This document shows, piece after piece, positions 1 through 64,000 of a stretch of 64,000 nt of DNA. This DNA comes from Escherichia phage vB_EcoM_LNA2: the sequence record MZ311865.1. One strand, given 5' to 3'. Under the pieces are notes generated by a model. That model searched no databases, was not told the DNA's origin, and saw only the letters and a list, made by a program, of their open reading frames with translations. How positions within the stretch are numbered: position 1 is the first letter of the stretch; each line of letters opens with the position of its first letter. The translations under genes were made by a program, and so were the position numbers.

Positions 1-242
1 GCAACTAAGTTGCTTATGAATATCAAGGTGAGTTCCTTCAATTTATATTTCTCTGCTAGTTTTTCAAAGAAATATTTATCTCGGCGTTTTTGATACGCAT
101 TATCCGAAACACGCATGCACCAGTTATATTTGATTACGTCATACCGACCATTAAAATGTTGTTTGCACATCAAGTATAGTTTGTATACCGATTTTCCGTT
201 AATATAACGTTCTCCGTCAGGAGGCATGCGTATTTTAATCAT
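1..242 (-). CDS. 59: helicase-loading protein gp59, N-terminal part (gene runs off window start)
   Basis: Minus-strand ORF from ATG 240-242; N-term MIKIRMPPDGERYINGKSVYKLY... resembles recalled T4 gp59; synteny 59-33-dsbA-rnh. Confidence 0.6.
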   Translation of the reverse strand, partial: MIKIRMPPDGERYINGKSVYKLYLMCKQHFNGRYDVIKYNWCMRVSDNAYQKRRDKYFFEKLAEKYKLKELTLIFISNLV

Positions 243-577
243 AATAAGAAATCTAACGTATTAGTTTTTTCACCACGAGCAACTGATGGGCGAAGCATGT
301 TTTCGTCAATTGCTTCGCTTGTAATTTTTTCAACAATTCCTGTAGGAATAAATTTAGCAAATTGTGTTTCTGGAATAGAATTTTCTTCCAAGAAAGCAGT
401 TGTTGCTTCTAAATAAGACATACCAAATTGTTCAACCATGGATTCGATAATGAATCCGTTTTCTTGACGGTCAAGCAATTTAGCGATATCATCTTTATCG
501 TGTTTTACTGCTAATTCTTGTTCAGATAAACCGGCCTCATCAACCGGTTTAATATCACTTAGTGAAAACTGTGTCAT
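239..577 (-). CDS. 33: late transcription co-activator gp33
   Basis: 112 aa; MTQFSLSDIKPVDE...TNTLDFLL closely matches recalled T4 gp33; conserved position. Confidence 0.85.
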   Translation of the reverse strand: MTQFSLSDIKPVDEAGLSEQELAVKHDKDDIAKLLDRQENGFIIESMVEQFGMSYLEATTAFLEENSIPETQFAKFIPTGIVEKITSEAIDENMLRPSVARGEKTNTLDFLL

Positions 578-824
578 AAAGCTCGACTACCTCTTCATTT
601 TCAGCTTCAAATTGGTCACGAGCGTCTTTATGATAAAGAGCCAACAAACGATTAAACATTTTTCCATCGACGCCAAGCTCTTCTTTAGCACGAGTACGAA
701 TGTCTTTAATCAGTTCATTATAACCAGAAATTTTAAGTTTGTTATCGGAAGCTTCCTTGACTAGTTTAGCCAGTTCTTCACCATGCACATCTTGATTAAA
801 TTCAACTGCTTCTTTCTTAGCCAT
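555..824 (-). CDS. dsbA: dsDNA-binding protein DsbA
   Basis: Track ORF 555..842; likely start is internal ATG 822-824 (SD GAGGT upstream) giving 89 aa MAKKEAVEF...; matches recalled T4 DsbA. Confidence 0.8.
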   Translation of the reverse strand: MAKKEAVEFNQDVHGEELAKLVKEASDNKLKISGYNELIKDIRTRAKEELGVDGKMFNRLLALYHKDARDQFEAENEEVVELYDTVFTK

Positions 825-831
825 GTTTACC

Positions 832-1749
832 TCAGAATTCATTAATTACACTTGTTAATTTAGAAAGACCAGATTTTACAAAGTATGAATAAATCTTGCC
901 TTTAGGTTGTGGTTTATATGAATTATAATACTCTATAATGGTTGAAGCAATATTATCAGGGATATAATCAAAATCAATGAGAACCAAATTTTCTTGGTAC
1001 CGTTTATATTCTTCTGCACTTAATAATACTTCAGCTTGAGAACGGTCATTGGCAATTGCTTCAATAATTGATGTTTTCATGCTTGGAGTTCGTTCACCAT
1101 CAACTCGAGTAAACCAGAAGTCGCCACGAACTCGAACAGATGCAACGCCATCTTTACGGTCACCTTTAAGAATTTTAGTCATGCAATCAATTTCAGCAGA
1201 ACCGTTCTTAATTTTAACCCATTTTTTCTGTGGTGGCGACCACTGTTTAACGTTAGGGTATTTGTGTAATTGTGTAAAGTCACCGTCTGATGCAACAATA
1301 CATACCTTATGACCGGCTAATGACAAATATTTAGTTAATACACCGATATGGTCATCCGCTTCATACTTATCAATATCCATTACAACGTATGGCATGTATT
1401 TCTTAATCTCATCAACAACTTGGCGGAGTGCAGTAAAATATCCTTCCCAATCCCACTTTGAAGCTTCACGATCGGTTTTACGATTTTTCTTGTAATAGTA
1501 AGCAAAATCACGACGCCAATAACCTGAAGTAGCATTATCCATACACAATACAAATTTTGTATAGCCTTGCTTACGGAACATCACTACGTTTTTACGAATT
1601 GAATTCAAGATTACATGGCGAACCATCGGAACAGTAATTTTATCACCATCTTCAAAGTTGTTTAATGCAGCTGCTAATGCAATGTTACTAAAGTCGGCAA
1701 GTGCAATACCTTCTTTGTAATCTTCATCCAACATCATTTCTAAATCCAT
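832..1749 (-). CDS. rnh: RNase H / 5'-3' flap exonuclease
   Basis: 305 aa; near-colinear with recalled T4 RNase H (FEN-1 family); located immediately upstream of gene 34 as in T4. Confidence 0.9.
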   Translation of the reverse strand: MDLEMMLDEDYKEGIALADFSNIALAAALNNFEDGDKITVPMVRHVILNSIRKNVVMFRKQGYTKFVLCMDNATSGYWRRDFAYYYKKNRKTDREASKWDWEGYFTALRQVVDEIKKYMPYVVMDIDKYEADDHIGVLTKYLSLAGHKVCIVASDGDFTQLHKYPNVKQWSPPQKKWVKIKNGSAEIDCMTKILKGDRKDGVASVRVRGDFWFTRVDGERTPSMKTSIIEAIANDRSQAEVLLSAEEYKRYQENLVLIDFDYIPDNIASTIIEYYNSYKPQPKGKIYSYFVKSGLSKLTSVINEF

Positions 1750-1814
1750 ATGAACCTCTTGTTCAGTTAGTCAACTTATCTATAGTAACATACTCATTTG
1801 AAAGCGTAAACTGG

Positions 1815-1822
1815 TATAAATA
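1815..1822 (+). promoter_or_regulatory. T4-type late promoter TATAAATA upstream of gene 34
   Basis: Exact TATAAATA 31 nt upstream of gp34 ATG; late promoter consensus for gp55-RNAP. Confidence 0.5.
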
Positions 1823-1852
1823 AGTATTATTGAAACAATAAAGGAAAAACGA

Positions 1853-4800
1853 ATGGCCGACATCAAACGTAAGTTCAGAGCCGAAGACGGTCTGGACGCC
1901 GGTGGCGACAAGATTGTTAACGTAGCATTAGCCGACCGTACAGTAGGTACTGATGGCGTAAACGTTGACTTCCTGGTACAAGAAAACACCGTTCAAGTAT
2001 ATGATTCTACGCGTGGATATAACAAAGGATTTGTTGTTCTTTATGACAACCGTTTATATCAAGCAATAAATGATATCGTGTCTCCTTCCGGGGCATTTAA
2101 CCTTTTACAATGGCGTGCAGTTCGTACCGATGCACAATGGATAACTGTAGCTTCTGGGTCTTATCAACTTTCTTCAGGTGAATCGATTTCGGTTAACACT
2201 GGTGCCGGCAATGATATGGTTTTCACGTTGCCAAATGCGCCGGTTGATGGTGACACTATTGTTTTGGCTGATATTGGTGGAAGAACCGGGGCAGTTAAAG
2301 TACAGATTAACGCGTCTGTGCAGAGTATTTTAAACTTTAGAGGCGAACAAGTTCGTACAGTTTTAATGACGCGTCCGCGTTCACAACTAGTGTTTGTGTT
2401 TAGTAATCGTTTGTGGCAGATGTATATTACCGATTATGGTAAAGAATCAATCACTGTTACACCTGCTACACCATATCAAGCGCAAGCAAACGATTTTATT
2501 GTTCTTCGTTTTACTAGTGCAGCACCAATCAACATTACACTTCCACGTAATGCTAACAATGGTGATATAATCAGCCTAGTTGATTTAGATAAATTAAACC
2601 CACTGTATCATACGATTATTAAAACATTTGATGATACAACGTCTATTGGCGAAGTCGGGACTCATATCGTCGAAGGTAGAACTTCTTCTGACGCGTTTTT
2701 TGTTTTTGATGCTGCAAATAGTTTATGGCGTATATGGGAAGGCGACCAGAAATCACGTCTTCGTATTATCCGTACAGATTCAAATATTCGCCCAAATGAA
2801 GAAGTTCTTATTTTTGGTACAAATAACGCTACAGCAGAAACTATTAACCTTACGCTTCCTACAGGAATTTTGACCGGTGACACTGTTAAAATTTCAATGA
2901 ACTACATGCGTAAAGGCCAAACAGTAAAAATTAAAGCTGCCGAAGGTGATACAATTGCTTCTTCTGTTGCATTACTTCAGTTCCCTAAACGTTCTGAATA
3001 TCCACCTGATGCTCAATGGGTCTCTGTTACTGAACTAGAATTCAATGGCACTACTTCATATGTTCCTGTATTAGAATTAGCGTATATCGAAGACACCGAT
3101 TCTGACACTCATTATTGGGTTGTGCAACAGAATGTCCCTACGGTAGAACGTGTTGATGCTGGAACTGATGCTACACGAGCTCGTTTAGGTGTTATTGCTC
3201 TTGCTACTCAAGCGCAAGCAAATGTTGATTTAGAGAATACTCCAGCTAAAGAAGTGGCTATTACTCCTGAAACTTTGGCAAATCGTACAGCAACTGAAGC
3301 TCGACGTGGTATCGCTAAAATTGCTACAACAGCACAAGTTAACCAGAATTCCACAGCATCATTTGTGGACGATACTATTGTTACGCCTAAAAAACTAAAT
3401 GAGCGTACAGCAACTGAAACTCGTCGTGGTCTTGCTGAAATTGCTACTCAGGCTGAAACCGATGCTGGTCTTGATGACACAACGATTATTACACCTAAGA
3501 AATTGCAGGCACGTCAGGGCTCTGAAACACTATCTGGTATAGTTAAATATGTATCAACTACTTCTGCTACACCTGCCGCGACTCGTGGAGCTGCAGGCAC
3601 TAATGTTTATAATAAAGACACAACCACGTTAACTATTTCTCCTAAAGCCCTTGACCAATATAAAGCAACTTATGCTCAACAAGGTGCAGTAATTTTAGCT
3701 GTTGATAGTGAAGTAATTGCTGGTCAATCACAAGCAGGTTATTCTCACGCTGTAGTAACTCCTGAAACACTACATAAGAAAACTTCTACTGATGGACGTA
3801 TTGGTTTAATTGAAATTGCTACGCAAGCAGAAACTAATGCTGGGACTGATTATACACGTGCAGTAACGCCTAAGACGTTAAATGATAGGAAAGCTACGGA
3901 AGGATTATCCGGCATAGCCGAACTTGCTACGCAAGTTGAATTTGATACTGGAACTGATGATACTCGTATCTCGACTCCACTGAAAATTAAAACTCATTTT
4001 GATTCTTCTGACCGTACCAGTGTTAATTCTGATTCCGGACTTATTGAAGAAGGAACCTTGTGGAACCATTATACTCTTGATATTTCTAAAGCAAATGAAA
4101 CACAACGTGGTACACTTCGCGTAGCGACCCAGGCAGAATCTAATGCAGGAACTTTAGATGATGTTCTTATTACTCCTAAAAAGCTTTTAGGGACTAAGTC
4201 CACTGAAACGTCTGAAGGCGTAATTAAGGTTGCTACTCAGGCTGAAACTGTAACAGGAACTTCTGCTAATACTGCTGTATCTCCTAAGAATTTAAAATGG
4301 ATTGTCCAGTCTGAACCAACATGGGCTGCTACTACGGCGATTCGTGGATTCGTTAAAACTTCATCCGGTTCTATTACATTCGTTGGTAATGATACAGTTG
4401 GTTCAACACAACCTTTAGAATCATATGAAAAAAATAGCTATGCTATATCTCCATATGAATTAAACCGTGTACTTGCTAACTATTTGCCATTGAAAGCTAA
4501 AGCAGTAGATAGTAATTTATTAGATGGTCTAGATTCATCTCAGTTCATTCGTAGGGATATTGCACAGACGGTTAATGGTTCACTAACCTTAACCCAACAA
4601 ACGAATCTGAGTGCCCCTCTTGTATCATCTAGTACTGCTACGTTTGGTGGTTCAGTTTCGGCAAATAGTACATTGACTATTTCTAACACTGGAACGACTT
4701 CTTCTCGATTTACATTTGAGAAAGGTCCTGCTTCTGGTAGTAATGCTGATTCTGCATTGTATGTTCGTGTATGGGGTAATAAGTACAGCGGCGGTTCTGA

Positions 4801-5731
4801 TGTAACTCGTGCAACGATTATAGAATTCTCTGATGCTACCGGCTCTCATTTCTATTCTCAAAGAGATACGTCAAATAATGTGTTGTTCAACATTTCAGGT
4901 ACGATGCAATCAGTCAACGCTAGCGTTCGTGGTGTTCTGAACGTTACAGGTGTCTCAACGTTTAATAGTTCAGTTACAGCCAATGGTGAATTTATTGGTA
5001 AATCACCAAATGCTTTTAGAGCAATAAATGGAAATTACGGATTCTTTATTCGTAACGCTGGTAATGACACCTATTTTATGCTCACTGCAGCCGGCGACCA
5101 GACAGGTGGATTTAATGGATTACGCCCTTTAGCTATTAATAATCAATCCGGTCAGGTTACAATTGGTGAAAGTTTGATTATTGCTAAAGGTGCTACTATA
5201 AATTCAGGTGGTTTGACTGTTAACTCTAGAATTCGTTCTCAGGGTACTAAAGCATCTGATTTATATACCCGTGCGCCAACATCTGATACTGTAGGATTCT
5301 GGTCAATCGATATTAACGATTCAGCCACTTATAACCAGTTCCCAGGTTATTTTAAAATGGTTGAAAAAACTAATGAAGTGACTGGGCTTCCATACTTAGA
5401 ACGTGGCGAAGAAGTTAAATCTCCTGGTACATTGACTCAGTTTGGTAATACACTTGATTCACTTTACCAAGATTGGATTACTTATCCAACAACTCCGGAA
5501 GCACGTACCACTCGCTGGACACGTACATGGCAGAAAACTAAAAATTCTTGGTCAAGTTTTGTTCAAGTATTTGATGGGGGTAATCCTCCTCAACCTTCTG
5601 ATATCGGTGCTTTACCTTCTGATAATGCAACAATCGGAAACTTGACAATAAGGGATTTCTTAAGGATTGGTAATGTCCGCATTATTCCAGACCCTGTGAA
5701 TAAATCTGTTAAATTCGAGTGGATTGAATAA
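1853..5731 (+). CDS. 34: long tail fibre proximal subunit gp34
   Basis: 1292 aa; N-term MADIKRKFRAEDGLDAGGDKIVNVALADRTVGTDGVNVDF matches T4 gp34; internal ATQAE..ITPKKL fibre repeats. Confidence 0.95.
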   Translation: MADIKRKFRAEDGLDAGGDKIVNVALADRTVGTDGVNVDFLVQENTVQVYDSTRGYNKGFVVLYDNRLYQAINDIVSPSGAFNLLQWRAVRTDAQWITVASGSYQLSSGESISVNTGAGNDMVFTLPNAPVDGDTIVLADIGGRTGAVKVQINASVQSILNFRGEQVRTVLMTRPRSQLVFVFSNRLWQMYITDYGKESITVTPATPYQAQANDFIVLRFTSAAPINITLPRNANNGDIISLVDLDKLNPLYHTIIKTFDDTTSIGEVGTHIVEGRTSSDAFFVFDAANSLWRIWEGDQKSRLRIIRTDSNIRPNEEVLIFGTNNATAETINLTLPTGILTGDTVKISMNYMRKGQTVKIKAAEGDTIASSVALLQFPKRSEYPPDAQWVSVTELEFNGTTSYVPVLELAYIEDTDSDTHYWVVQQNVPTVERVDAGTDATRARLGVIALATQAQANVDLENTPAKEVAITPETLANRTATEARRGIAKIATTAQVNQNSTASFVDDTIVTPKKLNERTATETRRGLAEIATQAETDAGLDDTTIITPKKLQARQGSETLSGIVKYVSTTSATPAATRGAAGTNVYNKDTTTLTISPKALDQYKATYAQQGAVILAVDSEVIAGQSQAGYSHAVVTPETLHKKTSTDGRIGLIEIATQAETNAGTDYTRAVTPKTLNDRKATEGLSGIAELATQVEFDTGTDDTRISTPLKIKTHFDSSDRTSVNSDSGLIEEGTLWNHYTLDISKANETQRGTLRVATQAESNAGTLDDVLITPKKLLGTKSTETSEGVIKVATQAETVTGTSANTAVSPKNLKWIVQSEPTWAATTAIRGFVKTSSGSITFVGNDTVGSTQPLESYEKNSYAISPYELNRVLANYLPLKAKAVDSNLLDGLDSSQFIRRDIAQTVNGSLTLTQQTNLSAPLVSSSTATFGGSVSANSTLTISNTGTTSSRFTFEKGPASGSNADSALYVRVWGNKYSGGSDVTRATIIEFSDATGSHFYSQRDTSNNVLFNISGTMQSVNASVRGVLNVTGVSTFNSSVTANGEFIGKSPNAFRAINGNYGFFIRNAGNDTYFMLTAAGDQTGGFNGLRPLAINNQSGQVTIGESLIIAKGATINSGGLTVNSRIRSQGTKASDLYTRAPTSDTVGFWSIDINDSATYNQFPGYFKMVEKTNEVTGLPYLERGEEVKSPGTLTQFGNTLDSLYQDWITYPTTPEARTTRWTRTWQKTKNSWSSFVQVFDGGNPPQPSDIGALPSDNATIGNLTIRDFLRIGNVRIIPDPVNKSVKFEWIE

Positions 5732-5739
5732 GAGGTATT

Positions 5740-6867
5740 ATGGAAAAATTTATGGCTAAGTTTGGACAAGGATACGTCCAAACGCCATTTTTATCGGAAA
5801 GCAATTCAGTACGATTTAAATTAAGCATAGCGGGCTCTTGCCCGCTATCAACATCTCCTGCTTATATTAAGTTCCAGGATAATCCACTTGGGTCCCAGGT
5901 TTTTTCCGTTGGATTAAACGTTCGTGTAATAAATCCTACAACAGGTGCAGTAGTTGAATCTAAGACATATAATTTCTCTACTGAAAACGACGCCACGTCA
6001 AGTGCATTTGTTACTTTCATGGACACATATGCTTCAAATTTTATATTTGCTCTTGTTACTAACGCTAAAACAAACTTTCCACCAGAAGTTCTTGCATGGC
6101 TTACTAAATCTGGGAGTTCTGCTATTCCATTAGCTCAACAAGTTTTAAATATAGTGGACATTTCTTATTCTGCATTTTATATTTCTGGTAAGAATGCTAT
6201 AGCACTAGAACATATTAAGTATAGTAATAAGAAAACTTCAACCGACTATAGTACACCACTTGATGTTGTGTACGACACGATCGATGATATTGGTGCTACC
6301 GGCTTCCCTAGTCGTACGTACGAATCGACAGACACATTTTTATCTGCTGTTGGAGGTACTAATAATGAAATTAAAAGGATGCCTACAACGTCCCTTATTA
6401 CACCTCTCGCTGGGTATAAATTGAAGCCTGGAGATTTCCTTTATATGAAATTCCAACTAATGGCCGATGCTGATTTGTTAGCACAAGGGACGACACGACT
6501 TTCTATTCGTTTCTTTAAATCTCCTTCTACTTCACCTATTTCATTTAATGATATAAACTTTGATGGGGCTGCAGGTGAATGGAAGATATATGAAGACTAC
6601 ATAGAAATTCCTGCTGGTGCTGACGGGTTCATGATTTATTGTTATCGTACAGCTCCAGTCGGGCAAGGTGGATTAAGAAACGTTATATTCACTGAAGTGT
6701 CATGTAATGGAAGCGTTTCAAAACCTGCTGAGTTTGGTATAAATGGTATTCGTGTAAATTATGTTTCAGAATCTTTAAGTGCTCCAGACATAATGACATT
6801 ACCTACTCAATCTTCAACTGATACTGGTAAGGTATTTGGACAAGAATTTAAAGAAGCATCAGAATAA
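5740..6867 (+). CDS. 35: long tail fibre hinge connector gp35
   Basis: 375 aa ORF directly after gene 34, size and position as T4 gp35. Confidence 0.85.
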   Translation: MEKFMAKFGQGYVQTPFLSESNSVRFKLSIAGSCPLSTSPAYIKFQDNPLGSQVFSVGLNVRVINPTTGAVVESKTYNFSTENDATSSAFVTFMDTYASNFIFALVTNAKTNFPPEVLAWLTKSGSSAIPLAQQVLNIVDISYSAFYISGKNAIALEHIKYSNKKTSTDYSTPLDVVYDTIDDIGATGFPSRTYESTDTFLSAVGGTNNEIKRMPTTSLITPLAGYKLKPGDFLYMKFQLMADADLLAQGTTRLSIRFFKSPSTSPISFNDINFDGAAGEWKIYEDYIEIPAGADGFMIYCYRTAPVGQGGLRNVIFTEVSCNGSVSKPAEFGINGIRVNYVSESLSAPDIMTLPTQSSTDTGKVFGQEFKEASE

Positions 6868-6872
6868 ATTTA

Positions 6873-6897
6873 GGGAGACTTCGGTCTCCCATTTTTG
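6873..6897 (+). terminator. intrinsic terminator, UUCG tetraloop hairpin + T-run
   Basis: GGGAGAC-TTCG-GTCTCCC followed by ATTTTTGT immediately after gene 35 stop. Confidence 0.55.
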
Positions 6898-6905
6898 TAT
6901 AAATA
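6898..6905 (+). promoter_or_regulatory. T4-type late promoter TATAAATA upstream of gene 36
   Basis: Exact TATAAATA 25 nt upstream of gp36 ATG, with AAGGAG RBS. Confidence 0.5.
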
Positions 6906-6929
6906 TGGTATACATATAAGGAGACAACT

Positions 6930-7595
6930 ATGGCCGATTTAAAAGCTGGTAGTACAACTGGCGGTGCCGTTATATGGCACCAAGGTAATTTCCCTTTAAT
7001 GCCAGCAGGTGATGACGTCCTGTATAAAACGTTTAAACTCTATTCAGAATACAATAAACCACAAGCGGCTGATAACGATTTTGTTTCTAAAGCTAATGGT
7101 GGTACTTTTGCGTCAAAGGTAACATTTAATGCTGGTGTTCAAGTACCATATGCTGTAAACAATACAAACCAAAGCGGTATTTATCCTGGCAATGGCGACG
7201 CAGCTACTTTTGCTACAGCAAATATTGATATTGTTTCATGGTATGGTATTGGTTTTAAATCATCACAGGGTTCAGCAGCCCGAACTGTGGTAATTAACAC
7301 ACGTAATGGTGATATTAGTACAAAAGGTGTTGTGTCGGCAGCTGGTCAAGTAAGAAGTGATGCGACTGCTCCTATAGCAGCGAATGACCTTACTAGAAAA
7401 GATTATGTTGATGGACGAATAAATATTATTACAGATAACGCAAATTCCCGTGTATTGCGTAAAGGCGATACCATGACTGGTACTTTAACAGCACCAAACT
7501 TTTTCTCACAGAATCCGGCGTCTGAGGCTAATCATGTTCCTCGTTTCGACCAGATTGTAATTAAAGATTCTGTTCAAGATTTCGGCTATTATTAA
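6930..7595 (+). CDS. 36: long tail fibre distal subunit connector gp36
   Basis: 221 aa; position and size as T4 gp36. Confidence 0.85.
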
Positions 7596-7603
7596 GAGGA
7601 CTT

Positions 7604-10600
7604 ATGGCTACATTAAAACAGATACAATTTAAAAGAAGCAAAGTAGCAGGAGTTAATCCTACTGCAGCACAATTAGCCGAAGGCGAATTAGCGATAAACT
7701 TAAAAGATCGAACTCTTTTTACTAAAGATGACCTCGGTAATATTATTAGCCTAGGCTTTGCTAAGGGCGGGGATATTAACGGTAATGTAACTCAAAATGG
7801 AGATTATTTACAGAACGGTACATATAATCTCAATGGAAACCAGTTTGTTTATGCAGGAAAATATATTGAATTTTTACCTAAAACTGCAGGCAATGGTGCT
7901 TGGGCTAACCAACATCTGAATAAAGCTCCTATCTTTACAGATTTGAGTTCAACTACTTCTGTTTCAGAATATCATCCGCTGATTAAACAACGCTATAAAG
8001 ATGGAACTTTTTCTGTTGGTACGTTAGTAAACGAAGGAAGTTTTAAAATTCATTTTATGAATGAATCTGGTGATTCGAAATATTGGACGTTTCGCCGTGA
8101 CGGTGGATTTACTGTTGATGGTGGAGGTTTAGCAGTATCAGGAGGTAGTATAACTACATCTGGAAATATTGCAGCTCTCGGAAATATTACTTCGCCTCAG
8201 ATTAATACTAAAAATATTATTTTAGACACAAAAGCATTTGGACAATACGATTCGCAATCATTAGTTCAATATGTTTATCCTGGAACAGGCGAAGAAAATG
8301 GTGTAAACTATCTTCGTAAAGTTCGCGCTAAATCAGGCGGAACTATTTACCACGAAATCGCTTCAGCTCAAACCGGTAAGAATGATGAAATTTCTTGGTG
8401 GACCGGAAATACACTTACTACTAAATTAATGGGCCTTCGTAATGATGGCGCAATGGTATTACGTCGTTCGCTTGCTATTGGCACAATTACCACTGACGAA
8501 AATACTAATAACTATGGCTCTCCTACTCCAATGGGAGAAAGATATATTGCTTTGGGCGATGCTGCCACTGGTTTAAAATACATTAAGCAGGGTGTTTATG
8601 ATTTAGTAGGTAATTGGAATTCTGTTGCTTCTATTACTCCAGATAGTTTCCGTAGTACTCGTAAAGGTATATTTGGCCGTTCCGAGGACCAAGGTGGAAC
8701 ATGGATAATGCCGGGAACCAATGCTGCTCTCTTGTCTGTTCAAACACAAGCTGATAATAACAATGCTGGAGACGGACAAACTCATATCGGGTACAACGCT
8801 GGCGGTAAAATGAACCACTATTTCCGCGGTACTGGTCAGATGAATATCAATACCCAACAAGGTATGAAAATTAACCCGGGTATTTTGAAACTGGTAACTG
8901 GCGGTGAAAGTATTAGCTTTAATGCCGCAACTGGAAGTATTAATTCTACATTAGCTTTTCGTCTTAATAAAGGCATAATTATTGATGGACCTGATAATCA
9001 GGGATTCCAGTTTAACGCCCCGACGGCTGCAGATGGTACTAGAAGTATATACTGGAACAGTGGTACTCGCGCAGGTCAAAACAAAATCCCTGTTACAGTT
9101 AAAGTGTGGGGTAATTCATTTAACGCATCTGGCGATCGTTCTCGTGAAACGGTTTTTGAAGTAGCTGATGGGCAAGGTTACCATTTTTATTCTCAACGCG
9201 TAGCTCCTGCTCCTGGTTCTACCGTCGGACCTATTCAATTTCGAGTTAATGGTGGTTTATTAACTTCAGGTAGTATTGTTACTTCTGGTTCTATTACAAC
9301 TGAATCTTCTTTAAGTGTTAATAATGGCATGTCAGTAAACGGACAAGCTAAATTCGGTGGAACAGCTGATGCATTAAGAATTTGGAATGCTGAATACGGC
9401 GCAATTTTCCGTCGTTCAGAAGCATCATTATATATTATCCCGACTCCTAAAGATGCTGGAGAATCAGGCGGTATAAGTAATCTTAGACCATTGATAATAG
9501 AACTGAACACTGGCACAGTTAAAATGTCGCATGATGTTCATTTAGGAGATTCTGGATCTGGTACAGGATTATTACAAGTAAGTAATAGTCTTAAAACTAT
9601 TAAAATGATATGTCCAGTAACTATTACTGAACGTAATGCAGCGCTTACTCTAGATTCTCCTTCATCTTCTTCTGCTAATTATTTACAGGGTTCTAAAGCT
9701 GGAACTAGAACGTGGTATGTTGGTCTTGGTGGCTCTGGAAATGATTTATCACTTTATAGTCAATCTTATGGACACGGTCTTGTTATAAGCGATAATTTCG
9801 TGGCAATCAGTAAACCTCTTAAAGTTGGAAATGCTCAATTCGGTACTGATGGTAACATTACTGGTGGTTCTGGTAATTTTGCTAACTTGAATACCACAAT
9901 AAATAACCTTAAGACGGATATTGTGTCGAGTTACCCAATTGGTGCTCCGATTCCTTGGCCTACTGATACACCTCCTGAAGGTTATGCCATAATGGAAGGT
10001 CAAACATTTGATGCTGGCTTGTATCCTAAGTTAGCTGCGGTGTATCCTTCCGGCACTCTGCCTGATATGCGTGGTCAAACTATCAAGGGTAAACCATCTG
10101 GGCGTGCTGTATTAAGTACAGAAGCGGACGGCGTTAAGTCACATAGCCATAGTGCAAGTGCATCAAGCACAGATTTGGGTACTAAAACTACGTCAAGCTT
10201 TGATTATGGTACTAAGACGACAAGTAGCTTCGACTATGGTACTAAGACCAGTAATACCACTGGTAACCATAACCATACCGTGAGTGGTAATACTGGTTCC
10301 GCTGGTGCGCACCAACACGCGCGTTCAGGTCCTCAGGTACAAGGCGGCATACCCACTAGCGTATTCTATGATGGATACAATAGTGCTGGTCCAAACGGCA
10401 ACGCTAAATTCACTGCAACCGTGAGCGGTGCTACTGCATCGTCGAATATGGCCAAAACTTCTTCAGACGGCGCCCACACCCATAGTTGGTCAGGAACTAC
10501 TAGCGCTACTGGTAACCATGCTCATACTGTGGGTATTGGTGCTCATACCCATTCGGTAGGTATTGGTGCCCACTCTCATTCGGTAGCGATTGGTTCTCAT

Positions 10601-10687
10601 GGCCATACTATCACTGTAAATAGTACAGGTAATACAGAAAACACGGTTAAAAACGTTGCTTTTAACTATATCGTTCGTTTAGCATAA
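7604..10687 (+). CDS. 37: long tail fibre distal subunit / receptor-binding protein gp37
   Basis: 1027 aa; N-term [20 protein letters not shown] like T4 gp37; C-terminal His-x-His repeats ([33 protein letters not shown]) typical of gp37 tip. Confidence 0.9.
10178..10249 (+). repeat. tandem 30-nt repeat (2.4 copies) inside gene 37
   Basis: ggtactaaaactacgtcaagctttgattat / ggtactaagacgacaagtagcttcgactat / ggtactaagacc encodes [10 protein letters not shown] x2.4. Confidence 0.6.
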
Positions 10688-10692
10688 GGAGA

Positions 10693-10714
10693 AGGGACTT
10701 CGGTCCCTTTTTAT
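10693..10714 (+). terminator. intrinsic terminator, UUCG tetraloop hairpin + T-run
   Basis: AGGGAC-TTCG-GTCCCT followed by TTTTAT, 6 nt after gene 37 stop. Confidence 0.55.
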
Positions 10715-10717
10715 AAC

Positions 10718-11269
10718 ATGAAACTCTATCATTATTATTTTGACACTAAAGAATTTTACAAAGAAGAAAATTATAAACCATTAAAAGGCGTAGGATTTCC
10801 GGCTCATTCGACACCAAAAAAACCTTTAGACCCTAAAGAAGGCTATGCTGTTATATTTGATGAACGCGAACAAGAATGGGTATATGTTGAAGACCATCGC
10901 GGAAAAACAGTATGGACTTATGATAAGCAAAAAATTGTTATTGACACCCCAGGTGCTCTTCAAAATGTTACTACAGAAGAACCTGGTGAATTTGACATTT
11001 GGACCGGTGACGGGTGGAAGGAAGATGAAGCATATAAACGCGTAGTTCAACGTGATAAGAAAATTCATGAACTCTATAAATTATTCAGTGTTTTAAGTTC
11101 TCTTATTGACGCAGAGGTTGCTAATAGAGAAGAAAAACGAAAATTTAAAGAGCTCAAAAAATTCTTTGCTCTTTTAGAAAAACATGAACATCTTGGCGGC
11201 GAATTCCCTAAATTCCCTGACCTTGAAAACAAATCTATTATCAAAGCGATTATAAATATCTTTAAGTAA
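10718..11269 (+). CDS. 38: tail fibre assembly chaperone gp38 (T4-type)
   Basis: 183 aa; MKLYHYYFDTKEFYKEENYKP... matches recalled T4 gp38. Confidence 0.85.
   Translation: MKLYHYYFDTKEFYKEENYKPLKGVGFPAHSTPKKPLDPKEGYAVIFDEREQEWVYVEDHRGKTVWTYDKQKIVIDTPGALQNVTTEEPGEFDIWTGDGWKEDEAYKRVVQRDKKIHELYKLFSVLSSLIDAEVANREEKRKFKELKKFFALLEKHEHLGGEFPKFPDLENKSIIKAIINIFK
11251..11258 (+). promoter_or_regulatory. T4-type late promoter TATAAATA upstream of holin t
   Basis: Exact TATAAATA inside 3' end of gene 38, 20 nt upstream of t ATG. Confidence 0.45.
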
Positions 11270-11278
11270 GGAGGTATT

Positions 11279-11938
11279 ATGGCAACACCAAAAGTGTCAT
11301 TTTCGCCTAGTGATATTCTATTTGGGTTGCTAGATCGTATTTTCAAAGATAACGCTACTGGAAAGGTTTTAATGTCCCGAGTAGCGGTAATTATTCTTTT
11401 GTTCCTAATGGCACTAATATGGTACAAAGGAAGTATTTTGCTGGATTATTATGTAAGAGCTAAGTATGATACTTATACTGAAATAATCCAAAAAGAACGA
11501 GCTTTACGTTTTGAATCTGCGGCTCTAGAACAACTGCAAATAGTTCATATCTCATCTGGTGCAGATTTTAGTGCTGTGTATTCTTTCAGACCTAAAAACT
11601 TAAATTATTTTGTCGACCTTATAGCTTATGAAGGCAAACTACCTAGCACAATTTCTGAAAAGTCCCTTGGTGGATTCCCGGTGGATAAAACGGCCAATGA
11701 ATATATAATTCATTTAAGTGGCCGTCATTTCTCGTCTAAATCAGAATTTGCATTTTTGCCTACAAAATCTAAGACTGCCGAACTTTCTTATATGTATAGT
11801 TGTCCATACTTTAATTTGGATAACATCTATGCTGGAACTGTGACGATGTATTGGTATAAGGGGAATAATATACTTGAGGAAGATCGCTTAGCGGCTATAT
11901 GCAACCAAGCGGTCCGAATACTAGGAAGGGCTAAATAA
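11279..11938 (+). CDS. t: holin T
   Basis: 219 aa; MATPKVSFSPSDILFGLLDRIFKDNATGKVL... with one N-terminal TM segment; matches recalled T4 holin. Confidence 0.9.
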   Translation: MATPKVSFSPSDILFGLLDRIFKDNATGKVLMSRVAVIILLFLMALIWYKGSILLDYYVRAKYDTYTEIIQKERALRFESAALEQLQIVHISSGADFSAVYSFRPKNLNYFVDLIAYEGKLPSTISEKSLGGFPVDKTANEYIIHLSGRHFSSKSEFAFLPTKSKTAELSYMYSCPYFNLDNIYAGTVTMYWYKGNNILEEDRLAAICNQAVRILGRAK

Positions 11939-12211
11939 TTAGTTGTTAGAATACATCGCTAAATGACGATAAATATTTTCAAAACCTTCATTGAATTCAC
12001 TAATCAGTGTTTTCTTTTCTTCGGCAGTTAAATTTGTAATTAGTTTTCTGAACGAATTCTGATTTAGCTGCCGACCATCTTTTTTAATTCCAATCTCATT
12101 CAAGAATCCGATGAAACTTGCTCGGTCTTCAACAATATCTTCCCTAGAGAATTTAATCAAAATAGAAGCAATAGTAATAATTTCACGTACGATTTCAATG
12201 TCTTTATTCAT
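11939..12211 (-). CDS. asiA: anti-sigma70 factor AsiA
   Basis: 90 aa; MNKDIEIVREIITIASILIKFSREDIVE... near-identical to recalled T4 AsiA. Confidence 0.9.
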   Translation of the reverse strand: MNKDIEIVREIITIASILIKFSREDIVEDRASFIGFLNEIGIKKDGRQLNQNSFRKLITNLTAEEKKTLISEFNEGFENIYRHLAMYSNN

Positions 12212-12257
12212 AACGTTTTATTCATTCCACTTAATTGATAGGAGTATAGTACCATTA

Positions 12258-12419
12258 TCAGTGTTGATTGTAAACGGCTTTTTCTACGCTTTTAACGTAA
12301 TCGGTATAGTCTTCCTGTTCGTACGAGTGTAAGACCAAGAATTGAACTAATAGTTCATTATAGACTAAAGCCTCACGCTCACGTTCGGCCTCTACTACGT
12401 TCTGAAGATTATGACTCAT
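12258..12419 (-). CDS. hypothetical early protein (53 aa from internal start)
   Basis: Track ORF 12258..12473; internal ATG 12417-12419 has AAGGAA SD and avoids long overlap with upstream ORF. Confidence 0.35.
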   Translation of the reverse strand: MSHNLQNVVEAEREREALVYNELLVQFLVLHSYEQEDYTDYVKSVEKAVYNQH

Positions 12420-12708
12420 ATTGTTCCTTATAACTATCAATGTAGTCCTGTATGTCAAAGAATGACATTTCATATTCTAGGACATTAAGAGCCCGTTCTT
12501 CAGTATAGTCAGAACCAAAGACGATAGTGATTTCACCAGGATTCATGTGATTGAAATCGACACTAAAAGGAATACGAGAACAGACTTCATCTTCCATATC
12601 TACGATAACACTACGACACACTTCTCGGTTAACCTGATAAAGCTCTGCAAGTTCTTCACAATGAATAACAAGTTCAGTGGCAGGATTTTCTTTGATTTTA
12701 GTAAGCAT
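12409..12708 (-). CDS. hypothetical early protein (asiA-motA interval)
   Basis: Track ORF 12409..12795; probable start ATG 12706-12708 (MLTKIKENP...); acidic C-terminus; no recognisable motif. Confidence 0.4.
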   Translation of the reverse strand: MLTKIKENPATELVIHCEELAELYQVNREVCRSVIVDMEDEVCSRIPFSVDFNHMNPGEITIVFGSDYTEERALNVLEYEMSFFDIQDYIDSYKEQYES

Positions 12709-12791
12709 AGTCTTTACCCTTATGTTTTTGTTTACGTTTAGATTGAAGTTCTGATTTCTTTTTGTCCTTATGGACGGAAGCCTTATTGAAA

Positions 12792-13010
12792 TCATGTTTT
12801 GCTACAAGATTGTTCATAATGATTTATAACCTCGTTTAAACATTTGTCTGTGAAAGAAAACTTTTTAGCCACAGAACATTCTATAATGTGCTCTTTCAAA
12901 TCTTTAGAGTCAGTATATCCCATCTCAGTAATAAAGTGACGAATTAAAGCTTTATTCTTATCATTAACAGAATTAAAATAATCTGCTTTAGAATCAATTA
13001 TTCTCATCAT
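12792..13010 (-). CDS. hypothetical early protein
   Basis: 72-aa ORF, same strand and tight spacing as neighbours. Confidence 0.4.
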   Translation of the reverse strand: MMRIIDSKADYFNSVNDKNKALIRHFITEMGYTDSKDLKEHIIECSVAKKFSFTDKCLNEVINHYEQSCSKT

Positions 13011-13275
13011 CTAATTTCCTTAATTGATATTGCAATGAGCTAATAATTTCTTCGTTCATTTTAATATACATGTCGCGCAAGAAAGGTTTTAACCCATCAC
13101 GAATAATTGCTAACGTATCACCTTTACATAAATTAACCAAATAAGGATGGTCTAAAGCCTCCCAACCAGGCTGATTAGCATACATACCATAATTTTCTTC
13201 CATCATAGCATTCAGGCGTTTGATATGATTAATGTGGGCTTCAATAGCATCAATCTGGAGTTGTTTAAGATTCAT
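12994..13275 (-). CDS. hypothetical early protein
   Basis: 93-aa ORF in operon context; no motif recognised. Confidence 0.45.
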   Translation of the reverse strand: MNLKQLQIDAIEAHINHIKRLNAMMEENYGMYANQPGWEALDHPYLVNLCKGDTLAIIRDGLKPFLRDMYIKMNEEIISSLQYQLRKLDDENN

Positions 13276-13736
13276 TAGTAAAGGTCCTCAGAGTAAAGTT
13301 CTTTTTCATTACCACCACGTTCAATACGTACTTGTCCAGCGTAAGTTGCAATAATCATTGCTTCTTCACGTGTCCAATAATTACTATATTGGTCAATAAA
13401 CCCTTGGTCATCATCACAAACTTGTTGAGTAACTAATTGAGGTTTAACTACATCTAAAACTTCTGCCATATCTTTAGAATAATGACGAGCACCTGGAATA
13501 ATAAGAGTTCGTCCATCTTTTAATTTAAAACGGTTGGCTGCACAGACAATTCGTCGTTGATACTTTTGGTTTTCATCCCAATACAAAGTCTGCCAACAGA
13601 TTTCAGGAACTTCATCTAAAACATTTTGTTCTGTATATTCACCACCGTAAGAAGCTAATTTAGCAGCCAAACTTTCCGGAGTCTCACGAGATAAAGCTTT
13701 ATCTAACAGAGCTAAACGTTCTTTAAAAGTTTTCAT
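13275..13736 (-). CDS. hypothetical early protein
   Basis: 153-aa ORF, stop/start overlap with flanking genes. Confidence 0.5.
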
Positions 13737-14062
13737 TTAAACCATCCTTTAATACGTTGCCACAAAGTTTTCTGCTGAGCTTTGTTAACACCAATCGAAC
13801 GAATAACCGGTTGTGACTGCTGATATTCTTTATAATCTTCTTTATAGATTTCGTAAGCTGCATCAACAAATGAACTGATCGCTGCCATGTAGTTTTTACG
13901 AAGGCCAAATGGCGCGTCATTATTTTCACGAATAACCGTATATTGGCCTGCTTTAATCTTTACAATTGTCCCTAAATAAGCCCCGTGGTACCAAATATCC
14001 CATCCTTCCTGAGTAGGTTCTGCACATTTACGAAGTTCGTTAATAATATTCAGCTTATTCAT
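13733..14062 (-). CDS. hypothetical early protein
   Basis: Track ORF 13733..14083; ATG 14060-14062 preferred (GAGGAA SD), 109 aa [12 protein letters not shown]... Confidence 0.45.
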
Positions 14063-14072
14063 TATGTATTCC

Positions 14073-14705
14073 TCACAGTACATTAGTTACAAGGGTAATG
14101 ATTTCTTTGGACACATTAGGGAAGTCAATGTAAGTATATTTACCACCGATCTTAATCTTAACATCATTTTCAAGAGAAGTAAACAGCTTTGATTCAGTTT
14201 CTGACATGTTGTATGCAAAGATTCTAAGAGCGCCATCTCGACGAATTTCAATTTGGCGAATGCCTAGAACTCGTTTAGCGAATCGAACTTCTAAGTTACT
14301 ACGGTTTTCACCAATTTCTTTAACTTCAACTTTATCTTTAATATTTTCAAAAACAAAGTTTGCTAATTCATGCATTTCAGGAGTAACTCCACGTGCTTTT
14401 CTAGTGTTACGTTTCTGAAGAAGTTCTGGAGCATTTTCTTTGGCAAAGAGGTCTGCAGCTTTTTGGATAATATCCATTGCTTCGCCTGTTGCTACAAGTC
14501 CATCACCGGATTTTTCGACTAAACCTTTCTTAATCAATACACCAATGTTAGAGTTAACAACTGATGCATTGTATTCCGCTTCCAGAGCTTCACGGACATT
14601 GGCAGCAGTGGTGAAGTTGTTCTTAATGATATAAACCATTATTGCAGCAGTTTTTTCATTCAGAGCGTTTTCAGAAGCTTTGATGATGTAAGTAACTTTA
14701 GACAT
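14073..14705 (-). CDS. motA: middle transcription activator MotA
   Basis: 210 aa; MSKVTYIIKAS...NIGVLIKKGLVEKSGDGL... matches recalled T4 MotA; position between asiA and gene 52. Confidence 0.9.
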   Translation of the reverse strand: MSKVTYIIKASENALNEKTAAIMVYIIKNNFTTAANVREALEAEYNASVVNSNIGVLIKKGLVEKSGDGLVATGEAMDIIQKAADLFAKENAPELLQKRNTRKARGVTPEMHELANFVFENIKDKVEVKEIGENRSNLEVRFAKRVLGIRQIEIRRDGALRIFAYNMSETESKLFTSLENDVKIKIGGKYTYIDFPNVSKEIITLVTNVL

Positions 14706-14775
14706 TTTATTTCTCCAAATTAGTATTTGTTTTGATAGGTCTATAATATCATGTTTGAAGCAAAAGTAAACTTTA
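14701..14775 (-). repeat. copy A of ~75-bp duplicated promoter/5'UTR/start-codon cassette
   Basis: Near-identical to 15021..15097; includes GTTTAC -35, TATAAT-like -10, SD and ATGTCTAAA start of motA. Confidence 0.7.
14742..14771 (-). promoter_or_regulatory. T4-type early promoter (GTTTAC-N18-ATTATA) for motA
   Basis: Minus strand reads GTTTACttttgcttcaaacatgatATTATA; ~40 nt upstream of motA start. Confidence 0.5.
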
Positions 14776-14809
14776 TTTTGGGCTCTTTTTCCAAAAGCCC
14801 TGGTAAAAT

Positions 14810-15025
14810 TTACAAACTCATTTCTTTAATAAGGCCAATAAGTTTTGCCTTTTTAGAACGAAGCTTTTCTAAACGATGTCCATTTGAACCGCGAACCACT
14901 AAAGAATTGATTTCAACTTCTAAGAAATTTAATTCTTCAACAAGTGCTTTACGGGGAGCATTCATACCAGGTTTAACTTTACCAAAACGAGTAGTTGTGT
15001 TTTGGGTTAATTTCATTTTAGACAT
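14810..15025 (-). CDS. hypothetical 71-aa basic protein flanked by duplicated promoter cassette
   Basis: ORF MSKMKLTQNTTTRFGKVKPG...; starts with same ATGTCTAAA context as motA; lies between genes 52 and motA. Confidence 0.5.
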   Translation of the reverse strand: MSKMKLTQNTTTRFGKVKPGMNAPRKALVEELNFLEVEINSLVVRGSNGHRLEKLRSKKAKLIGLIKEMSL

Positions 15026-15097
15026 TTTATTTCTCCAATTTGGTTGTTTTGTTTTGATAGGTCTATAATATCATGTTTGAAGCACATGTAAACTGTT
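15021..15097 (-). repeat. copy B of ~75-bp duplicated promoter/5'UTR/start-codon cassette
   Basis: Near-identical to 14701..14775 (3-nt indel, few mismatches). Confidence 0.7.
15064..15093 (-). promoter_or_regulatory. T4-type early promoter (GTTTAC-N18-ATTATA)
   Basis: Minus strand GTTTACatgtgcttcaaacatgatATTATA upstream of the 71-aa ORF. Confidence 0.5.
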
Positions 15098-15103
15098 TTG
15101 TGA

Positions 15104-15134
15104 GAAAAATGCACAAAAGGGAGCCGAAGCTCCC
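15104..15134 (-). terminator. intrinsic terminator (UUCG hairpin + U-run) after gene 52
   Basis: Plus GGGAGC-CGAA-GCTCCC (15119-15134); on minus strand hairpin is followed by TTTTGTGCATTTTT. Confidence 0.5.
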
Positions 15135-15210
15135 TAATCATGTTTGTCCAACCAATACAGCCAAATCACTAGTGCAGCTATTGCACCGAGAAATCCTAAG
15201 GCTAGGGCAC

Positions 15211-16536
15211 TCAAAGTGCCTCCAAGTCTTTAGTGTACTCTGTCACAACATCGGTAGACTTCCAATACTCATTTTCTTCTTTCTTAGCTTTAGCTTCTTC
15301 GGCTAGTTTACGTGCTTCATCGGAAGTGATATGGAAGATGTTAAGACCTACCAGTTTATCGACATGTTCTTTATACATTTCTATTTGTGCTAGCTCTTCA
15401 GTCAAAGCTTTACGAGTCTTGCCCTGAATCACAATTTCACCGTTGATAACTTTTTTGATGAAGTGTGCCTTAGCAAAAGCCAGTTTAAATGCTTTTTCAG
15501 ATTCAAGGATTTTGTTGTCAATACGTTTCTGAACGTAAGTCTTACGGACTTCAACAAAATCTTTGATTAAGTCCACTACGTTATCGTAGACAGCTAATTT
15601 ACCCTTTTCATTAATCACTGTGATGTTTTGTGAACGACGTTCGATGAGACTAAAATCTTTCATGATTTTTTCATGACGTAGCTCTTCATCATCAGGAAGC
15701 GAGTACTCTTTACGGAACTTCACCTTAAACCCAAAGCCGTGTTCACCACAATCATCTTCCCATGAGATTAGACCTTTGTCTTCCAACGGGTCAAGAACCT
15801 TACTCACATACGTTTCACGGTCGAATTTATATGGGATTTCAGTTATCTGCATTTGAGTGCGAGATGTGAACTTATACGTTCCGTGAATCTCATAACGCCC
15901 ATCAACTTCATGTACTTCACCACGGAATTCCGGGAATTCAACTTTTGGCTTAGTGACATTTTTACCTTGAAGAGCTTGTAATACAGCCTTTTTTACCGAT
16001 TTAAAACTATGAGGCAGAATATTTGTTGCGTAACCGGTTGCAATACCAGAGACGCCATTCAAAAGAACTGTCGGAATAATAGGAAGATAGAATTTTGGTG
16101 GAATGTGTTCTTTATCTTCATGAGCTGGAGCATATTCAGTATCTTTATATACGTTATAGAAATTTTTACTTACACGAGCAAAAATATAACGAGATGCTGC
16201 AGCTTTTTGGACTGTTCTAGAACCAAAGTTGCCTTGGCCATCTAACAGTGGATAGTTGTTGTTCCATGTGTTAGCCATCAATGCACCTGCATCTTGTGCA
16301 GAAGATTCACCATGGTGATAACCTAAATCTGCAACACCGCCTGCAATTGACGCAAGTTTATGAAATTTTTCTTTATTACCACGAGCCAAATCTAACGCAC
16401 GATGGACCACAAAACGTTGAACCGGCTTAAATCCATCAATCATGTTTGGGATTGCACGGTTTTCAACGGTGTACATCGCATATGCTAAGGCTTCGTTATC
16501 AATAATACTTTTTAGATTACGAGAATTCAATTGCAT
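15211..16536 (-). CDS. 52: DNA topoisomerase II medium subunit gp52
   Basis: 441 aa; MQLNSRNLKSIIDNEALAYAMYTVENRAIPNMIDGFKPVQRF (GyrA-like) matches recalled T4 gp52. Confidence 0.9.
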   Translation of the reverse strand: MQLNSRNLKSIIDNEALAYAMYTVENRAIPNMIDGFKPVQRFVVHRALDLARGNKEKFHKLASIAGGVADLGYHHGESSAQDAGALMANTWNNNYPLLDGQGNFGSRTVQKAAASRYIFARVSKNFYNVYKDTEYAPAHEDKEHIPPKFYLPIIPTVLLNGVSGIATGYATNILPHSFKSVKKAVLQALQGKNVTKPKVEFPEFRGEVHEVDGRYEIHGTYKFTSRTQMQITEIPYKFDRETYVSKVLDPLEDKGLISWEDDCGEHGFGFKVKFRKEYSLPDDEELRHEKIMKDFSLIERRSQNITVINEKGKLAVYDNVVDLIKDFVEVRKTYVQKRIDNKILESEKAFKLAFAKAHFIKKVINGEIVIQGKTRKALTEELAQIEMYKEHVDKLVGLNIFHITSDEARKLAEEAKAKKEENEYWKSTDVVTEYTKDLEAL

Positions 16537-16540
16537 ATTT

Positions 16541-16681
16541 TCACCATATTAATGAACGAATATCCATTATAACATCTGAAATGAAAAGCACTACTTGGAT
16601 TAGTCCAAACATCACACCGTAGTACAGAACCGTAAGCAACAACAAGAGCCCGAAGGCTCCTGCTAAAATTTTCTTAATCAT
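16541..16681 (-). CDS. small hydrophobic protein (46 aa), ac/52.1-like position
   Basis: Hand-translated: MIKKILAGAFGLLLLLTVLYYGVMFGLIQVVLFISDVIMDIRSLIW; TAATG overlap with upstream small ORF. Confidence 0.35.
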   Translation of the reverse strand: MIKKILAGAFGLLLLLTVLYYGVMFGLIQVVLFISDVIMDIRSLIW

Positions 16682-16827
16682 TACTCGCCTTTTAACACGT
16701 TAAGAAGAGCTAAGACCGCTAAGGTACCTTGTGATACGGCCTGTTGAAATACTGTTGTTTCGCCTGTAACTAAAGTGCTAACGAATAAAAATGTCCAACA
16801 CAGCAATGCAATAATCCATGCTATCAT
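16681..16827 (-). CDS. small hydrophobic protein (48 aa)
   Basis: Hand-translated: MIAWIIALLCWTFLFVSTLVTGETTVFQQAVSQGTLAVLALLNVLKGE; GAGGTAA SD upstream. Confidence 0.35.
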   Translation of the reverse strand: MIAWIIALLCWTFLFVSTLVTGETTVFQQAVSQGTLAVLALLNVLKGE

Positions 16828-16879
16828 TTTAATTACCTCAAAAATAAATTAAAGGCCCAACTTAATAGGCCTGTATAAA

Positions 16880-17326
16880 TTAGTAACTCTGCAGAATGAA
16901 TTTGAAATTATCTGCCAGAAGACGGTTCATTTCAGTGAGTGTTTGATATTCTGATGTATGGTTGCGAGTGAATGCCAGAGCCAATTGACCTTTACCATAA
17001 CCAGTGGTCAGTGGTTTCATGTTCTTAGCTGCAACAAAGATTACATCATATTCAATATTGTTAGTGCCCATGGTACGGGCTAGTTGTGAACGGCCTTGAC
17101 GAATGTGAGAAAGAATTGCATCCAACCCTTGTTTAGAACGTTGACGTCCTACAAAGAATCGTGCTGCTACTTGTCGCCAATCAGATGAACCTTTAACGAA
17201 GAAGTAAAAACCTTCACGAGAACGAAACTCTTTAGAAACTTCAGAACCGTATTCGCCATTACGAACTACTGCAACAACTTCACCGCCAACTGCCAGAAGG
17301 TCTTTACGAGTTAAATATTTGGACAT
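16880..17326 (-). CDS. ndd: nucleoid disruption protein Ndd
   Basis: 148 aa; ...FYVGNQRSKQG..LSHIRQ.RSQLART...[38 protein letters not shown] matches recalled T4 Ndd. Confidence 0.85.
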
Positions 17327-17362
17327 GCTAATTTCCTCAATTGATTAATGTTTTTGTAATCC

Positions 17363-17396
17363 ATGAGAGCATTATACTCTGCTCTCAAGAGTTTGT
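17363..17396 (-). repeat. 34-bp exact repeat, copy 1 (promoter-hairpin module)
   Basis: atgagagcattatactctgctctcaagagtttgt identical to 62096..62129; contains inverted repeat GAGAGC/GCTCTC around the -10. Confidence 0.7.
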
Positions 17397-17399
17397 ACA
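17371..17399 (-). promoter_or_regulatory. early promoter (TGTACA-N17-TATAAT) upstream of ndd
   Basis: Minus strand TGTACAaactcttgagagcagagTATAAT; -10 lies in loop of 6-bp stem. Confidence 0.45.
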
Positions 17400-17402
17400 A
17401 TT

Positions 17403-17603
17403 TTATTCGGCTATATCAGAACGTTCAAAAAGCTCTTCAACAGTTAAACATTCAGTGTCATCTTCAATAAAGAATCGAGTCCAACACGTTGGGGCGATAC
17501 AGTTATGAGTTTGTCCGGCTATAGAAGCTACACGAATAAGCTGCTGGCCATTGTTCAGGACAAATTTTTCACCAATTTCAACATCTTTAAAAAGCTTAGC
17601 CAT
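17403..17603 (-). CDS. hypothetical early protein
   Basis: 66-aa ORF; promoter 17632-17661 upstream. Confidence 0.4.
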   Translation of the reverse strand: MAKLFKDVEIGEKFVLNNGQQLIRVASIAGQTHNCIAPTCWTRFFIEDDTECLTVEELFERSDIAE

Positions 17604-17631
17604 TTTGTGTTCCTCATGTTTCAGTAGGACT

Positions 17632-17661
17632 ACTATACCATAATCCTACCTTGTTGTAAAC
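17632..17661 (-). promoter_or_regulatory. T4-type early promoter (GTTTAC-N18-TATAGT)
   Basis: Minus strand GTTTACaacaaggtaggattatggTATAGT. Confidence 0.5.
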
Positions 17662-17663
17662 AA

Positions 17664-17774
17664 TTAAATTACATTAAAATATGTTAAAGCCAACCATGTT
17701 CCAGTGAACGAACATGCAATGTAAAAACCCGTATCACAAATTGTTCTTAGTACAATAAGAAGTGCAATTTTCAT
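17664..17774 (-). CDS. tiny hydrophobic peptide (36 aa)
   Basis: Hand-translated MKIALLIVLRTICDTGFYIACSFTGTWLALTYFNVI; ATGA overlap with upstream tiny ORF. Confidence 0.3.
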   Translation of the reverse strand: MKIALLIVLRTICDTGFYIACSFTGTWLALTYFNVI

Positions 17775-17857
17775 AAGTACCTCAACACAATTGAAAATAT
17801 TATACAAATCATTGGGATACTAAGCAACCATATTCCTATCCACATTTTAGAGCTCAT
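17771..17857 (-). CDS. tiny hydrophobic peptide (28 aa)
   Basis: Hand-translated MSSKMWIGIWLLSIPMICIIFSIVLRYL; start overlaps stop of upstream 87-aa ORF. Confidence 0.3.
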   Translation of the reverse strand: MSSKMWIGIWLLSIPMICIIFSIVLRYL

Positions 17858-18117
17858 ATCTCAACTTCCGCGAGTTCCATATATCCTTTGTTGATAACCT
17901 CTTTAAGGTCTTTAGAAAGAATAACACTAAAATGGTCGTTCATATGTCCATTAACTAAACGAGTTATTTCTGCTTCAGATGACATATAAGGCACGTCTGA
18001 GTCCCAATGAGATAGACCCAAATGGGTATAAATCATCCCTTCGTCATCTGCAGTGTTGTACATTGAAACAAATTCGCCTGTTACTTTATGTTTTGCGTAG
18101 AAAAATTTAAATTTCAT
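17854..18117 (-). CDS. hypothetical early protein
   Basis: 87-aa ORF with promoter 18144-18173 upstream. Confidence 0.45.
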   Translation of the reverse strand: MKFKFFYAKHKVTGEFVSMYNTADDEGMIYTHLGLSHWDSDVPYMSSEAEITRLVNGHMNDHFSVILSKDLKEVINKGYMELAEVEI

Positions 18118-18143
18118 GATGTTATCCTCTTTTAGATAGGACT

Positions 18144-18173
18144 ACTATATCATAGTCCTACTTAGTTGTAAAC
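18144..18173 (-). promoter_or_regulatory. T4-type early promoter (GTTTAC-N18-TATAGT) within stem-loop
   Basis: Minus strand GTTTACaactaagtaggactatgaTATAGT; plus-strand TAGGACT/AGTCCTA inverted repeat flanks the -10. Confidence 0.5.
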
Positions 18174-18185
18174 ACTTTTATGAAA

Positions 18186-18743
18186 TTAAAGATGAAGATA
18201 CCACCCGTTGTAGTTGCTCTTGCGGACGATTTTCTTTAGGTCTTCATGGTCTCCCACGAACTTTATAGAATAAGAGAAGACGTCAGGTGAGGTTTCTTTG
18301 ACATCTAATATAATAATGCAATCTGCGACTCGATGGTTCAAGAAGGGCCCTATATTGATTCCATTACCACCCGGATAATCACCACTGTATCCTGTGGTAA
18401 CTGAAATCCATTTAGAATCTATCTGGTGTGTCTTGACTTCTACACGAATTCCACAATACTTGGGATGGGCTAACACGTCCCACGCATACGTGTACGGGTC
18501 TTCTACGTCTTCAATACCTTTATTAACATATCCGTCTAGCCAATTTGCTACCACATACTCTGCAAAGACCGCAACCTTACAACGTCGAACTACATCTTCT
18601 TTGTTTTGGTCAGGATTTTGGCTCAGGGAATACCGAGCAGTGTCAGCAATCTTCACCTTCATTTCACTAGTCAAAAACTCATTCGACAGGATAAATGTCG
18701 GAAGATTCTTCAGTCTCAACAGTCCCAAGTTCGTCTTTACCAT
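18186..18743 (-). CDS. denB: DenB-like endonuclease IV candidate (185 aa from internal start)
   Basis: Track ORF 18186..18806; position between ndd and rIIB as T4 denB; start at ATG 18741-18743 gives T4-like length; sequence identity not verified. Confidence 0.4.
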   Translation of the reverse strand: MVKTNLGLLRLKNLPTFILSNEFLTSEMKVKIADTARYSLSQNPDQNKEDVVRRCKVAVFAEYVVANWLDGYVNKGIEDVEDPYTYAWDVLAHPKYCGIRVEVKTHQIDSKWISVTTGYSGDYPGGNGINIGPFLNHRVADCIIILDVKETSPDVFSYSIKFVGDHEDLKKIVRKSNYNGWYLHL

Positions 18744-18966
18744 AGATACCTCTGATGTGTAGTTCGCCAAAATAAATGCGGTCACCTTCTTCAAGATATT
18801 CAGCATCTACCGGTGGGATTTCAATAACAACTTCGTCGCATTCTAACCAGCCGTAGTGTGCATCACCAGGATGTTTTACCAATTTAGCACAATAAACTGA
18901 TTTACACTTATGATGACCACGAAGATTAGCAATTTTGGATTCTGATACGTCAAATGGATGAATCAT
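18679..18966 (-). CDS. hypothetical protein
   Basis: 95-aa ORF downstream of rIIB; contains HHKCKSVYC...C; overlaps denB-like ORF start, so one start is uncertain. Confidence 0.35.
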   Translation of the reverse strand: MIHPFDVSESKIANLRGHHKCKSVYCAKLVKHPGDAHYGWLECDEVVIEIPPVDAEYLEEGDRIYFGELHIRGIYGKDELGTVETEESSDIYPVE

Positions 18967-18977
18967 AATTACCCCTA

Positions 18978-19002
18978 AAGAAAAAAGGGGACCGAAGTCC
19001 CC
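18978..19002 (-). terminator. intrinsic terminator (UUCG hairpin + U-run) after rIIB
   Basis: Plus GGGGAC-CGAA-GTCCCC (18987-19002) preceded by A-run; minus strand hairpin then TTTTTTCTTT. Confidence 0.5.
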
Positions 19003-19007
19003 AATTA

Positions 19008-19955
19008 TTATTCTGCAAATAATTCAGTAACGTCTGAAATTACTTCATAACGACAAGTACGCATCTTAGCATCGCCATAGTCAACTGGGATAGATACAAC
19101 ATCACGTGGATGAACTTTAACCTTCACAACTTTATCTGAGCTTGAACCAAAGTGGCGAATATAAGATTTAGCACAAACGTGGAGACCGCGAGAACAGGTT
19201 TGAGTATCATCGTCGTTAACTCGAGTACGAGGCATTGAAACAACTTTACCTGGGGAGTTATCAAACGTACCACTATAGCAGTCTAAATAGTCCTTACGAA
19301 CTACTTTCCACGCATAGAAATGACCATCTTCAGTGATTTCAATATCGTTTGCAACCAAGAAGTCGAATAAACGTTGTACAGCTTTTTCGCTTGGGTTTTC
19401 TAACAGGTTTTCAAGGAATGGCAGATAGAATTTAAAGTCTTCACCTTTTTCCATGGAATCAATAATACGGTTAACCAGCCCTGAACGAATCTCTATACCT
19501 TGATAAAATAAACTACCACCTTCAATAACAACATTACCGTCAACAAACTTACTAATAGCTTTCTTGATGTTAATAAGTTCGACAGCTTTACTAAGGTTTC
19601 CTGCGACCAAATTAGCTTTAATTTCTTCAAAATTTGCATGACTTGATGGAGTCGCATTGTATGCTACGCGTCCTTCAATAATTGAAATAAATTTAGATGA
19701 CGCGTTCCATATGATTTCAGGACGATGTCCGCCGATAATAGGTTCATCATTTTCTGGAACTTCTTCGATTACATAAGAGGCATCGTTTGCTTCAGGGACA
19801 ACGCCTTCTGCTTTAAAATTCTTAACAATCTTACGAAGAGTATCTGTTGAAATGTCGAAGTAATCGGCAATTTCTTTACGAGTCCATTTGCCTGATTCAA
19901 CCAGGCCATAAGCTTCTAACTGTTCTTCTTGGGACAAGCATTTGATATTGTACAT
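19008..19955 (-). CDS. rIIB: rapid-lysis/lysis-inhibition protein rIIB
   Basis: 315 aa; MYNIKCLSQEEQ... and C-terminal FYAWKVVR...TQTCSRGLHVC.KSYIRHFGSS match recalled T4 rIIB. Confidence 0.9.
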   Translation of the reverse strand: MYNIKCLSQEEQLEAYGLVESGKWTRKEIADYFDISTDTLRKIVKNFKAEGVVPEANDASYVIEEVPENDEPIIGGHRPEIIWNASSKFISIIEGRVAYNATPSSHANFEEIKANLVAGNLSKAVELINIKKAISKFVDGNVVIEGGSLFYQGIEIRSGLVNRIIDSMEKGEDFKFYLPFLENLLENPSEKAVQRLFDFLVANDIEITEDGHFYAWKVVRKDYLDCYSGTFDNSPGKVVSMPRTRVNDDDTQTCSRGLHVCAKSYIRHFGSSSDKVVKVKVHPRDVVSIPVDYGDAKMRTCRYEVISDVTELFAE

Positions 19956-19964
19956 AATGTTTCC

Positions 19965-22178
19965 TTATTTGGCCGCTTCCACGGCCTTCATGAATTTAAC
20001 GATTTGAGCGACCTGTTCTTTAGAAAGAGTACCACGTCGTCCCATGTATTCTGACACAATATGATAATTGGTTTCAAATTCAATAACCATTTTATCATCA
20101 TTATCGTAAGCATTATCTTTAAGCTTATCGAAAATTTTAGCACACAATTCTAACTTCTTATTCAGATCTCTGTTAGTAGCACCCGAGAATCGATTCCAAC
20201 CCCAACGATTATTTACTGTTGAAAGTTTTGCAAAATCTTTACTGATTTCTTTGTTCTTAGAGCTAAAATACTTACTAAGGAAGTTAAGCTCTTCATTACG
20301 AGTAATATGATTCAAATAAGGCTGTGCTCTACGACTTGGTGATACATACTCATCATAATCCACTTTATCAATTAGCGTAATATAGTCGTTAATTGATTTT
20401 TCGAACAAGCATTCTACTTCACCAAGTTTACGAACTTTCTTAGCAATCTGTGGACGAACTACAGTGAACTCTTTAATACCTGACAAATCAGCAATACGGG
20501 TCAAGAAATTGGAGTCATAGTTCAACCAACCTTTATCTGCGTCAAGACATTCAGCATTAGAACGATTACGAACTATAGCATAACCTTGGATTTCATCAGC
20601 TTCACTCGCTGGAATAAAGAGATCTTCTAATACCCAAACATCGTTTTCATTCTTAAAGAACCGATGAGCACTTGGAGATTTAGGACGAGGCTCATTAGTT
20701 CGTTTCCTGACTTCAATCCATGGTTTAACGATTTGTAAAAGCTCTGAAGTCTTGTACATGTTAATGCTATCGCCATCAAAGATAACTTTAAGGCGTTCCA
20801 GAAGTTTCATTGCATCTTCGTCTGTAGGGTCAACGAATAGTACGCTTTTACCAAAACCGCGTGGAACTTTACCGGTTAATTTAACCTCGTCTTTAGACAT
20901 TTCAATTGAATTAAGAGCTCGCATTAATGGAACGCGTCCCTTAACGTCGTCAATAACAATTTCAACGTTTTTAATGTTAATGCCAATCAGACTGTTAATT
21001 GAAATGGTTGCCGTTGAGCTACCGCTTTCACGAATACGACGAAGACGAGGGGATTCAACGATATCGTATACGACACCAAGATTACACCACTCAGGCCCCA
21101 TTTTAAAACGTTTGTACAACTCAGAATAAGTTAGTTGTTCTTTAGAGTATTTCAGTGATTCAATATTAGACCCGGCCTTTTCCATGTATTTACGAGCGGT
21201 ATAGCCAAGAGAATCAATTTCACGGAACACATGACGTGGGTATTTACAATCAATCCATTTCTTAGAATCTTCAGCAAATAATTTTGCATCGATTTCTGCA
21301 ACACGTTTATGGATATTTGCTACTGTACGTTTATCAAATGACAATGCTTCACGAGACGGGGCTACATCTAGTTCACCCATAGGGAATTTAATATAAGCTG
21401 TAGTGCATCGCGTCATCATCCATGTTTGTTCTTTAATAACACTTCCGATTGGATATACAATACCACCATAAACAGCCATGATATTACCACGTTCACCCCA
21501 TGGAGCTTCCTTGGCCAAATATACATCGTCAAATTCTGGGAAGTATTTGATATCTTTAACACCGCGAACTTCTGCAATATCACCTAGAGGACGCATAACA
21601 TATGCAATTTCAGATGCGAACTTTTCAAAATCTTCTGGGTTAACCGGTACAACTACTTCTACACCCGTACGGTCATCAGGGCCCATCTTATCTACAAAGG
21701 TTGGCTTAATCTGTGGACCACTGTCATCTTGGTAGATTACGTAACCACGAACTTCACCATTGTGATAAGACGTAAGGTTAAACGTATCAGTATATGCTAG
21801 CGGAGCTTTAGAGCCGAGTCCGAATCCACCAATGAAATCGTTACTCGATGTTTTAGTTGAAGCAAAATATGAGTTATAGATTCCTGGCTCTTCGTCATTA
21901 CCTCGAATGGTGAAATCACTCATACCAGGACCAAAGTCTCGAACTACAAAACGTGGGTCTAAACGACCTGGAGCCTGAACAATAAACTTATCAGTGCAAC
22001 CGTTAAGAATTTGTCCATCGATACAGTTTGTAATTAATTCACGTACACAAGCCAATTCTTTGTTTGTATAAAGGTCATTAGACAAAATCTTATAAACTTT
22101 GCTATTGCCTTGAATAGTAAATGCTGTGCTCTTACCGCCTGAACCAATAATCGTTTCTTTAGCCGTTTCAATAATCAT
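19965..22178 (-). CDS. rIIA: rIIA protein
   Basis: 737 aa; MIIETAKETIIGSGGKS...ELITNCIDGQILNG (GHKL-like N-term) matches recalled T4 rIIA. Confidence 0.9.
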   Translation of the reverse strand: MIIETAKETIIGSGGKSTAFTIQGNSKVYKILSNDLYTNKELACVRELITNCIDGQILNGCTDKFIVQAPGRLDPRFVVRDFGPGMSDFTIRGNDEEPGIYNSYFASTKTSSNDFIGGFGLGSKAPLAYTDTFNLTSYHNGEVRGYVIYQDDSGPQIKPTFVDKMGPDDRTGVEVVVPVNPEDFEKFASEIAYVMRPLGDIAEVRGVKDIKYFPEFDDVYLAKEAPWGERGNIMAVYGGIVYPIGSVIKEQTWMMTRCTTAYIKFPMGELDVAPSREALSFDKRTVANIHKRVAEIDAKLFAEDSKKWIDCKYPRHVFREIDSLGYTARKYMEKAGSNIESLKYSKEQLTYSELYKRFKMGPEWCNLGVVYDIVESPRLRRIRESGSSTATISINSLIGINIKNVEIVIDDVKGRVPLMRALNSIEMSKDEVKLTGKVPRGFGKSVLFVDPTDEDAMKLLERLKVIFDGDSINMYKTSELLQIVKPWIEVRKRTNEPRPKSPSAHRFFKNENDVWVLEDLFIPASEADEIQGYAIVRNRSNAECLDADKGWLNYDSNFLTRIADLSGIKEFTVVRPQIAKKVRKLGEVECLFEKSINDYITLIDKVDYDEYVSPSRRAQPYLNHITRNEELNFLSKYFSSKNKEISKDFAKLSTVNNRWGWNRFSGATNRDLNKKLELCAKIFDKLKDNAYDNDDKMVIEFETNYHIVSEYMGRRGTLSKEQVAQIVKFMKAVEAAK

Positions 22179-22190
22179 ATTTTTCTCTCA

Positions 22191-22391
22191 TCACAAGTTA
22201 CGTTTAAAAATTTCTGCCACTTCGAGAAGTTCTTCTTTAGTAGCTGTATCGGTTTGTATTTTATATCGAATTTCTTTAAAGCGTTCTTTAAAGGACTCTG
22301 CTGACTCGATATCAAAAAATCTTTGGATAAGCCGGAATTCCCGGAGCACTGCTTTATCAAAAAGTTCCAAGTCCACGTTATATGTTCTCAT
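22191..22391 (-). CDS. hypothetical protein (rIIA.1 position)
   Basis: 66-aa ORF immediately upstream of rIIA. Confidence 0.5.
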   Translation of the reverse strand: MRTYNVDLELFDKAVLREFRLIQRFFDIESAESFKERFKEIRYKIQTDTATKEELLEVAEIFKRNL

Positions 22392-22483
22392 AATATTCTC
22401 TTCAGTAGATTCCTAGGGCACTATTACTAAAGACCATATAATCTATCATCTTATGTGTAATAGTGCCTCAGGCTATTCAGGAT

Positions 22484-23584
22484 TTACGCTGTGAAGATTT
22501 TATCCCACATCGCAACAACTGCATCTCGATTATACTTCTTCCATACTGCTTCAGCACGTTTAACTCGAGCTTCGTATGTGTCAGTGAATTCTAATACAGC
22601 TTTTGTGTAAAGCGCAACTACTTCTTTCTTAGGAGTAGAGGAATCAATTTCTACACGCACAGTATCTGGGTCGTATTCGAATGTCGCATGAGGATAATCC
22701 TTAAAAACTAACTGGATTACAGGGACACCTTTAGAGATGGCTTCAATAGAACTATTCTCTACCGTACCTGTGTCAGGACACGTATTAATAAGTGCTTTAG
22801 CTGTTTTAAGACGTTCCATAATTTCACTGTGTGGAGCATCAATAATAACAGGATATTTAGCCGGTGGCGCCCATTTACTAGGACAGTATCCTACACCATT
22901 TTCGCCTAGTGCTTTAATCGCTTCAAGAGCAACATCAGTACGACGCATTTTAGTGTCATAACGTTGTGCACTAATAATCAGATCCGTCGCCGGAAGAACT
23001 TCTGGCTTTTCAGTCAAACAAATAACCGGATAATCTTCGGCTTCAAACAACGGATTTGCTCGCCAATAATCATAATCAATTTTGTCAGTCAGACCTGAAG
23101 TCATATAACAATATTTGCGTTCAAATTCACGGAAGGCTTTAGTAGGAGCATAGCTCTTCCCACCATTCTTATGAATTTGAATAGTCTGGTCCCAAATTTG
23201 AACAATGCCACGAGATACTGGTTCAAATGGTGTTGCCATAAAATTCTTATGAACTTTAGAGAGACCTGCGTCTTTAATTGCCTGAACGGTTAGTTTAGTC
23301 GGTTCCATAGTAACAACAAAATCGTATTCATGGATGCCGGCTAGTTCAACAATCTTACGAGCCATAGTATAACTCATACCTAGACTGAATTTTGTCAGAT
23401 GACCAACAGGATGATGATTAACTTTCCAATCACCAAATGTGTCATTATCAAAACCGATATAATCAATATCAGCACCGATGGACACAAGATATTTCAACAC
23501 GTTCAAATGAACCGCTTCAAGACCACCTTGTACACGTTCTGGGTTAAATGGGACTGCACGAGATGGGATAAACATAACTTTCAT
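22484..23584 (-). CDS. GT-B fold glycosyltransferase, candidate hmC-DNA (arabinosyl)transferase
   Basis: 366 aa; C-terminal GTVENSSIEAISKGVPVI resembles GT-B donor-binding motif; occupies T4 gene 60/mobA slot between rIIA.1 and 39. Confidence 0.6.
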   Translation of the reverse strand: MKVMFIPSRAVPFNPERVQGGLEAVHLNVLKYLVSIGADIDYIGFDNDTFGDWKVNHHPVGHLTKFSLGMSYTMARKIVELAGIHEYDFVVTMEPTKLTVQAIKDAGLSKVHKNFMATPFEPVSRGIVQIWDQTIQIHKNGGKSYAPTKAFREFERKYCYMTSGLTDKIDYDYWRANPLFEAEDYPVICLTEKPEVLPATDLIISAQRYDTKMRRTDVALEAIKALGENGVGYCPSKWAPPAKYPVIIDAPHSEIMERLKTAKALINTCPDTGTVENSSIEAISKGVPVIQLVFKDYPHATFEYDPDTVRVEIDSSTPKKEVVALYTKAVLEFTDTYEARVKRAEAVWKKYNRDAVVAMWDKIFTA

Positions 23585-23610
23585 AATTAAGCCTTATTAA
23601 AATTAAAATG

Positions 23611-23628
23611 AAGCTCCCGAAGGAGCTT
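23611..23628 (-). terminator. UUCG-tetraloop RNA hairpin at 3' end of gene 39
   Basis: Plus AAGCTCC-CGAA-GGAGCTT; on minus strand followed by A/T-rich run. Confidence 0.45.
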
Positions 23629-25444
23629 AGGACATCCATTCTTTACGAAGTTCTGAATCATCACCCATCAACATTTCAAAGAGTTCTTTCCAATTTTCAG
23701 GAAGTTTAACTACGTCGTACACAGGGTTCTGAATCATTTCACGATATTCTGACTTTTCAAGGGAGCCTAATCCCTTGATGTATCGAATACTGTGCTTAGG
23801 CAGTGTATCTTTAACTTCTTCGTACTCAGCCACAGTATAAAACCATTTTTGAGTTTTGCCAATTTGTGCAATAATTACAGGCGTTTTAACAAAGCGAATA
23901 CGTCCTTGTTCAAACAATTCAGGCCAATTACTAAAGAAAGCAAGCAAAGCCGGATAGATACTTCCAAGACCGTCATGATCGGCATCGGTCATAATTGCAA
24001 TATTACGATAGTTCGTATTCTCTGCCTTTTCACCAAGAATAAGACCCGTGATAGCACAGATATCAAAGAGCTCTTTGTTCTTCATCATATCAGCATATGA
24101 CATACCCCAGCTATTCATCACCTTACCACGTAATGGGAATCCACCGTGTAGTTCACGGTCACGAACATCAATGAGATAACCAATTGCCGAATCACCTTCT
24201 GTTAAGAACAATGTCGTATCTGCATCTTTACCGCATTGGTTAGCTTTAATATGCTTATGAACCTTAGCTTTAGTTGCCTTTTTAGCTGCTTTAGTTTCTG
24301 CAGCCTTTTCTGCTGCCAATTTACGAGCTAATGCTGCTTCAACAATAGGCATAATCAAGGCTTCGTTTTTAAGAAGTGCCTGAGCAATTTTCTTAGCATC
24401 TAATTGGATATGATTACGAATATCACCATACGTTGACGTTAAACGTTCTTTAGTCTGAGAATCAAAACGCATGTTGCTCATGTCTCTAATAAACATCAAC
24501 ATTGTGAGACATTCTTTAACACGAGCTTTAGTGACTTCAATACCCTTATATTTCTTTTTAATACCAGGCAAAAGATGTTCGCAGATATCATCCATTACAC
24601 ATTCAACATGATGACCACCATTTTTAGTATGGATGTTATTCACGTAAGTTAAATGACGGAAGCCATCTGGTGATGTTGTGAATGCCATAGAGACTCTATC
24701 GTTTTCTTGAATGATGTTATCTTCGCCAAATTGTTTAGCAAATCGTTTAAAATTACCATCAACCTTTTTACCATTAAATGTGAACTTGATATCAGGATAA
24801 ACGACTGCCAATGTTTGAAGTCGGTCTAAAGTAATATCTAAATAAATTTGAGATAAATTATGCTCTTCAAATGAAGAGAAATCAGGAGTGAAGATTACTT
24901 TAGTGCCTTTACCTTTAGATTTCTTAGAAGACCATGATTTGTTTTCCATTCCGTTTGAACAGTTAACAGTGATTTCATTTTCGCCATCTGACGTGATGCC
25001 TGTAAACAACGTAGAGAAGATATTAGTTAAACTACTCCCGACGCCGTTCATACCACCAGTCTTGCGTTCAGAGTCATCACCAAAGTTACCACCAGCCTTT
25101 GGAATAGTCCAGGCTGCTACAGGCCCAGGAATTTGTTCACCTGTTTGGTCGGTAACTAAACCTTGAGGAATACCACGTCCGTTATCTTCCACTGAGACTT
25201 GATTATTTTTAATTTGCACATCGATTTTATTTGCAAACTTAAATGATGTACGAATAGCTTCATCAACCGAGTTGTCAATAATCTCATCGATTAATTTAAC
25301 CAGACCAGGAACATATTCAACTTGTTGATATTTGCCAAACAAAAAACGCTCATGTGCTTCTTTAGCAGAAGAACCAATATACATACCACTACGTTTCTTA
25401 ATATGTTCTACATCTGACAATACCTTAATTTCATTTTTAATCAT
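23627..25444 (-). CDS. 39: DNA topoisomerase II large subunit, fused gp39+gp60
   Basis: 605 aa GyrB-like ATPase (MIKNEIKVLSDVEHIKKRSGMYIGSS...); continuous ORF, unlike T4 split genes 39 and 60. Confidence 0.9.
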   Translation of the reverse strand: MIKNEIKVLSDVEHIKKRSGMYIGSSAKEAHERFLFGKYQQVEYVPGLVKLIDEIIDNSVDEAIRTSFKFANKIDVQIKNNQVSVEDNGRGIPQGLVTDQTGEQIPGPVAAWTIPKAGGNFGDDSERKTGGMNGVGSSLTNIFSTLFTGITSDGENEITVNCSNGMENKSWSSKKSKGKGTKVIFTPDFSSFEEHNLSQIYLDITLDRLQTLAVVYPDIKFTFNGKKVDGNFKRFAKQFGEDNIIQENDRVSMAFTTSPDGFRHLTYVNNIHTKNGGHHVECVMDDICEHLLPGIKKKYKGIEVTKARVKECLTMLMFIRDMSNMRFDSQTKERLTSTYGDIRNHIQLDAKKIAQALLKNEALIMPIVEAALARKLAAEKAAETKAAKKATKAKVHKHIKANQCGKDADTTLFLTEGDSAIGYLIDVRDRELHGGFPLRGKVMNSWGMSYADMMKNKELFDICAITGLILGEKAENTNYRNIAIMTDADHDGLGSIYPALLAFFSNWPELFEQGRIRFVKTPVIIAQIGKTQKWFYTVAEYEEVKDTLPKHSIRYIKGLGSLEKSEYREMIQNPVYDVVKLPENWKELFEMLMGDDSELRKEWMS

Positions 25445-25485
25445 GTTGTCTCCTCGTTATGAAGGTATTCTATCATCCGAAATCT

Positions 25486-25507
25486 AAAGCAAAAAGGGCC
25501 GAAGCCC
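25486..25507 (-). terminator. short UUCG hairpin + U-run
   Basis: Plus GGGC-CGAA-GCCC preceded by AAAAA; minus strand hairpin then TTTTT. Confidence 0.4.
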
Positions 25508-25951
25508 TTATTTAAATTTAATTTTCTGAAGTGCATCAATTGCAGCTAAACGCCCTTGTTCACTTTTAACTGTAATGACCACATCGCCTGATACGATCAC
25601 CGAACCATCAACAAATTCTATAGAGCCTTTTTTGAAATCGACAGCTGTATCTGGTTCCGGAACTTCTTCAAAGAATTTAAATTCTGCACCATAAATCAGA
25701 ATATCACCTTGCATACTAATGATTGTACGTCTAGGTCCATCGGTTTCAGCGGCAATCATTGAAACACCATAACCAATCATCTCTTCTACAATAAAATCTC
25801 TTGATAATAAAACTGTATGCAGAGTAGTGTTAAGACGTTTACCAGTTGTATTAAGAATTCTCAAGAAATTATCTTCTTGACCTTTGATAATACGATATTT
25901 CTTACCAACTTCAAAACCTTTAAAACCTTTAAAAGCCGTATTAAAAGCCAT
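25508..25951 (-). CDS. hypothetical early protein
   Basis: 147-aa ORF downstream of gene 39. Confidence 0.5.
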   Translation of the reverse strand: MAFNTAFKGFKGFEVGKKYRIIKGQEDNFLRILNTTGKRLNTTLHTVLLSRDFIVEEMIGYGVSMIAAETDGPRRTIISMQGDILIYGAEFKFFEEVPEPDTAVDFKKGSIEFVDGSVIVSGDVVITVKSEQGRLAAIDALQKIKFK

Positions 25952-25953
25952 AA

Positions 25954-26133
25954 TTAACCCTTCTTAAGTAAGTCGTAAAAACCACCGTTCACATGTTTAG
26001 GAGCAGAAACCCGACGAGTAGACAGACGATGACATTCAGGGCAAACATCGTTTTCTCGTTCAGAAATCCTTTTAATTTTTTCATATTCATGACCACAATC
26101 TTCAGATTGACATTTATAGTCGTATAACGGCAT
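25954..26133 (-). CDS. FmdB-like zinc-ribbon protein (59 aa)
   Basis: Hand-translated [59 protein letters not shown]; CxxC...CPxC ribbon; not in ORF track (<60 aa). Confidence 0.45.
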   Translation of the reverse strand: MPLYDYKCQSEDCGHEYEKIKRISERENDVCPECHRLSTRRVSAPKHVNGGFYDLLKKG

Positions 26134-26546
26134 TATTGTTCCTTAAAGTGAGCTTTCAACATTTGATACAAAGACCATGCCTGGTCGTTATTTTCGATAG
26201 TAATCGTCATCACCGGAAATTCAGACAATTCATCAAGTTCACCAGAATCTTGCTCTTCAGACTCTTGATACGGATTTCCAACTTCGTCAAAGAACTCTGC
26301 TTCATTCGTGGAGAGCCAGATAAAGTTTTCATCAAGGATGTCACCGCCTGTTGCGTATCCAACCATGCCAGTAGATGTCACAATTTTAGTAGGACGACCA
26401 AGATGGTCAACATCTAATATTTTAAATGGTTCCATGCCAAGACGTCGTGCGTAAATCCCATTATCAGTGTGGTCTTTAATAAACTCTTCTTGGGCACGTT
26501 TATCTTTAAATTGGTACCATGAGTTAACGCGGAATTTATTAGCCAT
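26133..26546 (-). CDS. hypothetical early protein
   Basis: Track ORF 26133..26564; ATG 26544-26546 gives TAATG coupling with upstream gene; 137 aa, acidic. Confidence 0.45.
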
Positions 26547-26773
26547 TAGTAAGTTTCCTTCCAATAAGTTGTACCATTTTCAGTGATTTCACGGAAGATA
26601 CCATAGATAGGCATTTCGTCACCGAGTTTTTCGTAAACGTAAACCACTTCAGTGTAGCATAAAAATTCAGTCCAGTTTTTCTGTACAACAACTAAATCAG
26701 GATTAAACAGAACATCTTCAAACTCATCGATGTTTGAATCAGTAGTTACGTTTTTAATGATTTGACGTTTCAT
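26546..26773 (-). CDS. hypothetical early protein
   Basis: Track ORF 26546..26818; internal ATG 26771-26773 with GAGGAGAA SD lies downstream of promoter 26802-26830. Confidence 0.45.
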
Positions 26774-26801
26774 AATATTCTCCTCTTGTTTTGATAGGTC
26801 T

Positions 26802-26830
26802 ATAGTATCATAGACCATAGTTGTTGTACA
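26802..26830 (-). promoter_or_regulatory. early promoter (TGTACA-N17-TACTAT) within stem-loop
   Basis: Plus GGTCTA-tagtatca-TAGACC inverted repeat encloses the -10. Confidence 0.4.
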
Positions 26831-27355
26831 TCATTTTAGCAAAATAAAATCAACTTGTTCTGCCAATGAACGTCTGAACATTAATTGACAACTTCCGAGG
26901 ATGAAATCAGGTGCTTCATAGACCGCGATGTAGTATCCTTTAGCTTTCAAGAGTTCAACATCCACCTGGTCATCAAACCATGCATAAACCGCGTCAACAC
27001 TTTCAAATCCAAAATAGAACTCTTGAGCCCAATCTTCGCTCAATTCAAATGTGTGCTCAATTCTATAGTATCTTAAGATATTTTGTTCAAGGAGTTTGTC
27101 TTCATTTACTGTAGGACGATTAGGGACATTATAGTTGTCGCCATGATGGTAGAAGTTACCTGAGAGTATTCCATGCTTATCAAGGAACTCCCATGTTTCT
27201 TCAGAGTTGTCGGTGCCCGACCAACCGTATGGCGAACGAGGTTCTTTATTCCAAGAGGTTTCCCAAATTCTGACGGCTTTACCGTCTTCAATAGCAATTC
27301 CTGGTAATGATTCACGTTGAGTACAAAAACTACGTTCTACGCGGTAAACTAACAT
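26831..27355 (-). CDS. hypothetical early protein
   Basis: 174-aa ORF; 5' UTR carries 12-bp inverted repeat that would pair with the SD. Confidence 0.5.
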   Translation of the reverse strand: MLVYRVERSFCTQRESLPGIAIEDGKAVRIWETSWNKEPRSPYGWSGTDNSEETWEFLDKHGILSGNFYHHGDNYNVPNRPTVNEDKLLEQNILRYYRIEHTFELSEDWAQEFYFGFESVDAVYAWFDDQVDVELLKAKGYYIAVYEAPDFILGSCQLMFRRSLAEQVDFILLK

Positions 27356-27360
27356 ATTAT

Positions 27361-27410
27361 TCTCCTCTGGTTGATATGGTTATAATATCAAAACCAGAGG
27401 AGAAGTAAAC
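27361..27410 (-). promoter_or_regulatory. promoter-in-stem-loop module: 12-bp inverted repeat sequestering SD + internal early promoter
   Basis: TCTCCTCTGGTT (27361-27372) / AACCAGAGGAGA (27392-27403) perfect inverted repeat; GTTTAC 27405-27410; -10 at 27381-27386 in loop. Confidence 0.5.
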
Positions 27411-27414
27411 AACT

Positions 27415-27834
27415 TTATGCAAAAGATGCTGGACAATATTTTTTGATTTGGAACTCAGGAACTACCATGAACTGTCCAGCAAAAACAATGTTATAAAGCT
27501 TGACTCCATCTTCAACCCATTGGTCACTGATGAACCCAGCGACTTGATTCGTTGTCCACGGTGTTCCATCTGTCGCAGAGGCAATGGTGAACTTGTGGTC
27601 TTTTACAACTAAAACCGATCTGCACAGTTTCCATTTGAACGCTTTTTCTTCCGGTTCAATGAATTGGCTTTTAACGTAACCAATGTTACCATCGGCGTCA
27701 CGAACTTTAACTTCGTTACGTCCAAAAACAGGATCACTCACATAAAGAACTTCAACCAACTTCCCGGCAACTTTAGAGCGAGAAGCATCCGATACGTGTA
27801 CATAATCACCAATAGAGAGATTTGCAATATTCAT
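27415..27834 (-). CDS. paralog family member A (139 aa), unknown function
   Basis: Shares C-terminal motif GFISDQWVEDG.KLYNIVF.G.F.VV with next two ORFs. Confidence 0.55.
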   Translation of the reverse strand: MNIANLSIGDYVHVSDASRSKVAGKLVEVLYVSDPVFGRNEVKVRDADGNIGYVKSQFIEPEEKAFKWKLCRSVLVVKDHKFTIASATDGTPWTTNQVAGFISDQWVEDGVKLYNIVFAGQFMVVPEFQIKKYCPASFA

Positions 27835-27843
27835 AATAATTCC

Positions 27844-28341
27844 TTAAGCTTTACGAGGAGACACATAGCGAGTGATTTCAGATTCTTCAACAACTCGGAA
27901 GTCACCTAAGAATACAATATTGTATAGCTTTTTACCATCTTCAACCCATTGGTCGCTGATGAAGCCGCACATAGTATCAGTTTTGCTTGGATAACCGTAT
28001 TCGTCGATGTAATCAAATTCTTTATCGGTTATAAATTCAACGCCTTTGCAAAGGGCCCATTTGAACTGTGTAGTAGGCTCAACGATATCGCTTGAAGCAA
28101 AGTGTGCAGGTGCAACTTCTTCGCTTGAAGCAAATTGGACTCGTATATGTTTTTCCAGGAATTTAGGACTTACGTAAGCATACTGGGCATCTTGTCCGCC
28201 AAAACTGGGGATGATTCGAACTTTAACTTCTTTAACACGTCCCATGCCGTTAGTACGAAGCCCTGCTACTTCAACCAGACGACCTGCAGCTTTAGAACGA
28301 GAAGCAGGAGATACACGAAGGATTTCACCAATAGTAATCAT
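27844..28341 (-). CDS. paralog family member B (165 aa), unknown function
   Basis: Track ORF 27844..28404; start moved to ATG 28339-28341 (MITIGEIL...) because promoter 28372-28402 lies inside the longer ORF. Confidence 0.55.
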   Translation of the reverse strand: MITIGEILRVSPASRSKAAGRLVEVAGLRTNGMGRVKEVKVRIIPSFGGQDAQYAYVSPKFLEKHIRVQFASSEEVAPAHFASSDIVEPTTQFKWALCKGVEFITDKEFDYIDEYGYPSKTDTMCGFISDQWVEDGKKLYNIVFLGDFRVVEESEITRYVSPRKA

Positions 28342-28371
28342 ATTTTTTCTCTCTTTGTTTAAGTTGAATTC

Positions 28372-28402
28372 ATTATACTCCATCCATCCTTGGATGTAAA
28401 AC
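28372..28402 (-). promoter_or_regulatory. T4-type early promoter (TTTACA-N17-TATAAT)
   Basis: Minus strand GTTTTACatccaaggatggatggagTATAAT. Confidence 0.5.
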
Positions 28403-28403
28403 A

Positions 28404-28898
28404 TTAATTAAGAATATTAACTACTGCACTACGTGGAACAACACTAAAATCACCAGCATGAACAACGTTAATAAGTTCAACACCATCTTCAATCCACTGG
28501 TCAGTTACCCATCCACTCACTGGACCTGCGAACGGACGTCGAATTGAAACGGCTTTACACAACAAATCAGTAGGCTCAATAGGCTTAATCAGAGTACCGT
28601 ACATACAAGCGATGTCCATATCAAAGTGGAGACCATCTTTAACAGGTGCTTCTTCAATCAAGAGTTCAAAGTCGGTGCTCGGAAGGGCAGTAGTAGAAAT
28701 TGTACCGTATGAATTTTTAATTTCTAAGAATAACCAAGGGCCTTCAACTTGTTTGATGAAGTTAACAATAGTGAAACTATTACCTTGAGTGGCACCTAAA
28801 ATTTCACAAAACTTTTCATAAGCTCGCACTGAAGCACCGTACCAATTGATTTGTTTTTCGTCTTTCAGGATGTAAGTAGCCGTAGTATTGATATTCAT
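28404..28898 (-). CDS. paralog family member C (164 aa), unknown function
   Basis: C-terminal SGWVTDQWIEDGVELINVVHAGDFSVV aligns with paralogs A/B. Confidence 0.55.
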   Translation of the reverse strand: MNINTTATYILKDEKQINWYGASVRAYEKFCEILGATQGNSFTIVNFIKQVEGPWLFLEIKNSYGTISTTALPSTDFELLIEEAPVKDGLHFDMDIACMYGTLIKPIEPTDLLCKAVSIRRPFAGPVSGWVTDQWIEDGVELINVVHAGDFSVVPRSAVVNILN

Positions 28899-28929
28899 AA
28901 TGTTTTTCCTGTTTGGTTAAGATAGAAAG

Positions 28930-28959
28930 ATTATACTCCAACCATCCTTGGTTGTAAAC
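28930..28959 (-). promoter_or_regulatory. T4-type early promoter (GTTTAC-N18-TATAAT)
   Basis: Minus strand GTTTACaaccaaggatggttggagTATAAT; spacer near-identical to promoter 28372-28402. Confidence 0.55.
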
Positions 28960-28964
28960 TGCTT

Positions 28965-29642
28965 TTATCGCTGTTTTACACTTAACGGGTCAGGATTCTC
29001 AGGGACATCTTCAAGGCCAAGCGCATAACGCTGAGCATATTTTAACATCAAAATATCTTTAGCACAATCATGAATACTATCATGGGCAACGAATCCTTTT
29101 AGCGTACCCATCGGTAATGGACACATACTTAATCCTCGTGTCAACGAGTAAGCTTCGATTGCTGTACGAATATCACGTTGAGCCCAGAATTTAACCGGTT
29201 CTAATTTATCAGTATCAATATCTGGTTCAAGAACACCTTCATCACGATAGAGGTCACGAATCAAATCGACCAAGATTGGGAAGTCAAAGCTCATACCACG
29301 GCACCACATCTGTGATTTCCATTGGTCAACTTTATTAGCTCGACAATAATCTAAAAAGATTTTAATGCCTTCAAGCGTAGTGACATCGTCTTCAGACGGA
29401 GCCAAGTTTTTACGCGCTTCAGCAGATTGTTCTTTCCACCATTTCATAGTGGATTTAGCGAAAACTCGCTTCCCTTTCTGAGAAGCTAAATTAAATTTAA
29501 TTCGCTTACCTCGTTGAACAAGGTCTTCAAATGATTCAACAACTTCTGGGTCGGAATTATATGCAATAACCGCAAGGTCAATAACAGCCGCTTTTGATGT
29601 ATTGCCGAATGTTTCAAAATCTATAATAACATCAGTGCTCAT
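28965..29642 (-). CDS. dexA: exonuclease A (DEDDh 3'-5' exonuclease)
   Basis: 225 aa; N-terminal IIDFETFG Exo I motif; position upstream of dda as in T4. Confidence 0.8.
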   Translation of the reverse strand: MSTDVIIDFETFGNTSKAAVIDLAVIAYNSDPEVVESFEDLVQRGKRIKFNLASQKGKRVFAKSTMKWWKEQSAEARKNLAPSEDDVTTLEGIKIFLDYCRANKVDQWKSQMWCRGMSFDFPILVDLIRDLYRDEGVLEPDIDTDKLEPVKFWAQRDIRTAIEAYSLTRGLSMCPLPMGTLKGFVAHDSIHDCAKDILMLKYAQRYALGLEDVPENPDPLSVKQR

Positions 29643-29651
29643 AATTTTCTC

Positions 29652-30965
29652 TCAAATAAAATGGACGTCAAACCGGCCACGAGTTGTGCCGACATACAAT
29701 AACTGTTTAGCTAATTCTGAATCGGCATAATGGATACACGGTGTATAAACAAAGGCCGTGTCAACAGACATACCCTGAGCCTTATGGAAGGTTGATACTG
29801 GTAGTGCCTTCACCTTAGTGAACATACGTTTAGCATCCCAGAATTCGCTCCATGGAGCTTTACCACCTTTATTCCAGAATTTGTATGTTTCTGCTGTCTT
29901 AGCCAAAAACAAATTGAATTTATAAAGCTCTTCTTCAGAAGAAATAACCTTTATATCTTCACGGATGTATTCTTCATCATCCCCATATGTTTCTACTGTA
30001 AGATTCCAGTATCGTATCATATATTCGCCTGAAACACCACGTGCTTTAACGAATGTAGACGTTTCTACAGCATCTCGAATACGAACGAATTGCCCATTAT
30101 TGAAAAGCATTTCGGTCATATTTTTACCGTCTAGCTTATATGTCTTAGTAAATGGCTCTTGTAGAACAATGACTTCGTCTTTAATAAATGGTTTTTCTGT
30201 TTCAAGAAGTTTTCGGCGAATAATTGAATTTAACTTGTCCACCGACTTATTTGTGAATGCCATCATTCGATTTTCGAAAAGGTCTTCAGGAGTTTTAACG
30301 ACGTTAAAATAGTTCATCATATACGATTTAAGGTCTGTATATCCATGAACACCGTGTCCATCAACTACTTTATCGTAAATCCATTTGCCATTACGAATAT
30401 CAGTCGCAACATCAATAATTGGTGCATTACTACGTTTAACTTCTGTAAGGTTGCATTGCACGAAGTCTTTGTGAGTGAAGAAAGGACTTAGATACGCAGT
30501 TGATTCGCCTGGGTCTACCGGTCGAATTTGACATCGGTCGCCGATTCCAATTACTGTGCACCATTTAGGGATACTAGCTAACATTATTTTAAACAGAGAA
30601 CGGTCGCACATTGACGCTTCATCAAATAACAGTACACGACACAAGGCTAAGTCGGGAACCTTTTTCTGTTCAAACAATACGTTTTCTTCGTATGTAGTTG
30701 GGTTGATTTTAAGAATGCTATGAATAGTCGATGCTTCTTGACCTGCAAGTTTGCTTAGAACCTTTTTAGCAGCATGTGTAGGGGCTGCTAAAATAATACC
30801 TGATTCTCCAGAAGAAATAAGGGCTTCAACGATGAATCTAGTAAGGGTTGTTTTACCTGTACCAGCAGGTCCATTAATAGTTACATGATGTTTCTTTTCT
30901 TTAATAGCTTCCATAACAACGTTGAAGGCGTTTTTCTGGCCTTCAGTCAAATCATCAAATGTCAT
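29652..30965 (-). CDS. dda: Dda DNA helicase (SF1B)
   Basis: 437 aa; MTFDDLTEGQKNAFNVVMEAIKEKKHHVTINGPAGTGKTT... near-identical to recalled T4 Dda. Confidence 0.9.
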   Translation of the reverse strand: MTFDDLTEGQKNAFNVVMEAIKEKKHHVTINGPAGTGKTTLTRFIVEALISSGESGIILAAPTHAAKKVLSKLAGQEASTIHSILKINPTTYEENVLFEQKKVPDLALCRVLLFDEASMCDRSLFKIMLASIPKWCTVIGIGDRCQIRPVDPGESTAYLSPFFTHKDFVQCNLTEVKRSNAPIIDVATDIRNGKWIYDKVVDGHGVHGYTDLKSYMMNYFNVVKTPEDLFENRMMAFTNKSVDKLNSIIRRKLLETEKPFIKDEVIVLQEPFTKTYKLDGKNMTEMLFNNGQFVRIRDAVETSTFVKARGVSGEYMIRYWNLTVETYGDDEEYIREDIKVISSEEELYKFNLFLAKTAETYKFWNKGGKAPWSEFWDAKRMFTKVKALPVSTFHKAQGMSVDTAFVYTPCIHYADSELAKQLLYVGTTRGRFDVHFI

Positions 30966-31273
30966 CGTAAAGTCCCTGCAATTGGAATACTAACAATACG
31001 GCCTGTATCCAGGATTCGTTGATACAATTTTTGCGTCTCCGCATCTAGTTTAATGTGTTTCATTTCAAGCTTATTAAACCAGAATTTACGCGGAGTTTCG
31101 ACCATTCTTAGAACTCCCATTTTTAAATCTGTTTTATACTGTGTTTTCAAAGTATCGAAAACTTTATCTGCAATATCCTTTCTAAAAAATACTGCAGGAC
31201 GATGCTCATCAAGTGGAACCGGGACAGTAAATCCTTCCATATCTCGATAAACTATTGCATATACATAAACCAT
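30962..31273 (-). CDS. hypothetical protein (dda.1 position)
   Basis: 103-aa ORF translationally coupled to dda. Confidence 0.5.
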   Translation of the reverse strand: MVYVYAIVYRDMEGFTVPVPLDEHRPAVFFRKDIADKVFDTLKTQYKTDLKMGVLRMVETPRKFWFNKLEMKHIKLDAETQKLYQRILDTGRIVSIPIAGTLR

Positions 31274-31275
31274 AA

Positions 31276-32022
31276 TTAACCTTTAATCAGTTGGAATAAT
31301 GATGCGCTAAGTGGTAAGCCACGTTTCAATTTTAATTTACCAATGAAACCGATCTTTTCAAAACGTTGCAGACCTTGGATAACTTTATCATATGTATCGA
31401 AAAGCGATTCAGCGTCAGTTAATTTAGTTTTAGTTTTCCAGTCAGAGCCTTTAAGAAGAACGTTGAGTTTAGTAAGTTCACGGCCTTCTGCTTGATGTGA
31501 GCCATTAATGCGTGCTTTCAAAGCAACAATTCTAAGTTTAGATTCGTTAGATAAAGGTTGATTTTTCATCATGTTCGCCATATGCTTAACACGATTTTCA
31601 CGTTTTGCTCGGATTTTTAAAATAGTACCATAAACCTTTTTAATTTGGGCCCATTTCTTCTCGTCGAGATTAAGTTTCTCTACTTTACTGGCAGAAGGAT
31701 TAGCGATACGTCTTGCAATGGCATCACGTTTCTCAATAAGCTCTTCTAATGTTAAATCAGAACGAGCCGTGTTATATTTTTTCTTAACTGGGATAACATT
31801 ACCTTTAATGTAGCCTATATCATTATTAAAACGTTCTAAGGATAATTTCTCACCTTCAACAGAGTTATTGAAAGATTCACCTGAGTAAGCGCAGACCTTT
31901 TGATCAAGAATGTTTTTAAGGTAATTAAAGTCTAAGTTAAAATCCTTAGAGCGCCTCTTCGCAGAAGCTCTGGTGTGGTCAAGACGACGATTGATTTTGT
32001 TAATTTTATTATTAGATAACAT
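31276..32022 (-). CDS. Srd-like protein candidate (248 aa, basic)
   Basis: Size and position (between mod genes and dda) fit T4 srd; sequence identity not verified. Confidence 0.4.
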   Translation of the reverse strand: MLSNNKINKINRRLDHTRASAKRRSKDFNLDFNYLKNILDQKVCAYSGESFNNSVEGEKLSLERFNNDIGYIKGNVIPVKKKYNTARSDLTLEELIEKRDAIARRIANPSASKVEKLNLDEKKWAQIKKVYGTILKIRAKRENRVKHMANMMKNQPLSNESKLRIVALKARINGSHQAEGRELTKLNVLLKGSDWKTKTKLTDAESLFDTYDKVIQGLQRFEKIGFIGKLKLKRGLPLSASLFQLIKG

Positions 32023-32070
32023 AATATTTTCCTCTGTCTTACGGACGTTAGGTCATTTAGCTGATGGGTC

Positions 32071-32099
32071 TATAATATCATGCCCTCAGGTAGTGTACA
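32071..32099 (-). promoter_or_regulatory. early promoter (TGTACA-N17-ATTATA) upstream of srd-like gene
   Basis: Minus strand TGTACActacctgagggcatgatATTATAGACC; shares GGTCTATAATATCATG motif with other copies. Confidence 0.4.
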
Positions 32100-32174
32100 C
32101 TCCTTTTTCGTAAAATGCTTTAATTTTTTATGTGTTATAATGGTTCTGAGTTCCATCCGGTTATTCCAATCCAG

Positions 32175-32783
32175 TCAGTAACCGACAATAGACAGATTCC
32201 AGATTGTATAACGTCCATCTTGAATAATAGAATCTACACGCAGTGTAGTCCCTATAGGGAGCATAAATTCACATTCGTCAGATATAAGCCTAGCATTAGA
32301 CCGTCTTGTCGCTTCAGGGAAAGCTCCATTGAACTCACAAGATGGCGCAGCCAGAATCATGTTAAGCATATGTTCACGGAAGTTGAAAGCAAATGGCGCA
32401 TCTTTGATGCAGAACATATTAAATGTTCCGTAAAAATTATACGAAGCAAAGTTACGTGCTACACCGAACACTGGGCTGAAGCTCATTACTCTGTCAAATT
32501 TAATAATACTACCAATGCCTTTATCATCAAGTGTGGCCATAGTTTTCTTAGAGATTCCACGATACATTGTCTCAGGAACAGAAGATGTCCAATTTCTACG
32601 AACGATTGAACTTAACTCCTGTTGAATACAGTCTGGCTTGTTTTCCATACACTGCCAAAGGATGCTTTGTTCATTATCGTTGAATTGACTATCAATTTCA
32701 TACTGCAATTCATCTTGATATTCAGGGTTTTGAGCACGTCGAACCATTTCTTCAATTTCACACTCGTTATACGGCATAAACAT
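32175..32783 (-). CDS. modA: Mod-family ADP-ribosyltransferase (ModA-like)
   Basis: 202 aa; R-S-E type motifs (MYRGISK, SFSP, DECEFMLP); paralog of adjacent ORF; modA vs modB assignment tentative. Confidence 0.6.
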   Translation of the reverse strand: MFMPYNECEIEEMVRRAQNPEYQDELQYEIDSQFNDNEQSILWQCMENKPDCIQQELSSIVRRNWTSSVPETMYRGISKKTMATLDDKGIGSIIKFDRVMSFSPVFGVARNFASYNFYGTFNMFCIKDAPFAFNFREHMLNMILAAPSCEFNGAFPEATRRSNARLISDECEFMLPIGTTLRVDSIIQDGRYTIWNLSIVGY

Positions 32784-32840
32784 TTAGGTTTCTCCTGTGG
32801 TTGATAAAGGTATAGTATCATCATCGGAAGAGTTTGTACA

Positions 32841-33422
32841 CTAAAAATTCAACATTTTCAAATGAATGATTTTGTATAATCGAGATAAAGGGTCATATTC
32901 TAAGTCTTCAATTTCCACAATCTCAAATCTAGAGATACCTGAGACCATGTACTCTTGTTCAGATTCAATCATATCTAGGATGTCAACACGCGTTTCTTCC
33001 ATAACATGCTTAGGGTTCTTTCCGGCGAGTACAATGTTAACCATGTTTTGGTAGTAATCAAAAATGAATGGAGCATTCCTGAGACTAAGAATAGTGTACG
33101 TCTGATATTCCCATCTCCCAGAGAATTGACGAGCTGTACTGAAATCAGTTGTGAATGATGTTACTCGTCCAGGAGACCAATAGCATCCAACAGAAAGAAG
33201 TGAAAGACGTTCTACTTCTTCTGGAGTTACACCACGGTAGAGTTCTACTGGTACTGTAGAAGTCATATGCTTACGAACAAGATGGTCTAATTCATAGTGG
33301 AAATCCGGGTCTTCCTTAGAATCGGTGCAAGCCCAGAGAATGTTTTGTTCTTGGCGGGTGAATTTGCTATCAATCAGATTTGTTAGGTATTCACGTTCTT
33401 GAAGTTCAGATTGACATGTCAT
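32841..33422 (-). CDS. modB: Mod-family ADP-ribosyltransferase (ModB-like)
   Basis: 193 aa; LYRGVT, SF.TTDFS, SEQEYMV motifs; shares N-terminal ...NILW.C... with adjacent paralog. Confidence 0.6.
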   Translation of the reverse strand: MTCQSELQEREYLTNLIDSKFTRQEQNILWACTDSKEDPDFHYELDHLVRKHMTSTVPVELYRGVTPEEVERLSLLSVGCYWSPGRVTSFTTDFSTARQFSGRWEYQTYTILSLRNAPFIFDYYQNMVNIVLAGKNPKHVMEETRVDILDMIESEQEYMVSGISRFEIVEIEDLEYDPLSRLYKIIHLKMLNF

Positions 33423-33449
33423 GATAGACCTCCATTTAAAGATAAGCCT

Positions 33450-33478
33450 ATCATAACACGAGAGGAGGGAATGTAAAC
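33450..33478 (-). promoter_or_regulatory. T4-type early promoter (GTTTAC-N17-TATGAT)
   Basis: Minus strand GTTTACattccctcctctcgtgtTATGAT upstream of modB-like gene. Confidence 0.4.
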
Positions 33479-33638
33479 TACTTTTTAAGCTTTCCTACTA
33501 AAGGTCCGTCAGGTCCAGGTTGTTCTAACATGAATAAGGATGCTTTAAAAAGCAATGTCAACCCTTTCACCATTCGATACCATGTCTCAAAGTCTTTTTC
33601 CTTGATTTCTAGTAAGAATTTCTCTTTAAATTTCTCTT

Positions 33639-33827
33639 TCATTTCCAAGGACTCCATGGTGGAGGGTCGTCATAATAAGAGGCAAGGTCTTTCAGGGCTT
33701 CAACAGGTAAACTAAAGCCGTGACGTTGTATAATACTATCTAGTTCATCAACAAGTTCACTACGATGCACTTTAGGAGCCTCAACTTCAGGCTCATCAAA
33801 CATACTCATCAAGTCCATATTATTCAC
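33639..33827 (-). CDS. hypothetical protein
   Basis: 62-aa acidic ORF. Confidence 0.35.
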   Translation of the reverse strand: MNNMDLMSMFDEPEVEAPKVHRSELVDELDSIIQRHGFSLPVEALKDLASYYDDPPPWSPWK

Positions 33828-34284
33828 CGAGATAAAAACTAGCAGGTTCAGAGAATGTTTCTAGCGCTACACCTTTTGTCTTAAAAAATTTCCAAATAGC
33901 CCGTTGCAAATGGATTAAATCCGCTAATGATGTGATAAAGTATTTTTTGGCAAAATACTTATGGTCTCGCTTTTCAAACAAGTCTAAACGCTTTTCTGGA
34001 TTCACATAAACTGCATTTTCCGTAGATTCATAACCTAAGTCCTTTATGCCTTCTTCAAGACTAAACGGAGAATTTTTAGAACGAGTAATAGCTCCAACTC
34101 GCTCTACACGAATTTTGTAACCTTTAGGAATCTGCAATTTACAGAATTCTTCTACGATATATTGCGGATTATTTAGACTTTTGTTAATGAGAATAGCTAT
34201 TTCTAGTGGAGTCTTATCTTCTACTGGTATATGTTTAAACGACTTGGCTTCAAGCAAATACATTTTAAATAACATAACATCCAT
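33820..34284 (-). CDS. hypothetical protein
   Basis: 154-aa ORF in soc-modB interval. Confidence 0.45.
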   Translation of the reverse strand: MDVMLFKMYLLEAKSFKHIPVEDKTPLEIAILINKSLNNPQYIVEEFCKLQIPKGYKIRVERVGAITRSKNSPFSLEEGIKDLGYESTENAVYVNPEKRLDLFEKRDHKYFAKKYFITSLADLIHLQRAIWKFFKTKGVALETFSEPASFYLGE

Positions 34285-34490
34285 TATAATTTCCTCGATG
34301 GTTCACCCATATAAAGTTTTACAATACGTTCGCCTTCATCTTCGATGAGCTTCTCTTCGTGTTTCTGGAATTCTTTAGCCATATTCTCTTCAAGAACATC
34401 CAGCCAATCTTCTGGACCGACACCATCGTCCCAGCTTTTAAACCATTTTACTATTCTGTTCATTCGCAGCTCCCTGAGCTTGAACCACAA
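34284..34490 (-). CDS. hypothetical protein
   Basis: 68-aa ORF, ATGA-type coupling with downstream gene. Confidence 0.4.
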   Translation of the reverse strand: MWFKLRELRMNRIVKWFKSWDDGVGPEDWLDVLEENMAKEFQKHEEKLIEDEGERIVKLYMGEPSRKL

Positions 34491-34660
34491 TCAGAATAAC
34501 TTGACCCAGAATCACCAGGCCAAGACGATACGTATGAATGATTATAATCGGAAGAGCTTGAAGCATTAACCTGTTTTGTTTTTGGACGAACAACTTCTTC
34601 CATCATTCCGTCACCGATATATTCCCAACTTTTTTCGTGTGTATCAGGAATAGGCATCAT
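34460..34660 (-). CDS. hypothetical protein with Ser-rich C-terminus
   Basis: Track ORF 34460..34783; start moved to ATGATG 34655-34660 to avoid 110-nt overlap; C-term SSSSDYNHSYVSSWPGDSGSSYSDCGSSSGSCE. Confidence 0.35.
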   Translation of the reverse strand: MMPIPDTHEKSWEYIGDGMMEEVVRPKTKQVNASSSSDYNHSYVSSWPGDSGSSYSDCGSSSGSCE

Positions 34661-34673
34661 ACCTTCGCCTGGA

Positions 34674-34901
34674 TTAACAGCAAACAACTTCTTCAGCATC
34701 GTAAGCATTAATTGTTCCTCGAACAAAACGAACACCGCCATCGTCCCAACGGATTTCGGCGTTAAATTTGACGTCTTCACCATCCATCATGAATGAGTGT
34801 ACGACTACATCATCATAGTATCCAAGACCATACTTCAATGAAACTTCTTGAGCAATCAAAGCACCTAATGTGTTATTAGGTTTAATCCAACGATTTAACA
34901 T
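34674..34901 (-). CDS. hypothetical protein
   Basis: 75-aa ORF with promoter 34930-34959 upstream. Confidence 0.4.
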   Translation of the reverse strand: MLNRWIKPNNTLGALIAQEVSLKYGLGYYDDVVVHSFMMDGEDVKFNAEIRWDDGGVRFVRGTINAYDAEEVVCC

Positions 34902-34929
34902 ATTGTTCTCCTCTTAAGTAAGTAAGAAT

Positions 34930-34959
34930 ATCTTAACACAGTTTTTAGTGGTTGTAAAC
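34930..34959 (-). promoter_or_regulatory. T4-type early promoter (GTTTAC-N18-TAAGAT)
   Basis: Minus strand GTTTACaaccactaaaaactgtgtTAAGAT. Confidence 0.4.
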
Positions 34960-34969
34960 TGTAGAAACA

Positions 34970-34998
34970 AAAAAAAAAAGGAATCCCGAAGGATTCCT
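34970..34998 (-). terminator. intrinsic terminator (UUCG hairpin + long U-run) after soc
   Basis: Plus A10 then AGGAATCC-CGAA-GGATTCCT; on minus strand hairpin followed by T10. Confidence 0.55.
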
Positions 34999-35005
34999 TG
35001 AATTA

Positions 35006-35242
35006 TTAACCAGCTACTGGTGTAGGCGTAAACATTGCGGCGTTCTTAGTTTTCCAATCAGATGCATCAGAAACTACAGTAGAATATGCTGCCTTTTCTG
35101 ACGGAAAGATTTGGTAATGAGAATCCGCAATCCGATGTTCGTTTGAATAAATCTCAAACGGCACAGAAACTTCCATACCTTTAACTTCTTTACCTTCACC
35201 AGCAGGATGCGTAAAGGTTTTGATGTTTACATAACCACCCAT
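35006..35242 (-). CDS. soc: small outer capsid protein Soc
   Basis: 78 aa; GYVNIKTF...HYQ.FPSEKAAYSTV matches recalled T4 Soc. Confidence 0.8.
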   Translation of the reverse strand: MGGYVNIKTFTHPAGEGKEVKGMEVSVPFEIYSNEHRIADSHYQIFPSEKAAYSTVVSDASDWKTKNAAMFTPTPVAG

Positions 35243-35273
35243 AATTAACTCCTTTGTTGTTTAATTACAGGTG

Positions 35274-35281
35274 TATTTATA
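35274..35281 (-). promoter_or_regulatory. T4-type late promoter TATAAATA (minus strand) upstream of soc
   Basis: Plus tatttata = minus TATAAATA, about 35 nt upstream of soc ATG. Confidence 0.45.
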
Positions 35282-35288
35282 TCAGTAA

Positions 35289-35810
35289 TCAGTAACCATT
35301 ATCCTGGCGTTCAAAGTTGTGTTGGTTTTTCAAGTAGTAAAGTTTAAAGATTTCTTCAGCGGAAAGACCAAGACCTTGGAACATATTCAGAACAAAGTGC
35401 AGAATATCAATCATCTCGAATTTAATTTCGAGCTGGTCTTCAGGAGACAGTTCATCGATACGACGATTTCGATATTCAGCATGTTGAGCTTTCCAAGGCT
35501 TCCATACAGAGCTAGCGGCTTTTTCACCATTGCTCATACCACCAAGTGAAGTCAACAGTTCACGGAATTCATCATCAATATAATCTTTCTGATTACGCAG
35601 CCAATCAACAACATCGCCAGCAGTGGCCAATTCGTCAGGATGTTTGTTATGTTCAGGCTTATCATTTGCCAGACGAACCTGTAAAGATTTCTGCATATCA
35701 AGCATTACCTGCAGAGGGTCTTTATCTTCATGAATCAGAGCATTAAAATAAGCTTCTTCTGCTTTATCAACACCAGAAATAAGTTGTGAACATTCGTTAA
35801 AGTGCGCCAT
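35289..35810 (-). CDS. 56: dCTPase-dUTPase gp56
   Basis: Track ORF 35289..35825; start at ATG 35808-35810 (MAHFNEC...); DPLQVMLDMQ...ETAGDVV.W...DDEFRELLTSLG matches recalled T4 gp56. Confidence 0.85.
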   Translation of the reverse strand: MAHFNECSQLISGVDKAEEAYFNALIHEDKDPLQVMLDMQKSLQVRLANDKPEHNKHPDELATAGDVVDWLRNQKDYIDDEFRELLTSLGGMSNGEKAASSVWKPWKAQHAEYRNRRIDELSPEDQLEIKFEMIDILHFVLNMFQGLGLSAEEIFKLYYLKNQHNFERQDNGY

Positions 35811-35900
35811 TATTTTTCCTTTCAATTCAGTATAAGAGAGTTTAATTCTAACATTAATTTTATAAAGCGTAATAAATAATAAGGTAACTAAGGAGATATT

Positions 35901-36098
35901 ATGTTTAAACTTCCATCGTTAATCAACGCTATTAAAGGCAATAAAAAGAAAACTGCTATCGCTGCAATAGTTGTAGGTGGCATTATTTCATGGAACTTCG
36001 GGATTGCGCCATTGTTAGTTGCCCATGGTGTTATGGTTCCTTCTGTTCCATTGGATACTGTAGTTGATTTGGCCTTTGCTATTATAGGGCTTGTTTAA
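35901..36098 (+). CDS. small membrane protein (65 aa) on opposite strand
   Basis: Strong AAGGAG RBS 8 nt upstream; two predicted TM segments; convergent with gene 61. Confidence 0.5.
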   Translation: MFKLPSLINAIKGNKKKTAIAAIVVGGIISWNFGIAPLLVAHGVMVPSVPLDTVVDLAFAIIGLV

Positions 36099-37117
36099 AT
36101 CTTAGAATAATGAGATAATCTCATTTTAGCATGCAACCCACTTGAAATATTCTGTTTCATATATTCTAAAATTTCTTGTGGTGTTGCATTTTCTTTCATT
36201 ACCATATCATTCACATCCTTTGATCTCCACGGAGCTCGGTCCCAGAACATGACACGTTCGCCTGCATCAACTAATCGCTTCATGCGAGCTATAGTATCCG
36301 GATGCCTAGGTTCATTATCCATCACCCATACCCGACGTTCTTTAAATGGTACCACATCTAAATCTATTGAGCCGCCTGTAATAGCTATTGCATTGGGTAT
36401 GAATAAACTATCAATAGGGCCTTCCATTACCCAGACGTCTCCTTCCTTAACACGTTCAACACCATAAATTTTTGTTGCAGACTCAAATGCTTTAATAGTG
36501 ATATATTTCTGAGGAGCATCTTTACGAAGTGCACGTCCTTGGAATGACTCAGCCTTCCCGTCTTTATTAAAAATAGGAATCACTAAACGTGGTTCGGGAA
36601 TCTCTTTCTTATACGTACCAGGTTGAATCTTGTTGACCAATTTAGGCCATTCTAATGTGAACCATAATCTGTTCCATGATTCTTTAGGAATGCATCGAGA
36701 CTTAACATATTTCACAATAGGATGCTCTTCAGGCAGCTTGTCCAGACGAGAACAAGACGGCAAAGAATTTATAGTCTTTTTCTCCGGTTCTGGTTTATGT
36801 TCAGGAACCTTTTCAATCTTTGGTTCCATTCTAGCTTTTTCTTTACGAACTTCCATTAGATATTCGCGGTAAAGCTCTTCATCATACTCTTTTAAGTATC
36901 CGGAAATTGTATTGTGGTATTGGCAGTTATAGCAATGTACATTACCAGGAGTACCGCCATAATACCATCCACGAGCTTTCATTGCATCTGTCTGGGAGTC
37001 GCCACAAACTGGACAACGAAATGTTAATTTAAATGTGCTTGAATTATTGATTTGTCTAAAACGAGGTAGGTGAGAAAACGCACGATAAGCAAATTCATTA
37101 TCTATCCATTCAGCCAT
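36095..37117 (-). CDS. 61: DNA primase gp61
   Basis: 340 aa; N-terminal zinc ribbon CPVCGDS...CYNC and TOPRIM-like core; position as T4 gene 61. Confidence 0.9.
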   Translation of the reverse strand: MAEWIDNEFAYRAFSHLPRFRQINNSSTFKLTFRCPVCGDSQTDAMKARGWYYGGTPGNVHCYNCQYHNTISGYLKEYDEELYREYLMEVRKEKARMEPKIEKVPEHKPEPEKKTINSLPSCSRLDKLPEEHPIVKYVKSRCIPKESWNRLWFTLEWPKLVNKIQPGTYKKEIPEPRLVIPIFNKDGKAESFQGRALRKDAPQKYITIKAFESATKIYGVERVKEGDVWVMEGPIDSLFIPNAIAITGGSIDLDVVPFKERRVWVMDNEPRHPDTIARMKRLVDAGERVMFWDRAPWRSKDVNDMVMKENATPQEILEYMKQNISSGLHAKMRLSHYSKI

Positions 37118-37156
37118 AGTATTCTCCAGAGGCCTTAAATTAATAAGGCCATCATA

Positions 37157-37624
37157 TCACAACTTATTAATATTTACTTTAATTCGCTTTCTTTTCTTGG
37201 AAGGAATTTGTTCTGGACCTTTATTTACGACTGCACCTGTAGTTGTTCCTGATGCAACAGCTTGAGGACTACCGCCTGAATCACCAGCAACCATATCCTC
37301 AAATAAAGGGAGTTCTTTAAATATTTCTTTCTGTTGTTCTTCCGTAATGTTATAGCGTGAAGCTACAGCACTCCAGGCAGACATCATTGAGGCCATTCCA
37401 TTAAGACCTGGAACAGTGCTCATCATTCGCTTCATTGAACGAACTGAAGCATGAAAAGGTGTATAAGCCGCTTTCTCTTCGGGAGTAGAAGGACGTTTAA
37501 GAACACTTCCACGTTCATCGATGATTTTGGCTTCGTATGCTTTCCATTCGGTAAAAGGTTTTTGCATTAGCCGAATAAACTTATATGCATAAACAGAATC
37601 TATTGCAGTGTTAATAATACCCAT
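37157..37624 (-). CDS. hypothetical protein (61.1 position)
   Basis: Track ORF 37157..37651; start at ATG 37622-37624 preceded by AGGAGG SD. Confidence 0.5.
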   Translation of the reverse strand: MGIINTAIDSVYAYKFIRLMQKPFTEWKAYEAKIIDERGSVLKRPSTPEEKAAYTPFHASVRSMKRMMSTVPGLNGMASMMSAWSAVASRYNITEEQQKEIFKELPLFEDMVAGDSGGSPQAVASGTTTGAVVNKGPEQIPSKKRKRIKVNINKL

Positions 37625-37643
37625 AGGTACCTCCTGAGTATAT

Positions 37644-37841
37644 TTAATCAATTACAAAGATTGCTTTGTCACCATTTATATCTGTGACTTCATACGTAGT
37701 GCCTTCATACTGTGGAATATTCCAAATTACACCATCATTAGCTTTTACGCTAATATGGCATTGGTGTTTTGAAACAACTTCATAATCTTCAAAACTTGTA
37801 AAAACACTAATTTTAGAACCAGTGCAAATTGCAGTAGTCAT
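37644..37841 (-). CDS. hypothetical protein
   Basis: 65-aa ORF. Confidence 0.4.
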   Translation of the reverse strand: MTTAICTGSKISVFTSFEDYEVVSKHQCHISVKANDGVIWNIPQYEGTTYEVTDINGDKAIFVID

Positions 37842-37842
37842 T

Positions 37843-38502
37843 TTAACCTCGATTCATAAATGCATTAAATATTTGGTCATCAACAGAAATTTCTAATTCG
37901 ACTTCAATTGTTTCAGCCTTTTCTTCAGGTGGTAATTCGTATCCACACACTACAATTTTTTCATCGATATCAAAATATACAGAAGCAATACGATTAATGT
38001 TACTTTCAGTTAAGTCTAAATCAACATCAACATCTTTTTGACCTACACTTAAAGGATAACTAATACGGGTTATTTTATTATCTTTAACAAAGAGTCCACC
38101 GACATACTCTGTACTACGTTTGAAGTTTACACGTTTCCGAAATGAAAGATATGATGCATCTTTACCGTGAGCTCGGCTCATAGGACATAATGAATAGCTA
38201 GAATAAGAGATGTCAAATCCTACACCTTCAATATGAGCCAACGCGTCATGATTAAACCAATTATAATCATATGCCAAATCCATTATATTGTAATATGTGA
38301 AAGGCACCGGATTAACATCATACGTTGTACCTTTAAAATCTGCCCAGGCAACGATTTCGTTATCTTTAACAATTACAAAAATTACACCAATATGGTATCC
38401 GTTATTATTTTCGTTAGGCGTTATATTATAACATTGTGCATTAGGAAATTTACCATATTTAAATGGCGCATTTTTGTGCATATAATAAATCATATTATTC
38501 AC
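37843..38502 (-). CDS. hypothetical protein
   Basis: 219-aa ORF between sp and 61. Confidence 0.5.
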   Translation of the reverse strand: MNNMIYYMHKNAPFKYGKFPNAQCYNITPNENNNGYHIGVIFVIVKDNEIVAWADFKGTTYDVNPVPFTYYNIMDLAYDYNWFNHDALAHIEGVGFDISYSSYSLCPMSRAHGKDASYLSFRKRVNFKRSTEYVGGLFVKDNKITRISYPLSVGQKDVDVDLDLTESNINRIASVYFDIDEKIVVCGYELPPEEKAETIEVELEISVDDQIFNAFMNRG

Positions 38503-38788
38503 CTGTGATTTCGGTTACGATATCTTTGTTATCGAAATTAGGGTCACAATACAAAACATAATTGTACTGCATGATACCACCAGACTTAAGTTGTTCAACA
38601 ACTTTATTAACCATATTAGGACGGTCTCGTTTAGTGATGTTCATGATATCAGAGAAGATTTGTTGTTCAACATCTTCTTGATTTGCAGTCATTGACCACT
38701 CACAGAGGTCTTTATCATAACCTGCTGTAACTGGAGCCGGTGCACATGATACTGCAAGTAAGATTGCTGCCAATGATAACTTTTTCAT
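38495..38788 (-). CDS. sp: Spackle periplasmic protein (Sp)
   Basis: 97 aa; signal peptide MKKLSLAAILLAVSCA; GYDKDLCEWSMTA...SGG.MQYNYVLYCD matches recalled T4 Sp. Confidence 0.8.
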   Translation of the reverse strand: MKKLSLAAILLAVSCAPAPVTAGYDKDLCEWSMTANQEDVEQQIFSDIMNITKRDRPNMVNKVVEQLKSGGIMQYNYVLYCDPNFDNKDIVTEITGE

Positions 38789-38817
38789 TTTAACTCCTTA
38801 GTTGATTTGATAGGACT

Positions 38818-38847
38818 ACTATACTATAGTCCATCTATAATGTAAAC
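38818..38847 (-). promoter_or_regulatory. T4-type early promoter (GTTTAC-N18-TATAGT) within stem-loop
   Basis: Minus strand GTTTACattatagatggactatagTATAGT; plus GGACTA/TAGTCC inverted repeat. Confidence 0.5.
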
Positions 38848-38851
38848 AAGT

Positions 38852-39100
38852 TTATTCTTTTTCGCGAATAATAATTACTTGTTGAGGCTGCTGAGCAGAT
38901 TTCTTTTCGGCAACGATAGACCAAATTAAAGTTCCAATCCAACCAATCATCGTCCAGTTAAAGAGTAAAGATACAAAGAAGATTGCTGTTGTGCTTTTTG
39001 TGCCACGAATAAGTGCGATTACCCAAGGCAACATGTAAATGATGATTGAACCAATACCTGCGATTAAAACTGCTACTGAACTAGCTACGAATAATTCCAT
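38852..39100 (-). CDS. superinfection-immunity (Imm)-like membrane protein
   Basis: 82 aa, two TM segments, motif LIRGTK...LLFNWTMIGWIGTLIWS resembling Imm family. Confidence 0.5.
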   Translation of the reverse strand: MELFVASSVAVLIAGIGSIIIYMLPWVIALIRGTKSTTAIFFVSLLFNWTMIGWIGTLIWSIVAEKKSAQQPQQVIIIREKE

Positions 39101-39161
39101 GTTAATTTCCTCTTGATTTGTTATGTTTATAATATCTTGTTTTAACTTTGGTGTAAACCAA

Positions 39162-39530
39162 TTAATTAAATTTGTTTAAACGTTCAATACACTGGACGTA
39201 GTTATTTGCGATTTGTTTCTGGGTAGGCTCTTTACCAGTTGTTTCAACATAGCGAATGAATGCGATTTCAGTAGCCTGTAGACAATGTTCTTTAACGCGT
39301 TGTTCTTTTGACAATGCTACAGTATCAGAGTCACGATAACGTTGAGCATGGGCATCAGCTTGAATCATTCGATTACCTACAGTAACCGGGTCTTCCACTT
39401 CAACTTTAGGTTGGTCGTACTGTTTAACATTCGGATTGTAAATCAGTTGGCCAACGTTATTAGGGATAAAGCCATGGGCACCACATCCGGTTAATCCAAA
39501 TACCATTGTTAAAGCGATTAATTTTTTCAT
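39162..39530 (-). CDS. putative lipoprotein
   Basis: 122 aa; signal peptide with lipobox LTGC (MKKLIALTMVFGLTGC). Confidence 0.55.
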   Translation of the reverse strand: MKKLIALTMVFGLTGCGAHGFIPNNVGQLIYNPNVKQYDQPKVEVEDPVTVGNRMIQADAHAQRYRDSDTVALSKEQRVKEHCLQATEIAFIRYVETTGKEPTQKQIANNYVQCIERLNKFN

Positions 39531-39559
39531 TTTAATTTCCTCTGTAGTTGATAGAAAGA

Positions 39560-39589
39560 TAGTAACATAGTATGTGGTGCTTGTAAACA
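39560..39589 (-). promoter_or_regulatory. T4-type early promoter (GTTTAC-N18-TACTAT)
   Basis: Minus strand GTTTACaagcaccacatactatgtTACTAT upstream of lipoprotein gene. Confidence 0.45.
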
Positions 39590-39601
39590 GTTATTTTAAA
39601 A

Positions 39602-39790
39602 TTATCGAAAATCTGCTTCGAAAACTTTCTCGTCATTAACAAATGCTTTAACTAATGCGTTGTTCACTTCAGCAAGTTGTACCGTAACCCACTCGATTTC
39701 TTCGCGATCACCTGATAACATGATATCTTTAGTGAACATCTCACCGCTTTTAAACCAACCGATAAAAGTAACTTTAGTTAATTTGCTCAT
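39602..39790 (-). CDS. dmd: Dmd antitoxin (discriminator of mRNA degradation)
   Basis: Track ORF 39602..39811; from internal ATG 39788-39790: MSKLTKVTFIGWFKSGEMFTKDI...VNNALVKAFVNDEKVFEADFR matches recalled T4 Dmd. Confidence 0.75.
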   Translation of the reverse strand: MSKLTKVTFIGWFKSGEMFTKDIMLSGDREEIEWVTVQLAEVNNALVKAFVNDEKVFEADFR

Positions 39791-40104
39791 ATTTCCTCGC
39801 AAAATGCCCATTCAGCGTGATAAACTGTAGCACCTTTAGTATCATTCATTTGAACTACGTCTACCGGAGAAATTACTCGATAGAGACGTGGTTCACCTCC
39901 ATAAGAGCGTGCTGCTCGTCCTGCATAAATCTTTGCTAAACCGATATCTTCAGTAAAGAATACACGATCCAAGTTTTTCTTACGTCCAGTTTCAGACAGA
40001 ACTCCTGTTTCCTCAGGAGGACAAAGCATGTTTTCGATGTTAGCTGAACTACTTGAACCGTGATAAAAAATCTTAAATTCTGCTTTACAATCGATGGTTT
40101 TCAT
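39787..40104 (-). CDS. hypothetical accessory protein (105 aa)
   Basis: ORF between 41 and dmd with no remembered T4 counterpart; contains FYHGSS...KIYAGRA...E. Confidence 0.45.
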   Translation of the reverse strand: MKTIDCKAEFKIFYHGSSSSANIENMLCPPEETGVLSETGRKKNLDRVFFTEDIGLAKIYAGRAARSYGGEPRLYRVISPVDVVQMNDTKGATVYHAEWAFCEEI

Positions 40105-40129
40105 TTTGTTCTCCAGTAGTTGATAGGTC

Positions 40130-40159
40130 TATAATAACACAACTACTGGAGAAGTAAAC
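40130..40159 (-). promoter_or_regulatory. T4-type early promoter (GTTTAC-N18-ATTATA)
   Basis: Minus strand GTTTACttctccagtagttgtgttATTATAGACC. Confidence 0.45.
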
Positions 40160-40534
40160 TTAAAAACGTAATTTAGATATATCTGCGTTGATTTCGGTTT
40201 GGTTTGCGTCGTATGCAATTAAACGAACAGCTTTAGATGGATCATTCAATGCATAGAAATGATGGAACATTGCTCGAACGATATCACCATTTACGAGTTC
40301 TACCTGGATAGGAGAACCTTTTTCGAGTTGGAAATGTTCATAGGCTTTGATGGTTCGCAGATAATCAAGTTTTTGATTTCCGGCTCCAACAATTTGTACG
40401 ATACGTTTGCCCATGTTTTCCATACGAGATACAATAGTTTTAGGAGCAAGAATAACGTAGGTTGCCAGCGGAGAAACTACTTCAACAGTGGTGTTTTCGG
40501 TGATTGCAGTAAAAATTGCTTGAGACATATTCAT
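40160..40534 (-). CDS. hypothetical accessory protein (124 aa)
   Basis: ORF immediately downstream of gene 41 on minus strand. Confidence 0.45.
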   Translation of the reverse strand: MNMSQAIFTAITENTTVEVVSPLATYVILAPKTIVSRMENMGKRIVQIVGAGNQKLDYLRTIKAYEHFQLEKGSPIQVELVNGDIVRAMFHHFYALNDPSKAVRLIAYDANQTEINADISKLRF

Positions 40535-40563
40535 AATGTTTTCCTCTTGGTTTGTGTAAGTAC

Positions 40564-40593
40564 ATCATATCATGCCTAGAGGAAGATGTAAAC
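40564..40593 (-). promoter_or_regulatory. T4-type early promoter (GTTTAC-N18-TATGAT)
   Basis: Minus strand GTTTACatcttcctctaggcatgaTATGAT directly after gene-41 hairpin. Confidence 0.4.
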
Positions 40594-40599
40594 CCCGAA

Positions 40600-40617
40600 A
40601 GGAGACCGAAGTCTCCT
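40600..40617 (-). terminator. UUCG-tetraloop RNA hairpin after gene 41 (no U-run)
   Basis: Plus AGGAGAC-CGAA-GTCTCCT; 5 nt after gene 41 stop on minus strand. Confidence 0.4.
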
Positions 40618-40622
40618 TTTTG

Positions 40623-42065
40623 TTAAAATTTTAACTCATTGGCTAAGCTATCTAGGTCAGCACGTGTTGCTTTGGCTTTACCTACGCGTTCCGTACGATT
40701 CACCTCTGCCTGACGCATCTGAGCACCTGCGTTTTCATTTACTGTGTTAGGTGTGTTCATGCCTTCTTGCTCAATCTCAACCCATTTCTGGTTGCCTTTA
40801 CGTACACCCATCAGGAATTTATTCCACTTATTCTTATCACCATATCGTGATTTGATTTGTTTGATAAGTTGTTGTTCAGCTTGTGCAAGTTCTTCGGTTT
40901 CAATTACGGCCAACATGAAATCTGCTGTTGCTGGTAAACCTGCTGATTCTGCAATATCGCTCATGTTCATATCCGAAGCATCCCATGCTGCACGTCCTAC
41001 TTGAGCTGCAGTCCATAGAACTGTTTCAGATTCTACTGCTAATGCACGAAGTTCTTCTGCGATAGCTTTAACTAATGTGTAGCTATTTTCAGTGTAAACT
41101 CTGATACGACAAGACCCACAAATACCTAAGTAATCAACCATGATTACAGATGGCACAAAGTTCTTCTTGAGTTTCAATTCATTAAGCAATGCACGGAATG
41201 TATTAGCATTAGCTCCGCCAGTAGGATACTGTTTAACTACTAAACGTCCTAATGTGGATTTTGAACGCCATTTTTCCATCTTGGCTTTATATTCAGCATA
41301 AGATACGTTACCATCATCAATATCATCGAGTGATACATCAAGCATGTTTGCATCTATACGCTTAGCACAAACTTCTTCGGCCATTTCCATGGAAATATAA
41401 AGAACATTATGACCTGTTTGAAGATAATCTGCAGCAAGTGAACAAAGGCCTAAAGATTTACCAACGTTAACACCAGCCATTAAAACATTCAGCGTACCGG
41501 TTTCAGCACCACCTTTAGTGATTTTATTCAGAATGTTTAATTTGAACGGGACCTTACGTGCTTTATTTAGATAAGAAAGCCAGCGTGCTTCATAGTCTTC
41601 CATCCAGTCATGTCCAACATAACTATCAAACGAAATTGAAAGTGCTTGACGCATAATATCAGGAATAGCTCCTACGTCAGGCATTTTCTTGTTACGTTGT
41701 TCTGGAGGTAGTTCAGCATTAGACTGAATCTCAATGATTTTGGACGTAGCGTTATACATCGCTTTTTGCTGGACATATTTCTCAGTTTCTTTAACCAACC
41801 ATTCGTGGTCTTCAGGAGTATCAGCCAATTTTTCAATTAGGTCTGAAGTTCCTTTATATTCAGCTTCAGTTAAAGAACTGTTATCTAAAGCCACCTTTAA
41901 TGCATTGATAGACGGCATTGCATTATATTCGTTAACGTGGCTCTTTATAATTTTAAAGACATTTTTTGCCGGTCCACGCTCAAAATACTCAGAATCCATA
42001 TAAGGCCAGACCTTAGAAAAATAAGCCTGGTCATATACTAGATGAGACAAAATAATTTCTACCAC
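40623..42065 (-). CDS. 41: replicative DNA helicase gp41 (DnaB-like)
   Basis: 480 aa; Walker A GVNVGKS, RecA-like core; position and size as T4 gp41. Confidence 0.9.
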   Translation of the reverse strand: MVEIILSHLVYDQAYFSKVWPYMDSEYFERGPAKNVFKIIKSHVNEYNAMPSINALKVALDNSSLTEAEYKGTSDLIEKLADTPEDHEWLVKETEKYVQQKAMYNATSKIIEIQSNAELPPEQRNKKMPDVGAIPDIMRQALSISFDSYVGHDWMEDYEARWLSYLNKARKVPFKLNILNKITKGGAETGTLNVLMAGVNVGKSLGLCSLAADYLQTGHNVLYISMEMAEEVCAKRIDANMLDVSLDDIDDGNVSYAEYKAKMEKWRSKSTLGRLVVKQYPTGGANANTFRALLNELKLKKNFVPSVIMVDYLGICGSCRIRVYTENSYTLVKAIAEELRALAVESETVLWTAAQVGRAAWDASDMNMSDIAESAGLPATADFMLAVIETEELAQAEQQLIKQIKSRYGDKNKWNKFLMGVRKGNQKWVEIEQEGMNTPNTVNENAGAQMRQAEVNRTERVGKAKATRADLDSLANELKF

Positions 42066-42074
42066 GATAACTCC

Positions 42075-42437
42075 TTAAAAGAATTTAAATTTTTTCTTGG
42101 TCCGTTCATTAAAAGCTTGTTGTACTTGCATTGTAATACATTTTTCAACATGCGGTGCAAGTTCTGCTTTTCTGTCCTGGTCAAGAACTGCAAAGTCCAT
42201 TACGATTTTACCATCAACCCAGTCTAGTTTTGTAATATAGACTATATGATGAGAACCATCTTCAAGTGTAATCAGAATCTCTTGAATGACATTTTCCATT
42301 GCTGAACGGATAATTTTAAGAGATTCATTAAACACTCGTTCTTTGCGAATGTCTTCCCCTTCCGAAGAAGGGGATTCATCAACGATTTCTAGATTTAAAT
42401 CATCGAGATTATTCATCGAAATCTTCCATTTCATCAA
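42075..42437 (-). CDS. 40: gp40-like head vertex assembly chaperone candidate
   Basis: 120-aa ORF between uvsX and 41 as T4 gene 40; assignment by synteny only. Confidence 0.45.
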   Translation of the reverse strand: MMKWKISMNNLDDLNLEIVDESPSSEGEDIRKERVFNESLKIIRSAMENVIQEILITLEDGSHHIVYITKLDWVDGKIVMDFAVLDQDRKAELAPHVEKCITMQVQQAFNERTKKKFKFF

Positions 42438-43581
42438 GGTCGTTTTCTATATCTGCTGCAGACGGAGCATCAGAAGTTTTAACCGGAACTTTAGTTGTTG
42501 CTTTGCAATTAATAAGGTCATTAACAGCGTCATCAACTTCTTTAATAGAAGAGATAGCACCTAGTTTATATTTAGTTTCAATTGCATCTCGGAAAGGTTT
42601 GTGTTTAAACAAAGGTCCCCAGAATTCTACACAATCAGTAGCTTTAGCACGCCATGATTTTTCTTCACGAATCATTTCGCCAGTTTCTTCGTCAAGGAAT
42701 TCACGAGCATACCAACCAGCTTTAGGCTTAACTACAAAACCAATTTCAGTTGCCATTTCTAACAAGCCACTGAATGGGTCGATACCACCATCAAAATTAA
42801 CAGTGATTGGGAAAGTAGATTTTTCTTTAACGGTGCGAGATTTTTCCGCTTTCAACGTGAAGTCATAACCGGTCAATTCTGTACCTTCTTTAACCTGACG
42901 TTTAGAGATAAAAAATACCGTGTTGGCAGAATAAAGAATACCTGTACCACCACCCATAATCTCTTTAGGATACAATCCGCCGATTTCCATTGCTGTATGG
43001 TTGATTGCAACACATGGAATATCTTTAATAGTCAGATAAGGAGTCACAATGCGGAACAGAGATTTAAGTGCCTTAGCACGAGACATATCACCTACAACTT
43101 TCTCGTTCAATGCATCTTCAGTTTCTTTCTTAGATGCAGTATTACCGATTGAATCGATAAAGATAATAACTTTATCACCGCGTTCAATCGCGTCAAGCTG
43201 ATTAGTCATATCAACTTTAAGTTGTTCGACAGATTGAATCGGAGTATGAACTACACGGTCTAAATCAACACCCATTGAACGAAAATAAGATTCTGAAGCA
43301 CCAAATTCAGAATCATAGAACAAACAAATTGCATCTTTATATTTCTTCATATATGCTGCAACCATGGTCAGCCCAAACAACGTTTTAAAGTGTTTAGAAG
43401 GAGCAGCAAAAATAGTTAAGCCTGATTGCAACCCGGCATTCAGTGCACCACCTAATGCAATATTCAACATCGGAATACGAGTAGGGACTTCATCACGATT
43501 ATTAAACAGCTTAGACTTAGTCAAGTCTGCAGTCATTTTAGAAGTAGAAGCTTTAATCAGACGAGATTTTAAATCAGACAT
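42409..43581 (-). CDS. uvsX: UvsX recombinase (RecA-like)
   Basis: 390 aa; MSDLKSRLIKASTSK...KNGWYAREFLDEETGEMIREEKSWRAK...FWGPLFKH.PFRDAI matches recalled T4 UvsX. Confidence 0.9.
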   Translation of the reverse strand: MSDLKSRLIKASTSKMTADLTKSKLFNNRDEVPTRIPMLNIALGGALNAGLQSGLTIFAAPSKHFKTLFGLTMVAAYMKKYKDAICLFYDSEFGASESYFRSMGVDLDRVVHTPIQSVEQLKVDMTNQLDAIERGDKVIIFIDSIGNTASKKETEDALNEKVVGDMSRAKALKSLFRIVTPYLTIKDIPCVAINHTAMEIGGLYPKEIMGGGTGILYSANTVFFISKRQVKEGTELTGYDFTLKAEKSRTVKEKSTFPITVNFDGGIDPFSGLLEMATEIGFVVKPKAGWYAREFLDEETGEMIREEKSWRAKATDCVEFWGPLFKHKPFRDAIETKYKLGAISSIKEVDDAVNDLINCKATTKVPVKTSDAPSAADIENDLDEMEDFDE

Positions 43582-43680
43582 TGTATTTTTCCATAGGCAT
43601 CATTATATTTTACTCATGTTTAAAAGATAAGACGATTATATAATAAGGGTTATACAGCATTTAAAACTTTAAACAGGCTC

Positions 43681-44229
43681 TTAACGAGCCCATTTGATAA
43701 TTTCTGTAATCAAATTATTACGTTCGCTTGCATTAAATCCTATAACTTTGTTAGCACCATCATGATTAAGTAATTGATACGTTTGGATTTCGTTATGAAT
43801 TGCAAACTCTTCAAAATATGAAATGACTGTATTAAAACCAAATGAAGACAAAGTAATAAGGTCGTCTTCAAAACTTTCAGTCATTTCGTTACGTGTTAAA
43901 ATAATTGTGAACACATCATGGTTTTGGCAAAGACGAACATAGTCCTGTTCATAAACGTCAAGAACCGAGTCCGCATCTTGTCGAATACGTCCGTAAACCC
44001 AGTTACTAATATATCCACGGTCTAATAGATAAATCTTAGTAGGGTCTAAATAATTCAACATCGTTTCGAAACAGCCAACTTCATTTCGAGACTTAACATC
44101 GAAACGTCCATCAACTGTTCGTTTAGGGAAATCAATCTTTACATATCTTTCACTAATTTCCATTATGTCATTAATGAAAGTTGTTTTACCAGCATTATCT
44201 GGGCCATCTACTAAAATAATTTTAGCCAT
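43681..44229 (-). CDS. P-loop NTPase / small kinase-like protein
   Basis: 182 aa; Walker A LVDGPDNAGKTT at N-terminus; occupies T4 uvsX-beta-gt interval. Confidence 0.5.
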   Translation of the reverse strand: MAKIILVDGPDNAGKTTFINDIMEISERYVKIDFPKRTVDGRFDVKSRNEVGCFETMLNYLDPTKIYLLDRGYISNWVYGRIRQDADSVLDVYEQDYVRLCQNHDVFTIILTRNEMTESFEDDLITLSSFGFNTVISYFEEFAIHNEIQTYQLLNHDGANKVIGFNASERNNLITEIIKWAR

Positions 44230-44230
44230 T

Positions 44231-45130
44231 TTATTCCTCGATTACGACATCTTCATATTTAGGTATATTATACGGTGAAGAAATTAAAGCGTTAAAGTAG
44301 ATGAACTCACCAAGACCTGGATGGAATACTTCTTCAGGATTTTCGAAATATTGAATTTTCGGACGTCCTTTAAGAATTTGATAGTACTCAGTTTTAGTTG
44401 GTTTAAAAATTCGAATCAACGCTTCTTCAGGATACTTATTTCTGTCGAAGCTATTATTTGGATCGGTTATATAAAGCGGTTGACCTAATTGAATTGCGCA
44501 TTCAACAACTTGTTCAAAACGATAGCATGGGTCACTAATTCGAAATGGATGAAAAATACCATCTAGATGAATAGGAGCCAAATCACCTACAAGACGCTGC
44601 ATGATGGAAGGACGTATAACTTTCTGCGTTACGATAATCTTATTACCATCTGCACCAGCGTTAACCAGCACTTCTTTTTGACGTTCATTCAACACAGTAG
44701 TTTGAAGTGAACGATTAACCGACAACATATCGGTTTTTAAGAATTCGTCAATATAAAAACGTGGTTTATTAGGGTCTGCAGTGATATTGAAATTGAATTC
44801 CGCATCAAAAGCGCCGTCATATCCAGTGATATCTGTGATTAGAAAATCACAGTCATAATAAGCAATTAATGAATCAACCACAAATTCATTTTCAGACCAG
44901 AAATATTTACGAGTGTTATACGCGTTATCTTTATACCATAATGGAACAAACTTAAATTCTGGAAAAAGACGTTCGCATTCTTTAATATCAGATGCATTAC
45001 GTGGATATGTAATCACATCACCCGGATTAGCACGGTGCAAATGAAGTTGGAAGTTGCCATCCTTAAGGATAGCATACTGTCCAGTTTCATAAGACCGCAT
45101 ACTCAAGATAGGTACGCGGAAAATAGCCAT
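44231..45130 (-). CDS. hypothetical protein in beta-glucosyltransferase slot
   Basis: 299 aa between uvsX and gene 42 where T4 has beta-gt; no resemblance to recalled T4 beta-gt. Confidence 0.5.
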   Translation of the reverse strand: MAIFRVPILSMRSYETGQYAILKDGNFQLHLHRANPGDVITYPRNASDIKECERLFPEFKFVPLWYKDNAYNTRKYFWSENEFVVDSLIAYYDCDFLITDITGYDGAFDAEFNFNITADPNKPRFYIDEFLKTDMLSVNRSLQTTVLNERQKEVLVNAGADGNKIIVTQKVIRPSIMQRLVGDLAPIHLDGIFHPFRISDPCYRFEQVVECAIQLGQPLYITDPNNSFDRNKYPEEALIRIFKPTKTEYYQILKGRPKIQYFENPEEVFHPGLGEFIYFNALISSPYNIPKYEDVVIEE

Positions 45131-45846
45131 TAGTCAAGGAATCCTTTAACATAATCAAAATCACGTTCAAACACATGGGCACTTACCATGGTATGAGTAT
45201 AATCACCAACTTCTACACCACATTCTTTAGCGATATAATGAAGTAATTTTCCTTGGAGATAAAAATCCAACTGCATAACAACAGCACAGTTCTGAGAACG
45301 CATATGACAGTGGGTATAAAGCTTACCATCACGAATATAATAAGTCACTGAGTCAGTACATGGATATTCAAGTGTTTCGTCCGAATCAAGCAAAGCCTGA
45401 TCAGAACTTTCTAGAATTTGGAACACAACTCTTCGAGAGTTAGGCTTCTCTTTAAGTTCTTTTAGAAGAGCTGGTAATTGGGCCGCAATGCGAGGACCAT
45501 AGAAAGTGTTGAAGTTCGCCGGCAAAACATCTGATTTTGGTTTAGAAATAAATTTAGCGACATTAGGATATGCCTTAAACGCTTCTTCTGCGTTGGTACC
45601 ACCAGAAATCATAAACTTCCAGAAGTCTTCGGCATATTCATAAGAGATGCGGTTAATACGTGGGTCGGTCATTTTGAATGATGATGGAGTGTCAACAACT
45701 ACTGTCATAGACCCAATTTCATTACAACGTCCAATACGAGAATCAGTTACGAATTCCGGGTTTTCTAAAATTTCACGATTGACAGCTTTAAATGCGGATT
45801 GAAAATCTGCGGCTTTAATATATTTCATTGTGTTATGTTTTCCCAT
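45130..45846 (-). CDS. 42: dCMP hydroxymethylase gp42 (thymidylate-synthase fold)
   Basis: 238 aa; YPCTDSVTYYIRDGKLYTHCHMRSQN resembles TS/dCH catalytic-Cys region; conserved position. Confidence 0.75.
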   Translation of the reverse strand: MGKHNTMKYIKAADFQSAFKAVNREILENPEFVTDSRIGRCNEIGSMTVVVDTPSSFKMTDPRINRISYEYAEDFWKFMISGGTNAEEAFKAYPNVAKFISKPKSDVLPANFNTFYGPRIAAQLPALLKELKEKPNSRRVVFQILESSDQALLDSDETLEYPCTDSVTYYIRDGKLYTHCHMRSQNCAVVMQLDFYLQGKLLHYIAKECGVEVGDYTHTMVSAHVFERDFDYVKGFLD

Positions 45847-45978
45847 GTTTACCTCAATACAATTTATTATATACTCAATTCATAAAGCTTATTTGAATTT
45901 CTTAGCGATGTTGATATAACGTAAAGCTTCAGCATCGATATTTCCAAGAACACTATGAAGAAATGCATCAGCGTAGTA

Positions 45979-46128
45979 TTACAGTTGAACAGGTTCTTTA
46001 ATCACTTTAGCCGCTTTAGTTTCAAACAGGCCCATCAGGGCCTTTTTAAGAATTTGTTCGTTAGTGTTCAGTTTCGTAGTCAAAATCTCTTCATTAAGTT
46101 GGTGGTTAAAAGTTTTTCTAGAAATCAT
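45979..46128 (-). CDS. small protein (49 aa) coupled to Cys-rich enzyme gene
   Basis: Hand-translated MISRKTFNHQLNEEILTTKLNTNEQILKKALMGLFETKAAKVIKEPVQL; ATGA overlap with upstream gene. Confidence 0.3.
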   Translation of the reverse strand: MISRKTFNHQLNEEILTTKLNTNEQILKKALMGLFETKAAKVIKEPVQL

Positions 46129-47285
46129 TCCGGGTACCTCAAAGCGTCATCAGAGTTAGTTATATCAATAATAGATATAGAGTTTTCTGATAACCCATTT
46201 TTAGATAACTGACGTTTATAATATCTTTCACAATATGTACACGTTGACCCACAGATTTCATTAGCACAATCGAAATCTGGATGTCTGAACCACCTTTTTT
46301 CTAAAAAGCCATCTAACAAAGAGGTTTCAATATTTACTGTATGTGAAAACTCAGTTTCGTTTTCAAGAGTGAAAATAGTCTCTAAAGGCTTCCACAGTTC
46401 TAACAAATTACCTTCAAACTTTTCAGAAGCGTATGCTTCAAGAACTTTCAAAATGTAGTCTGTGCTACCTGTACGTCCTGAAACTTTGAATTGAGTGATA
46501 CCAATATCATTATAAAGTTTCAAATCTTGAGGACGAACAAAACGAGTTCTCAACCAGTTAAATGGGTCTGTATCACGAGCTTTAATACAGTGCTGCATAG
46601 GATATCCGTTTAAGGATTTAGCATCATCAGCTGTAACATCAGTACTATGGAAAATATAGCAAGAGTCACGATAGCTACAATGTGTTGTATACCCTTTACC
46701 AGCATTAGAACAGAACTCATTTACAAGAACTTCAAATATTATATTGTTCTTATTACAAAACTCTGCTGCACGCTTCAGGAAAGAAACTGAACGGTTCTTA
46801 TGAATTCCACAGCAGACCTTTTTGATATTATATTGGTCGTGCAAGTATTTGATTTGAGTTACAGCATCGACATGTAGAATTGTTGAAACTTCAATCTCAA
46901 TGTCTTTATTGACTTCACGAACAATTTCCATAACAACAGGGTTAGCGATAGTAATACGCCATACGCCTATTGACCAAAGATACTGAACATAATCCTGAAT
47001 AGCTTTCTTCTTCCACTCAACTAGTTCTCTTTTTGAACCAGGATTTATCGTGTTGAGTGTATAGTTAAAGCAAATACCTAATTCGTTACAACGTTTAACG
47101 TAATCTTCTAACATCTTTTTGTCAACGTCAGGAAGCCTAAAATCAGGTCTGGCTGCTACAAAAGCCATTTCTCTTGTAGAGCCGTATACTTCGTTTATCA
47201 AGCTATTAGGATAAGTTTTATTGAGCTCTACGATTTTATCAAGAAGAGCTAAATCAAAATTCGTTCCGATTTTAAAAGTATTCAT
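46125..47285 (-). CDS. Cys-rich enzyme of unknown function (possible Fe-S/metal enzyme) in sugar cassette
   Basis: 386 aa; Cys clusters VCCGIHK, EFCSNAGKGYTTHCSYRDSC, C-terminal DCANEICGSTCTYC (CX3CX2C). Confidence 0.5.
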   Translation of the reverse strand: MNTFKIGTNFDLALLDKIVELNKTYPNSLINEVYGSTREMAFVAARPDFRLPDVDKKMLEDYVKRCNELGICFNYTLNTINPGSKRELVEWKKKAIQDYVQYLWSIGVWRITIANPVVMEIVREVNKDIEIEVSTILHVDAVTQIKYLHDQYNIKKVCCGIHKNRSVSFLKRAAEFCNKNNIIFEVLVNEFCSNAGKGYTTHCSYRDSCYIFHSTDVTADDAKSLNGYPMQHCIKARDTDPFNWLRTRFVRPQDLKLYNDIGITQFKVSGRTGSTDYILKVLEAYASEKFEGNLLELWKPLETIFTLENETEFSHTVNIETSLLDGFLEKRWFRHPDFDCANEICGSTCTYCERYYKRQLSKNGLSENSISIIDITNSDDALRYPE

Positions 47286-47343
47286 TTTTTTGCATCTCGC
47301 GTTAATTGATGCGATGGTTTTTTTGCAGGTCTTACTTAAATTA

Positions 47344-47745
47344 TTATAGATTCGGTTTATACGATTTAAATGTTTCGAATTCGCCTTTATTCATAAGAGC
47401 TTTGAATTCGTCAGGACGCATAGCTTTGTCGTCGATAATCCAATCATATACTGGTTTATGTGTTAGCAAATTATGGTACTTCAAGCCAATGTTTGCCAAG
47501 TTCTGAATCAGACTTGGGAGAATGTCAATTGCTATACGACCAGGACCTACTGACTTCATACCGCGAGCAGTGTAAAGCGTTATGGTATGCCCTGCATCAT
47601 ACAGAGCATTAATGGCAGACACCATTTCGGTGTCTGGTTTGAAGTTCACGTAATCACGATTGTTATTCCATTCCGTGATGCAATCATCGACATCAAAACA
47701 AAGATTAAGCATGTTTTCTACACGGTGCATTAGATTCGTTCCCAT
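47344..47745 (-). CDS. HAD-superfamily phosphatase (KdsC-like)
   Basis: 133 aa; motif I FDVDDCIT, motif II ITLYTARG, motif IV WIIDDK. Confidence 0.6.
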   Translation of the reverse strand: MGTNLMHRVENMLNLCFDVDDCITEWNNNRDYVNFKPDTEMVSAINALYDAGHTITLYTARGMKSVGPGRIAIDILPSLIQNLANIGLKYHNLLTHKPVYDWIIDDKAMRPDEFKALMNKGEFETFKSYKPNL

Positions 47746-49415
47746 TGATGAGTGATATCGCCACCGATTGGACGATAGGAAACACCAGTTTCTTTATCAG
47801 TTAGTACCCATTTACCAGGATTTTTTGTAATCAGAGTAGCCGTTACAGGTTCTGCTACGTCATAACTAATAGAGCCGTCTTGAAGTACACGGCCCATATT
47901 ACGTAATTGCTTAGTCAGAAGTTCCATACCTTTATAATATGCGGCTACCGCTTTAAGTGGATTATTCTTGAAATAACCACCTAATGCAATCCAGATAATT
48001 GCTACAGCCAAATGATGATACTCGTTAAACGAACTCATCTTTCCATATTTGTAAACTAGTGGATTGATGTTAATAGTCACATTACAAGTTGTTTCGTCAA
48101 TAGTAAACTGTCCCCAGGTCGGATTAGCGTTGAATTCATCATAACCTGAAACAGCATAAAGCACTTTAGCTTCATCGTACAATTTTGGCCCGTAAATCTT
48201 GGTTTCACCAAAATATCCACGAGGGTCGATAAACTTGACTTCGCCGTTATCAGTAATCATAGTATTACTGAAGTTCGGGTCGCCGTGAATAACAGAGTAC
48301 TGTCCCTGAGAACGGTTATGATAACGAATAAGGTGTTCTAAAGCTTGTTTCAGCATTGGCTTCAGACGTCCAATCTTAGTGTAGTTCACATGTGTGATTT
48401 TACCAAATGAATCAATCAATGGTTGAATGCTTTCACAACGATCAATAACTTTCGTATAGAATTCTTTAGTGAAATCACGACGAACAGTTTCAGGACTTAC
48501 AAAATAAGTGTCTGTGCTGAATTTCAGTGCATCTAAAATTGCACCAACAATTTGTGGACGAGCAAGACTTGATTTGGATTTAATATATTCAAATGCCGGC
48601 TTACCTTTAATGCGTTCCATTTCAAAGTTATTTTCATTAACAGAAACTAACTGAGGGACTGAATCTGATTTCACTTTAAGATACCATGAAATCTCATCTT
48701 TCTGAAGAGCTCGACCCTGTTCGGTTAATGCGAATTTAGTTACAGTTTCTTCACCAATTTCAACTGCATTAAAACTACGATTAAGTTCACGAACTTCATG
48801 AGCTTTTTCAAGTTTAGGCATATCACCTAAATCAATTAGATTCATAAGCTCTGATTTATTGAATGTGCTGCCGTAAAGGAATTCTACGAAATCACGTCCT
48901 TTGCAGTATTCATGAATTTCCTCATCAGTAGAACCCATATAGAATTCCCAGTCTTTGAACTGATAAATTCCTACAACATTACCACCTGTTGAACCTACGT
49001 TAGTGATATTTTCACCGTCGAAATTATATCGACATTCGTCACCCTTAACATAGATTGCGTTAACATTCCAAGACCATGAACCAAAATCGGGAATAATATC
49101 ACACCAGTTAACAATTACGTTATGGCCGTCTAAATCTTTGTGTAATTTAGCAAGAGCATAAGCAGAACCATACGCTTCATCAACTGTACGAATAGTCACA
49201 TTGAACTCTTCTTGCTCACAATAAGCTCGAACAGTTTCAGCAAATTTTGAATGAACTACTACAATAATTTCATCTGCGCCAAGGTCAGAATAAATTGTAT
49301 ACAAATTGCTCAGAATAGTGTCTTGTTTATAGTTAACAAGCACCTTAGGAATATGATGCGTTATTGGATACAAACGAGTTGCTAATCCAGCACCAAGAAT
49401 AACAGCTTTTTTCAT
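47730..49415 (-). CDS. bifunctional sugar-1-phosphate nucleotidyltransferase / anomeric sugar kinase
   Basis: 561 aa; N-term KAVILGAGLATRLYPIT (RmlA/GalU-type); C-term VIHGDPNFSNTMI...FIDPRG (APH/choline-kinase-like catalytic loop). Confidence 0.65.
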   Translation of the reverse strand: MKKAVILGAGLATRLYPITHHIPKVLVNYKQDTILSNLYTIYSDLGADEIIVVVHSKFAETVRAYCEQEEFNVTIRTVDEAYGSAYALAKLHKDLDGHNVIVNWCDIIPDFGSWSWNVNAIYVKGDECRYNFDGENITNVGSTGGNVVGIYQFKDWEFYMGSTDEEIHEYCKGRDFVEFLYGSTFNKSELMNLIDLGDMPKLEKAHEVRELNRSFNAVEIGEETVTKFALTEQGRALQKDEISWYLKVKSDSVPQLVSVNENNFEMERIKGKPAFEYIKSKSSLARPQIVGAILDALKFSTDTYFVSPETVRRDFTKEFYTKVIDRCESIQPLIDSFGKITHVNYTKIGRLKPMLKQALEHLIRYHNRSQGQYSVIHGDPNFSNTMITDNGEVKFIDPRGYFGETKIYGPKLYDEAKVLYAVSGYDEFNANPTWGQFTIDETTCNVTININPLVYKYGKMSSFNEYHHLAVAIIWIALGGYFKNNPLKAVAAYYKGMELLTKQLRNMGRVLQDGSISYDVAEPVTATLITKNPGKWVLTDKETGVSYRPIGGDITHQWERI

Positions 49416-49456
49416 GTTGTGGTCCTCATTGGTAAGTAGGTGTATTGTACACTATT

Positions 49457-49600
49457 CTAGTTAAAGCATTCATACTTTGCTTGTAGTCCAATCATAATCC
49501 ATCCAATTACAAGTGTTGGAATCATTACTGGAGCCGTTAAGCTCCAGTAGATAGTCATGGCAAGCATCAATAGTAAAAGTCCTATTGTTATTGCTTTCAT
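49457..49600 (-). CDS. small membrane protein (47 aa) inside sugar cassette
   Basis: Hand-translated MKAITIGLLLLMLAMTIYWSLTAPVMIPTLVIGWIMIGLQAKYECFN; start overlaps SIS gene stop. Confidence 0.3.
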   Translation of the reverse strand: MKAITIGLLLLMLAMTIYWSLTAPVMIPTLVIGWIMIGLQAKYECFN

Positions 49601-50232
49601 TGTTCGCCTCGTAACATGGCACCTAGTGCACCGCCTGGATGGAACTTAAGGAAGTCATTAGAGGTAAATCCACGTTCAGACGAAAGGTTGATAGCAAACG
49701 TATCGATAAGCGCTAACAACAATGTAGTGGACATAGTCGGAGCCAGAGAATTCTCATCAACCTCTACCGCGATGCCTGTACAGAAAGAGTAATCAAAAAG
49801 GGCTTCATTTTCTTGTGGAATGTCTGGGTTACAATGCAACAGAATCTGTTTGACGTTCGGTCGAATCATTTTAAGATGCTTAGCCACGCCTATCATTTCT
49901 TCAGTTTTACCAGAACGACTAATATGAATCAACACATCATTAGGCGCAATGAATCCTGCATCACCGTGAGAATAATGCCCAGTGTTCAAGTACATACTCG
50001 GGATACCGAGTGAAGCAAATGTCTCAGAAGCTTTAGTTGCAATATTAGCATTCTTACCAACACCTGTAATAATTACTCGGCTTTCATAATTACTAAGTCC
50101 CGGGCGTCGAAGAGTTTCTAGAATAGCATTATAACGAGCAGGGTTTTGACTAATTACTTTGGCCATAGCGGCCAAAGAAGAAGCTTGTTTTATGATTGCG
50201 TCAATAGCGATAGTAATAGGAGTAGTTTTCAT
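49597..50232 (-). CDS. SIS-domain sugar-phosphate isomerase (KdsD/GutQ-like arabinose-5-phosphate isomerase, no CBS domains)
   Basis: 211 aa; VIITGVGKNANIATKASETFASLG...LIHISRSGKTEE resembles SIS domain of API. Confidence 0.65.
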   Translation of the reverse strand: MKTTPITIAIDAIIKQASSLAAMAKVISQNPARYNAILETLRRPGLSNYESRVIITGVGKNANIATKASETFASLGIPSMYLNTGHYSHGDAGFIAPNDVLIHISRSGKTEEMIGVAKHLKMIRPNVKQILLHCNPDIPQENEALFDYSFCTGIAVEVDENSLAPTMSTTLLLALIDTFAINLSSERGFTSNDFLKFHPGGALGAMLRGEQ

Positions 50233-50272
50233 ATTTCTCTCATTTAATTAGTTTACCGTCCATGGCATTATA

Positions 50273-52984
50273 TCAAAAATCGAACATATCGAACAGAGAT
50301 GCTTTCTTCTCGTAATCGAGTTTCGCTGCTGATGTGAATCCTTCAAGTGGTTTAATAAATGTCTTCTCAAGGAGAACAGTGTAGTCCATCCAATGAAGTA
50401 CATCGTCTTTAATTAAATCTGTGATTTCAGTACCAGAAGGCCATGCGATACATTTATCACCGAATGGGTTTCCTTCACGTAAAGGCAGAACATATACTTT
50501 TTCACCTTCTACAACTTGTGGTGCATCGATATTACCTTTGATAGCCCGGTTATACGTCAGAATTCCACGAATATGGAACGGGCATTTAGGACCAGGGAAT
50601 CCACCGACGTCATATTTAGCAATGTTATTCGCAGAAGATACCGACGCGATGCTAATATAATTCAATTGACGGAATTCTTTTTCAAACTCTTTAAAATATT
50701 CTTGTAATGATTCTTCACCTTCTTGAAGCATACGACGAATACATTCTTTAAGAGCTTTCTGTACTGCTTTAGGAGTCGAAGATTTCTGAGTCTCTAGACC
50801 CATGATTTTGAGTTTAGGCTCAGCGTAACGAGTACCTTCCATATCCCACACGTTTAATGCATAACGTTTCTTACCAGTCCAAAATCCGCCAATACCTTTA
50901 GAACCGAGTGGAGGCCCAGCGATAGCTTCTCGGTCCATGAACATTAAGTGTTGTTTATTGTTCATGTATTCACACATTTCACGGAAACCTCTATCAATAG
51001 CAGGTTCCATACGTTCATGTGCAAACTTATCTAAGAAGTCTACCCAATGGTTGGTATCACGGAATTTAGATTCACCAACCTTATCAATAATTTTATCTGC
51101 AGATACGTAAATGGAGTCTGTATCACCATATAGAACGAAAGCTTCACCTTCTGTACCACAAACTTCATTCAGATATTCATTAACTTTACGTTCAATCCAC
51201 TGTAAAGCCATTTGCCCGAATGTTGTGATTGCAGTAGCATTACGCAAATCATAATAACGGAACCAAACGTTTCCAAGTGCACCATAAAGCGAGTTGATGA
51301 GCAATTTACGGTTAATCTGTGCAGTCATACCTGCAACTTCAGTACGTTGAGCTCTAAACAACATTTCATTAAGAGATTTAGCAGACAACTTTTTAATCTT
51401 TTCTTTAATCTCGTCAGTGAAGTCGAAACGATAATCAACATCTAATGGTTCGTCAACAGAAAGATTAGGATTATGCAATGCCTCTTTAATTATTTCACCA
51501 TTACGTTGAGCTGCAAGCATGTAACCTTTATGTTCTTTACGTTGATTAAAGACCTTAGTGATTTCAGTTGGAACTACACCATCACGGTCTTTATAATACA
51601 TCATGCCGTTAGGAGAACAACTGTACACATCAGAAGGACGTTCAGCAACAGCGTTAATATAATCATGCAATGGAGCTACTTTAAACGTTCCTGCTATTGT
51701 TTCTGGGCTAATATTCACTTGGCGAATGATGCTTGGATACAGAGATGTAAGGTCGAAACTCATTACATATTTGTATCGATTTGGAATAGGTTCCTTAACA
51801 AAAGCGCCAGGATAAGGTTGAACCGGGTGAGAACGACCTTGTGGAATCACCTTGTTCTGCTCTTTAAGGCTATTAAAAATAATAGCATCCCATGTTTTAA
51901 TTGGACTAAACACAGATTGAATCTGTATCTTAGCATAATAACCCATGTCCAAACTCAAGTTGATGAACTGACGCTTAGCATCAATTTGCAATACACGATA
52001 CACGTCGATAATGTTATAAGAAATATATCGTTGGTGATTGCTTTCACGAAGCTTAGAAATAGGGCCGTCATATTTCAGTTTACCAACGTTCAATTCAAAT
52101 TCTGAAATGTAATCCAGAGAATACGACGGTTGATTGGTAAAAGAGAATTTTTTGTAAAGGTCAATGTAATCAAGAACAGAGATACCGAACAATGTAATGA
52201 TTTCACGAGAACCATACATGTTTTCGATAACTTTAACACGAGTTTTACGATGTGGTGATAAACGTTTCGCAGTAGATTCGCCAAAAATATTCTTGATTCG
52301 GTTATACACATATGGAATATCAAATGACTCAACGTTCCATCCAGTCAAAATGACAGGAGTTTTCTGTTGCCAGAAGTTGAGATATTCCATCAACAATTCT
52401 TTTTCGTTATCGAACGGCATATAAATGATTTTATCGATAATTTCAGATGGAACTTCATCACCACCTTGTTCTTGAAGTTTAGCAGCGATTTCAATAGACC
52501 ATTCTTCTACATTACCGTATGGAGAATTCAATAGATCAAATACGTAGAACCTGTCGTCAATTGAGTCATAATGGGTGATAGCATCAATCGGATGTTTTGC
52601 TTGTGACGGCTCAGGGAACCCATCTGGAGATGTTACTTCGATGTCGAAGTTAGCCACACGAATTTTTGTATGGTCGTATTTGATTTCATAGTTATAAGTG
52701 TCAGACAAATACGCCAATTTGAAATCGTCCATGCCAAGTGCTTCAAGTCCGATATCTTCCATGCGTTTAATCCATTGGGAGGCATCACGCATATTAGCGA
52801 ACAACTTACGAGTACACGGCTTACCGTAGATATCGAAATATTTCGTAGCCTGACTTTCCGGACAATGAGCAAACAGTGATGGTTTATATTCTACTTCACG
52901 AGTACGTTCACGGCCATTAGAATCGATGTAACGTTCAAAAATTGAATCACCAATCTGTTCAACCGTTAAGTAAAATTCTTTCAT
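50273..52984 (-). CDS. 43: DNA polymerase gp43 (family B)
   Basis: 903 aa; MKEFYLTVEQIGDSIFERYIDSNGRERTREVEYKPSLFAHCPESQATKYFDIYG... matches recalled RB69 gp43; exo DIE and pol YGDTDS motifs. Confidence 0.95.
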   Translation of the reverse strand: MKEFYLTVEQIGDSIFERYIDSNGRERTREVEYKPSLFAHCPESQATKYFDIYGKPCTRKLFANMRDASQWIKRMEDIGLEALGMDDFKLAYLSDTYNYEIKYDHTKIRVANFDIEVTSPDGFPEPSQAKHPIDAITHYDSIDDRFYVFDLLNSPYGNVEEWSIEIAAKLQEQGGDEVPSEIIDKIIYMPFDNEKELLMEYLNFWQQKTPVILTGWNVESFDIPYVYNRIKNIFGESTAKRLSPHRKTRVKVIENMYGSREIITLFGISVLDYIDLYKKFSFTNQPSYSLDYISEFELNVGKLKYDGPISKLRESNHQRYISYNIIDVYRVLQIDAKRQFINLSLDMGYYAKIQIQSVFSPIKTWDAIIFNSLKEQNKVIPQGRSHPVQPYPGAFVKEPIPNRYKYVMSFDLTSLYPSIIRQVNISPETIAGTFKVAPLHDYINAVAERPSDVYSCSPNGMMYYKDRDGVVPTEITKVFNQRKEHKGYMLAAQRNGEIIKEALHNPNLSVDEPLDVDYRFDFTDEIKEKIKKLSAKSLNEMLFRAQRTEVAGMTAQINRKLLINSLYGALGNVWFRYYDLRNATAITTFGQMALQWIERKVNEYLNEVCGTEGEAFVLYGDTDSIYVSADKIIDKVGESKFRDTNHWVDFLDKFAHERMEPAIDRGFREMCEYMNNKQHLMFMDREAIAGPPLGSKGIGGFWTGKKRYALNVWDMEGTRYAEPKLKIMGLETQKSSTPKAVQKALKECIRRMLQEGEESLQEYFKEFEKEFRQLNYISIASVSSANNIAKYDVGGFPGPKCPFHIRGILTYNRAIKGNIDAPQVVEGEKVYVLPLREGNPFGDKCIAWPSGTEITDLIKDDVLHWMDYTVLLEKTFIKPLEGFTSAAKLDYEKKASLFDMFDF

Positions 52985-53044
52985 TTAATTTCCTTTAGAC
53001 GAGTTATTGTCTTTTGTTTGTTGATGAACTTATTATACTCCAAA

Positions 53045-53060
53045 TGGGACCGAAGTCCCA
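53045..53060 (-). promoter_or_regulatory. UUCG hairpin between regA and gene 43 (terminator and/or gp43 translational operator element)
   Basis: Plus TGGGAC-CGAA-GTCCCA; lies 61 nt upstream of gp43 ATG on minus strand, followed by TATAAT-like box. Confidence 0.4.
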
Positions 53061-53065
53061 TTGCT

Positions 53066-53434
53066 TTAATTACCAATTGTATATTTTGCTTTCAAAGTCC
53101 AGTCATCTTTCTGTTTAAAAGAGATGACACGGAAGTTATTAGTCAGGCCAAACAGATCTTCACGAGCAGAGTCTTCAATAACAATCAAGCCCCAGTCTTC
53201 AAGCAACTGAGCAATCGAATCACGTCGCTGATAGTCTTCACCATCAATATCAACCTGCCGTCCATCCATACGCAACATTTCTTTAAAGTGGACGATGTAG
53301 TATTTACCTTGCTTTTGGAGGATATGACAGGACTGATAAAGGACTTTATCCTTGTTATTAGCGATGCCCATACGGGTCAGAGTCTCTTTGACTTTCAGAA
53401 AATCTTCGGGGTTCTTCAATTTAATTTCGATCAT
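53066..53434 (-). CDS. regA: translational repressor RegA
   Basis: Track ORF 53066..53443; start ATG 53432-53434 gives 122 aa MIEIKLKNPEDFLKVKETLTRMGIANNKDKVLYQSCHILQK... matching recalled T4 RegA. Confidence 0.85.
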   Translation of the reverse strand: MIEIKLKNPEDFLKVKETLTRMGIANNKDKVLYQSCHILQKQGKYYIVHFKEMLRMDGRQVDIDGEDYQRRDSIAQLLEDWGLIVIEDSAREDLFGLTNNFRVISFKQKDDWTLKAKYTIGN

Positions 53435-53436
53435 TT

Positions 53437-54000
53437 TTACCATTCCAATGCTAATTTTTTAAATTGTTTTTGTTCTTTCACATTTTTTGTAACTTCTTTG
53501 AGAAACTCATCAGTGACCATGGCCTTCAGTTCTTTAAGGACTATTGGCAACTTGTTATTTTTTTCAAGGAGCCGCTTATACTCGGTAGCATCATTCATGT
53601 TGATTGTGTAATGTTTCATCAACAGTTTGATAACTAGTAACTCTGAAGTGTCTTCGACTAGTTTAGCCCATTTAGAGAATCGACGACCACGCGGAATTGC
53701 CGCCATCATATAGTTGAAGTGCGCTTCATCACTTAATTCAGAACCGACTAAGTTCATCATGTAAACAGCTGGCATACATTCTGGGAACTGGGATAATGAG
53801 TTCTCAACCATAAATTTTGAATAGTCGACCTGAGCAATTGACATAGATTTCTTTTCATTAATAGCATTAATGATTTTAAAAAATTCATTCTCAGGTTTTT
53901 CTTTAAACATATCAGCACATTTTTGAATCGCATCAGCGTCATTAGACTTCCATGCAATTTGGTGCTCGTTAAGCTGGACGTCATCATCAAATAAGTTCAT
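53437..54000 (-). CDS. 62: clamp loader small subunit gp62
   Basis: 187 aa; position between 44 and regA. Confidence 0.85.
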
Positions 54001-54001
54001 A

Positions 54002-54964
54002 TTATTTCCAAGTCAGTTCGCAGGTCAGTTGAAGAAGCATATACATAACATGTAATTCAATATTACTTGCTAATCCATGAAACTTATTATTTTCGCCTGC
54101 AATTTCATAAAGCGAAATAATACTTTTACCAGGTGCAACTTGGTCATAACATTCTGAAACTAATTTATCGATGAACCATGAATAATCTGCGGCATATTTT
54201 GGAGCTAATGCACGAAGCTGTTTGATATCTTTATTTTTCATTGCTTCTATGACATCATCTACTGTGCCACGATCATTGGTCACAATCGACAAAATACCTG
54301 CGTCAAGAACACCTTTAGACGAGTACTGGTCTAATTGACCAATTGTACGACGAAAGTCCGGGAAGTTCTTTTTAACCAGAGCTGCAACAACTTTCATATC
54401 AGCGATTTCGATATTTTCGTTCTTACAGATTTCAACCATACGATGAATCATTTTCTTCATCATCGAGATTTTATCTTCTTCGGTTGGACGTCCGAATTCG
54501 ATAACTCGACAACGACTACGTAATGGTTCAATAATTCCATCGATGTTGTTAGCAGTAATAATAATAGAACAGTTACTAGAGAATTCTTCCATGAATGTAC
54601 GAAGGTGCCGTTGTGATTCGGCGAGGCCACTACGGTCAAATTCATCAATAACAATAACTTTAGGCTTGCCTTCCATTGAGACTGAACGAGCGAATGCAGT
54701 TAACGGACCACGTACAAAATCAATTTTACAATCAGAACCGTTGACGAACATCATTTCAGCGTTGATATCGTTACATAATGCTTTTGCTACGGTTGTTTTA
54801 CCGGTACCAGGAGATGGAGAGTGCAAAATAATATGAGGAAGTTTTCCTTTAGATACTAAAGACTTGAATGTTTCATGGTCATACGCAGGCAGAATACATT
54901 CGTCAATGGAAGAAGGACGATATTTCTGTTCTAGAATGTGCTCTTTGGAATTGATAGTAATCAT
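54002..54964 (-). CDS. 44: clamp loader large subunit gp44 (AAA+)
   Basis: 320 aa; [29 protein letters not shown]...[10 protein letters not shown] matches recalled T4 gp44. Confidence 0.9.
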
Positions 54965-55039
54965 GTAATTTTCCTCATTATCATTAAACTGGAGGATTTC
55001 TCCTCCATAATCGTATCACAATAAACGTAAAGCTTTGAC

Positions 55040-55726
55040 TTAGAAGTCGTGAGTAGAATCGGCTTCCATCGCAATAACATAACTTACTTGAGAGCTTTCA
55101 AACTTAGCTGCAACTTTATCACCAGCTCCCCACAACATTACTTTATAGTTACCTGGCTGGATTTTCATATTAGCCATATTGATTACGAAGTTAAAGTTGT
55201 TAGAACCATCATAATCGGTAAGAGTCAAAGAATACTTAGGACGAGTTAGTCCAGAATCTTCAACTTTATTGTAGCCATTGATAACAATTTTACCATCTTT
55301 ATTTGTAATAGCAATTGTATCAATCTGAAGACCACGTGAAACTCGAAGCAATTGTTGAAGGTCTTCGGCTTTAATTTCAGTAATCACAGAAGCCACTGGG
55401 AATTGAATTGGCTTATTAGGAAAAACAATGGTGCTCTTGTCGGCAGCAGGCCAATAAACTGTAGAACGTGTATCTGCAATTTTAATATTGCCATCAGTAT
55501 GCATTGAAATTTCGGCATCATCAGACACTAGACTCAAAATGCTTAAGAAGCTATTCAAATCATAAAGTGCTACGTCAAAATCAATTTCATCAGAGATATT
55601 TGCTTCCGCATAAGTGGTGCCATTAACTGCACGAGTCATAATAAATTTACCTTGACTCAGCAGAATACCGGAGTTAATAGAGGCAAAGTTTTTCAGAATA
55701 GCGATAGTATCTTTAGACAGTTTCAT
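55040..55726 (-). CDS. 45: sliding clamp gp45
   Basis: Track ORF 55040..55741; start ATG 55724-55726 gives 228 aa MKLSKDTIAILKNFASINSGI... matching recalled T4/RB69 gp45. Confidence 0.9.
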   Translation of the reverse strand: MKLSKDTIAILKNFASINSGILLSQGKFIMTRAVNGTTYAEANISDEIDFDVALYDLNSFLSILSLVSDDAEISMHTDGNIKIADTRSTVYWPAADKSTIVFPNKPIQFPVASVITEIKAEDLQQLLRVSRGLQIDTIAITNKDGKIVINGYNKVEDSGLTRPKYSLTLTDYDGSNNFNFVINMANMKIQPGNYKVMLWGAGDKVAAKFESSQVSYVIAMEADSTHDF

Positions 55727-55768
55727 TTTATTTCCTTTCAAGACAATTCAAAGTTTATAACAAATTTA

Positions 55769-56185
55769 TTATGCAGCAACCATCTGCTTTTTAATAGCTT
55801 CAGGCAGTGATTCAATATATTCTGGAATTTTGGAAGCAACAATTTCGCCAGCTGCAATTAGTTGTTCGTCGGCATCAACACAATAGAAATCTTCCAGACG
55901 CTCAGAACCGTCTTTATCAAGAACGATTTTTCCGCCGGCTTCAATAGAATCTTTATAGTGCTTACGCATCAGATGAATCCACATATCAGATACATCGTTA
56001 TCAATAAAACCATAAATCATAAAACGAGTTTCTTGTGGCAAAGATTGGAGTTTTTTAGCACTTGCGTCATCACAATGCAGGACCCATGCTTTACGAACAC
56101 GATTATGGTTATGTGGGTTAGCGTCAGTACGGATAGAAGTAACTTTCAGATCAGCAGCAGTGAAACCTTTAGCAGTAGTAAACAT
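55769..56185 (-). CDS. rpbA: RNA polymerase-binding protein RpbA candidate
   Basis: 138-aa ORF between 45 and 46 as T4 rpbA; by synteny. Confidence 0.55.
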   Translation of the reverse strand: MFTTAKGFTAADLKVTSIRTDANPHNHNRVRKAWVLHCDDASAKKLQSLPQETRFMIYGFIDNDVSDMWIHLMRKHYKDSIEAGGKIVLDKDGSERLEDFYCVDADEQLIAAGEIVASKIPEYIESLPEAIKKQMVAA

Positions 56186-56197
56186 ATTATTTCTCTC

Positions 56198-56398
56198 TTA
56201 TTCGTAGAAGTCGGTAACTGTCCATGCGGAATTGCGATTAGACATTATTTTATTATACTCATCTTTAAAAGCAGATTTGAGCATTTGTTCAGTAACAATA
56301 TGTTCTTCACCTGAAAACGTATTGGTCAAAACATATTTTTTAATTTCAGGGACAACGAGAAGATGTTGACCGGTTGAATACTCCATGTTGTTCTCCAT
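56198..56398 (-). CDS. hypothetical protein
   Basis: 66-aa ORF. Confidence 0.4.
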   Translation of the reverse strand: MENNMEYSTGQHLLVVPEIKKYVLTNTFSGEEHIVTEQMLKSAFKDEYNKIMSNRNSAWTVTDFYE

Positions 56399-56440
56399 TT
56401 AATTTGATGTGGTCATTATAACCACATCATGTTAAAGCGT

Positions 56441-58129
56441 TTATGAAACAGTCATTACCGTAAATCGTCCAACTTTGCTCATCTGAAGATGTTGTCCATA
56501 CCGTTGAGGGTCATGGTCTCGATGAGAGATAATGAACACATTAGTATTTTGTAAACTTCCAAGAATGGTATCTATAGCCTTAACAGCCTCAGAATCGACA
56601 GCACCATCAAAAACCTCATCAAGAATCAGAGTGTTGATTTTAACACCAGAGACCTTTTCAGCAATATCTCGCCATGTAAACAACAATGCGATATCGATAC
56701 GTGCCTTTTCACCTTGACTAAATGAAGCATAGCTAAAATCTTCACGACCACGTGATTTTATAGATTCATTGAATTCTTCGTCAATAGAAAACACGTAATC
56801 AGCTTCCATGATTTTAAGATAATGATTAATCTGCTTGTTGAACAGAGGCACATATTTTTTAATGATAGCACCTTTAATACCAGAATCTTTTAACATATCT
56901 GTGATAATACCACGATGGTATTTTTCAAGAACGATATCCGATTTTGTTTTAATGATTTTATCAAGTTCTTTTTGAAGCAAAGCTATCTCATCAGCATGGT
57001 CGATAAATTCCGCCGAGGCTTGTTCTATTGCAGCTTTAACTTTCTTAGCTTTATCAATAGTGGCAATCATTGCTTGTTTCTTGGTACGAATATCAGATGC
57101 AAGGTCCTGTTTAGTCTTAACATTAGCTCTATATTCGTCCACTAGGACACTCAGATTATCTCTGTGATAGGTAAGTTGCTCGAATGAGTGATTACATTCA
57201 TGAAGCTTATCGGTAATCTTAGAGACAATAGGATCGCCCTGATGCAACTGTGATGCACAAGTAGGACATGTACCGCCATCATGATACATCTTAATAACTT
57301 TGTTATATGAGTCAATTTTAGATTTAATCAAGAATGCTTCTTGTCCTATCTTGTTGAATGCCTCAGTAGGGTCTTCATCAAGAACGATATTAAGTAGTCG
57401 CTCATTAGCTTCTTCGATTTCTGCTTTTAATGAACGAGCTTCTTTGGCTAGGTCGTCATACATATTCTGTAGACGCGCTACATTATCACCAGATAATTTC
57501 TTTTGACGTTCGATATTCTCGTTATAAATCTTAATTTGTTGGATAATACCATCTTTCTTGGCATCGAGAACTTGTCCCTGGGAATTAAGTTCTCGAACTT
57601 GAGACTTATTGATTTTATCCATTTCAGCGAGTGTGCCGACTTCTAAAAGGTCTTCGACAAGTTTTCTACGAGCAGGGGTGCTAAGAGCCATGAAAGGGGT
57701 ATACCCTGCCGTCCCAAGCACAACGATCTGTTTAAAAGACGCGTATGACATTCCGATGCTACGTTCAAATTCTTCTTGGAAGTCACGACTGCTGGCAGAT
57801 TCATCAAGACGAACACCGTCAACGGAGATTTCGAAAATATTGGGCTTTTGGCCACGTTTAATGAAGTATTTTTTATCATCGAATTCCATCCAAAGCTCAA
57901 CTAAGAGCTCTTTCTTGTTCGTGCTATTAATGATTTGTCCTTTCTTAACATCACGAAATGGTTTACCGAAAAGTCCGAAAGTAATGGCTTCTAACATCGT
58001 AGATTTACCACCGCCATTTTTACCAGTGATTAATGTCTTTTGGACTTTATCTAATTGGATATCAATAGGATTCCCACCTACCGACATGATGTTTTGATAA
58101 CGAACACGATTTAATTTAAATGATTTCAT
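56441..58129 (-). CDS. 46: recombination endonuclease subunit gp46 (Rad50/SbcC-like ATPase)
   Basis: 562 aa; Walker A GKNGGGKST, coiled-coil centre with CPTC zinc hook, signature and Walker B at C-terminus. Confidence 0.9.
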   Translation of the reverse strand: MKSFKLNRVRYQNIMSVGGNPIDIQLDKVQKTLITGKNGGGKSTMLEAITFGLFGKPFRDVKKGQIINSTNKKELLVELWMEFDDKKYFIKRGQKPNIFEISVDGVRLDESASSRDFQEEFERSIGMSYASFKQIVVLGTAGYTPFMALSTPARRKLVEDLLEVGTLAEMDKINKSQVRELNSQGQVLDAKKDGIIQQIKIYNENIERQKKLSGDNVARLQNMYDDLAKEARSLKAEIEEANERLLNIVLDEDPTEAFNKIGQEAFLIKSKIDSYNKVIKMYHDGGTCPTCASQLHQGDPIVSKITDKLHECNHSFEQLTYHRDNLSVLVDEYRANVKTKQDLASDIRTKKQAMIATIDKAKKVKAAIEQASAEFIDHADEIALLQKELDKIIKTKSDIVLEKYHRGIITDMLKDSGIKGAIIKKYVPLFNKQINHYLKIMEADYVFSIDEEFNESIKSRGREDFSYASFSQGEKARIDIALLFTWRDIAEKVSGVKINTLILDEVFDGAVDSEAVKAIDTILGSLQNTNVFIISHRDHDPQRYGQHLQMSKVGRFTVMTVS

Positions 58130-58380
58130 ATGTATTCTCTTCGAATGAAGTCCTCTACATATTTTAACATGTCATCTCTATCAGCAAAATACTCATCTAG
58201 TTCTGCATACATAACAACACCTGGTGCGTACTCGCAGGTAACATACATTGTTCCAAAGAAACGAGGAGTTGATTCCTCGTAATTCTCAGTCCATTCAACG
58301 ATACCAATATAACCATCACCAATACTAAATTCATGACGATGGATTTCATAATCAGTCTTCGTCATTATACGCATCCTCAA
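58126..58380 (-). CDS. hypothetical protein (46.1 position)
   Basis: 84-aa ORF coupled to gene 46. Confidence 0.45.
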   Translation of the reverse strand: MRMRIMTKTDYEIHRHEFSIGDGYIGIVEWTENYEESTPRFFGTMYVTCEYAPGVVMYAELDEYFADRDDMLKYVEDFIRREYI

Positions 58381-58609
58381 TACACGCTTCAGCCATTTTA
58401 AGAATAGATCCAGGAGTATCGTTGTCCATTATATTAAAGCTAAATTCAATAGCCCAGTCGGTGCAGACATGAACTGCTTTAACTTCATTGCCTTCAACGC
58501 GTAATGGCTCAATCCAATACTTGATAGTGTTCTCGAATCCATCATCATCTTTAACGTCCATTTCAACTTCAAGCCCGAGCCCAGCATTATTAAATTCATC
58601 TAAAGTCAT
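58352..58609 (-). CDS. hypothetical protein (46.2 position)
   Basis: 85-aa acidic ORF. Confidence 0.45.
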   Translation of the reverse strand: MTLDEFNNAGLGLEVEMDVKDDDGFENTIKYWIEPLRVEGNEVKAVHVCTDWAIEFSFNIMDNDTPGSILKMAEACIEDAYNDED

Positions 58610-59625
58610 TGTGTTGCCTCAATATAAAGTTCGTTGGAATATTTGACCAGCGCTTCTCTGTCTTCGTCTGAGATATCTGGAATCGCGTCAATATATTCTT
58701 TAATGATATCTTGAAGTGATTTAATCTCGATTTCCTGGTCGTCATCAGATTCAACACTGTTATCAACTTTAGAAACCATACGAAGAGAGTGAACTACTTT
58801 TTCAAGTTCAGATTCAAACTTAGTCAACTCTGAATCAATTTCTGATACTATAACACGTACGGCTAGATTAGTATAATCAGAATAATTGATTTTGCCTTTA
58901 AACGGATAAGTGATTCGTCTATGCCATGTTGTTTCATTAGGAATAAATTCCATACGTTCAACATCAGTGTCAAATACCCAGAATCCGCGCGGGTCATTCT
59001 CATCACCTGCAGTAAGGGTCCATGGTGTCCCAATATATTTGACGTTAGCAGCTTCAGAGATTGTGTGGAAGTGGCCAGACCAGACTTGTTTATAGGTCTT
59101 TAAGAAATCAGGTTCAAGCCCATGAGACTTCATTCCTTTATAGAAATAAAAGCCGTTCAGTTCCCAGTGACCAACACAATACGCAGCAGAAGAAGTCTTG
59201 ATGTGCTCTAAGATTTCACCTGTATTTTCTTCACACATCCATGGAACGATATCAATCAGACATCCGTCAAAATCTACAGTAGTTGGATGCTCGTAAATAG
59301 TAAAGTTTTCAAATTGAGTCAACAATTCAGAAACAGTGTTAGGTGTTATTGTATTCTTAAACGCCATGTCATGGTTTCCTATCGTGACATGAACGTGAAT
59401 GCCTGCTTTAGAAATCATATCAACGATTTCACGATTGAATTCCATTGTACGATGTGTTATTGCTTTACGGACGTCAAACCAATCACCGTACTGAATCCAA
59501 GTTTTAATCCCGTGTTTCTTAGAGTATTCAATTGCTTGTCGAATACCATCACGTTGAATATCTTGAACCCATGGGTCGTCTTGTTTGACTCCGATATGGA
59601 AGTCGCCTAAGTGCAAAATTTTCAT
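58606..59625 (-). CDS. 47: recombination endonuclease subunit gp47 (Mre11/SbcD-like)
   Basis: 339 aa; phosphoesterase motifs LHLGDFH, GDWFD, GNHD, GHWE/GHFH. Confidence 0.9.
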   Translation of the reverse strand: MKILHLGDFHIGVKQDDPWVQDIQRDGIRQAIEYSKKHGIKTWIQYGDWFDVRKAITHRTMEFNREIVDMISKAGIHVHVTIGNHDMAFKNTITPNTVSELLTQFENFTIYEHPTTVDFDGCLIDIVPWMCEENTGEILEHIKTSSAAYCVGHWELNGFYFYKGMKSHGLEPDFLKTYKQVWSGHFHTISEAANVKYIGTPWTLTAGDENDPRGFWVFDTDVERMEFIPNETTWHRRITYPFKGKINYSDYTNLAVRVIVSEIDSELTKFESELEKVVHSLRMVSKVDNSVESDDDQEIEIKSLQDIIKEYIDAIPDISDEDREALVKYSNELYIEATQ

Positions 59626-59670
59626 ATTATTTCCTCATTAGTTAATTCATTTTATCATCCGTTTATAAAG

Positions 59671-59697
59671 CAAAAAAAGGAACTCCGAAGAGTTCCT
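59671..59697 (-). terminator. intrinsic terminator (UUCG hairpin + U-run) upstream of gene 47
   Basis: Plus A7 then AGGAACTC-CGAA-GAGTTCCT; minus strand hairpin then TTTTTTTG. Confidence 0.5.
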
Positions 59698-59869
59698 ATC
59701 CACATAGTACACCGTACAGAGGCTCATTTGAACTTTTAAATCGAATGGGCTTGTACGTAATAGTTCCTTCGGCTTTAGCTTTATCATAAGACTCTTTAAA
59801 ACGTCTCATTCTTTCTGCTTTGCCTTTACGGATTTTATCAAAATTTTCAGAAGTCAGGATGTTCGTCAT
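59696..59869 (-). CDS. small basic protein (57 aa)
   Basis: Hand-translated MTNILTSENFDKIRKGKAERMRRFKESYDKAKAEGTITYKPIRFKSSNEPLYGVLCG; not in ORF track. Confidence 0.3.
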   Translation of the reverse strand: MTNILTSENFDKIRKGKAERMRRFKESYDKAKAEGTITYKPIRFKSSNEPLYGVLCG

Positions 59870-59908
59870 GCATAAGCACCTCTCAGAAAATGCCTAAACC
59901 GATTTCTC

Positions 59909-60130
59909 TCATCGTTTCCACCATTTCTTAACTTGAAATGAATCGACCCACACGAGTTGTTTTGGGTCTGCCTTTACAATAGGCGGACAAATTTCTGTAA
60001 TAGAACCGTCGTGATATTCCTTTTCAGAAATTTTAACACAAAGAGGACCTCCCAATTTAAGGGTGAACCCTGCGTTCAGCTTCAGACGTTTAAACTTTGT
60101 TTGAACTAGCGCCATTAATGATGTCCTCAA
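59909..60130 (-). CDS. hypothetical protein (start uncertain)
   Basis: 73-aa ORF overlapping next ORF by 40 nt. Confidence 0.3.
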   Translation of the reverse strand: MRTSLMALVQTKFKRLKLNAGFTLKLGGPLCVKISEKEYHDGSITEICPPIVKADPKQLVWVDSFQVKKWWKR

Positions 60131-60413
60131 TAGCCTGACGAGTAGTAACCCACTGGATTTTAATTAACTTGTCATTATACGGTTGTCGTAGAATATCCCG
60201 AGATTTCTTAATAGCATATTCGTAAGCTTCGAAGTTGTTTTGAATTGCTGCTTCTTGAGCATGAGCATAAAGACGGTTTAGTTCAAAACGATTCTTTTTA
60301 AGAATCTTTTCGGATTTTTTACGTGCTTCAGCTTCATTTTTCTTTTGGATTTCTTGTAGCATTTTAGCTACTGCATCTTCTGCTTCTTTATTTTCAATAA
60401 TCTCGGTAGTCAT
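60090..60413 (-). CDS. hypothetical protein
   Basis: 107-aa ORF, Lys/Glu-rich. Confidence 0.45.
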   Translation of the reverse strand: MTTEIIENKEAEDAVAKMLQEIQKKNEAEARKKSEKILKKNRFELNRLYAHAQEAAIQNNFEAYEYAIKKSRDILRQPYNDKLIKIQWVTTRQAIEDIINGASSNKV

Positions 60414-60414
60414 A

Positions 60415-60624
60415 TTATCTCATTAAATTAAAATAAAAACGTCCATCCTCTTCAATACAGAACTCATATTCAACTGGAGTCCCGTTTATCGAAAATGACA
60501 CGTCATGTGGGTTCAAAGGGTCGATGTCAAAATTAATTTTAAATTCACGACCCAACAGTTTTACCAAATAAGGGATTGCTTCGTCAAAAGGTTCTTCTAA
60601 GTAGTTAGAGATGTCAATTGTCAT
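60415..60624 (-). CDS. hypothetical protein
   Basis: Track ORF 60415..60708; internal ATG 60622-60624 reduces overlap with gene 55. Confidence 0.4.
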
Positions 60625-61171
60625 CCTCATATAAAAAATCCAAACTAGGCGAATCGCTAACAACTTCCTTCTTTTCAGCCCCAGGAGCTTTATAAGCGGA
60701 TTCTTCATAATGCGTCATTTTATCGTAGATGTCTTGAATAAACGTTTCATCTACCAACGCTACCATATCATCGTCATGACTGTCGTAGACATTATGAACG
60801 AAGTAACTATATTTCTTTGCAACTTCCTTACGTTCTTTTTTGATACGTTGGACAAAAGCATTAAAACAAGCTCGAGTTATGTATGCATGTGGGTTATTGT
60901 ACTTAGTTTCGTCGAAATTATGAAGTCCCTTAATAGAGGCTTCAATCCCATCTGCAATCATCTCCTGCTTCCAAGACTGGGTATATCCTGAAAAGTTGAA
61001 ACGTTTGGACAGGCCTTCGGCGATAAGCATAATTGCTAAACCGATGGTATCATTCTGACGAATAATTTTGTTTGGGTCTTTATTATTTAAGAGCTCCTTT
61101 TTCCACTCGATTATAGCGGCGAGAAGCTCTTTATTATTCACATAGTTATTTTTAGGTTTTTGTTCAGTCAT
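60614..61171 (-). CDS. 55: late-promoter sigma factor gp55
   Basis: 185 aa; ...[77 protein letters not shown] near-identical to recalled T4 gp55. Confidence 0.9.
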
Positions 61172-61243
61172 AAGTACCTCTTAGCTCAATTCATAGGTCT
61201 ATTATATCATAATATTTAGAGACCTATCTTAAAGCACGAGATA

Positions 61244-61513
61244 CTATCGGAGCAAACAATAAGCCTGAAACACTTTTTCCATTAAACGTTTGAACTCATG
61301 GATATCGATATAAAGCTCAGTAAGACCGGCATTATAAAGAAAATCTAAAAAGTTCTCATGTGTTTCGTTATAGTCGCCTTCGTTTAATTTAGATACATGA
61401 GTTTCCCAAAAACCAACACCTTTAACGAATGGAAAATACGTGACTTTCATATATTCGTCAACATAAAATTCGCCCAGCTTTTCTTCAGTTATACTGATTC
61501 GAGTTAATTTCAT
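61244..61513 (-). CDS. hypothetical protein
   Basis: 89-aa ORF. Confidence 0.45.
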   Translation of the reverse strand: MKLTRISITEEKLGEFYVDEYMKVTYFPFVKGVGFWETHVSKLNEGDYNETHENFLDFLYNAGLTELYIDIHEFKRLMEKVFQAYCLLR

Positions 61514-61737
61514 TCTAGTTCCTTTGCTGCTTCAAGAGCATCATCCAACGAATCAAATTGGTCAACGAAATCGATATTCAACGCATCGTCAGCCGTAGCA
61601 TATAGCCACCATTGTTTGAATTCATATTCTAGGATAAATCCAAGCCCTTCAATCTGAGAAAGACCTAGGCTATTTGTACCAACTTCGTAACCAGCTAGAC
61701 GCAGGTCATTAATCAAAGATTCTGTTAATACGCTCAT
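61510..61737 (-). CDS. hypothetical protein
   Basis: 75-aa acidic ORF. Confidence 0.45.
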   Translation of the reverse strand: MSVLTESLINDLRLAGYEVGTNSLGLSQIEGLGFILEYEFKQWWLYATADDALNIDFVDQFDSLDDALEAAKELE

Positions 61738-62066
61738 TTTACCGCCTTAACAATTTTCAGGTCAACGAATTTTTTCTTACGTTGATTTTTCATACGACGG
61801 ATAGTCTTTTCAGAGATTTCATGTTTCTGATAAGCTTTAGATTCAACACCAAATGCAGCAACATCAAATTCAGAAAGAATATATTGTACTAGAATTTCAC
61901 GAATAGAATTACGTCCAATTTTCTGGTCGTGTTTTTGCATGATTTCATAAAGACGGAATTCCCACGCGTCAAGAACTTGAGGAGTAACAATATTGCCGGA
62001 TTCCAGAAGAGCAACAACTTTATCGAAAGCGAAAGAATTAACTACATTTTTGATTTTAGTAGACAT
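61734..62066 (-). CDS. hypothetical protein
   Basis: Track ORF 61734..62105; ATG 62064-62066 has GAGGAAAA SD (MSTKIKN...); longer ORF would start inside promoter repeat. Confidence 0.45.
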   Translation of the reverse strand: MSTKIKNVVNSFAFDKVVALLESGNIVTPQVLDAWEFRLYEIMQKHDQKIGRNSIREILVQYILSEFDVAAFGVESKAYQKHEISEKTIRRMKNQRKKKFVDLKIVKAVK

Positions 62067-62095
62067 ATTATTTTCCTCGGTTATTTTATTATCCA

Positions 62096-62129
62096 ATGAG
62101 AGCATTATACTCTGCTCTCAAGAGTTTGT
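62096..62129 (-). repeat. 34-bp exact repeat, copy 2 (promoter-hairpin module)
   Basis: Identical to 17363..17396. Confidence 0.7.
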
Positions 62130-62132
62130 GCA
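62104..62132 (-). promoter_or_regulatory. early promoter-like element (TGCACA-N17-TATAAT)
   Basis: Same -10/hairpin as ndd promoter; -35 diverges just outside the repeat. Confidence 0.4.
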
Positions 62133-62372
62133 TTATTCCGTGATAAGATAATGTAAATAGTTTGCTTGACGAACACTGATATCAACACCCATATCAAAGA
62201 TACCTTTATAGAACGGGTATTTGTTTTCAGTAGAATCTAGACTAAAAGCCTTTCCACCACAACTAACGGTAATAGCATCAGTTAAAGTGTCATATACAAA
62301 CTTAATAGTTGAGCCATTCACTACGACTTCAAGACGTTTTTTCGATGTAATAACGTCTAATTCTTGTTCCAT
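62133..62372 (-). CDS. hypothetical protein
   Basis: 79-aa ORF. Confidence 0.4.
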   Translation of the reverse strand: MEQELDVITSKKRLEVVVNGSTIKFVYDTLTDAITVSCGGKAFSLDSTENKYPFYKGIFDMGVDISVRQANYLHYLITE

Positions 62373-62435
62373 GATATTTTCCTCATTTTAAGACGATAGG
62401 AAGATAATAACATGACTTCCTATCGTTGTATATTA

Positions 62436-62648
62436 TTATCCGAACTTTTTAGCGCCTTTCCAACCTTCGTACATAGCTGCGCAAGTCAATAGCACGGCAT
62501 GTTGGCATTCTTTGTATTTGTAAATCCAGAACCAGCGTAAGAAGTCTTCATCCTCAACGCCGTTGAGTTTCATATTGGCAAAGAATTCGGCACGTTCTTC
62601 ACGAAGCTTTTGCGATAACATAGATTCAGGATTCATTTTGTGTTCCAC
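62436..62648 (-). CDS. hypothetical protein
   Basis: 70-aa ORF. Confidence 0.4.
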   Translation of the reverse strand: MEHKMNPESMLSQKLREERAEFFANMKLNGVEDEDFLRWFWIYKYKECQHAVLLTCAAMYEGWKGAKKFG

Positions 62649-62860
62649 GCCCCATTTTCATCGATGAACTTAATCCAGTCATTTACAGACCATTTAGTTG
62701 TATCACCCTTTGGATTAACATTTAAAGTATATAATCCCTGCTTAAAAAGCATTCGTTTGATATTCATAATTTCCTCAACTGTAACGATAACATTCGTTAG
62801 CTTTACGTTTGGCTTCAGTATGAGAAGTATTATAATCATACTCTTCTTTACTGTAAACAT
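62633..62860 (-). CDS. hypothetical protein
   Basis: 75-aa ORF. Confidence 0.4.
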   Translation of the reverse strand: MFTVKKSMIIILLILKPNVKLTNVIVTVEEIMNIKRMLFKQGLYTLNVNPKGDTTKWSVNDWIKFIDENGAWNTK

Positions 62861-63068
62861 CTTTTTTCAACTTACGAACTTCTTTGCGGAGTTGTCGATT
62901 CATTTCATTCTTGACTTCAGAATCAACGCCTTTCATACGTTTCCATTTATCTGAGCGGAAAATGTTTTCAACCATGTCTTTGTGGCTAACACCGTCAGGA
63001 GCTTTACGCTTACCAAAATAGTCGTAATCGCGAACTTTCAAATCTTTACGACGATATGTTTTACCCAT
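62775..63068 (-). CDS. hypothetical basic protein
   Basis: Track ORF 62775..63095; ATG 63066-63068 with GAGGT SD (MGKTYRRKDL...). Confidence 0.4.
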   Translation of the reverse strand: MGKTYRRKDLKVRDYDYFGKRKAPDGVSHKDMVENIFRSDKWKRMKGVDSEVKNEMNRQLRKEVRKLKKDVYSKEEYDYNTSHTEAKRKANECYRYS

Positions 63069-63075
63069 AAGTACC

Positions 63076-63324
63076 TCAGAGGTTGATTGATACAACGCGT
63101 TTGATAAAATTCACTTCACTTACTGAAAGGTCTTTAAGACCGATTGATTCTAAACGCTGAGTAAGCGTCAACATCGGGATATAATCCCAATGAGTTTTAG
63201 TTGCTTGATAAGTACGAACTCCATTAGCAATTTCAACGTTCAAATCGGAAATGGTAATGAATATCGGACGCTCGTCATTAACTTTAAGGGTTAGAACAAC
63301 TTTCTTTGAATCTAAACTAATCAT
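63076..63324 (-). CDS. hypothetical protein
   Basis: 82-aa ORF. Confidence 0.4.
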   Translation of the reverse strand: MISLDSKKVVLTLKVNDERPIFITISDLNVEIANGVRTYQATKTHWDYIPMLTLTQRLESIGLKDLSVSEVNFIKRVVSINL

Positions 63325-63503
63325 GACTTAATTTCCTTCGCAATTGAACAGAAGATACCACGGTCACAAAGCATTTCACCAATTTCTGGATATTTGATTG
63401 AACGGTACCAAACATCCAGGCTTGAAACTCTGGTTATCTGTATGGCATTACCATTGACAGAATAGTACTGGTCAACCTTAATTTCTTTATCTTCAATTGT
63501 CAT
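63321..63503 (-). CDS. hypothetical protein
   Basis: Track ORF 63321..63665; ATG 63501-63503 with GAGGAAA SD (MTIEDKEIK...) preferred; long N-terminus is hydrophobic run through promoter region. Confidence 0.35.
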   Translation of the reverse strand: MTIEDKEIKVDQYYSVNGNAIQITRVSSLDVWYRSIKYPEIGEMLCDRGIFCSIAKEIKS

Positions 63504-63669
63504 TTTATTTTCCTCTATAGTAGATGGTTTAATCTTAACACATCTATTGAGGATGTAAACTGTTTTATGAAAATATTTTTTGATTTGAGAGGGGCACAAG
63601 GAGATAGTGAAGTGAAGATTCCAATGGATTATATTAGAAATGAGATAAAGAAGACCAGGCGGCACCTGG

Positions 63670-63978
63670 TCAATCTTCTATGATATCAGAGTCATATCCT
63701 AATGAAATCAAGGTCTTTTTAAACTCTGCAATATTCTTTTGTTTCTTATCATTTAAAAATATGACAGGATAACGAATATTAAGTGAAGTGAATCCTGCAC
63801 GTTTAGCAAGAGATACGATTAAAGGACGGTCATATTCAATCTTACCATTATTAGTGAGGACTTTATAAAATGTATAAGGGGCATTGAGCTCCTTTAAAAG
63901 TTTTGTAACAGTATAACATCCTGGACAACGTCCTACTTCTTCAGGGATGCCATAAATTTCAATCTTGTTGTGTTCCAC
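63670..63978 (-). CDS. nrdH: glutaredoxin-like redoxin (NrdH-like)
   Basis: 102 aa; N-terminal CPGC redox motif (IEIYGIPEEVGRCPGCY); located beyond gene 55 as T4 nrdH. Confidence 0.5.
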   Translation of the reverse strand: MEHNKIEIYGIPEEVGRCPGCYTVTKLLKELNAPYTFYKVLTNNGKIEYDRPLIVSLAKRAGFTSLNIRYPVIFLNDKKQKNIAEFKKTLISLGYDSDIIED

Positions 63979-64000
63979 AATTATTCCTTACCAAAAACAG

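What the first reader, a model, noticed from the sequence alone, without database searches (positions are those of the whole stretch)
10140..10620. gp37 receptor-binding tip: tandem decapeptide duplication and dense His-x-His repeats
The distal part of gp37 contains an in-frame tandem 30-nt duplication ([10 protein letters not shown] repeated) followed by at least seven H-x-H motifs (NHNHT, AHQHA, AHTHS, NHAHT, AHTHS, AHSHS, SHGHT). Such motifs form the metal-coordinating needle of the T4 fibre tip. The tandem repeat is a likely site of length variation affecting host range.
Basis: partly seen in the sequence, partly recalled or inferred. Interest (0 to 1): 0.35.

Follow-up and report, generated by a model that had tools for sequence, protein, structure and literature searches.

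The report
T4-type tail-fibre needle, one module longer
This is the ordinary metal-binding needle at the tip of a T4-like phage's long tail fibre, and its repeated ten-residue peptide is half of a paired structural module that makes the needle one unit longer than T4's, not a free-running host-range switch.

Summary
ORF 7604-10687 encodes a 1027-aa gp37. Its last 278 residues match the solved T4 gp37 tip (PDB 2XGF, E 1.7e-87). [10 protein letters not shown] occurs twice in tandem (10178-10237). There are eight H-x-H motifs, not seven: SHSHS at 10142-10150 was missed. All 16 histidines of the tip sit in H-x-H pairs.

Against T4, the window has +10 aa going up and +9 aa coming down.

In 246 unique homologous tips, the number of 10-aa units on the outgoing strand equals the number of 9-aa His-box units on the returning strand (1 to 6). 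One tip is an exception. The duplication is therefore one half of a two-strand needle module, which predicts eight metal sites against T4's seven.

The copy number is not unstable. The two copies share 22 of 30 nt, and 31 of 31 sampled related phage genomes have exactly the same length. Published T4 receptor contacts lie in the head (here 10319-10474). The same needle carries different heads in other phages.

This is a known kind of structure. Any host-range effect of the repeat is indirect at best.

The parts
7604..10687 (+). gene 37 homologue, the long tail fibre distal subunit (1027 aa plus stop)
   Evidence: ORF and translation. It is 59% identical to T4 gp37. Pfam gp37_trimer and Collar domains are found. 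The tip matches PDB 2xgf at E 1.7e-87.
9941..10084 (+). collar (knob, D10) domain, residues 780-827
   Evidence: Pfam PF07484, E 8.5e-11. It aligns to the T4 collar in 2xgf.
   Evidence: It aligns to T4 His883/885.
10178..10237 (+). two tandem 30-nt units, each encoding [10 protein letters not shown] (outgoing strand of the stem)
   Evidence: TRF; 22/30 nt identical, 10/10 aa. T4 has one such unit.
10238..10267 (+). third, degenerate 10-aa unit [10 protein letters not shown], which leads into the second H-x-H
   Evidence: The terminal unit has consensus GTK(S/T)TNxTGx in 241 tips.
10268..10318 (+). outgoing 14-aa His module, running from NHNHT (His889/891) to AHQHA (His903/905)
   Evidence: The 14-aa spacing matches T4 His915/917 to His929/931.
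10319..10474 (+). head (tip) domain, residues 906-957, the probable receptor-binding surface
   Evidence: This is the variable region in alignments. It corresponds to T4 932-959, where receptor mutations map. Identity to the window head is 39/51 for HX01, 26/51 for TuIa and 9/51 for T4.
10475..10525 (+). returning 14-aa His module, running from AHTHS (His958/960) to NHAHT (His972/974)
   Evidence: The number of such modules matches the number on the outgoing strand in all 208 machine-parsed tips.
10532..10612 (+). three tandem 27-nt units encoding [18 protein letters not shown] and AIGSHGHTI (returning strand). The middle unit (10559-10585) is extra relative to T4.
   Evidence: period 27; unit comparison; 9-aa gap in T4.
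10613..10684 (+). conserved C-terminal segment [24 protein letters not shown], which returns to the knob
   Evidence: It is nearly invariant across 48 homologues. T4 D10 includes residues 1010-1026.
10689..10712 (+). C(UUCG)G tetraloop hairpin between the gene 37 stop and the gene 38 start. This is context, not part of the needle.
   Evidence: -14.3 kcal/mol, z -3.3. T4 has the same layout.
10718..11269 (+). gene 38 homologue, the T4-type tail fibre assembly chaperone (183 aa)
   Evidence: It is 66% identical to T4 gp38 and matches Pfam Caudo_TAP.

Best explanation
The interval 10140-10620 encodes domain D11 of a T4-type gp37. D11 is a trimeric hairpin needle: each chain runs out from the collar, forms a small head, and returns.

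H-x-H pairs from the three chains stack along the axis and each coordinates one metal ion (iron in T4).

The stem is built from two kinds of paired modules:
- Module A pairs a 10-aa unit without histidine on the outgoing strand ([10 protein letters not shown]) with a 9-aa His-box unit on the returning strand ((G/A)IGAHxH(T/S)V).
- Module B pairs a 14-aa His-box unit on each strand.

T4 has two A modules and the window has three. The 'tandem decapeptide duplication' is therefore the outgoing half of one extra A module. Its returning half is the extra 27-nt unit at 10559-10585.

The predicted result is a needle with eight metal sites instead of seven. I estimate it is roughly 2.5-3 nm longer. 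The head (10319-10474), which carries receptor specificity, is a separate and exchangeable cassette.

Shown here: the homology, the two insertions relative to T4, and the near-perfect matching of unit numbers across the family.

Inferred: that the two units lie side by side in the fold, that the eighth H-x-H binds metal, and the length gain.
For: Homology and the two insertions:
- The tip matches 2xgf at E 1.7e-87. The alignment shows a 10-aa insertion ([10 protein letters not shown]) on the outgoing strand and a 9-aa insertion (VGIGAHxHS) on the returning strand.

Spacing of H-x-H motifs in homologous tips. The tips come from three searches plus T4:
- The gap between the first and second outgoing H-x-H is 12+10k residues, and the returning strand then has exactly k spacings of 9.
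- Among 208 machine-parsed unique tips the counts were k=1 x1, k=2 x100, k=3 x98, k=4 x6, k=5 x1 and k=6 x1, with one exception.
- A further 38 tips read by eye all obey the rule.
- Six fetched phage records also obey it.
- The totals were 381 outgoing FDY-type units against 380 returning non-terminal units in 241 tips.

Other matched features:
- The 12-15-aa His modules are matched on the two strands in 208/208 tips (0/0, 1/1 or 2/2). One tip has a 12/12 size variant.
- Head length varies freely, from 33 to 70 residues.

Register:
- Two published T4 contacts are G921-F970 and G964-H929 (PMC6957217). They give an antiparallel register of i+j of about 1892.
- That register places the T4 decapeptide 895-904 opposite residues 987-998, GAHTHTVAIGSH.

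Scaffold versus head:
- The same k=3 needle carries heads of 37, 55 and 56 aa in Mosigvirus, Tequatrovirus and Gaprivervirus phages.
- Partial DNA matches break at the His boxes.
Against: - No structure of a three-module needle was available. The AlphaFold2 monomer model was useless (pLDDT 52.9), so the side-by-side position of the two extra units rests on extrapolating two published contacts by about 25 residues.
- One contig (L002) has three outgoing units but only two returning units. A mismatch can therefore at least be assembled from reads.
- The tips are related by descent and recombination, so the 245 concordant cases are not independent events. The minimum number of independent matched changes is about five for k and two for the 14-aa module.
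- Metal binding by the eighth site is untested.
Confidence: 0.85

Rival explanations
1. The 30-nt tandem repeat is a slippage- or recombination-prone site, and its copy number changes readily and alters host range.
For: - Copy number differs across the family, from 1 to 6 units.
- In one relative (L001) the two copies are 30/30 nt identical, and in TuIa they are 27/30. Copies are therefore sometimes homogenised or re-duplicated.
- T4 host-range mutants with duplications in gene 37 that extend the range to Yersinia are reported by Tetart et al. 1996, as cited in PMC7002106 and PMC5221442.
- L002 shows that a unit can be lost on one strand.
Against: - In the window the copies share only 22/30 nt, and the longest shared run is 8 nt within the copies.
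- All 31 single-piece full-length matches, at 81-93% identity and drawn as a spread sample of 200 phage records, have exactly the query length.
- The changes seen across the family are coupled on both strands.
- The unit is highly conserved, whereas specificity-determining parts are not.
- Receptor mutations map to the head.
Confidence: 0.08
2. The matching of unit numbers on the two strands reflects only co-inheritance. The two repeat arrays lie about 330 nt apart and travel together, and there is no structural requirement for a match.
For: - Tips are exchanged as blocks, and most of the 246 tips fall in a few classes.
- Parsimony on a tree built from short flanking sequence cannot separate new indels from recombination.
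Against: - Six different k states are each matched.
- Three states of the 14-aa module are each matched, and a 12/12 size variant also matches. This needs at least seven independent paired changes and no unpaired ones.
- Head length, which lies between the two arrays, varies freely.
- Recombination breakpoints fall between the arrays. Linkage is therefore broken in practice, yet only one mismatch is seen.
Confidence: 0.07
3. The decapeptide surface takes part directly in receptor binding along the side of the needle. This is the 'transversal' docking mode proposed for T4 and OmpC. Under this reading, a second copy adds a binding site.
For: A docking model that uses both head and needle was proposed by Bartual et al. 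2010, as summarised in PMC5221442. The unit is rich in exposed polar residues (T, S, K, D).
Against: - The unit is nearly invariant across tips with unrelated heads, from lytic T4-like phages and from E. coli prophage fibres.
- Mutational mapping in T4 found the functional residues in the head. Stem positions behaved as folding determinants.
Confidence: 0.05

Closest known systems
Bacteriophage T4 gp37 receptor-binding tip (PDB 2XGF; domains D10 knob and D11 stem plus tip)
   Same: - The collar, the hairpin stem with H-x-H motifs on both strands, and the conserved C-terminus ...NTVKN(I/V)AFNYIVRLA are shared.
- The downstream gp38 chaperone and the gene order 34-35-36-37-38-t are shared.
   Different: - The window has one extra 10-aa unit on the outgoing strand and one extra 9-aa His-box unit on the returning strand.
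- It has eight H-x-H motifs against seven.
- Its head is 51 aa against 33 aa, with only 9/51 identical residues.
gp37 of phage TuIa (GenBank X55190) and of Mosigvirus/Tequatrovirus phages such as HX01, phiD1, JS09 and VR25
   Same: - The needle architecture is identical: H-x-H spacing 42, 14, head, 14, 9, 9, 9, with two [10 protein letters not shown]-type units.
- HX01 has the same head type, 39/51 identical.
- The region is 91-94% identical in DNA to the nearest records.
   Different: There are only point differences. No record in the phage collection is more than 94.4% identical over 9900-10700.
Side tail fibre tips of lambdoid and other E. coli prophages (Collar PF07484 plus Phage_fiber repeat PF03335)
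   Same: The same collar, stem modules and C-terminus are present at 56-70% identity. The same pairing rule for repeat numbers applies.
   Different: The N-terminal fibre shafts differ. The heads differ, and module numbers range from 1 to 6.
T2/S16-type distal fibre (gp37 with a cleaved intramolecular chaperone, capped by a gp38 adhesin)
   Same: The position in the genome and the role as distal half-fibre are the same.
   Different: Here gp38 is the T4-type chaperone, not an adhesin with glycine-rich motifs. gp37 keeps its own His-box needle and head (descriptions in PMC3157838 and PMC7917993).

Membership tests
T4-type gp37 receptor-binding tip (2XGF fold) | Sequence homology across knob, stem and C-terminus to the solved T4 fragment | tested here: met
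   phmmer E 1.7e-87; query residues 750-1027 align to chain residues 2-242.
T4-type gp37 receptor-binding tip (2XGF fold) | Phage tail collar domain immediately before the stem | tested here: met
   PF07484 at residues 780-827, E 8.5e-11.
T4-type gp37 receptor-binding tip (2XGF fold) | H-x-H motifs on both outgoing and returning strands, flanking a variable head | tested here: met
   There are three outgoing and five returning motifs. Every His of the tip is in H-x-H, and 0 of 20,000 shuffles reach 8 motifs.
T4-type gp37 receptor-binding tip (2XGF fold) | Dedicated gp38-type chaperone gene directly downstream | tested here: met
   ORF 10718-11269 is 66% identical to T4 gp38 and matches PF02413.
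T4-type gp37 receptor-binding tip (2XGF fold) | Homotrimer with octahedrally coordinated iron at each H-x-H layer | not testable with these tools
   Only a monomer prediction was possible, and it was poor (pLDDT 52.9). Seven irons in T4 are taken from PMC6957217.
T4-type gp37 receptor-binding tip (2XGF fold) | Requirement for the general chaperone gp57A | not tested
   I did not look for gene 57A in the window.
T2/S16-type fibre end (gp38 adhesin) | gp38 of about 260 aa with glycine-rich motifs and hypervariable loops, and gp37 ending in a cleaved chaperone module | tested here: not met
   gp38 here is 183 aa and T4-chaperone-like. gp37 ends in the T4-type NYIVRLA.
Hypervariable (contingency-type) tandem repeat | Near-identical DNA copies | tested here: not met
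   The decapeptide units share 22/30 nt and the first two His-box units share 23/27 nt.
Hypervariable (contingency-type) tandem repeat | Copy-number differences among closely related genomes | tested here: not met
   All 31 single-piece full-length matches at 81-93% identity have exactly the query length. 38 of the 40 best hits span the full 801-nt query with an identical span.

The most novel reading that the evidence does not exclude
Needle length may be a tunable, quantised trait. Paired 10-aa/9-aa modules (1 to 6 seen in nature) would act as a ruler that sets how far the head projects beyond the knob. That distance could be matched to the depth of the receptor under LPS, O-antigen or capsule. 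Length would change by unequal recombination in the two repeat arrays. Transient mismatched intermediates such as L002 would be viable and would themselves have altered host range. That would link this architecture to the gene 37 duplications reported for T4 host-range mutants.
Probability: 0.2. Interest if true: 0.5.

Novelty: already known. Interest (0 to 1): 0.27.

Why it matters
For the window itself it matters little. This is a standard T4-type fibre tip of a class that was already sequenced in phage TuIa and is present in more than a hundred phage genomes.

The useful by-product is a simple rule that I did not find stated in the papers I could read. The number of [10 protein letters not shown]-type units on the outgoing strand equals the number of 9-aa His-box units on the returning strand. 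The same holds for the 14-aa modules.

The rule has three practical uses:
- It tells annotators how many metal sites to expect from sequence alone.
- It flags mismatched tips, such as L002, as likely recombinants, defective fibres or assembly errors.
- It tells anyone engineering fibre tips that stem repeats must be added or removed in pairs, while heads can be swapped at the His boxes.

Tried and rejected
- AlphaFold2 monomer prediction of residues 750-1027, using a 48-sequence alignment, gave pLDDT 52.9 and pTM 0.22. That is too poor to read strand pairing, so I ran no fold search.
- The primary papers Bartual et al. 2010 and Tetart et al. 1996 are not held. Structural facts come from later open papers that summarise them. 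The exact segment duplicated in the T4 host-range mutants could not be checked.
- A search for 'His boxes' with gp37 found nothing.
- I first read the exception L002 as an independent, uncompensated duplication of the decapeptide, because both its units have the codon pattern of unit 1. I rejected this after finding phage TH54. TH54 has the same outgoing strand and head (98.5% nt over 460 nt) with a full three-unit returning strand. L002 has therefore lost a returning unit. The cause could be unequal crossover, deletion or assembly collapse.
- An exact-match scan of metagenome contigs for the L002 decapeptide junction found nothing. The exception remains a single contig.
- I first thought the duplication was uniformly ancient, because window unit 2 is 29/30 identical to unit 2 of the distant L005. 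That needed softening: the relative L001 has 30/30 identical copies and TuIa has 27/30. Some lineages homogenise the copies.
- Fitch parsimony on a tree of the flanking sequences gave about 34 changes in k. I do not rely on this number, because recombination of whole tips would inflate it.
Full report
**What is in the sequence**

ORF 7604..10687 on the + strand encodes 1027 aa.

The peptide [10 protein letters not shown] occurs twice in tandem (10178-10207 and 10208-10237). It is followed by a degenerate third unit, [10 protein letters not shown]. Tandem Repeats Finder reports a period-30 array.

The two full copies are identical in protein but share only 22 of 30 nucleotides. All eight differences are synonymous, and one serine is TCA in the first copy and AGT in the second.

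There is an eighth, SHSHS at 10142-10150. All 16 histidines of the last 187 residues are in H-x-H pairs, whereas the first 840 residues contain no H-x-H. None of 20,000 shuffles of the tip reached eight motifs; the mean was 1.3.

It encodes [18 protein letters not shown] and AIGSHGHTI.

**What the gene is**

- The protein is 59% identical to T4 gp37 over its length.
- Its last 278 residues match the solved T4 tip fragment (PDB 2XGF) at E 1.7e-87.
- Pfam finds the gp37 trimerisation region and the tail collar domain.
- The neighbouring genes follow the T4 order 34, 35, 36, 37, 38, t.
- The next ORF (10718-11269) is 66% identical to the T4 gp38 chaperone. This is therefore the T4 type of fibre end, not the T2/S16 type with a gp38 adhesin.
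- Elsewhere in the window the DNA is about 98% identical to RB69-like phages of the genus Mosigvirus.
- Over 9900-10700 the best match in the phage collection is 94.4%.

**How the tip compares with T4**

In T4 each chain leaves the knob, runs to the tip, turns and comes back. Both termini sit in the knob, and seven iron atoms are held along the needle by histidines (PMC6957217 and PMC9603124).

The alignment to T4 shows three differences:
- ten extra residues on the outgoing strand, which are one [10 protein letters not shown] unit;
- nine extra residues on the returning strand, which are one VGIGAHxHS unit;
- a longer and unrelated head.

In T4 the first histidines of the motifs are at 883, 915 and 929 going out, and at 966, 980, 989 and 998 coming back. 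In the window they are at 847, 889 and 903, and at 958, 972, 981, 990 and 999.

**The pairing rule**

I pooled tips from three sources, plus T4 and the window: a search of the large protein collection, a search of cluster representatives, and IMG/VR contigs. This gave 251 unique tips.

In every assessable tip but one, the gap between the first and second outgoing H-x-H is 12+10k residues, and the returning strand ends with exactly k spacings of nine. Counts among the 208 machine-parsed tips were:

| k | tips | notes |
|---|---|---|
| 1 | 1 | |
| 2 | 100 | includes T4 |
| 3 | 98 | includes the window |
| 4 | 6 | |
| 5 | 1 | |
| 6 | 1 | |

One further parsed tip, L002, breaks the rule and is not in the table; it brings the total to 208 and is described under 'The one exception' below.

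- Thirty-eight tips that my parser had skipped also obey the rule when read directly.
- Six phage records fetched separately obey it too.
- Counted as units, 241 tips hold 381 outgoing FDY-type units and 380 returning non-terminal His-box units.

The 12-15-residue His modules next to the head are matched in the same way. They occur as 0/0, 1/1 or 2/2 in 208 of 208 tips, and one tip has a 12/12 size variant. The head between them varies freely from 33 to 70 residues.

**Why I read this as structure and not only linkage**

Six k states, three states of the 14-residue module and one size variant are all matched. That needs at least seven paired changes and no unpaired ones. Meanwhile the segment between the two arrays changes length freely, and similarity between phages often breaks at the His boxes on either side of the head.

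Two published T4 contacts, G921 with F970 and G964 with H929, give an antiparallel register of i+j of about 1892. That register places the T4 decapeptide 895-904 opposite residues 987-998, GAHTHTVAIGSH, which is the His-box repeat region. This extrapolates by about 25 residues and could be off by a few positions.

The consensus of the outgoing unit keeps G1, K3, F8, D9 and Y10 at 93-98%. The returning unit keeps G3, H5 and H7 at 99-100%. This fits an inner, metal-binding returning strand with small residues, and an outer strand that contributes aromatics. The 10:9 ratio would follow if the outgoing strand takes a slightly longer path per unit of rise. That last point is inference.

**The one exception**

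Contig L002 has three outgoing units and only two returning spacings.
- Its outgoing strand and head are 98.5% identical in DNA to phage TH54, which has the full three returning units. L002 has therefore lost one 27-nt unit.
- Whether this happened by unequal crossover, deletion or assembly collapse cannot be told from the sequence.
- No second contig with its junction was found.

**Is the repeat a site of length variation?**

- Across the whole family it is, but only in step with its partner on the other strand.
- Within the allele class of the window it is not. In a spread sample of 200 matching phage records, all 31 single-piece full-length matches (81-93% identity) have exactly the length of the query. 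38 of the 40 best hits span the full 801-nt query with an identical span.
- DNA identity between the two copies ranges from 22/30 in the window to 30/30 in L001. L001 is a 170,822-bp IMG/VR contig, the same length as the record of phage VR25. So copies are sometimes homogenised, but the number stays at two.
- Window unit 2 is 29/30 identical to unit 2 of a distant relative, L005. In this lineage the two copies have therefore been distinct for a long time.

**Is it involved in receptor binding?**

- In T4, loss-of-function and host-range mutations map to head residues 932-959. Tested stem positions behave as folding determinants.
- The window's decapeptides lie in the stem, 28-47 residues before the head.
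- The same three-module needle carries heads of 37, 55 and 56 residues in different T4-like phages.
- The window's head is 39/51 identical to that of HX01, 26/51 to TuIa and 9/51 to T4.
- Specificity therefore resides in the head cassette. The repeat belongs to the conserved scaffold.
- A lateral docking mode involving the needle has been proposed for T4. The near-invariance of the unit across unrelated heads argues against a role in specificity.
- Duplications in gene 37 that extend T4's range to Yersinia are reported by Tetart et al. 1996 (cited). I could not read that paper to see which segment was duplicated.

**Verdict**

- The identification as a gp37 metal-binding needle is correct.
- The claim that the repeat is a likely host-range-altering length polymorphism is only weakly supported. 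It is the outgoing half of a paired stem module that makes this needle one unit longer than T4's and predicts an eighth metal site.
- The same architecture is present in phage TuIa (GenBank X55190) and in many sequenced phages, so the feature is already known.
- The pairing rule is a modest, testable addition.

Noticed in passing
window 10685-10720: The gene 37 stop codon overlaps a GGAG. A hairpin with a C(UUCG)G tetraloop follows at 10689-10712 (-14.3 kcal/mol, z -3.3), then a U-run, then the gene 38 AUG at 10718. T4 has the same layout with one compensatory G-C to A-U change in the stem, but without the U-run. The Shine-Dalgarno sequence is about 27 nt from the AUG unless the hairpin brings it closer. 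From memory, this is the arrangement described for T4 gene 38.
   Followed up: partly
L002 (IMG/VR 3300030021_000020), locus 1813-2244: This is the only tip out of 246 in which the outgoing and returning repeat numbers disagree (three against two). It is otherwise 98.5% identical to phage TH54 through the head. It could be a real unequal-crossover product or an assembly collapse.
   Followed up: partly
L001 (170,822-bp IMG/VR contig, same length as the phage VR25 record), decapeptide units: The two 30-nt decapeptide units are 30/30 identical here. They are 27/30 in TuIa and 22/30 in the window. Some lineages therefore homogenise or re-duplicate the copies while keeping two of them.
   Followed up: partly
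window 10100-10650 compared with phage records: Partial DNA matches end at query positions 165, 195 or 207, or begin at 363-445. These points are at the His boxes on either side of the head. This fits exchange of head cassettes by recombination in the conserved motifs.
   Followed up: partly
proteins P0040, P0044, P0046, P0048, P0049: Proteins from E. coli genome and prophage records that end in this same tip are named 'terminase large subunit, partial' or 'tail tape measure protein'. They carry precomputed PF05876 or PF09718 hits. They may be odd fusions, or the names may be wrong.
   Followed up: no
window 7604-9850 (gp37 residues 1-750): The shaft differs from T4 gp37 by many large insertions and deletions, while residues around 340-433 are almost identical to T4. 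The gene is mosaic well beyond the tip.
   Followed up: no

Follow-up and report, generated by a model that had tools for sequence, protein, structure and literature searches.

A duplicated early module flanking a small basic gene between motA and gene 52 of a Mosigvirus, and its probable role in gene expression and cassette exchange

Between motA and gene 52, the stretch of DNA analyzed in this work (64 kb of Escherichia phage vB_EcoM_LNA2, hereafter the window) carries a 71-codon gene, orf71, lying between two near-identical sequences, one upstream of orf71 itself and the other upstream of motA. This organization raises the question of what the two repeats represent and whether the gene enclosed by them was gained or lost through them. 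We consider it quite likely that they are two copies of one early module of the promoter-early stem-loop (PeSL) type, serving both expression and recombination. The window belongs to Mosigvirus (100% identity to phage HX01 across 526 compared bases), and all the genes of the motA-52 interval are located on the minus strand, with the following features:

15211-16536, minus: gene 52 (topoisomerase II medium subunit), the upstream neighbor; a 441-aa ORF annotated as gp52 in matching records.
15134-15214, minus: a hydrophobic micro-ORF of 26 aa, whose TTG start overlaps the gene 52 stop.
15118-15135, minus: hairpin H1 (AGGGAGC-UUCG-GCUCCCU), followed by UUUGUG; -15.5 kcal/mol, z -3.9.
15017-15102 (86 nt), minus: repeat copy 2, the predicted orf71 expression module, delimited by the repeat alignment; it includes the A/T-rich CACAAAACA, a -35 TTTACA (15087-15092), TG plus a -10 TATTAT (15065-15070), leader patch "A" (AAAACAACCAAA), GGAG (15033-15036), and ATGTCTAAA (15017-15025).
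14810-15025, minus: orf71, encoding a basic 71-aa protein (ORF list and match to PHROG 6200).
14780-14800, minus: hairpin H2 (GGGCUUUU-GGAAA-AAGAGCCC), lacking a U-tract; -12.2 kcal/mol, z -2.9.
14697-14780 (84 nt), minus: repeat copy 1, the predicted motA expression module, delimited in the same way; it includes the A/T-rich CAAAATAAA, a -35 TTTACT (14765-14770), TG plus a -10 TATTAT (14743-14748), leader patch "B" (ATACTAAT), GGAG (14713-14716), and ATGTCTAAA (14697-14705).
14073-14705, minus: motA, the middle-transcription activator (Pfam MotA_activ, 1.4e-38, and MotCF, 2.2e-08; PHROG 1345).
14697-15016, minus: the 320-nt indel unit in one possible delimitation (orf71 from codon 4, H2, and copy 1), whose boundaries can slide inside the repeat.

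The near-identical direct repeats described in an earlier note on this DNA are real: the gapped alignment of copies 1 and 2 revealed 76 identical positions out of 86, with a single 2-nt indel, which makes the ungapped identity (66%) misleading, so that gapped alignments were used instead. The repeats are a few bases longer (14697-14780 and 15017-15102) than the 14701-14775 and 15021-15097 originally proposed, and they are spaced by 320-322 nt from start to start. Both contain two perfectly conserved blocks, GCTTCAAACATGATATTATAGACCTATCAAAACAAA (36 nt) and TTGGAGAAATAAAATGTCTAAA (22 nt), which, allowing up to three mismatches, occur at these two sites only in the window (expectation from shuffled sequences, 0.00). 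The minus strand of the window harbors ten TTTACW-N15-17-TAYWAT sites; using an 86-nt frame that differs slightly and begins at the -35 G, the two copies share 84% identity, whereas the other 44 pairs share 59% on average and 70% at most. The similarity between the copies is well above the generic early-promoter background.

According to their match to the consensus, both copies resemble sigma-70-type promoters with a TG-extended -10, scoring 10/12 (TTTACA-16-TATTAT) and 9/12 (TTTACT-16-TATTAT); the promoter match claimed in the earlier note thus stands, with a spacing corrected from GTTTAC-N18 to GTTTAC-N17-TATTAT (that is, TTTACA-N16-TATTAT). An A/T-rich stretch (CACAAAACA and CAAAATAAA in copies 2 and 1, respectively) lies directly 5' of GTTTAC, the leaders are predicted to be unstructured, and translation signals have the form GGAG-N7-ATG in both. 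As noted earlier, both proteins begin with MSK, since both ORFs start with ATG TCT AAA. Moreover, GGAGAAAUAAA, present in both copies, matches only 9 of the 11 positions of GGAGRAYARAA (deviating at positions 7 and 8), the single-stranded site of RegB/S1 in the translation-start region of early mRNAs, for which motA is a good substrate (Durand et al. 2006, PMC1702504). The orf71 leader of Dhakavirus (GGAGAYACAAA) would be a poor substrate. Promoter and terminator activity and a co-regulation of the two modules by RegB can be inferred from these signals. The reading of the spacer motif TGCTTCA, found in both copies, as part of a MotA-dependent middle promoter was rejected: such promoters require a MotA box (TGCTTtA) placed 11-13 bp ahead of the -10 TAnnnT, and only 7 nt separate the motif from TATTAT; TGCTTYA occurs 63 times in the window.

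H1 and H2 are stable hairpins located just upstream of the respective promoters, H1 with a U-rich tail and H2 without one; for this reason, a terminator function of H2 is doubtful. The earlier note had considered the UUCG hairpin (H1) as the end of the insert. This does not hold: in the direction of transcription H1 precedes copy 2, and relatives lacking the insert have it unchanged, which places it outside the indel. It is predicted to terminate the transcription unit of gene 52 and may also represent the stem-loop of the upstream PeSL. The hairpin belonging to the insert is H2, whose orthologue in Dhakavirus (GAGCUCUU-GAAA-AAGAGCUC) maintains the stem through a paired change (A-U to G-C) and a C-G to U-G change; H2 would be the stem-loop of the downstream PeSL, moving with the cassette.

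The distribution of the insert was then considered within Mosigvirus. About 75 of the ~157 records harbor orf71, and the rest carry exactly one repeat unit, with an interval of 214-219 nt in the empty alleles versus 532-537 nt in those with the insert. The earlier reading depended on the ORF and both repeats not being conserved in all relatives, and this is what the roughly one half of empty records revealed. The in-silico removal of 14697-15016 yields the empty allele of phage F27 with one mismatch (213/214), and copy 2 of the window is identical to the single F27 module. RB69 is closer to the product of a crossover in the 36-nt core (8 differences versus 13).

Two markers lie 35 nt apart, namely the spacer (either ATGT or TTTT) and the leader patch (either A or B); taken together, copy 2, copy 1, and the empty alleles display all four combinations. 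The upstream/downstream patches are A/B in HX01, A/A in NHEP10, and B/B in ST2; furthermore, SA79RD and mar006P2 are of the TTTT/A type, and RB69 and pEK20 carry patch B. In alignments of ~35 nt with the ancestral leader types, the patches gave values of 0.75-0.77 versus 0.63 and of 0.73 versus 0.74-0.76, a trend in the direction expected for an orf71-type ancestry of patch A and a motA-type ancestry of patch B, but no more than suggestive given such short sequences. Insert-bearing and empty alleles interleave in the neighbor-joining trees of both gene 52 and motA. With a divergence of about 2%, blurred by recombination, these trees were used only to reveal such interleaving; their use for polarizing gain versus loss was rejected.

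The analysis of Dhakavirus and Tequatrovirus genomes revealed a partially different organization. In these phages, orf71 begins with ATGAATAAG and has a different leader upstream, and the repeated part comprises only ~41 nt of the promoter core; the extension of the repeat through the translation start is therefore specific to Mosigvirus. The Dhakavirus copies agree within a genome and differ between genomes: TTCT is present in both copies of JS98, TTAT in both copies of VR5, and the CGTGTTATTAT variant is common to the copies in C6 and IME08. In BGP, the flanks share 97.7% and 98.3% identity with T4; orf71 shares 94-97% with Dhakavirus, whereas the identity of the BGP flanks with Dhakavirus reaches only 76% and 62-65%. 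The junctions in BGP map between GGAGATTAAAATG and AATAAG and inside the promoter spacer, and those of BGP and Manna fall within promoter and translation-start elements. These sequences clearly show a recent transfer of a Dhakavirus-type orf71 into a T4-like backbone (BGP and Manna). In the empty Dhakavirus MX01, motA is joined at its ATG to an orf71-type leader, while T4 and JS98 share a motA-type start region (CGGAGATTA); this cassette-type leader on motA suggests that MX01 is a deletion product.

Other cargo was found at the same junction, namely two unrelated small ORFs, orfX and orfY, neither of which has a homolog in the window. IME341 carries orfX, IME281 carries orfY, and IME08 carries orf71 and orfX with three modules; Dhakaviruses and Tequatroviruses harbor either cassette, both, or none. 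Similar modules flank the orfX homolog in phage ST0. In Tequatrovirus CM8, as in the three others included in the comparison of coordinates, orfY is the immediate upstream neighbor of motA, and its homologs, with 95-99% amino-acid identity, are present in about 131 records. The motA-52 junction is thus a cargo hot spot, with empty, single, double, and alternative-cargo alleles across three genera.

As for orf71 itself, the product is basic, as stated in the earlier note (pI 10.6; 15 K+R versus 6 D+E), and matches PHROG 6200, a family of unknown function, with E = 1.6e-39. The AlphaFold2 model (pLDDT 76) is a generic helical hairpin (helices 23-44 and 50-70), confident over the helical part, with a disordered N-terminal tail. 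When viral models and the PDB were probed with Foldseek, nothing was retrieved apart from the Bp7 orthologue and helical hairpins of a non-specific kind, from which no function can be inferred; Pfam gave no significant match (best hit RACo_C_ter, E = 0.05, below the family cut-off), and PADLOC (defense systems) gave no hit. The gene was found in 93 phage records, and a word-based search of 5.8 billion proteins retrieved eight clusters, all with at least 72% identity. A HMMER profile search of 1.84 billion representatives returned only the family itself and three weak hits, each covering a short segment of a long protein, which were taken to be spurious; the scan of IMG/VR retrieved JS98 and VR5 only and is of no use as a census. 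The family is essentially confined to the motA-52 locus of Mosigvirus, Dhakavirus, and a few Tequatroviruses.

The small size of orf71 and its lack of Pfam or defense-system matches and of remote homologs would be expected if it were a chance ORF within a duplicated, non-coding motA leader region. We regard this as hardly credible, since the length of 71 codons is maintained across three genera, dN/dS is 0.15-0.22 (close to the 0.23 of motA, with saturated synonymous sites), 10 of the 14 sites that vary within Mosigvirus fall in the third codon position, a dedicated PHROG family exists, and the structural model is confident across the helices; orf71 is a real gene under purifying selection. 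It might also be supposed that no recombination took place and that selection drove both modules toward one optimal early promoter and ribosome-binding site, given that T4-type early promoters have a long consensus and that other modules of the window share GTTTAC, TATTATAGACCTATCAA, and GGAG. However, other promoter pairs do not exceed 70% identity, compared to 84-88% for copies 1 and 2, the 36- and 22-nt blocks are exclusive to these copies, and the identity extends to spacer and leader positions without known function and to codons TCT AAA; moreover, variants shared within a genome, mosaic markers, and indels of exactly one unit are signatures of recombination. This makes an origin by selection alone very improbable.

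More difficult is the direction of the event. The earlier note proposed that the 71-aa gene was gained by recombination between promoter copies; for LNA2 this is not established, orf71 being as diverged as its flanks. A recent gain would imply that the empty alleles represent the ancestral Mosigvirus state and that an RB69-like ancestor with a single module acquired orf71, from a donor fragment or a mini-circle, through the promoter module. The frequency of empty alleles (including RB69, the divergent ESCO47, and T4), the identity of copy 2 with the single F27 module, and the fact that gains do occur, as in BGP and Manna, are all in keeping with it. On the other hand, the nucleotide identity between Mosigvirus and Dhakavirus is 70.8% for orf71, compared to 75.6% for gp52 and 73.8% for motA, with a dS of 1.1-1.5 for orf71 and 1.0 for motA; orf71 identity within Mosigvirus (96.8-98.1%) equals the diversity of the flanks; no closer donor was found in 50,697 phage records or 5.8 billion proteins; the alleles interleave in both flank trees; and the empty MX01 is marked as a deletion product by its leader. 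A recent gain thus appears unlikely. Since the divergence of orf71 equals that of the flanking genes, the insert-less alleles are more likely deletions, and a long residence at the locus with recurrent loss and gene conversion fits the data better; we favor the long residence of orf71 with recurrent loss as the reasonably probable history here. This direction is inferred, and the empty state of ESCO47 (the most divergent Mosigvirus sampled), T4, and many Dhakaviruses is also compatible with an empty ancestral state followed by gains. In addition, either allele could be spread by ordinary homologous recombination in the flanking genes 52 and motA, with the modules playing no special part.

In the mechanism that we propose, a module would consist of an upstream hairpin, an A/T-rich stretch, the GTTTAC -35, the extended -10, an unstructured A-rich leader of ~40 nt, GGAG, and ATG. 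Copy 2 would express orf71 and copy 1 motA, making each gene its own immediate-early transcription unit. Being direct repeats 320 nt apart, the copies would also be substrates for homologous recombination: an unequal exchange between them would delete orf71 and one module, giving the insert-less allele, and the reverse exchange would re-insert them, while exchange between co-infecting phages would swap whichever small gene sits between the modules. Gene conversion would keep the copies alike. In Mosigvirus, a conversion tract probably brought the motA translation-start region (TTGGAGAAATAAAATGTCTAAA) onto orf71, changing MNK into MSK and providing the gene with the promoter, the ribosome-binding site, and the RegB-type GGAG-plus-A-rich context of motA. 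The MSK start of orf71 would accordingly be a Mosigvirus-specific replacement of the older MNK and not a by-product of the original insertion.

Several features of this locus recall known systems. The earlier note had pointed to the PeSL cassettes of T4-like phages, for which a mini-circle model exists (Arbiol et al. 2010, PMC2839356; Comeau et al. 2014, PMC4122927), and the likeness is confirmed: each unit is a composite of stem-loop, A/T-rich stretch, sigma-70-type early promoter, Shine-Dalgarno, and ATG start codon, with the -35 and -10 fitting the PST/T4-type TTTACW...TAYWAT and the stem-loop just upstream of the promoter. PeSLs are characteristically dispersed in many copies, mostly ahead of small genes without known function in variable regions, with a stem-loop acting as terminator or attenuator and with excision as a mini-circle through recombination between flanking modules. 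As in the published cases, the modules of this locus are located ahead of small genes with unknown function, one ORF lies between two copies and is missing from close relatives that keep exactly one module, one ORF is replaced by another at the same site, and indels or replacements between close relatives leave the empty site with one (chimeric) module. Unlike them, the spacing is 16 nt instead of 17, one of the genes served is motA, a regulator of an essential pathway, and the repeat reaches codons 2 and 3, so that recombination would have rewritten the N-terminus of the cargo. Neither PMC2839356 nor PMC4122927 mentions the motA-52 locus or the genera Mosigvirus and Dhakavirus, and this locus fits the published PeSL shuffling model as a further example.

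The locus also resembles the integron gene cassettes in having zero, one, or two small promoter-proximal ORFs, with exchangeable cargo, at a fixed site, and a circular intermediate is plausible here too. In contrast to integrons, integrase, attC, and attI are lacking, each cassette has its own promoter, and the general homologous recombination of the phage would act on repeated expression signals. In T-even phages, the genes for internal proteins (IP) are reportedly shuffled between early promoter regions that are conserved (Repoila et al. 1994, as cited in PMC4122927); there, too, alternative small early genes with conserved regulatory bounds occupy one locus and differ between close relatives, although both locus and cargo are different.

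As in the window, motA of T4, whose Shine-Dalgarno is cleaved by RegB (Uzan et al. 1990, cited in PMC3014915), has its early promoter just ahead of the gene, and an A-rich tract comes after the GGAG; the T4 early unit differs in the sequence of the module and in the absence of orf71 from T4, and the RegB site of the window (GGAGAAAUAAA) is putative.

The motA-52 locus represents a known type of system and not a new kind. It provides a clean natural case in which the expression signals of T4-like phages serve them as portable homology for swapping small accessory genes, with junctions readable base by base at one locus in three genera. To the PeSL model it would add that the copies evolve in concert, that recombination can extend into coding sequence and thereby change how the cargo protein begins, and that the site adjoins a core regulator, motA. 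From a practical point of view, ~320 bp appear deletable or replaceable for Mosigvirus engineering, and a simple PCR assay would follow recombination between modules. A bolder reading depicts the locus as a dedicated, multi-genus landing pad placing orf71, orfX, and orfY under the expression regime of motA, namely its immediate-early promoter, ribosome-binding site, and RegB-sensitive Shine-Dalgarno, with the start conversion as an adaptive co-regulation and a cargo modulating the early-to-middle switch or host takeover; we hold it to be decidedly improbable, and the functional coupling of the cargo to the motA regime is speculation.

Lastly, some records annotate a 42-aa ORF at 15013-15141; since both the terminator hairpin and the promoter lie inside it, this ORF was rejected. 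The 26-aa micro-ORF occupies the same position as motA.1 of T4 and is found in insert-bearing and empty alleles alike; in LF82-3 and ESCO47 it begins with ATG, and its Dhakavirus counterpart, in the same place, is 34 aa long.

The interval between gene 52 and motA harbors a 71-codon gene (orf71) and two copies of a direct repeat, arranged as follows:

15211-16536, minus strand: gene 52 (ORF and family assignment)
15118-15135, minus strand: hairpin H1, UUCG loop, -15.5 kcal/mol, directly upstream of the copy 2 promoter
15017-15102, minus strand: repeat copy 2, 86 nt, preceding and entering orf71
14810-15025, minus strand: orf71, 71 codons (ORF and family assignment)
14780-14800, minus strand: hairpin H2, -12.2 kcal/mol, directly upstream of the copy 1 promoter
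14697-14780, minus strand: repeat copy 1, 84 nt, preceding and entering motA
14073-14705, minus strand: motA (ORF and family assignment)

The direct repeat beside motA described in the earlier note is real, with limits slightly different from those first proposed. Aligned with one 2-nt indel, the two copies agree in 76 of 86 columns. The perfect blocks common to both, of 36 and 22 nt, occur at only these two sites in the 64-kb window with up to three mismatches (none expected from shuffles); the 14-nt core GGAGAAATAAAATG is confined to the same sites. The likeness of the copies exceeds the long consensus shared by T4-type early promoters: among the ten minus-strand TTTACW-N15-17-TAYWAT sites of the window, compared over the same 86-nt frame, this pair reaches 84% identity vs. 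a mean of 59% and a maximum of 70% for the other 44 pairs.

The promoters of copy 2 and copy 1 (TTTACA-N16-TATTAT and TTTACT-N16-TATTAT, respectively; N17 counted from GTTTAC, rather than the N18 claimed) are predicted to be of the sigma-70 type with a TG extended -10. Each is followed by an A-rich leader of about 40 nt, predicted to be unstructured, and in both copies by a GGAG Shine-Dalgarno and ATG TCT AAA. The UUCG hairpin (H1) had been placed at the end of the insert; transcription reaches it before copy 2, however, and relatives lacking the insert have it unchanged. It would therefore end the gene 52 unit, not the insert. Both promoter spacers also embed TGCTTCA (14755-14761 and 15077-15083, minus strand; TGCTTTA in Dhakaviruses), matching the MotA-box core, of which the window contains 63 TGCTTYA sites; since it lies only 7 nt from the -10, a canonical middle promoter was ruled out.

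The interval is 100% identical to that of Escherichia phage HX01 (Mosigvirus, RB69 group) and 97-99% identical to that of many others. Probing 50,697 phage records (tblastn) retrieved the orf71 protein from 93, always in single copy; 92 records have the DNA context between the start of motA and the end of gene 52. About 75 of these are Mosigviruses, among approximately 157 Mosigvirus records matching the flanks. Conservation of orf71 and both copies in all relatives, the refuting result named in the earlier note, was not observed: the other Mosigviruses (including RB69, F27, G2469, p000v, DCP548, mar006P2, and phiC120) hold one module and no orf71. The Mosigvirus interval measures 214-219 nt when empty, exactly one module, vs. 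532-537 nt with the insert; deleting 14697-15016 in silico leaves a sequence that differs from the F27 allele at one of 214 positions, and the RB69 allele is nearer to a deletion product with the crossover inside the 36-nt core.

Several features mark orf71 as a genuine gene: a constant length of 71 codons across three genera, a dN/dS of 0.15-0.22 vs. 0.23 for motA, and, of the 14 sites that vary between six Mosigvirus copies, 10 at third codon positions. Its product (pI 10.6) belongs to PHROG 6200, a family of unknown function; Pfam and defence-system searches returned no significant match. Homologues among 5.8 billion proteins form only eight 90%-identity clusters, with no remote homologue among 1.84 billion representatives. 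The structural model (pLDDT 76) comprises a basic, disordered tail and then a helical hairpin, and fold searches retrieved only generic hairpins.

Promoter-early stem-loop (PeSL) modules are defined as an early promoter, a stem-loop, a Shine-Dalgarno, and a start codon; single ORFs between two PeSLs are missing from a sister phage keeping one module, and excised mini-circles were detected (Arbiol et al. 2010, PMC2839356). For T4/PST, to which the model was later extended, the consensus is TTTACW...TAYWAT and the stem-loop immediately precedes the promoter (Comeau et al. 2014, PMC4122927). Neither paper mentions motA, RB69 at the motA-52 locus, or gene conversion. The window modules possess these structural features at the sequence level, as the earlier note had proposed, and the cassette would therefore be a further case, resolved in detail, of an element type already described. 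Two further early-promoter modules (~40088-40160 and 27340-27411, minus strand) can fold into 12-14-bp stems that join promoter spacer and Shine-Dalgarno region (-21.5 and -23.9 kcal/mol; z -4.9 and -6.1, respectively) and represent the PeSL class whose stem encloses the -10; their upstream arm precedes the transcription start, and therefore the Shine-Dalgarno would be occluded only in upstream read-through RNA, not in their own transcript.

The content of the same interval in the three genera shows the motA-52 junction to be a cassette hot spot:

Content of the motA-52 interval
Dhakavirus JS98 type (13 records): orf71
Dhakavirus MX01 type (many records): empty
Dhakavirus IME341 (L026): orfX, an unrelated 73-aa ORF, with the same promoter and leader ahead
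Dhakavirus IME281 (L025): orfY, a third ORF (75 aa), then the same H2 and promoter
Dhakavirus IME08 (L028): both orf71 and orfX, in tandem; the promoter-to-ATG module is present three times
Tequatrovirus T4: empty
Tequatrovirus CM8: orfY immediately upstream of motA
Tequatroviruses BGP and Manna: orf71
Mosigviruses RB69, F27, and others: empty
Mosigviruses HX01 (window) and others: orf71

About 131 phage records, mostly from Tequatroviruses, T4 excepted, contain homologues of orfY (95-99% amino acid identity); the gene lies immediately upstream of motA in CM8 and, by coordinates, in the three other Tequatroviruses checked. In CM8, a Shigella phage (L029, 900-1545), orfY has a Dhakavirus-type hairpin and promoter in a T4-type backbone, the left junction falling at a conserved CTATCAA just past the T4-type promoter. 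Mosigvirus homologues of orfX (63-66% identity) lie elsewhere, with genes 1 and 57A as neighbours; that of phage ST0 (L030, 1040-1500) stands between early promoter modules, the downstream one ending in TGGAGAAATAAAATG. T4-like phages of Aeromonas have more distant ones (about 39% identity).

Several patterns point to recombination between modules. Two markers 35 nt apart within the repeat, the spacer after the -35 (ATGT or TTTT) and leader patch A (AAAACAACCAAA) or B (ATACTAAT), occur in all four combinations across copy 2, copy 1, and the single modules of empty alleles:

Markers (spacer/patch) in Mosigvirus modules
HX01 (window), insert: copy 2 ATGT/A, copy 1 TTTT/B
NHEP10, insert: patch A in copy 2 and copy 1
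ST2, insert: patch B in each copy
SA79RD, insert: TTTT/A in copy 2
F27, empty: ATGT/A
RB69 and pEK20, empty: B
mar006P2, empty: TTTT/A

Dhakavirus copies are alike within a genome and unlike between genomes (TTCT in both JS98 copies, TTAT in both VR5 copies), and the variant CGTGTTATTAT is common to different copies in C6 and IME08. The Dhakavirus copies thus evolve in concert, presumably by gene conversion or repeated exchange. Insert-bearing and empty alleles are interleaved in neighbour-joining trees of gene 52 and of motA. The motA leader of IME341 combines a motA-type 5' part (AAATAAATGGTTATCGGAGAT) with a cassette-type 3' part (ACAAAATG); such a chimera points to a crossover within the Shine-Dalgarno region.

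In Dhakaviruses (JS98, VR5, C6) and Tequatroviruses BGP and Manna, orf71 starts with ATG AAT AAG ATG AAA (MNKMK), its leader is unlike the motA leader of the same genome, and only a promoter core of about 41 nt is duplicated. The longer repeat is peculiar to Mosigviruses, in which a 22-nt block, TTGGAGAAATAAAATGTCTAAA, is identical at orf71 and motA, and orf71 starts with MSKMK. Most simply, a conversion tract would have copied the motA translation-start region onto orf71, altering two codons. The RegB/S1 nuclease of T4 recognizes GGAGRAYARAA and cuts motA well (PMC1702504; PMC3014915); both Mosigvirus leaders read GGAGAAAUAAA there, and the Dhakavirus orf71 leader is GGAGA(C/U)ACAAA, with C at disfavoured positions. 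Mosigvirus orf71 and motA would then have their promoter and ribosome-binding site in common, and possibly also their sensitivity to RegB. Concerted module evolution and a repeat reaching into coding sequence are additions to the PeSL picture.

A recent gain of orf71 in the HX01 lineage finds no support: HX01 and JS98 share 75.6% nucleotide identity in gene 52, 70.8% in orf71, and 73.8% in motA (dS 1.1-1.5 for orf71, 1.0 for motA), and within Mosigviruses orf71 (96.8-98.1%) is as diverse as its flanks. Because its divergence matches theirs, orf71 would have resided at the locus about as long as the Mosigvirus/Dhakavirus split, or been exchanged only inside each genus. Polarity is directly readable in Dhakaviruses: T4 and JS98 have a motA-type start region in common, CGGAGATTA(G)AAAATG, and in the empty Dhakavirus MX01 motA is joined at its ATG to an orf71-type leader (GAAATGGAGATACAAAATG), the mark of a deletion. 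In Mosigviruses, the same argument from leader patches is only suggestive: patch A scores 0.75-0.77 to the Dhakavirus orf71 leader vs. 0.63 to the motA leader, and patch B resembles both about equally. Gains certainly happen too, as in BGP and Manna, whose flanks are T4-like (97.7% and 98.3% to T4) and whose orf71 is 94-97% identical to that of Dhakaviruses, with junctions at GGAGATTAAAATG|AATAAG on the left and inside the promoter spacer on the right. The interpretation first proposed is partly supported: the element class and the mechanism stand, the hairpin was misassigned, and the gain direction is unproven, the reverse being more likely.

Two other small ORFs lie near gene 52. A 42-aa ORF annotated in some GenBank records (e.g., NHEP10) at 15013-15141 (minus strand) covers the putative terminator hairpin and the orf71 promoter and is almost certainly spurious. 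An unlisted 26-aa hydrophobic micro-ORF (SALALGFLGAIAALVIWLYWLDKHD; 15134-15214, minus strand) has a TTG start, ATG in LF82-3 and ESCO47, overlapping the gene 52 stop. Its position is occupied by a 34-aa version in Dhakaviruses and by the 49-aa motA.1 in T4; the Mosigviruses pEK20 and 348Ecol098PP carry the Dhakavirus type, a further small mosaic patch.

Follow-up and report, generated by a model that had tools for sequence, protein, structure and literature searches.

Results

Organization of the gene 52 to denB region

The 64,000-nt stretch of DNA analyzed here (hereafter the window; Escherichia phage vB_EcoM_LNA2, sequence record MZ311865.1) belongs to the genome of a Mosigvirus, a T4 relative of the RB69 type, and is 98.8% identical to phages pEB20 and JK42. 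Its genes run in the order motA, 52, 52.1, ac, ndd, ndd.1, ..., denB, rIIB, rIIA, which is the order found in T4 and RB69. A preliminary description of the window had pointed out four tiny hydrophobic ORFs of 46, 48, 28 and 36 codons around ndd, and all four were recovered at the same positions, each on the minus strand. The proposal that they are small hydrophobic protein genes of the T4 type was borne out by conserved reading frames and purifying selection, and the suggested analogy to T4 ac could be taken further: the 48-aa ORF is not just analogous to ac but orthologous to it, and 52.1 and ndd.6 have their orthologs in the 46-aa and 28-aa ORFs, respectively. Judged by sequence comparison, the four ORFs are genuine conserved genes, three of them counterparts of T4 52.1, ac and ndd.6. 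The finding is right but ordinary, in that three of the ORFs are already named T4 genes and all four already belong to PHROGs (3595, 2501, 8851 and 18561 for the 46-, 48-, 28- and 36-aa ORFs, respectively). No NCBIfam match was obtained for any of the peptides, no solved structure was found for Ac or gp52.1, and a literature search for ndd.2 to ndd.6 and gp52.1 returned no phage study among the top-ranked matches. The features of the region are as follows:

15134..15214, minus strand: 26-aa hydrophobic ORF, with a TTG start over the gene 52 stop (TTGA) and a GGAGG Shine-Dalgarno (SD) sequence
16541..16681, minus strand: 46-aa gp52.1 ortholog (Pfam PF24129, DUF7396; PHROG 3595)
16681..16827, minus strand: 48-aa Ac ortholog (PHROG 2501), with a GAGGT SD and a TAATG overlap with 52.1
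16853..16872, minus strand: terminator-like hairpin (AGGCCT...GGGCCT, then a T-rich tail)
17632..17660, minus strand: second copy of an early-promoter-like cassette, directly after the stop of the 36-aa ORF and in front of ndd.1 and ndd
17664..17774, minus strand: 36-aa ORF (PHROG 18561), with a GAGGT SD and overlapping the 28-aa gene in ATGA
17771..17857, minus strand: 28-aa Ndd.6 ortholog (PHROG 8851), with ATGA overlaps on both sides
17854..18117, minus strand: gene for an 87-aa soluble acidic protein (phrog_2390, E 1e-42), the first in a unit encoding 87, 28 and 36 aa
18144..18172, minus strand: promoter-like site of early type (TTTACA and TATAGT 17 nt apart, with TG), preceding the 87-aa gene

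The 52.1 and ac genes

The 46-aa ORF matched Pfam family PF24129 with 81.6 bits (cut-off 27) over all 46 residues, shares phrog_3595 with T4 gp52.1, and is 72% identical to the T4 protein at the same length. Matches to the gp52.1 family were found in 911 phage records. AlphaFold2 modelled the protein as one helix spanning residues 2–45 (pLDDT 96), and gp52.1 is predicted to be a single-pass membrane peptide. When compared to T4, RB32, QL01 and VR25, the gene showed a pS of 0.70–0.79 and a pN of 0.18–0.21 (T4 alone: 0.75 and 0.19), and the stretch YYGVMFGLIQVVLFISDVIM is identical in the window and T4 although synonymous sites are saturated; residues 7–18 of the window protein differ from T4. 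Within Mosigvirus a pN/pS of 0.75 was obtained, a value that comes from very few substitutions. The SD of the 46-aa ORF pairs with the anti-SD at an energy of −4.6. The ORF ends 4 nt before the start of gene 52, the same gap as in T4, and the SD of gene 52 itself is nearly absent (−2.8).

The 48-aa ORF matched phrog_2501 along its entire length (E 1.8e-21, residues 1–48), a family that also takes in the Ac proteins of T4 (2.2e-25) and RB32 (5.7e-25). Over 38 aa, 34% of residues are shared with T4 Ac, and over 37 aa, 68% with RB32 Ac; the RB32 protein thereby bridges the divergent Mosigvirus and T4 forms; its annotators had remarked that it was "more similar to RB69". The ORF is annotated as "acridine resistance protein" in RB69, JK42, APCEc01 and HX01. 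It lies between ndd and 52.1 on the same strand, an order also seen in RB69, HX01, RB32, QL01 and VR25. The alignment pairs Q33-G34 of the window protein with Q37-G38 of T4 Ac, and the glycine that corresponds to T4 Gly38 is present in all of 12 Mosigvirus loci compared. AlphaFold2 placed two helices at residues 2–20 and 25–47 with a turn at GETT (pLDDT 81), in agreement with the two-helix form described for T4 Ac from ESMFold (bioRxiv 10.1101/2025.06.30.662393). Within Mosigvirus the pN/pS is 0.20, with 6, 1 and 10 variable sites at codon positions 1, 2 and 3, respectively, and against RB32 a pS of 0.81 and a pN of 0.21 were found.

The stop codon of ac and the start codon of 52.1 share one base in the window (TAATG), whereas the two genes overlap by 8 nt in T4 and by 4 nt in HX01. 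Upstream of ac, the terminator-like hairpin sits in the 52-nt ndd-ac spacer. In T4 this position is taken by stp, next to ac, a gene that the window lacks. Among the Mosigvirus loci, 13 of the 52 columns of the spacer are variable, and no promoter-like site was found in it.

A coupled three-gene unit with ndd.6

The remaining two ORFs of the preliminary description belong to a longer unit. The 87-aa gene overlaps the 28-aa gene in an ATGA motif that is visible in the sequence and had gone unmentioned, and the 28-aa gene in turn overlaps the 36-aa gene in the same way, so that the 28-aa gene stands in the middle of the unit and the 36-aa gene at its end. The promoter-like site preceding the 87-aa gene lies within a 37-nt cassette, a second copy of which occupies 17625–17661; the two cassettes stand on either side of the three-gene unit. 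Homologs of the 87-aa gene lie immediately upstream of the ndd.6 homologs of QL01 and VR25.

The 28-aa ORF lies between denB and ndd.1 on the same strand and matched phrog_8851 (E 3.7e-11), the PHROG to which T4 Ndd.6 also belongs (1.6e-17); it has the same length as Ndd.6 and 54% identity to it. The family has matches in 746 phage records, and its core, W..(I/V)W.(L/I)SIP.(I/V)C, recurs in QL01, VR25 and Entb_45. The protein is predicted to form a single hydrophobic helix (Kyte-Doolittle mean over 19 residues, 2.62). Its gene is strongly constrained within Mosigvirus, with a pN/pS of 0.09 and 1, 1 and 5 variable sites at codon positions 1, 2 and 3. The label "outer membrane protein" attached to Ndd.6 goes back to an old prediction of localisation in the T4 annotation. 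We infer that, with a single hydrophobic helix, the inner membrane is a far more likely location than the outer.

The 36-aa ORF matched phrog_18561 with an E-value of 9e-29, the profile covering residues 1–36 of the form with the ATG start. An extended form of 47 aa from a TTG at 17807 was rejected, since this start has no SD (dG +0.6) and the profile spans the ATG form end to end. The protein is borderline hydrophobic (19-residue mean 1.78). By tblastn it was found in 152 of 50,697 phage records, each of them named as an Escherichia, Shigella, Enterobacteria or Mosigvirus phage; the number is close to the 153 matches at the level of Mosigvirus DNA. With phmmer, 1.84 billion representative proteins yielded a single true cluster; a second match, to a protein of 2393 aa, had no aligned stretch and is spurious. 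When the profile was run against the small ORFs of the T4, RB32, QL01, VR25, Klebsiella and Enterobacter loci, nothing fell below E = 1. Within Mosigvirus the pN/pS is 0.36, and one variant carries an in-frame 3-nt deletion. The possibility of a diverged Ndd.5, Ndd.2 or Ndd.4 was rejected on the basis of the tblastn, profile and phmmer searches; the 36-aa ORF hit only phrog_18561 compared to phrog_5011 for T4 Ndd.5, and the best local alignment of the two scored 22. By these comparisons, the 36-aa ORF is an orphan restricted to Mosigvirus.

A further hydrophobic ORF at the end of gene 52

A fifth tiny hydrophobic ORF, absent from the preliminary description, was found at the other end of gene 52. 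The SD of this 26-aa ORF has a pairing energy of −9.3, and a strong terminator hairpin lies downstream. No PHROG match was obtained for it, and tblastn with the peptide gave no match either, an outcome probably due to low-complexity filtering. In a DNA search, 150 records covered at least 80% of the stretch, and the ORF is annotated in none of the four Mosigvirus records checked (JK42, phage 55, APCEc01 and NHEP10). A 42-aa ORF at 15013–15141, annotated in NHEP10, crosses a terminator hairpin and a promoter-like site and looks spurious.

Signals, helices and annotation

The preliminary description had assigned an SD and a single transmembrane helix to each of the four ORFs, and both statements needed some adjustment. 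The SD sequences of the 48-aa and 36-aa ORFs (both −6.9, around the top 2–4% of random positions) and of the 46-aa ORF agreed with it, whereas that of the 28-aa ORF is weak (−3.6; an energy of −3 or below is found at about 30% of random positions). Likewise, one helix fits the 46-aa protein by AlphaFold2 and the 28-aa protein by hydropathy, but two are predicted for the 48-aa protein and the 36-aa protein is a borderline case. The remark that automated annotation often misses such ORFs applies to the 28-aa ORF, annotated in two of ten inspected Mosigvirus records, and partly to the 36-aa ORF (seven of ten), but not to 52.1 and ac, which are annotated in all ten. Mislabels have also spread through some of the records, in which, for example, Ndd appears as "naphthalene 1,2-dioxygenase" and the 28-aa helix as "outer membrane protein".

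Conservation of the reading frames

Hydrophobic short ORFs are common in this AT-rich genome: among 220 ATG-initiated ORFs of 28–60 aa in the six frames, 20 have a 19-residue Kyte-Doolittle mean of at least 2.0. Hydrophobicity alone is therefore weak evidence, and it is conservation that sets the four ORFs above chance. The preliminary description had named loss of the frames in relatives, along with absent ribosome occupancy, as an outcome that would speak against its proposal; the frames are kept, and all four are intact in 12 Mosigvirus loci. The diversity sampled is that of GenBank phage records, and a scan of IMG/VR with Ndd gave only three near-identical loci.

Discussion

The two clusters are probably accessory early genes of Mosigvirus for very small inner-membrane peptides, three of which have T4 orthologs. 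This reading builds on the orthology, synteny, coding constraint, coupling geometry and predicted helices described above, and its functional side draws on T4. Early transcription would carry over from the T4 literature, where 52.1, ac and ndd.2 to ndd.6 give early transcripts, with no protein seen by shotgun proteomics (PMC9697503 Table S2). The same applies to dispensability and the phospholipid effect: the T4 deletion saDelta9, which removes 52.1 through denB, is viable and loses the stimulation of phospholipid synthesis, and under laboratory conditions T4 can do without the entire block (PMC6071114).

Ribosomes would move from ac through 52.1 into gene 52 by termination-reinitiation. On the model of its T4 homolog, the 48-aa protein would insert in the inner membrane and make acridine dyes accumulate inside the cell, as currently proposed by interfering with AcrAB-TolC efflux and in the older view by increasing permeability. 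The acridine phenotype, the only one that experiment ties to these genes (sensitisation of infected cells by T4 Ac; bioRxiv 10.1101/2025.06.30.662393), is likewise taken from T4. Expression of T4 Ac in Escherichia coli makes the cells sensitive to acriflavine and ampicillin (bioRxiv 10.1101/2025.06.30.662393; repeated in PMC13250531), and deletion of T4 ac or the G38R substitution leads to acriflavine resistance, the wild-type allele being the sensitising one (bioRxiv 10.1101/2025.06.30.662393). A block of AcrAB-TolC by Ac is the proposal made in the preprint (bioRxiv 10.1101/2025.06.30.662393). Mosigvirus Ac should sensitise cells to acridines by homology with T4 Ac; however, it diverges from the T4 protein and is without the C-terminal ND, so the phenotype may not transfer. 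As a single-pass helix always encoded beside ac, gp52.1 is probably the membrane partner of Ac. The 28-aa and 36-aa genes would follow the 87-aa gene as cistrons two and three within a self-contained early unit that has its own promoter, and the synthesis of their products would therefore depend largely on translation of the 87-aa gene. Both peptides most likely also enter the inner membrane and modify a property of the envelope. That the peptides insert into the membrane and that Ac acts on efflux is inferred, as is any function proposed here for gp52.1, Ndd.6 or the 36-aa peptide.

Three other explanations were weighed against accessory early membrane peptides. The peptides could be conflict factors, as the preliminary description had suggested, acting in superinfection exclusion, in anti-defence or as triggers of defence, and aimed at host or prophage membrane systems. 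Their genes are early, dispensable and membrane-directed and stand beside stp (in T4), ndd, denB and rIIB/rIIA, all of them host-interaction genes; like factors, namely Imm, Sp, Stp and RII, are named from the same genome neighbourhood of T4. The ndd.1-ndd.6 slot also turns over between genera, as is typical of arms-race loci, holding five small ORFs in T4, four in RB32, one unrelated ORF in LNA2 and others in QL01, VR25 and the Klebsiella and Enterobacter phages. Since gp52.1 and Ndd.6 evolve slowly rather than diversifying, and no exclusion or anti-defence phenotype is reported for any of the peptides in the searchable literature, we consider this explanation unlikely.

It is also quite unlikely that the ORFs serve mainly as translational coupling devices, leading from 52.1 into gene 52 and from the 87-aa gene into the ORFs downstream of it, with the peptides as by-products. 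Gene 52, with its poor SD (−2.8) and its start 4 nt after the 52.1 stop, is what such a device would serve, T4 has this geometry too, and conservation extends to the TAATG and ATGA overlaps; in HX01, TAATG has become CAATGA with the coupling retained. An open frame alone would suffice for this purpose, yet the amino acids of gp52.1 are strongly conserved, most visibly in YYGVMFGLIQVVLFISDVIM; moreover, the 36-aa ORF is the last of its unit and couples to nothing, and missense mutants of T4 Ac have a phenotype. Finally, that AT-rich DNA yielded the small ORFs by chance, or that these stretches are kept for promoters, terminators or mRNA structure, with no peptides made, is highly improbable: the 20 equally hydrophobic ORFs among 220, the T4 orthologs missed by shotgun proteomics and the weak SD of the 28-aa ORF would fit, but variable sites gather at third codon positions (1/1/5 in the 28-aa and 6/1/10 in the 48-aa ORF), pN is about 0.2 between genera at saturated synonymous sites, length and frame are kept across Mosigvirus, Tequatrovirus, Dhakavirus, Gaprivervirus and Klebsiella phages, the indel in the 36-aa ORF amounts to exactly one codon, a phenotype is known for point mutants of T4 ac, and tryptic proteomics is expected to miss hydrophobic peptides of 3–5 kDa that are almost without lysine and arginine.

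The reading as accessory inner-membrane peptides can be extended, in a form that we regard as doubtful, to the whole gene 52-denB stretch of the T-even phages, which would then be a factory for tiny inner-membrane peptides with a conserved core and a fast-turnover slot, including the peptide or peptides behind two T4 phenotypes. Ac, gp52.1 and Ndd.6, along with the tiny ORF overlapping the gene 52 stop, may form the core. The slot would be ndd.1-ndd.6, occupied in Mosigvirus by one lineage-specific peptide of 36 aa, possibly born de novo. At least one peptide, rather than Ndd or DenB, could lie behind two effects that map to this block in T4, namely altered dye efflux or permeability and the stimulation of phosphatidylglycerol synthesis that is lost in saDelta9.

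The ac gene was defined genetically 60 years ago, and the block around it is the map location of a T4 effect on host phospholipid synthesis. With a single ORF in the variable slot, Mosigvirus would offer a simpler background than T4 for single-gene knock-outs. The practical value of the present analysis is curatorial, ndd.6 being mostly left out of the sampled Mosigvirus records; as a discovery it carries little weight, since GenBank records of close relatives annotate the four ORFs at least in part.

Comparison with known systems

The closest counterparts are the T4 genes. T4 gp52.1 (46 aa; NP_049876; DUF7396, PHROG 3595) agrees with the 46-aa protein in length, in its position directly upstream of gene 52 and in a predicted single membrane helix. 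T4 Ac (51 aa; NP_049877; PHROG 2501) shares with the 48-aa protein its position, a size of around 50 aa, a predicted two-helix hairpin and a VF.QA..QG core; the Mosigvirus protein is three residues shorter and ends in KGE, in contrast to ND in T4, RB32, QL01, VR25 and a Klebsiella phage. T4 Ndd.6 (28 aa; NP_049886; PHROG 8851) resembles the 28-aa protein in length, in the pattern MSS...W..(I/V)W.(L/I)SIP.(I/V)C and in the ATGA that its gene shares with the small ORF following it. The ATGA-coupled 87-aa gene upstream of ndd.6 is present in the window, QL01 and VR25, whereas T4 is without it. T4 Ndd.5 (32 aa; PHROG 5011) is matched by the 36-aa ORF in its slot, its ATGA overlap with ndd.6, its MKI start and its small size and hydrophobicity, but there is no detectable sequence similarity between the two, and the 36-aa ORF is best described as a positional analogue and not a family member. 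T4 motA.1 is the positional counterpart of the 26-aa ORF.

Outside the phages, E. coli AcrZ is a 49-aa single-pass partner of AcrB. It is similar to Ac in size and membrane location and differs in the number of helices, with one in AcrZ and a predicted two in Ac. Mimicry of AcrZ at the sequence level was discarded, as BLASTP of window Ac against AcrZ gave no alignment. If the proposed target is right, one idea would be that Ac sits on the AcrAB-TolC pump as a small accessory peptide, in the manner of AcrZ.

Genomic context of the small ORFs

All genes around the four small ORFs lie on the minus strand, and the ORFs were found at exactly the coordinates given in the preliminary description. A megablast search with positions 16400-18200 matched 179 phage records, the top matches being Escherichia phage pEB20 and Shigella phage JK42 (98.7–98.8% identity, full length), both classified in the Tevenvirinae, genus Mosigvirus (RB69 group). 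The region is organized as follows:

14073-14705, minus strand: motA
15134-15214, minus strand: 26-aa hydrophobic ORF, (M)SALALGFLGAIAALVIWLYWLDKHD, a fifth tiny ORF outside the set first described
15211-16536, minus strand: gene 52, with the 46- and 48-aa ORFs next in order
16541-16681, minus strand: 46-aa ORF (gp52.1)
16681-16827, minus strand: 48-aa ORF (Ac)
16880-17326, minus strand: ndd
17403-17603, minus strand: ndd.1 homolog, with the 36- and 28-aa ORFs next
17664-17774, minus strand: 36-aa ORF
17771-17857, minus strand: 28-aa ORF (Ndd.6)
17854-18117, minus strand: 87-aa gene, with denB, rIIB and rIIA next in order

The Ndd homolog is called "naphthalene 1,2-dioxygenase" in several GenBank records of relatives (including those of loci L014 and L019), as is a 38-aa ORF of Entb_45; this label appears to be a propagated mis-annotation. 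For denB (18186-18806, minus strand), the mechanical ORF begins at an upstream ATG, behind a weak Shine-Dalgarno (SD) sequence (-3.0), and encodes 206 aa. RB69, JK42 and APCEc01 are annotated with a 158-aa form (477 nt) and HX01 with the long form; these differing lengths, together with a PHROG match that covers the protein only from residue 22 onward, leave the true start uncertain.

Translation signals, promoters and predicted helices

The final A of the 48-aa ORF stop codon (TAA) is also the first base of the 46-aa ORF start codon (TAATG), and the 28-aa ORF overlaps the 36-aa ORF (ATG form) by ATGA. A second ATGA junction, missed in the preliminary description, joins the 87-aa gene to the 28-aa ORF, and the coupled unit therefore consists of three cistrons (87-28-36). 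SD strength was expressed as the energy of pairing to the 3' end of the 16S rRNA; a value of -3 or below is attained at approximately 30% of random positions. The claim that all four ORFs carry SD sequences holds for the 48- and 36-aa ORFs (both -6.9) and the 46-aa ORF (-4.6), but the 28-aa ORF has a weak site of only -3.6 and its translation must rely on coupling. The 52.1 stop is separated from the gene 52 ATG by 4 nt and the gene 52 SD is almost nil (-2.8), from which we infer translational coupling from ac through 52.1 to 52.

A 37-nt early-promoter-like cassette, GTTTACA-N5-GTAGGAYTATGRTATAGTAGTCCTA, was found at three positions in the window (none expected by chance):

17625-17661, minus strand: directly after the 36-aa ORF stop, ahead of ndd.1
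18137-18173, minus strand: just upstream of the 87-aa gene
38811-38847, minus strand: looser third copy

It contains a -35 TTTACA, a -10 TATAGT and a TG upstream of the -10 hexamer, which is enclosed by an 8-bp perfect inverted repeat (TAGGACTA / TAGTCCTA). The 87-28-36 unit thus lies between two predicted promoters, one cassette on either side.

All four ORFs are hydrophobic, with Kyte-Doolittle 19-residue means of 2.24 (46 aa), 2.36 (48 aa), 1.78 (36 aa) and 2.62 (28 aa). The single transmembrane helix proposed for each agrees with the AlphaFold2 model of the 46-aa protein (one continuous helix, pLDDT 96) but not with that of the 48-aa protein, a helix-turn-helix. Since 20 of 220 ATG-initiated ORFs of 28–60 aa in the six frames of the window were equally hydrophobic, hydrophobicity alone is insufficient and the real evidence lies in conservation.

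Conservation and homology

When the window was aligned with 12 Mosigvirus loci, all 12 proved to keep the starts and frames of the four ORFs, with deviations at or close to a stop codon in three of them. The ac stop has become a sense codon in HX01 and in L007, a metagenomic locus, which lengthens the protein by one residue and creates a CAATGA overlap; OLB35 (record flagged UNVERIFIED) has a 36-aa ORF with altered final residues. Length changes within the ORFs are limited to the loss of a whole codon from the 36-aa ORF, and variable sites are enriched at the third position of codons. Summed over pairs, pN/pS was 0.09 for the 28-aa, 0.20 for the 48-aa and 0.36 for the 36-aa ORF, and 0.75, from few substitutions, for the 46-aa ORF, compared to 0.04 for both ndd and the 87-aa gene. 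Between genera the coding signal is unambiguous: against T4, RB32, QL01 and VR25 the 46-aa ORF has a pS of 0.70–0.79 (saturated) and a pN of 0.18–0.21, and the 48-aa ORF has a pS of 0.81 and a pN of 0.21 against RB32. The frames, whose loss in relatives would have spoken against the preliminary description, are thus kept and constrained at the codon level.

The 46-aa ORF matched Pfam DUF7396 (81.6 bits, cut-off 27) and shares PHROG 3595 with T4 gp52.1, a family found by tblastn in 911 phage records with hosts including Escherichia, Shigella, Klebsiella, Yersinia and Salmonella. PHROG 2501 was matched by the 48-aa ORF, T4 Ac and RB32 Ac, and the ORF is annotated as acridine resistance protein in RB69, JK42, APCEc01 and HX01. 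The 28-aa ORF shares PHROG 8851 with T4 Ndd.6, the core of which also occurs in Dhakavirus QL01, Gaprivervirus VR25 and Kanagawavirus Entb_45. Clear homologs are unannotated in QL01 (3512-3586 of locus L015) and RB32 (2748-2831 of locus L017); those of QL01 and VR25 have an apparent TTG start. The sole PHROG match of the 36-aa ORF was 18561; it was found in 152 phage records, all of Escherichia/Shigella type (compared to 153 Mosigvirus-level DNA matches), and a search of 1.84 billion representative proteins yielded a single real cluster. In six other T-even loci, none of the small ORFs was detectably related to it.

Among ten Mosigvirus records, 52.1 and ac were annotated in all ten and the 36-aa ORF in seven; the suggestion that automated annotation often misses such genes applies to ndd.6 only, annotated in two (phage 55 and HX01).

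The 26-aa ORF, its frame conserved in five Mosigvirus loci, has a TTG start overlapping the gene 52 stop (TTGA) and an SD (GGAGG, -9.3) stronger than any other in the region, and is followed directly by a terminator-like GGGAGC-TTCG-GCTCCC hairpin and T-run. It had no PHROG match and is unannotated in JK42, phage 55, APCEc01 and NHEP10. A 42-aa ORF (15013-15141, minus strand), a hypothetical protein in NHEP10, spans this hairpin and the next GTTTACA promoter-like site and is probably a spurious gene call.

Predicted function

Functional evidence comes only from the T4 orthologs. T4 ac, 52.1 and ndd.2 to ndd.6 give early transcripts, and their proteins were undetected by shotgun proteomics (PMC9697503 Table S2), which is unsurprising for hydrophobic peptides of 3–5 kDa. 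Wild-type ac renders T4 infection acridine-sensitive and its deletion or point mutation confers resistance, while in E. coli the expression of Ac alone increased sensitivity to both acriflavine and ampicillin; membrane-inserted Ac was proposed to block AcrAB-TolC (bioRxiv 10.1101/2025.06.30.662393), a block that appears as an assumption in PMC13250531. The T4 deletion saDelta9, lacking 52.1, ac, stp, ndd, ndd.1 to ndd.6 and denB, is viable, and phage-induced stimulation of phospholipid synthesis is abolished (PMC6071114).

The four products are best viewed, on the T4 model, as probably dispensable early peptides that would insert into the inner membrane and alter envelope properties. Ac may affect dye efflux or permeability, with efflux its putative target, and gp52.1 would be a conserved neighbor of Ac whose translation also supplies gene 52 with ribosomes; any role of gp52.1, Ndd.6 and the 36-aa peptide is one that we infer. 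The exclusion or anti-defence factors suggested in the preliminary description fit the gene neighborhood and the turnover of ndd.1-ndd.6 slot content across genera, and we consider this role unlikely. Slightly less probable still is that the ORFs serve purely as translational coupling devices, as the geometry fits but the conserved peptide sequences do not, nor does the placement of the 36-aa ORF as the last of its unit. Chance or non-coding frames are highly improbable, being excluded by codon-level conservation. The original observation is confirmed and its interpretation partly supported.

Comparison with T4 and related phages

Side by side with the T4 record, the gene order was the same, as was the 52.1/gene 52 geometry. 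T4 gp52.1 equals the 46-aa ORF in length, with 72% identity and the stretch YYGVMFGLIQVVLFISDVIM unchanged, and T4 Ndd.6 equals the 28-aa ORF in length, with 54% identity and the core W..(I/V)W.(L/I)SIP.(I/V)C in both. T4 ndd.5 has the same slot and ATGA junction as the 36-aa ORF; membership of the latter in the ndd.5 family was ruled out, as T4 ndd.5 belongs to PHROG 5011 and not 18561. At the gene 52 end, T4 motA.1 (49 aa), QL01_262 (34 aa) and an unannotated 32-aa ORF of VR25 are positional counterparts of the 26-aa ORF, each overlapping the gene 52 stop; the unannotated 26-aa ORF represents a modest lead.

Ac is more divergent, with 34% identity to T4 Ac over 38 aa and 68% to RB32 Ac, described by the RB32 annotators as "more similar to RB69". 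The glycine of the acriflavine-resistant T4 variant G38R aligns with an invariant glycine of Mosigvirus Ac, while the C-terminus at the ac position is ND in T4, RB32, QL01, VR25 and a Klebsiella phage and KGE in Mosigvirus. The ndd-ac spacer of the window (16828-16879) is 52 nt long, with a terminator-like hairpin and 13 of 52 columns variable among Mosigvirus loci, and lacks stp. As a second modest lead, the simpler Mosigvirus locus could serve to dissect unexplained T4 phenotypes mapping to this block. The features are already-known T4-type genes and one genus-specific small ORF already in PHROGs, in a locus that differs from those of T4, RB32 and VR25, where stp is present between ac and ndd.
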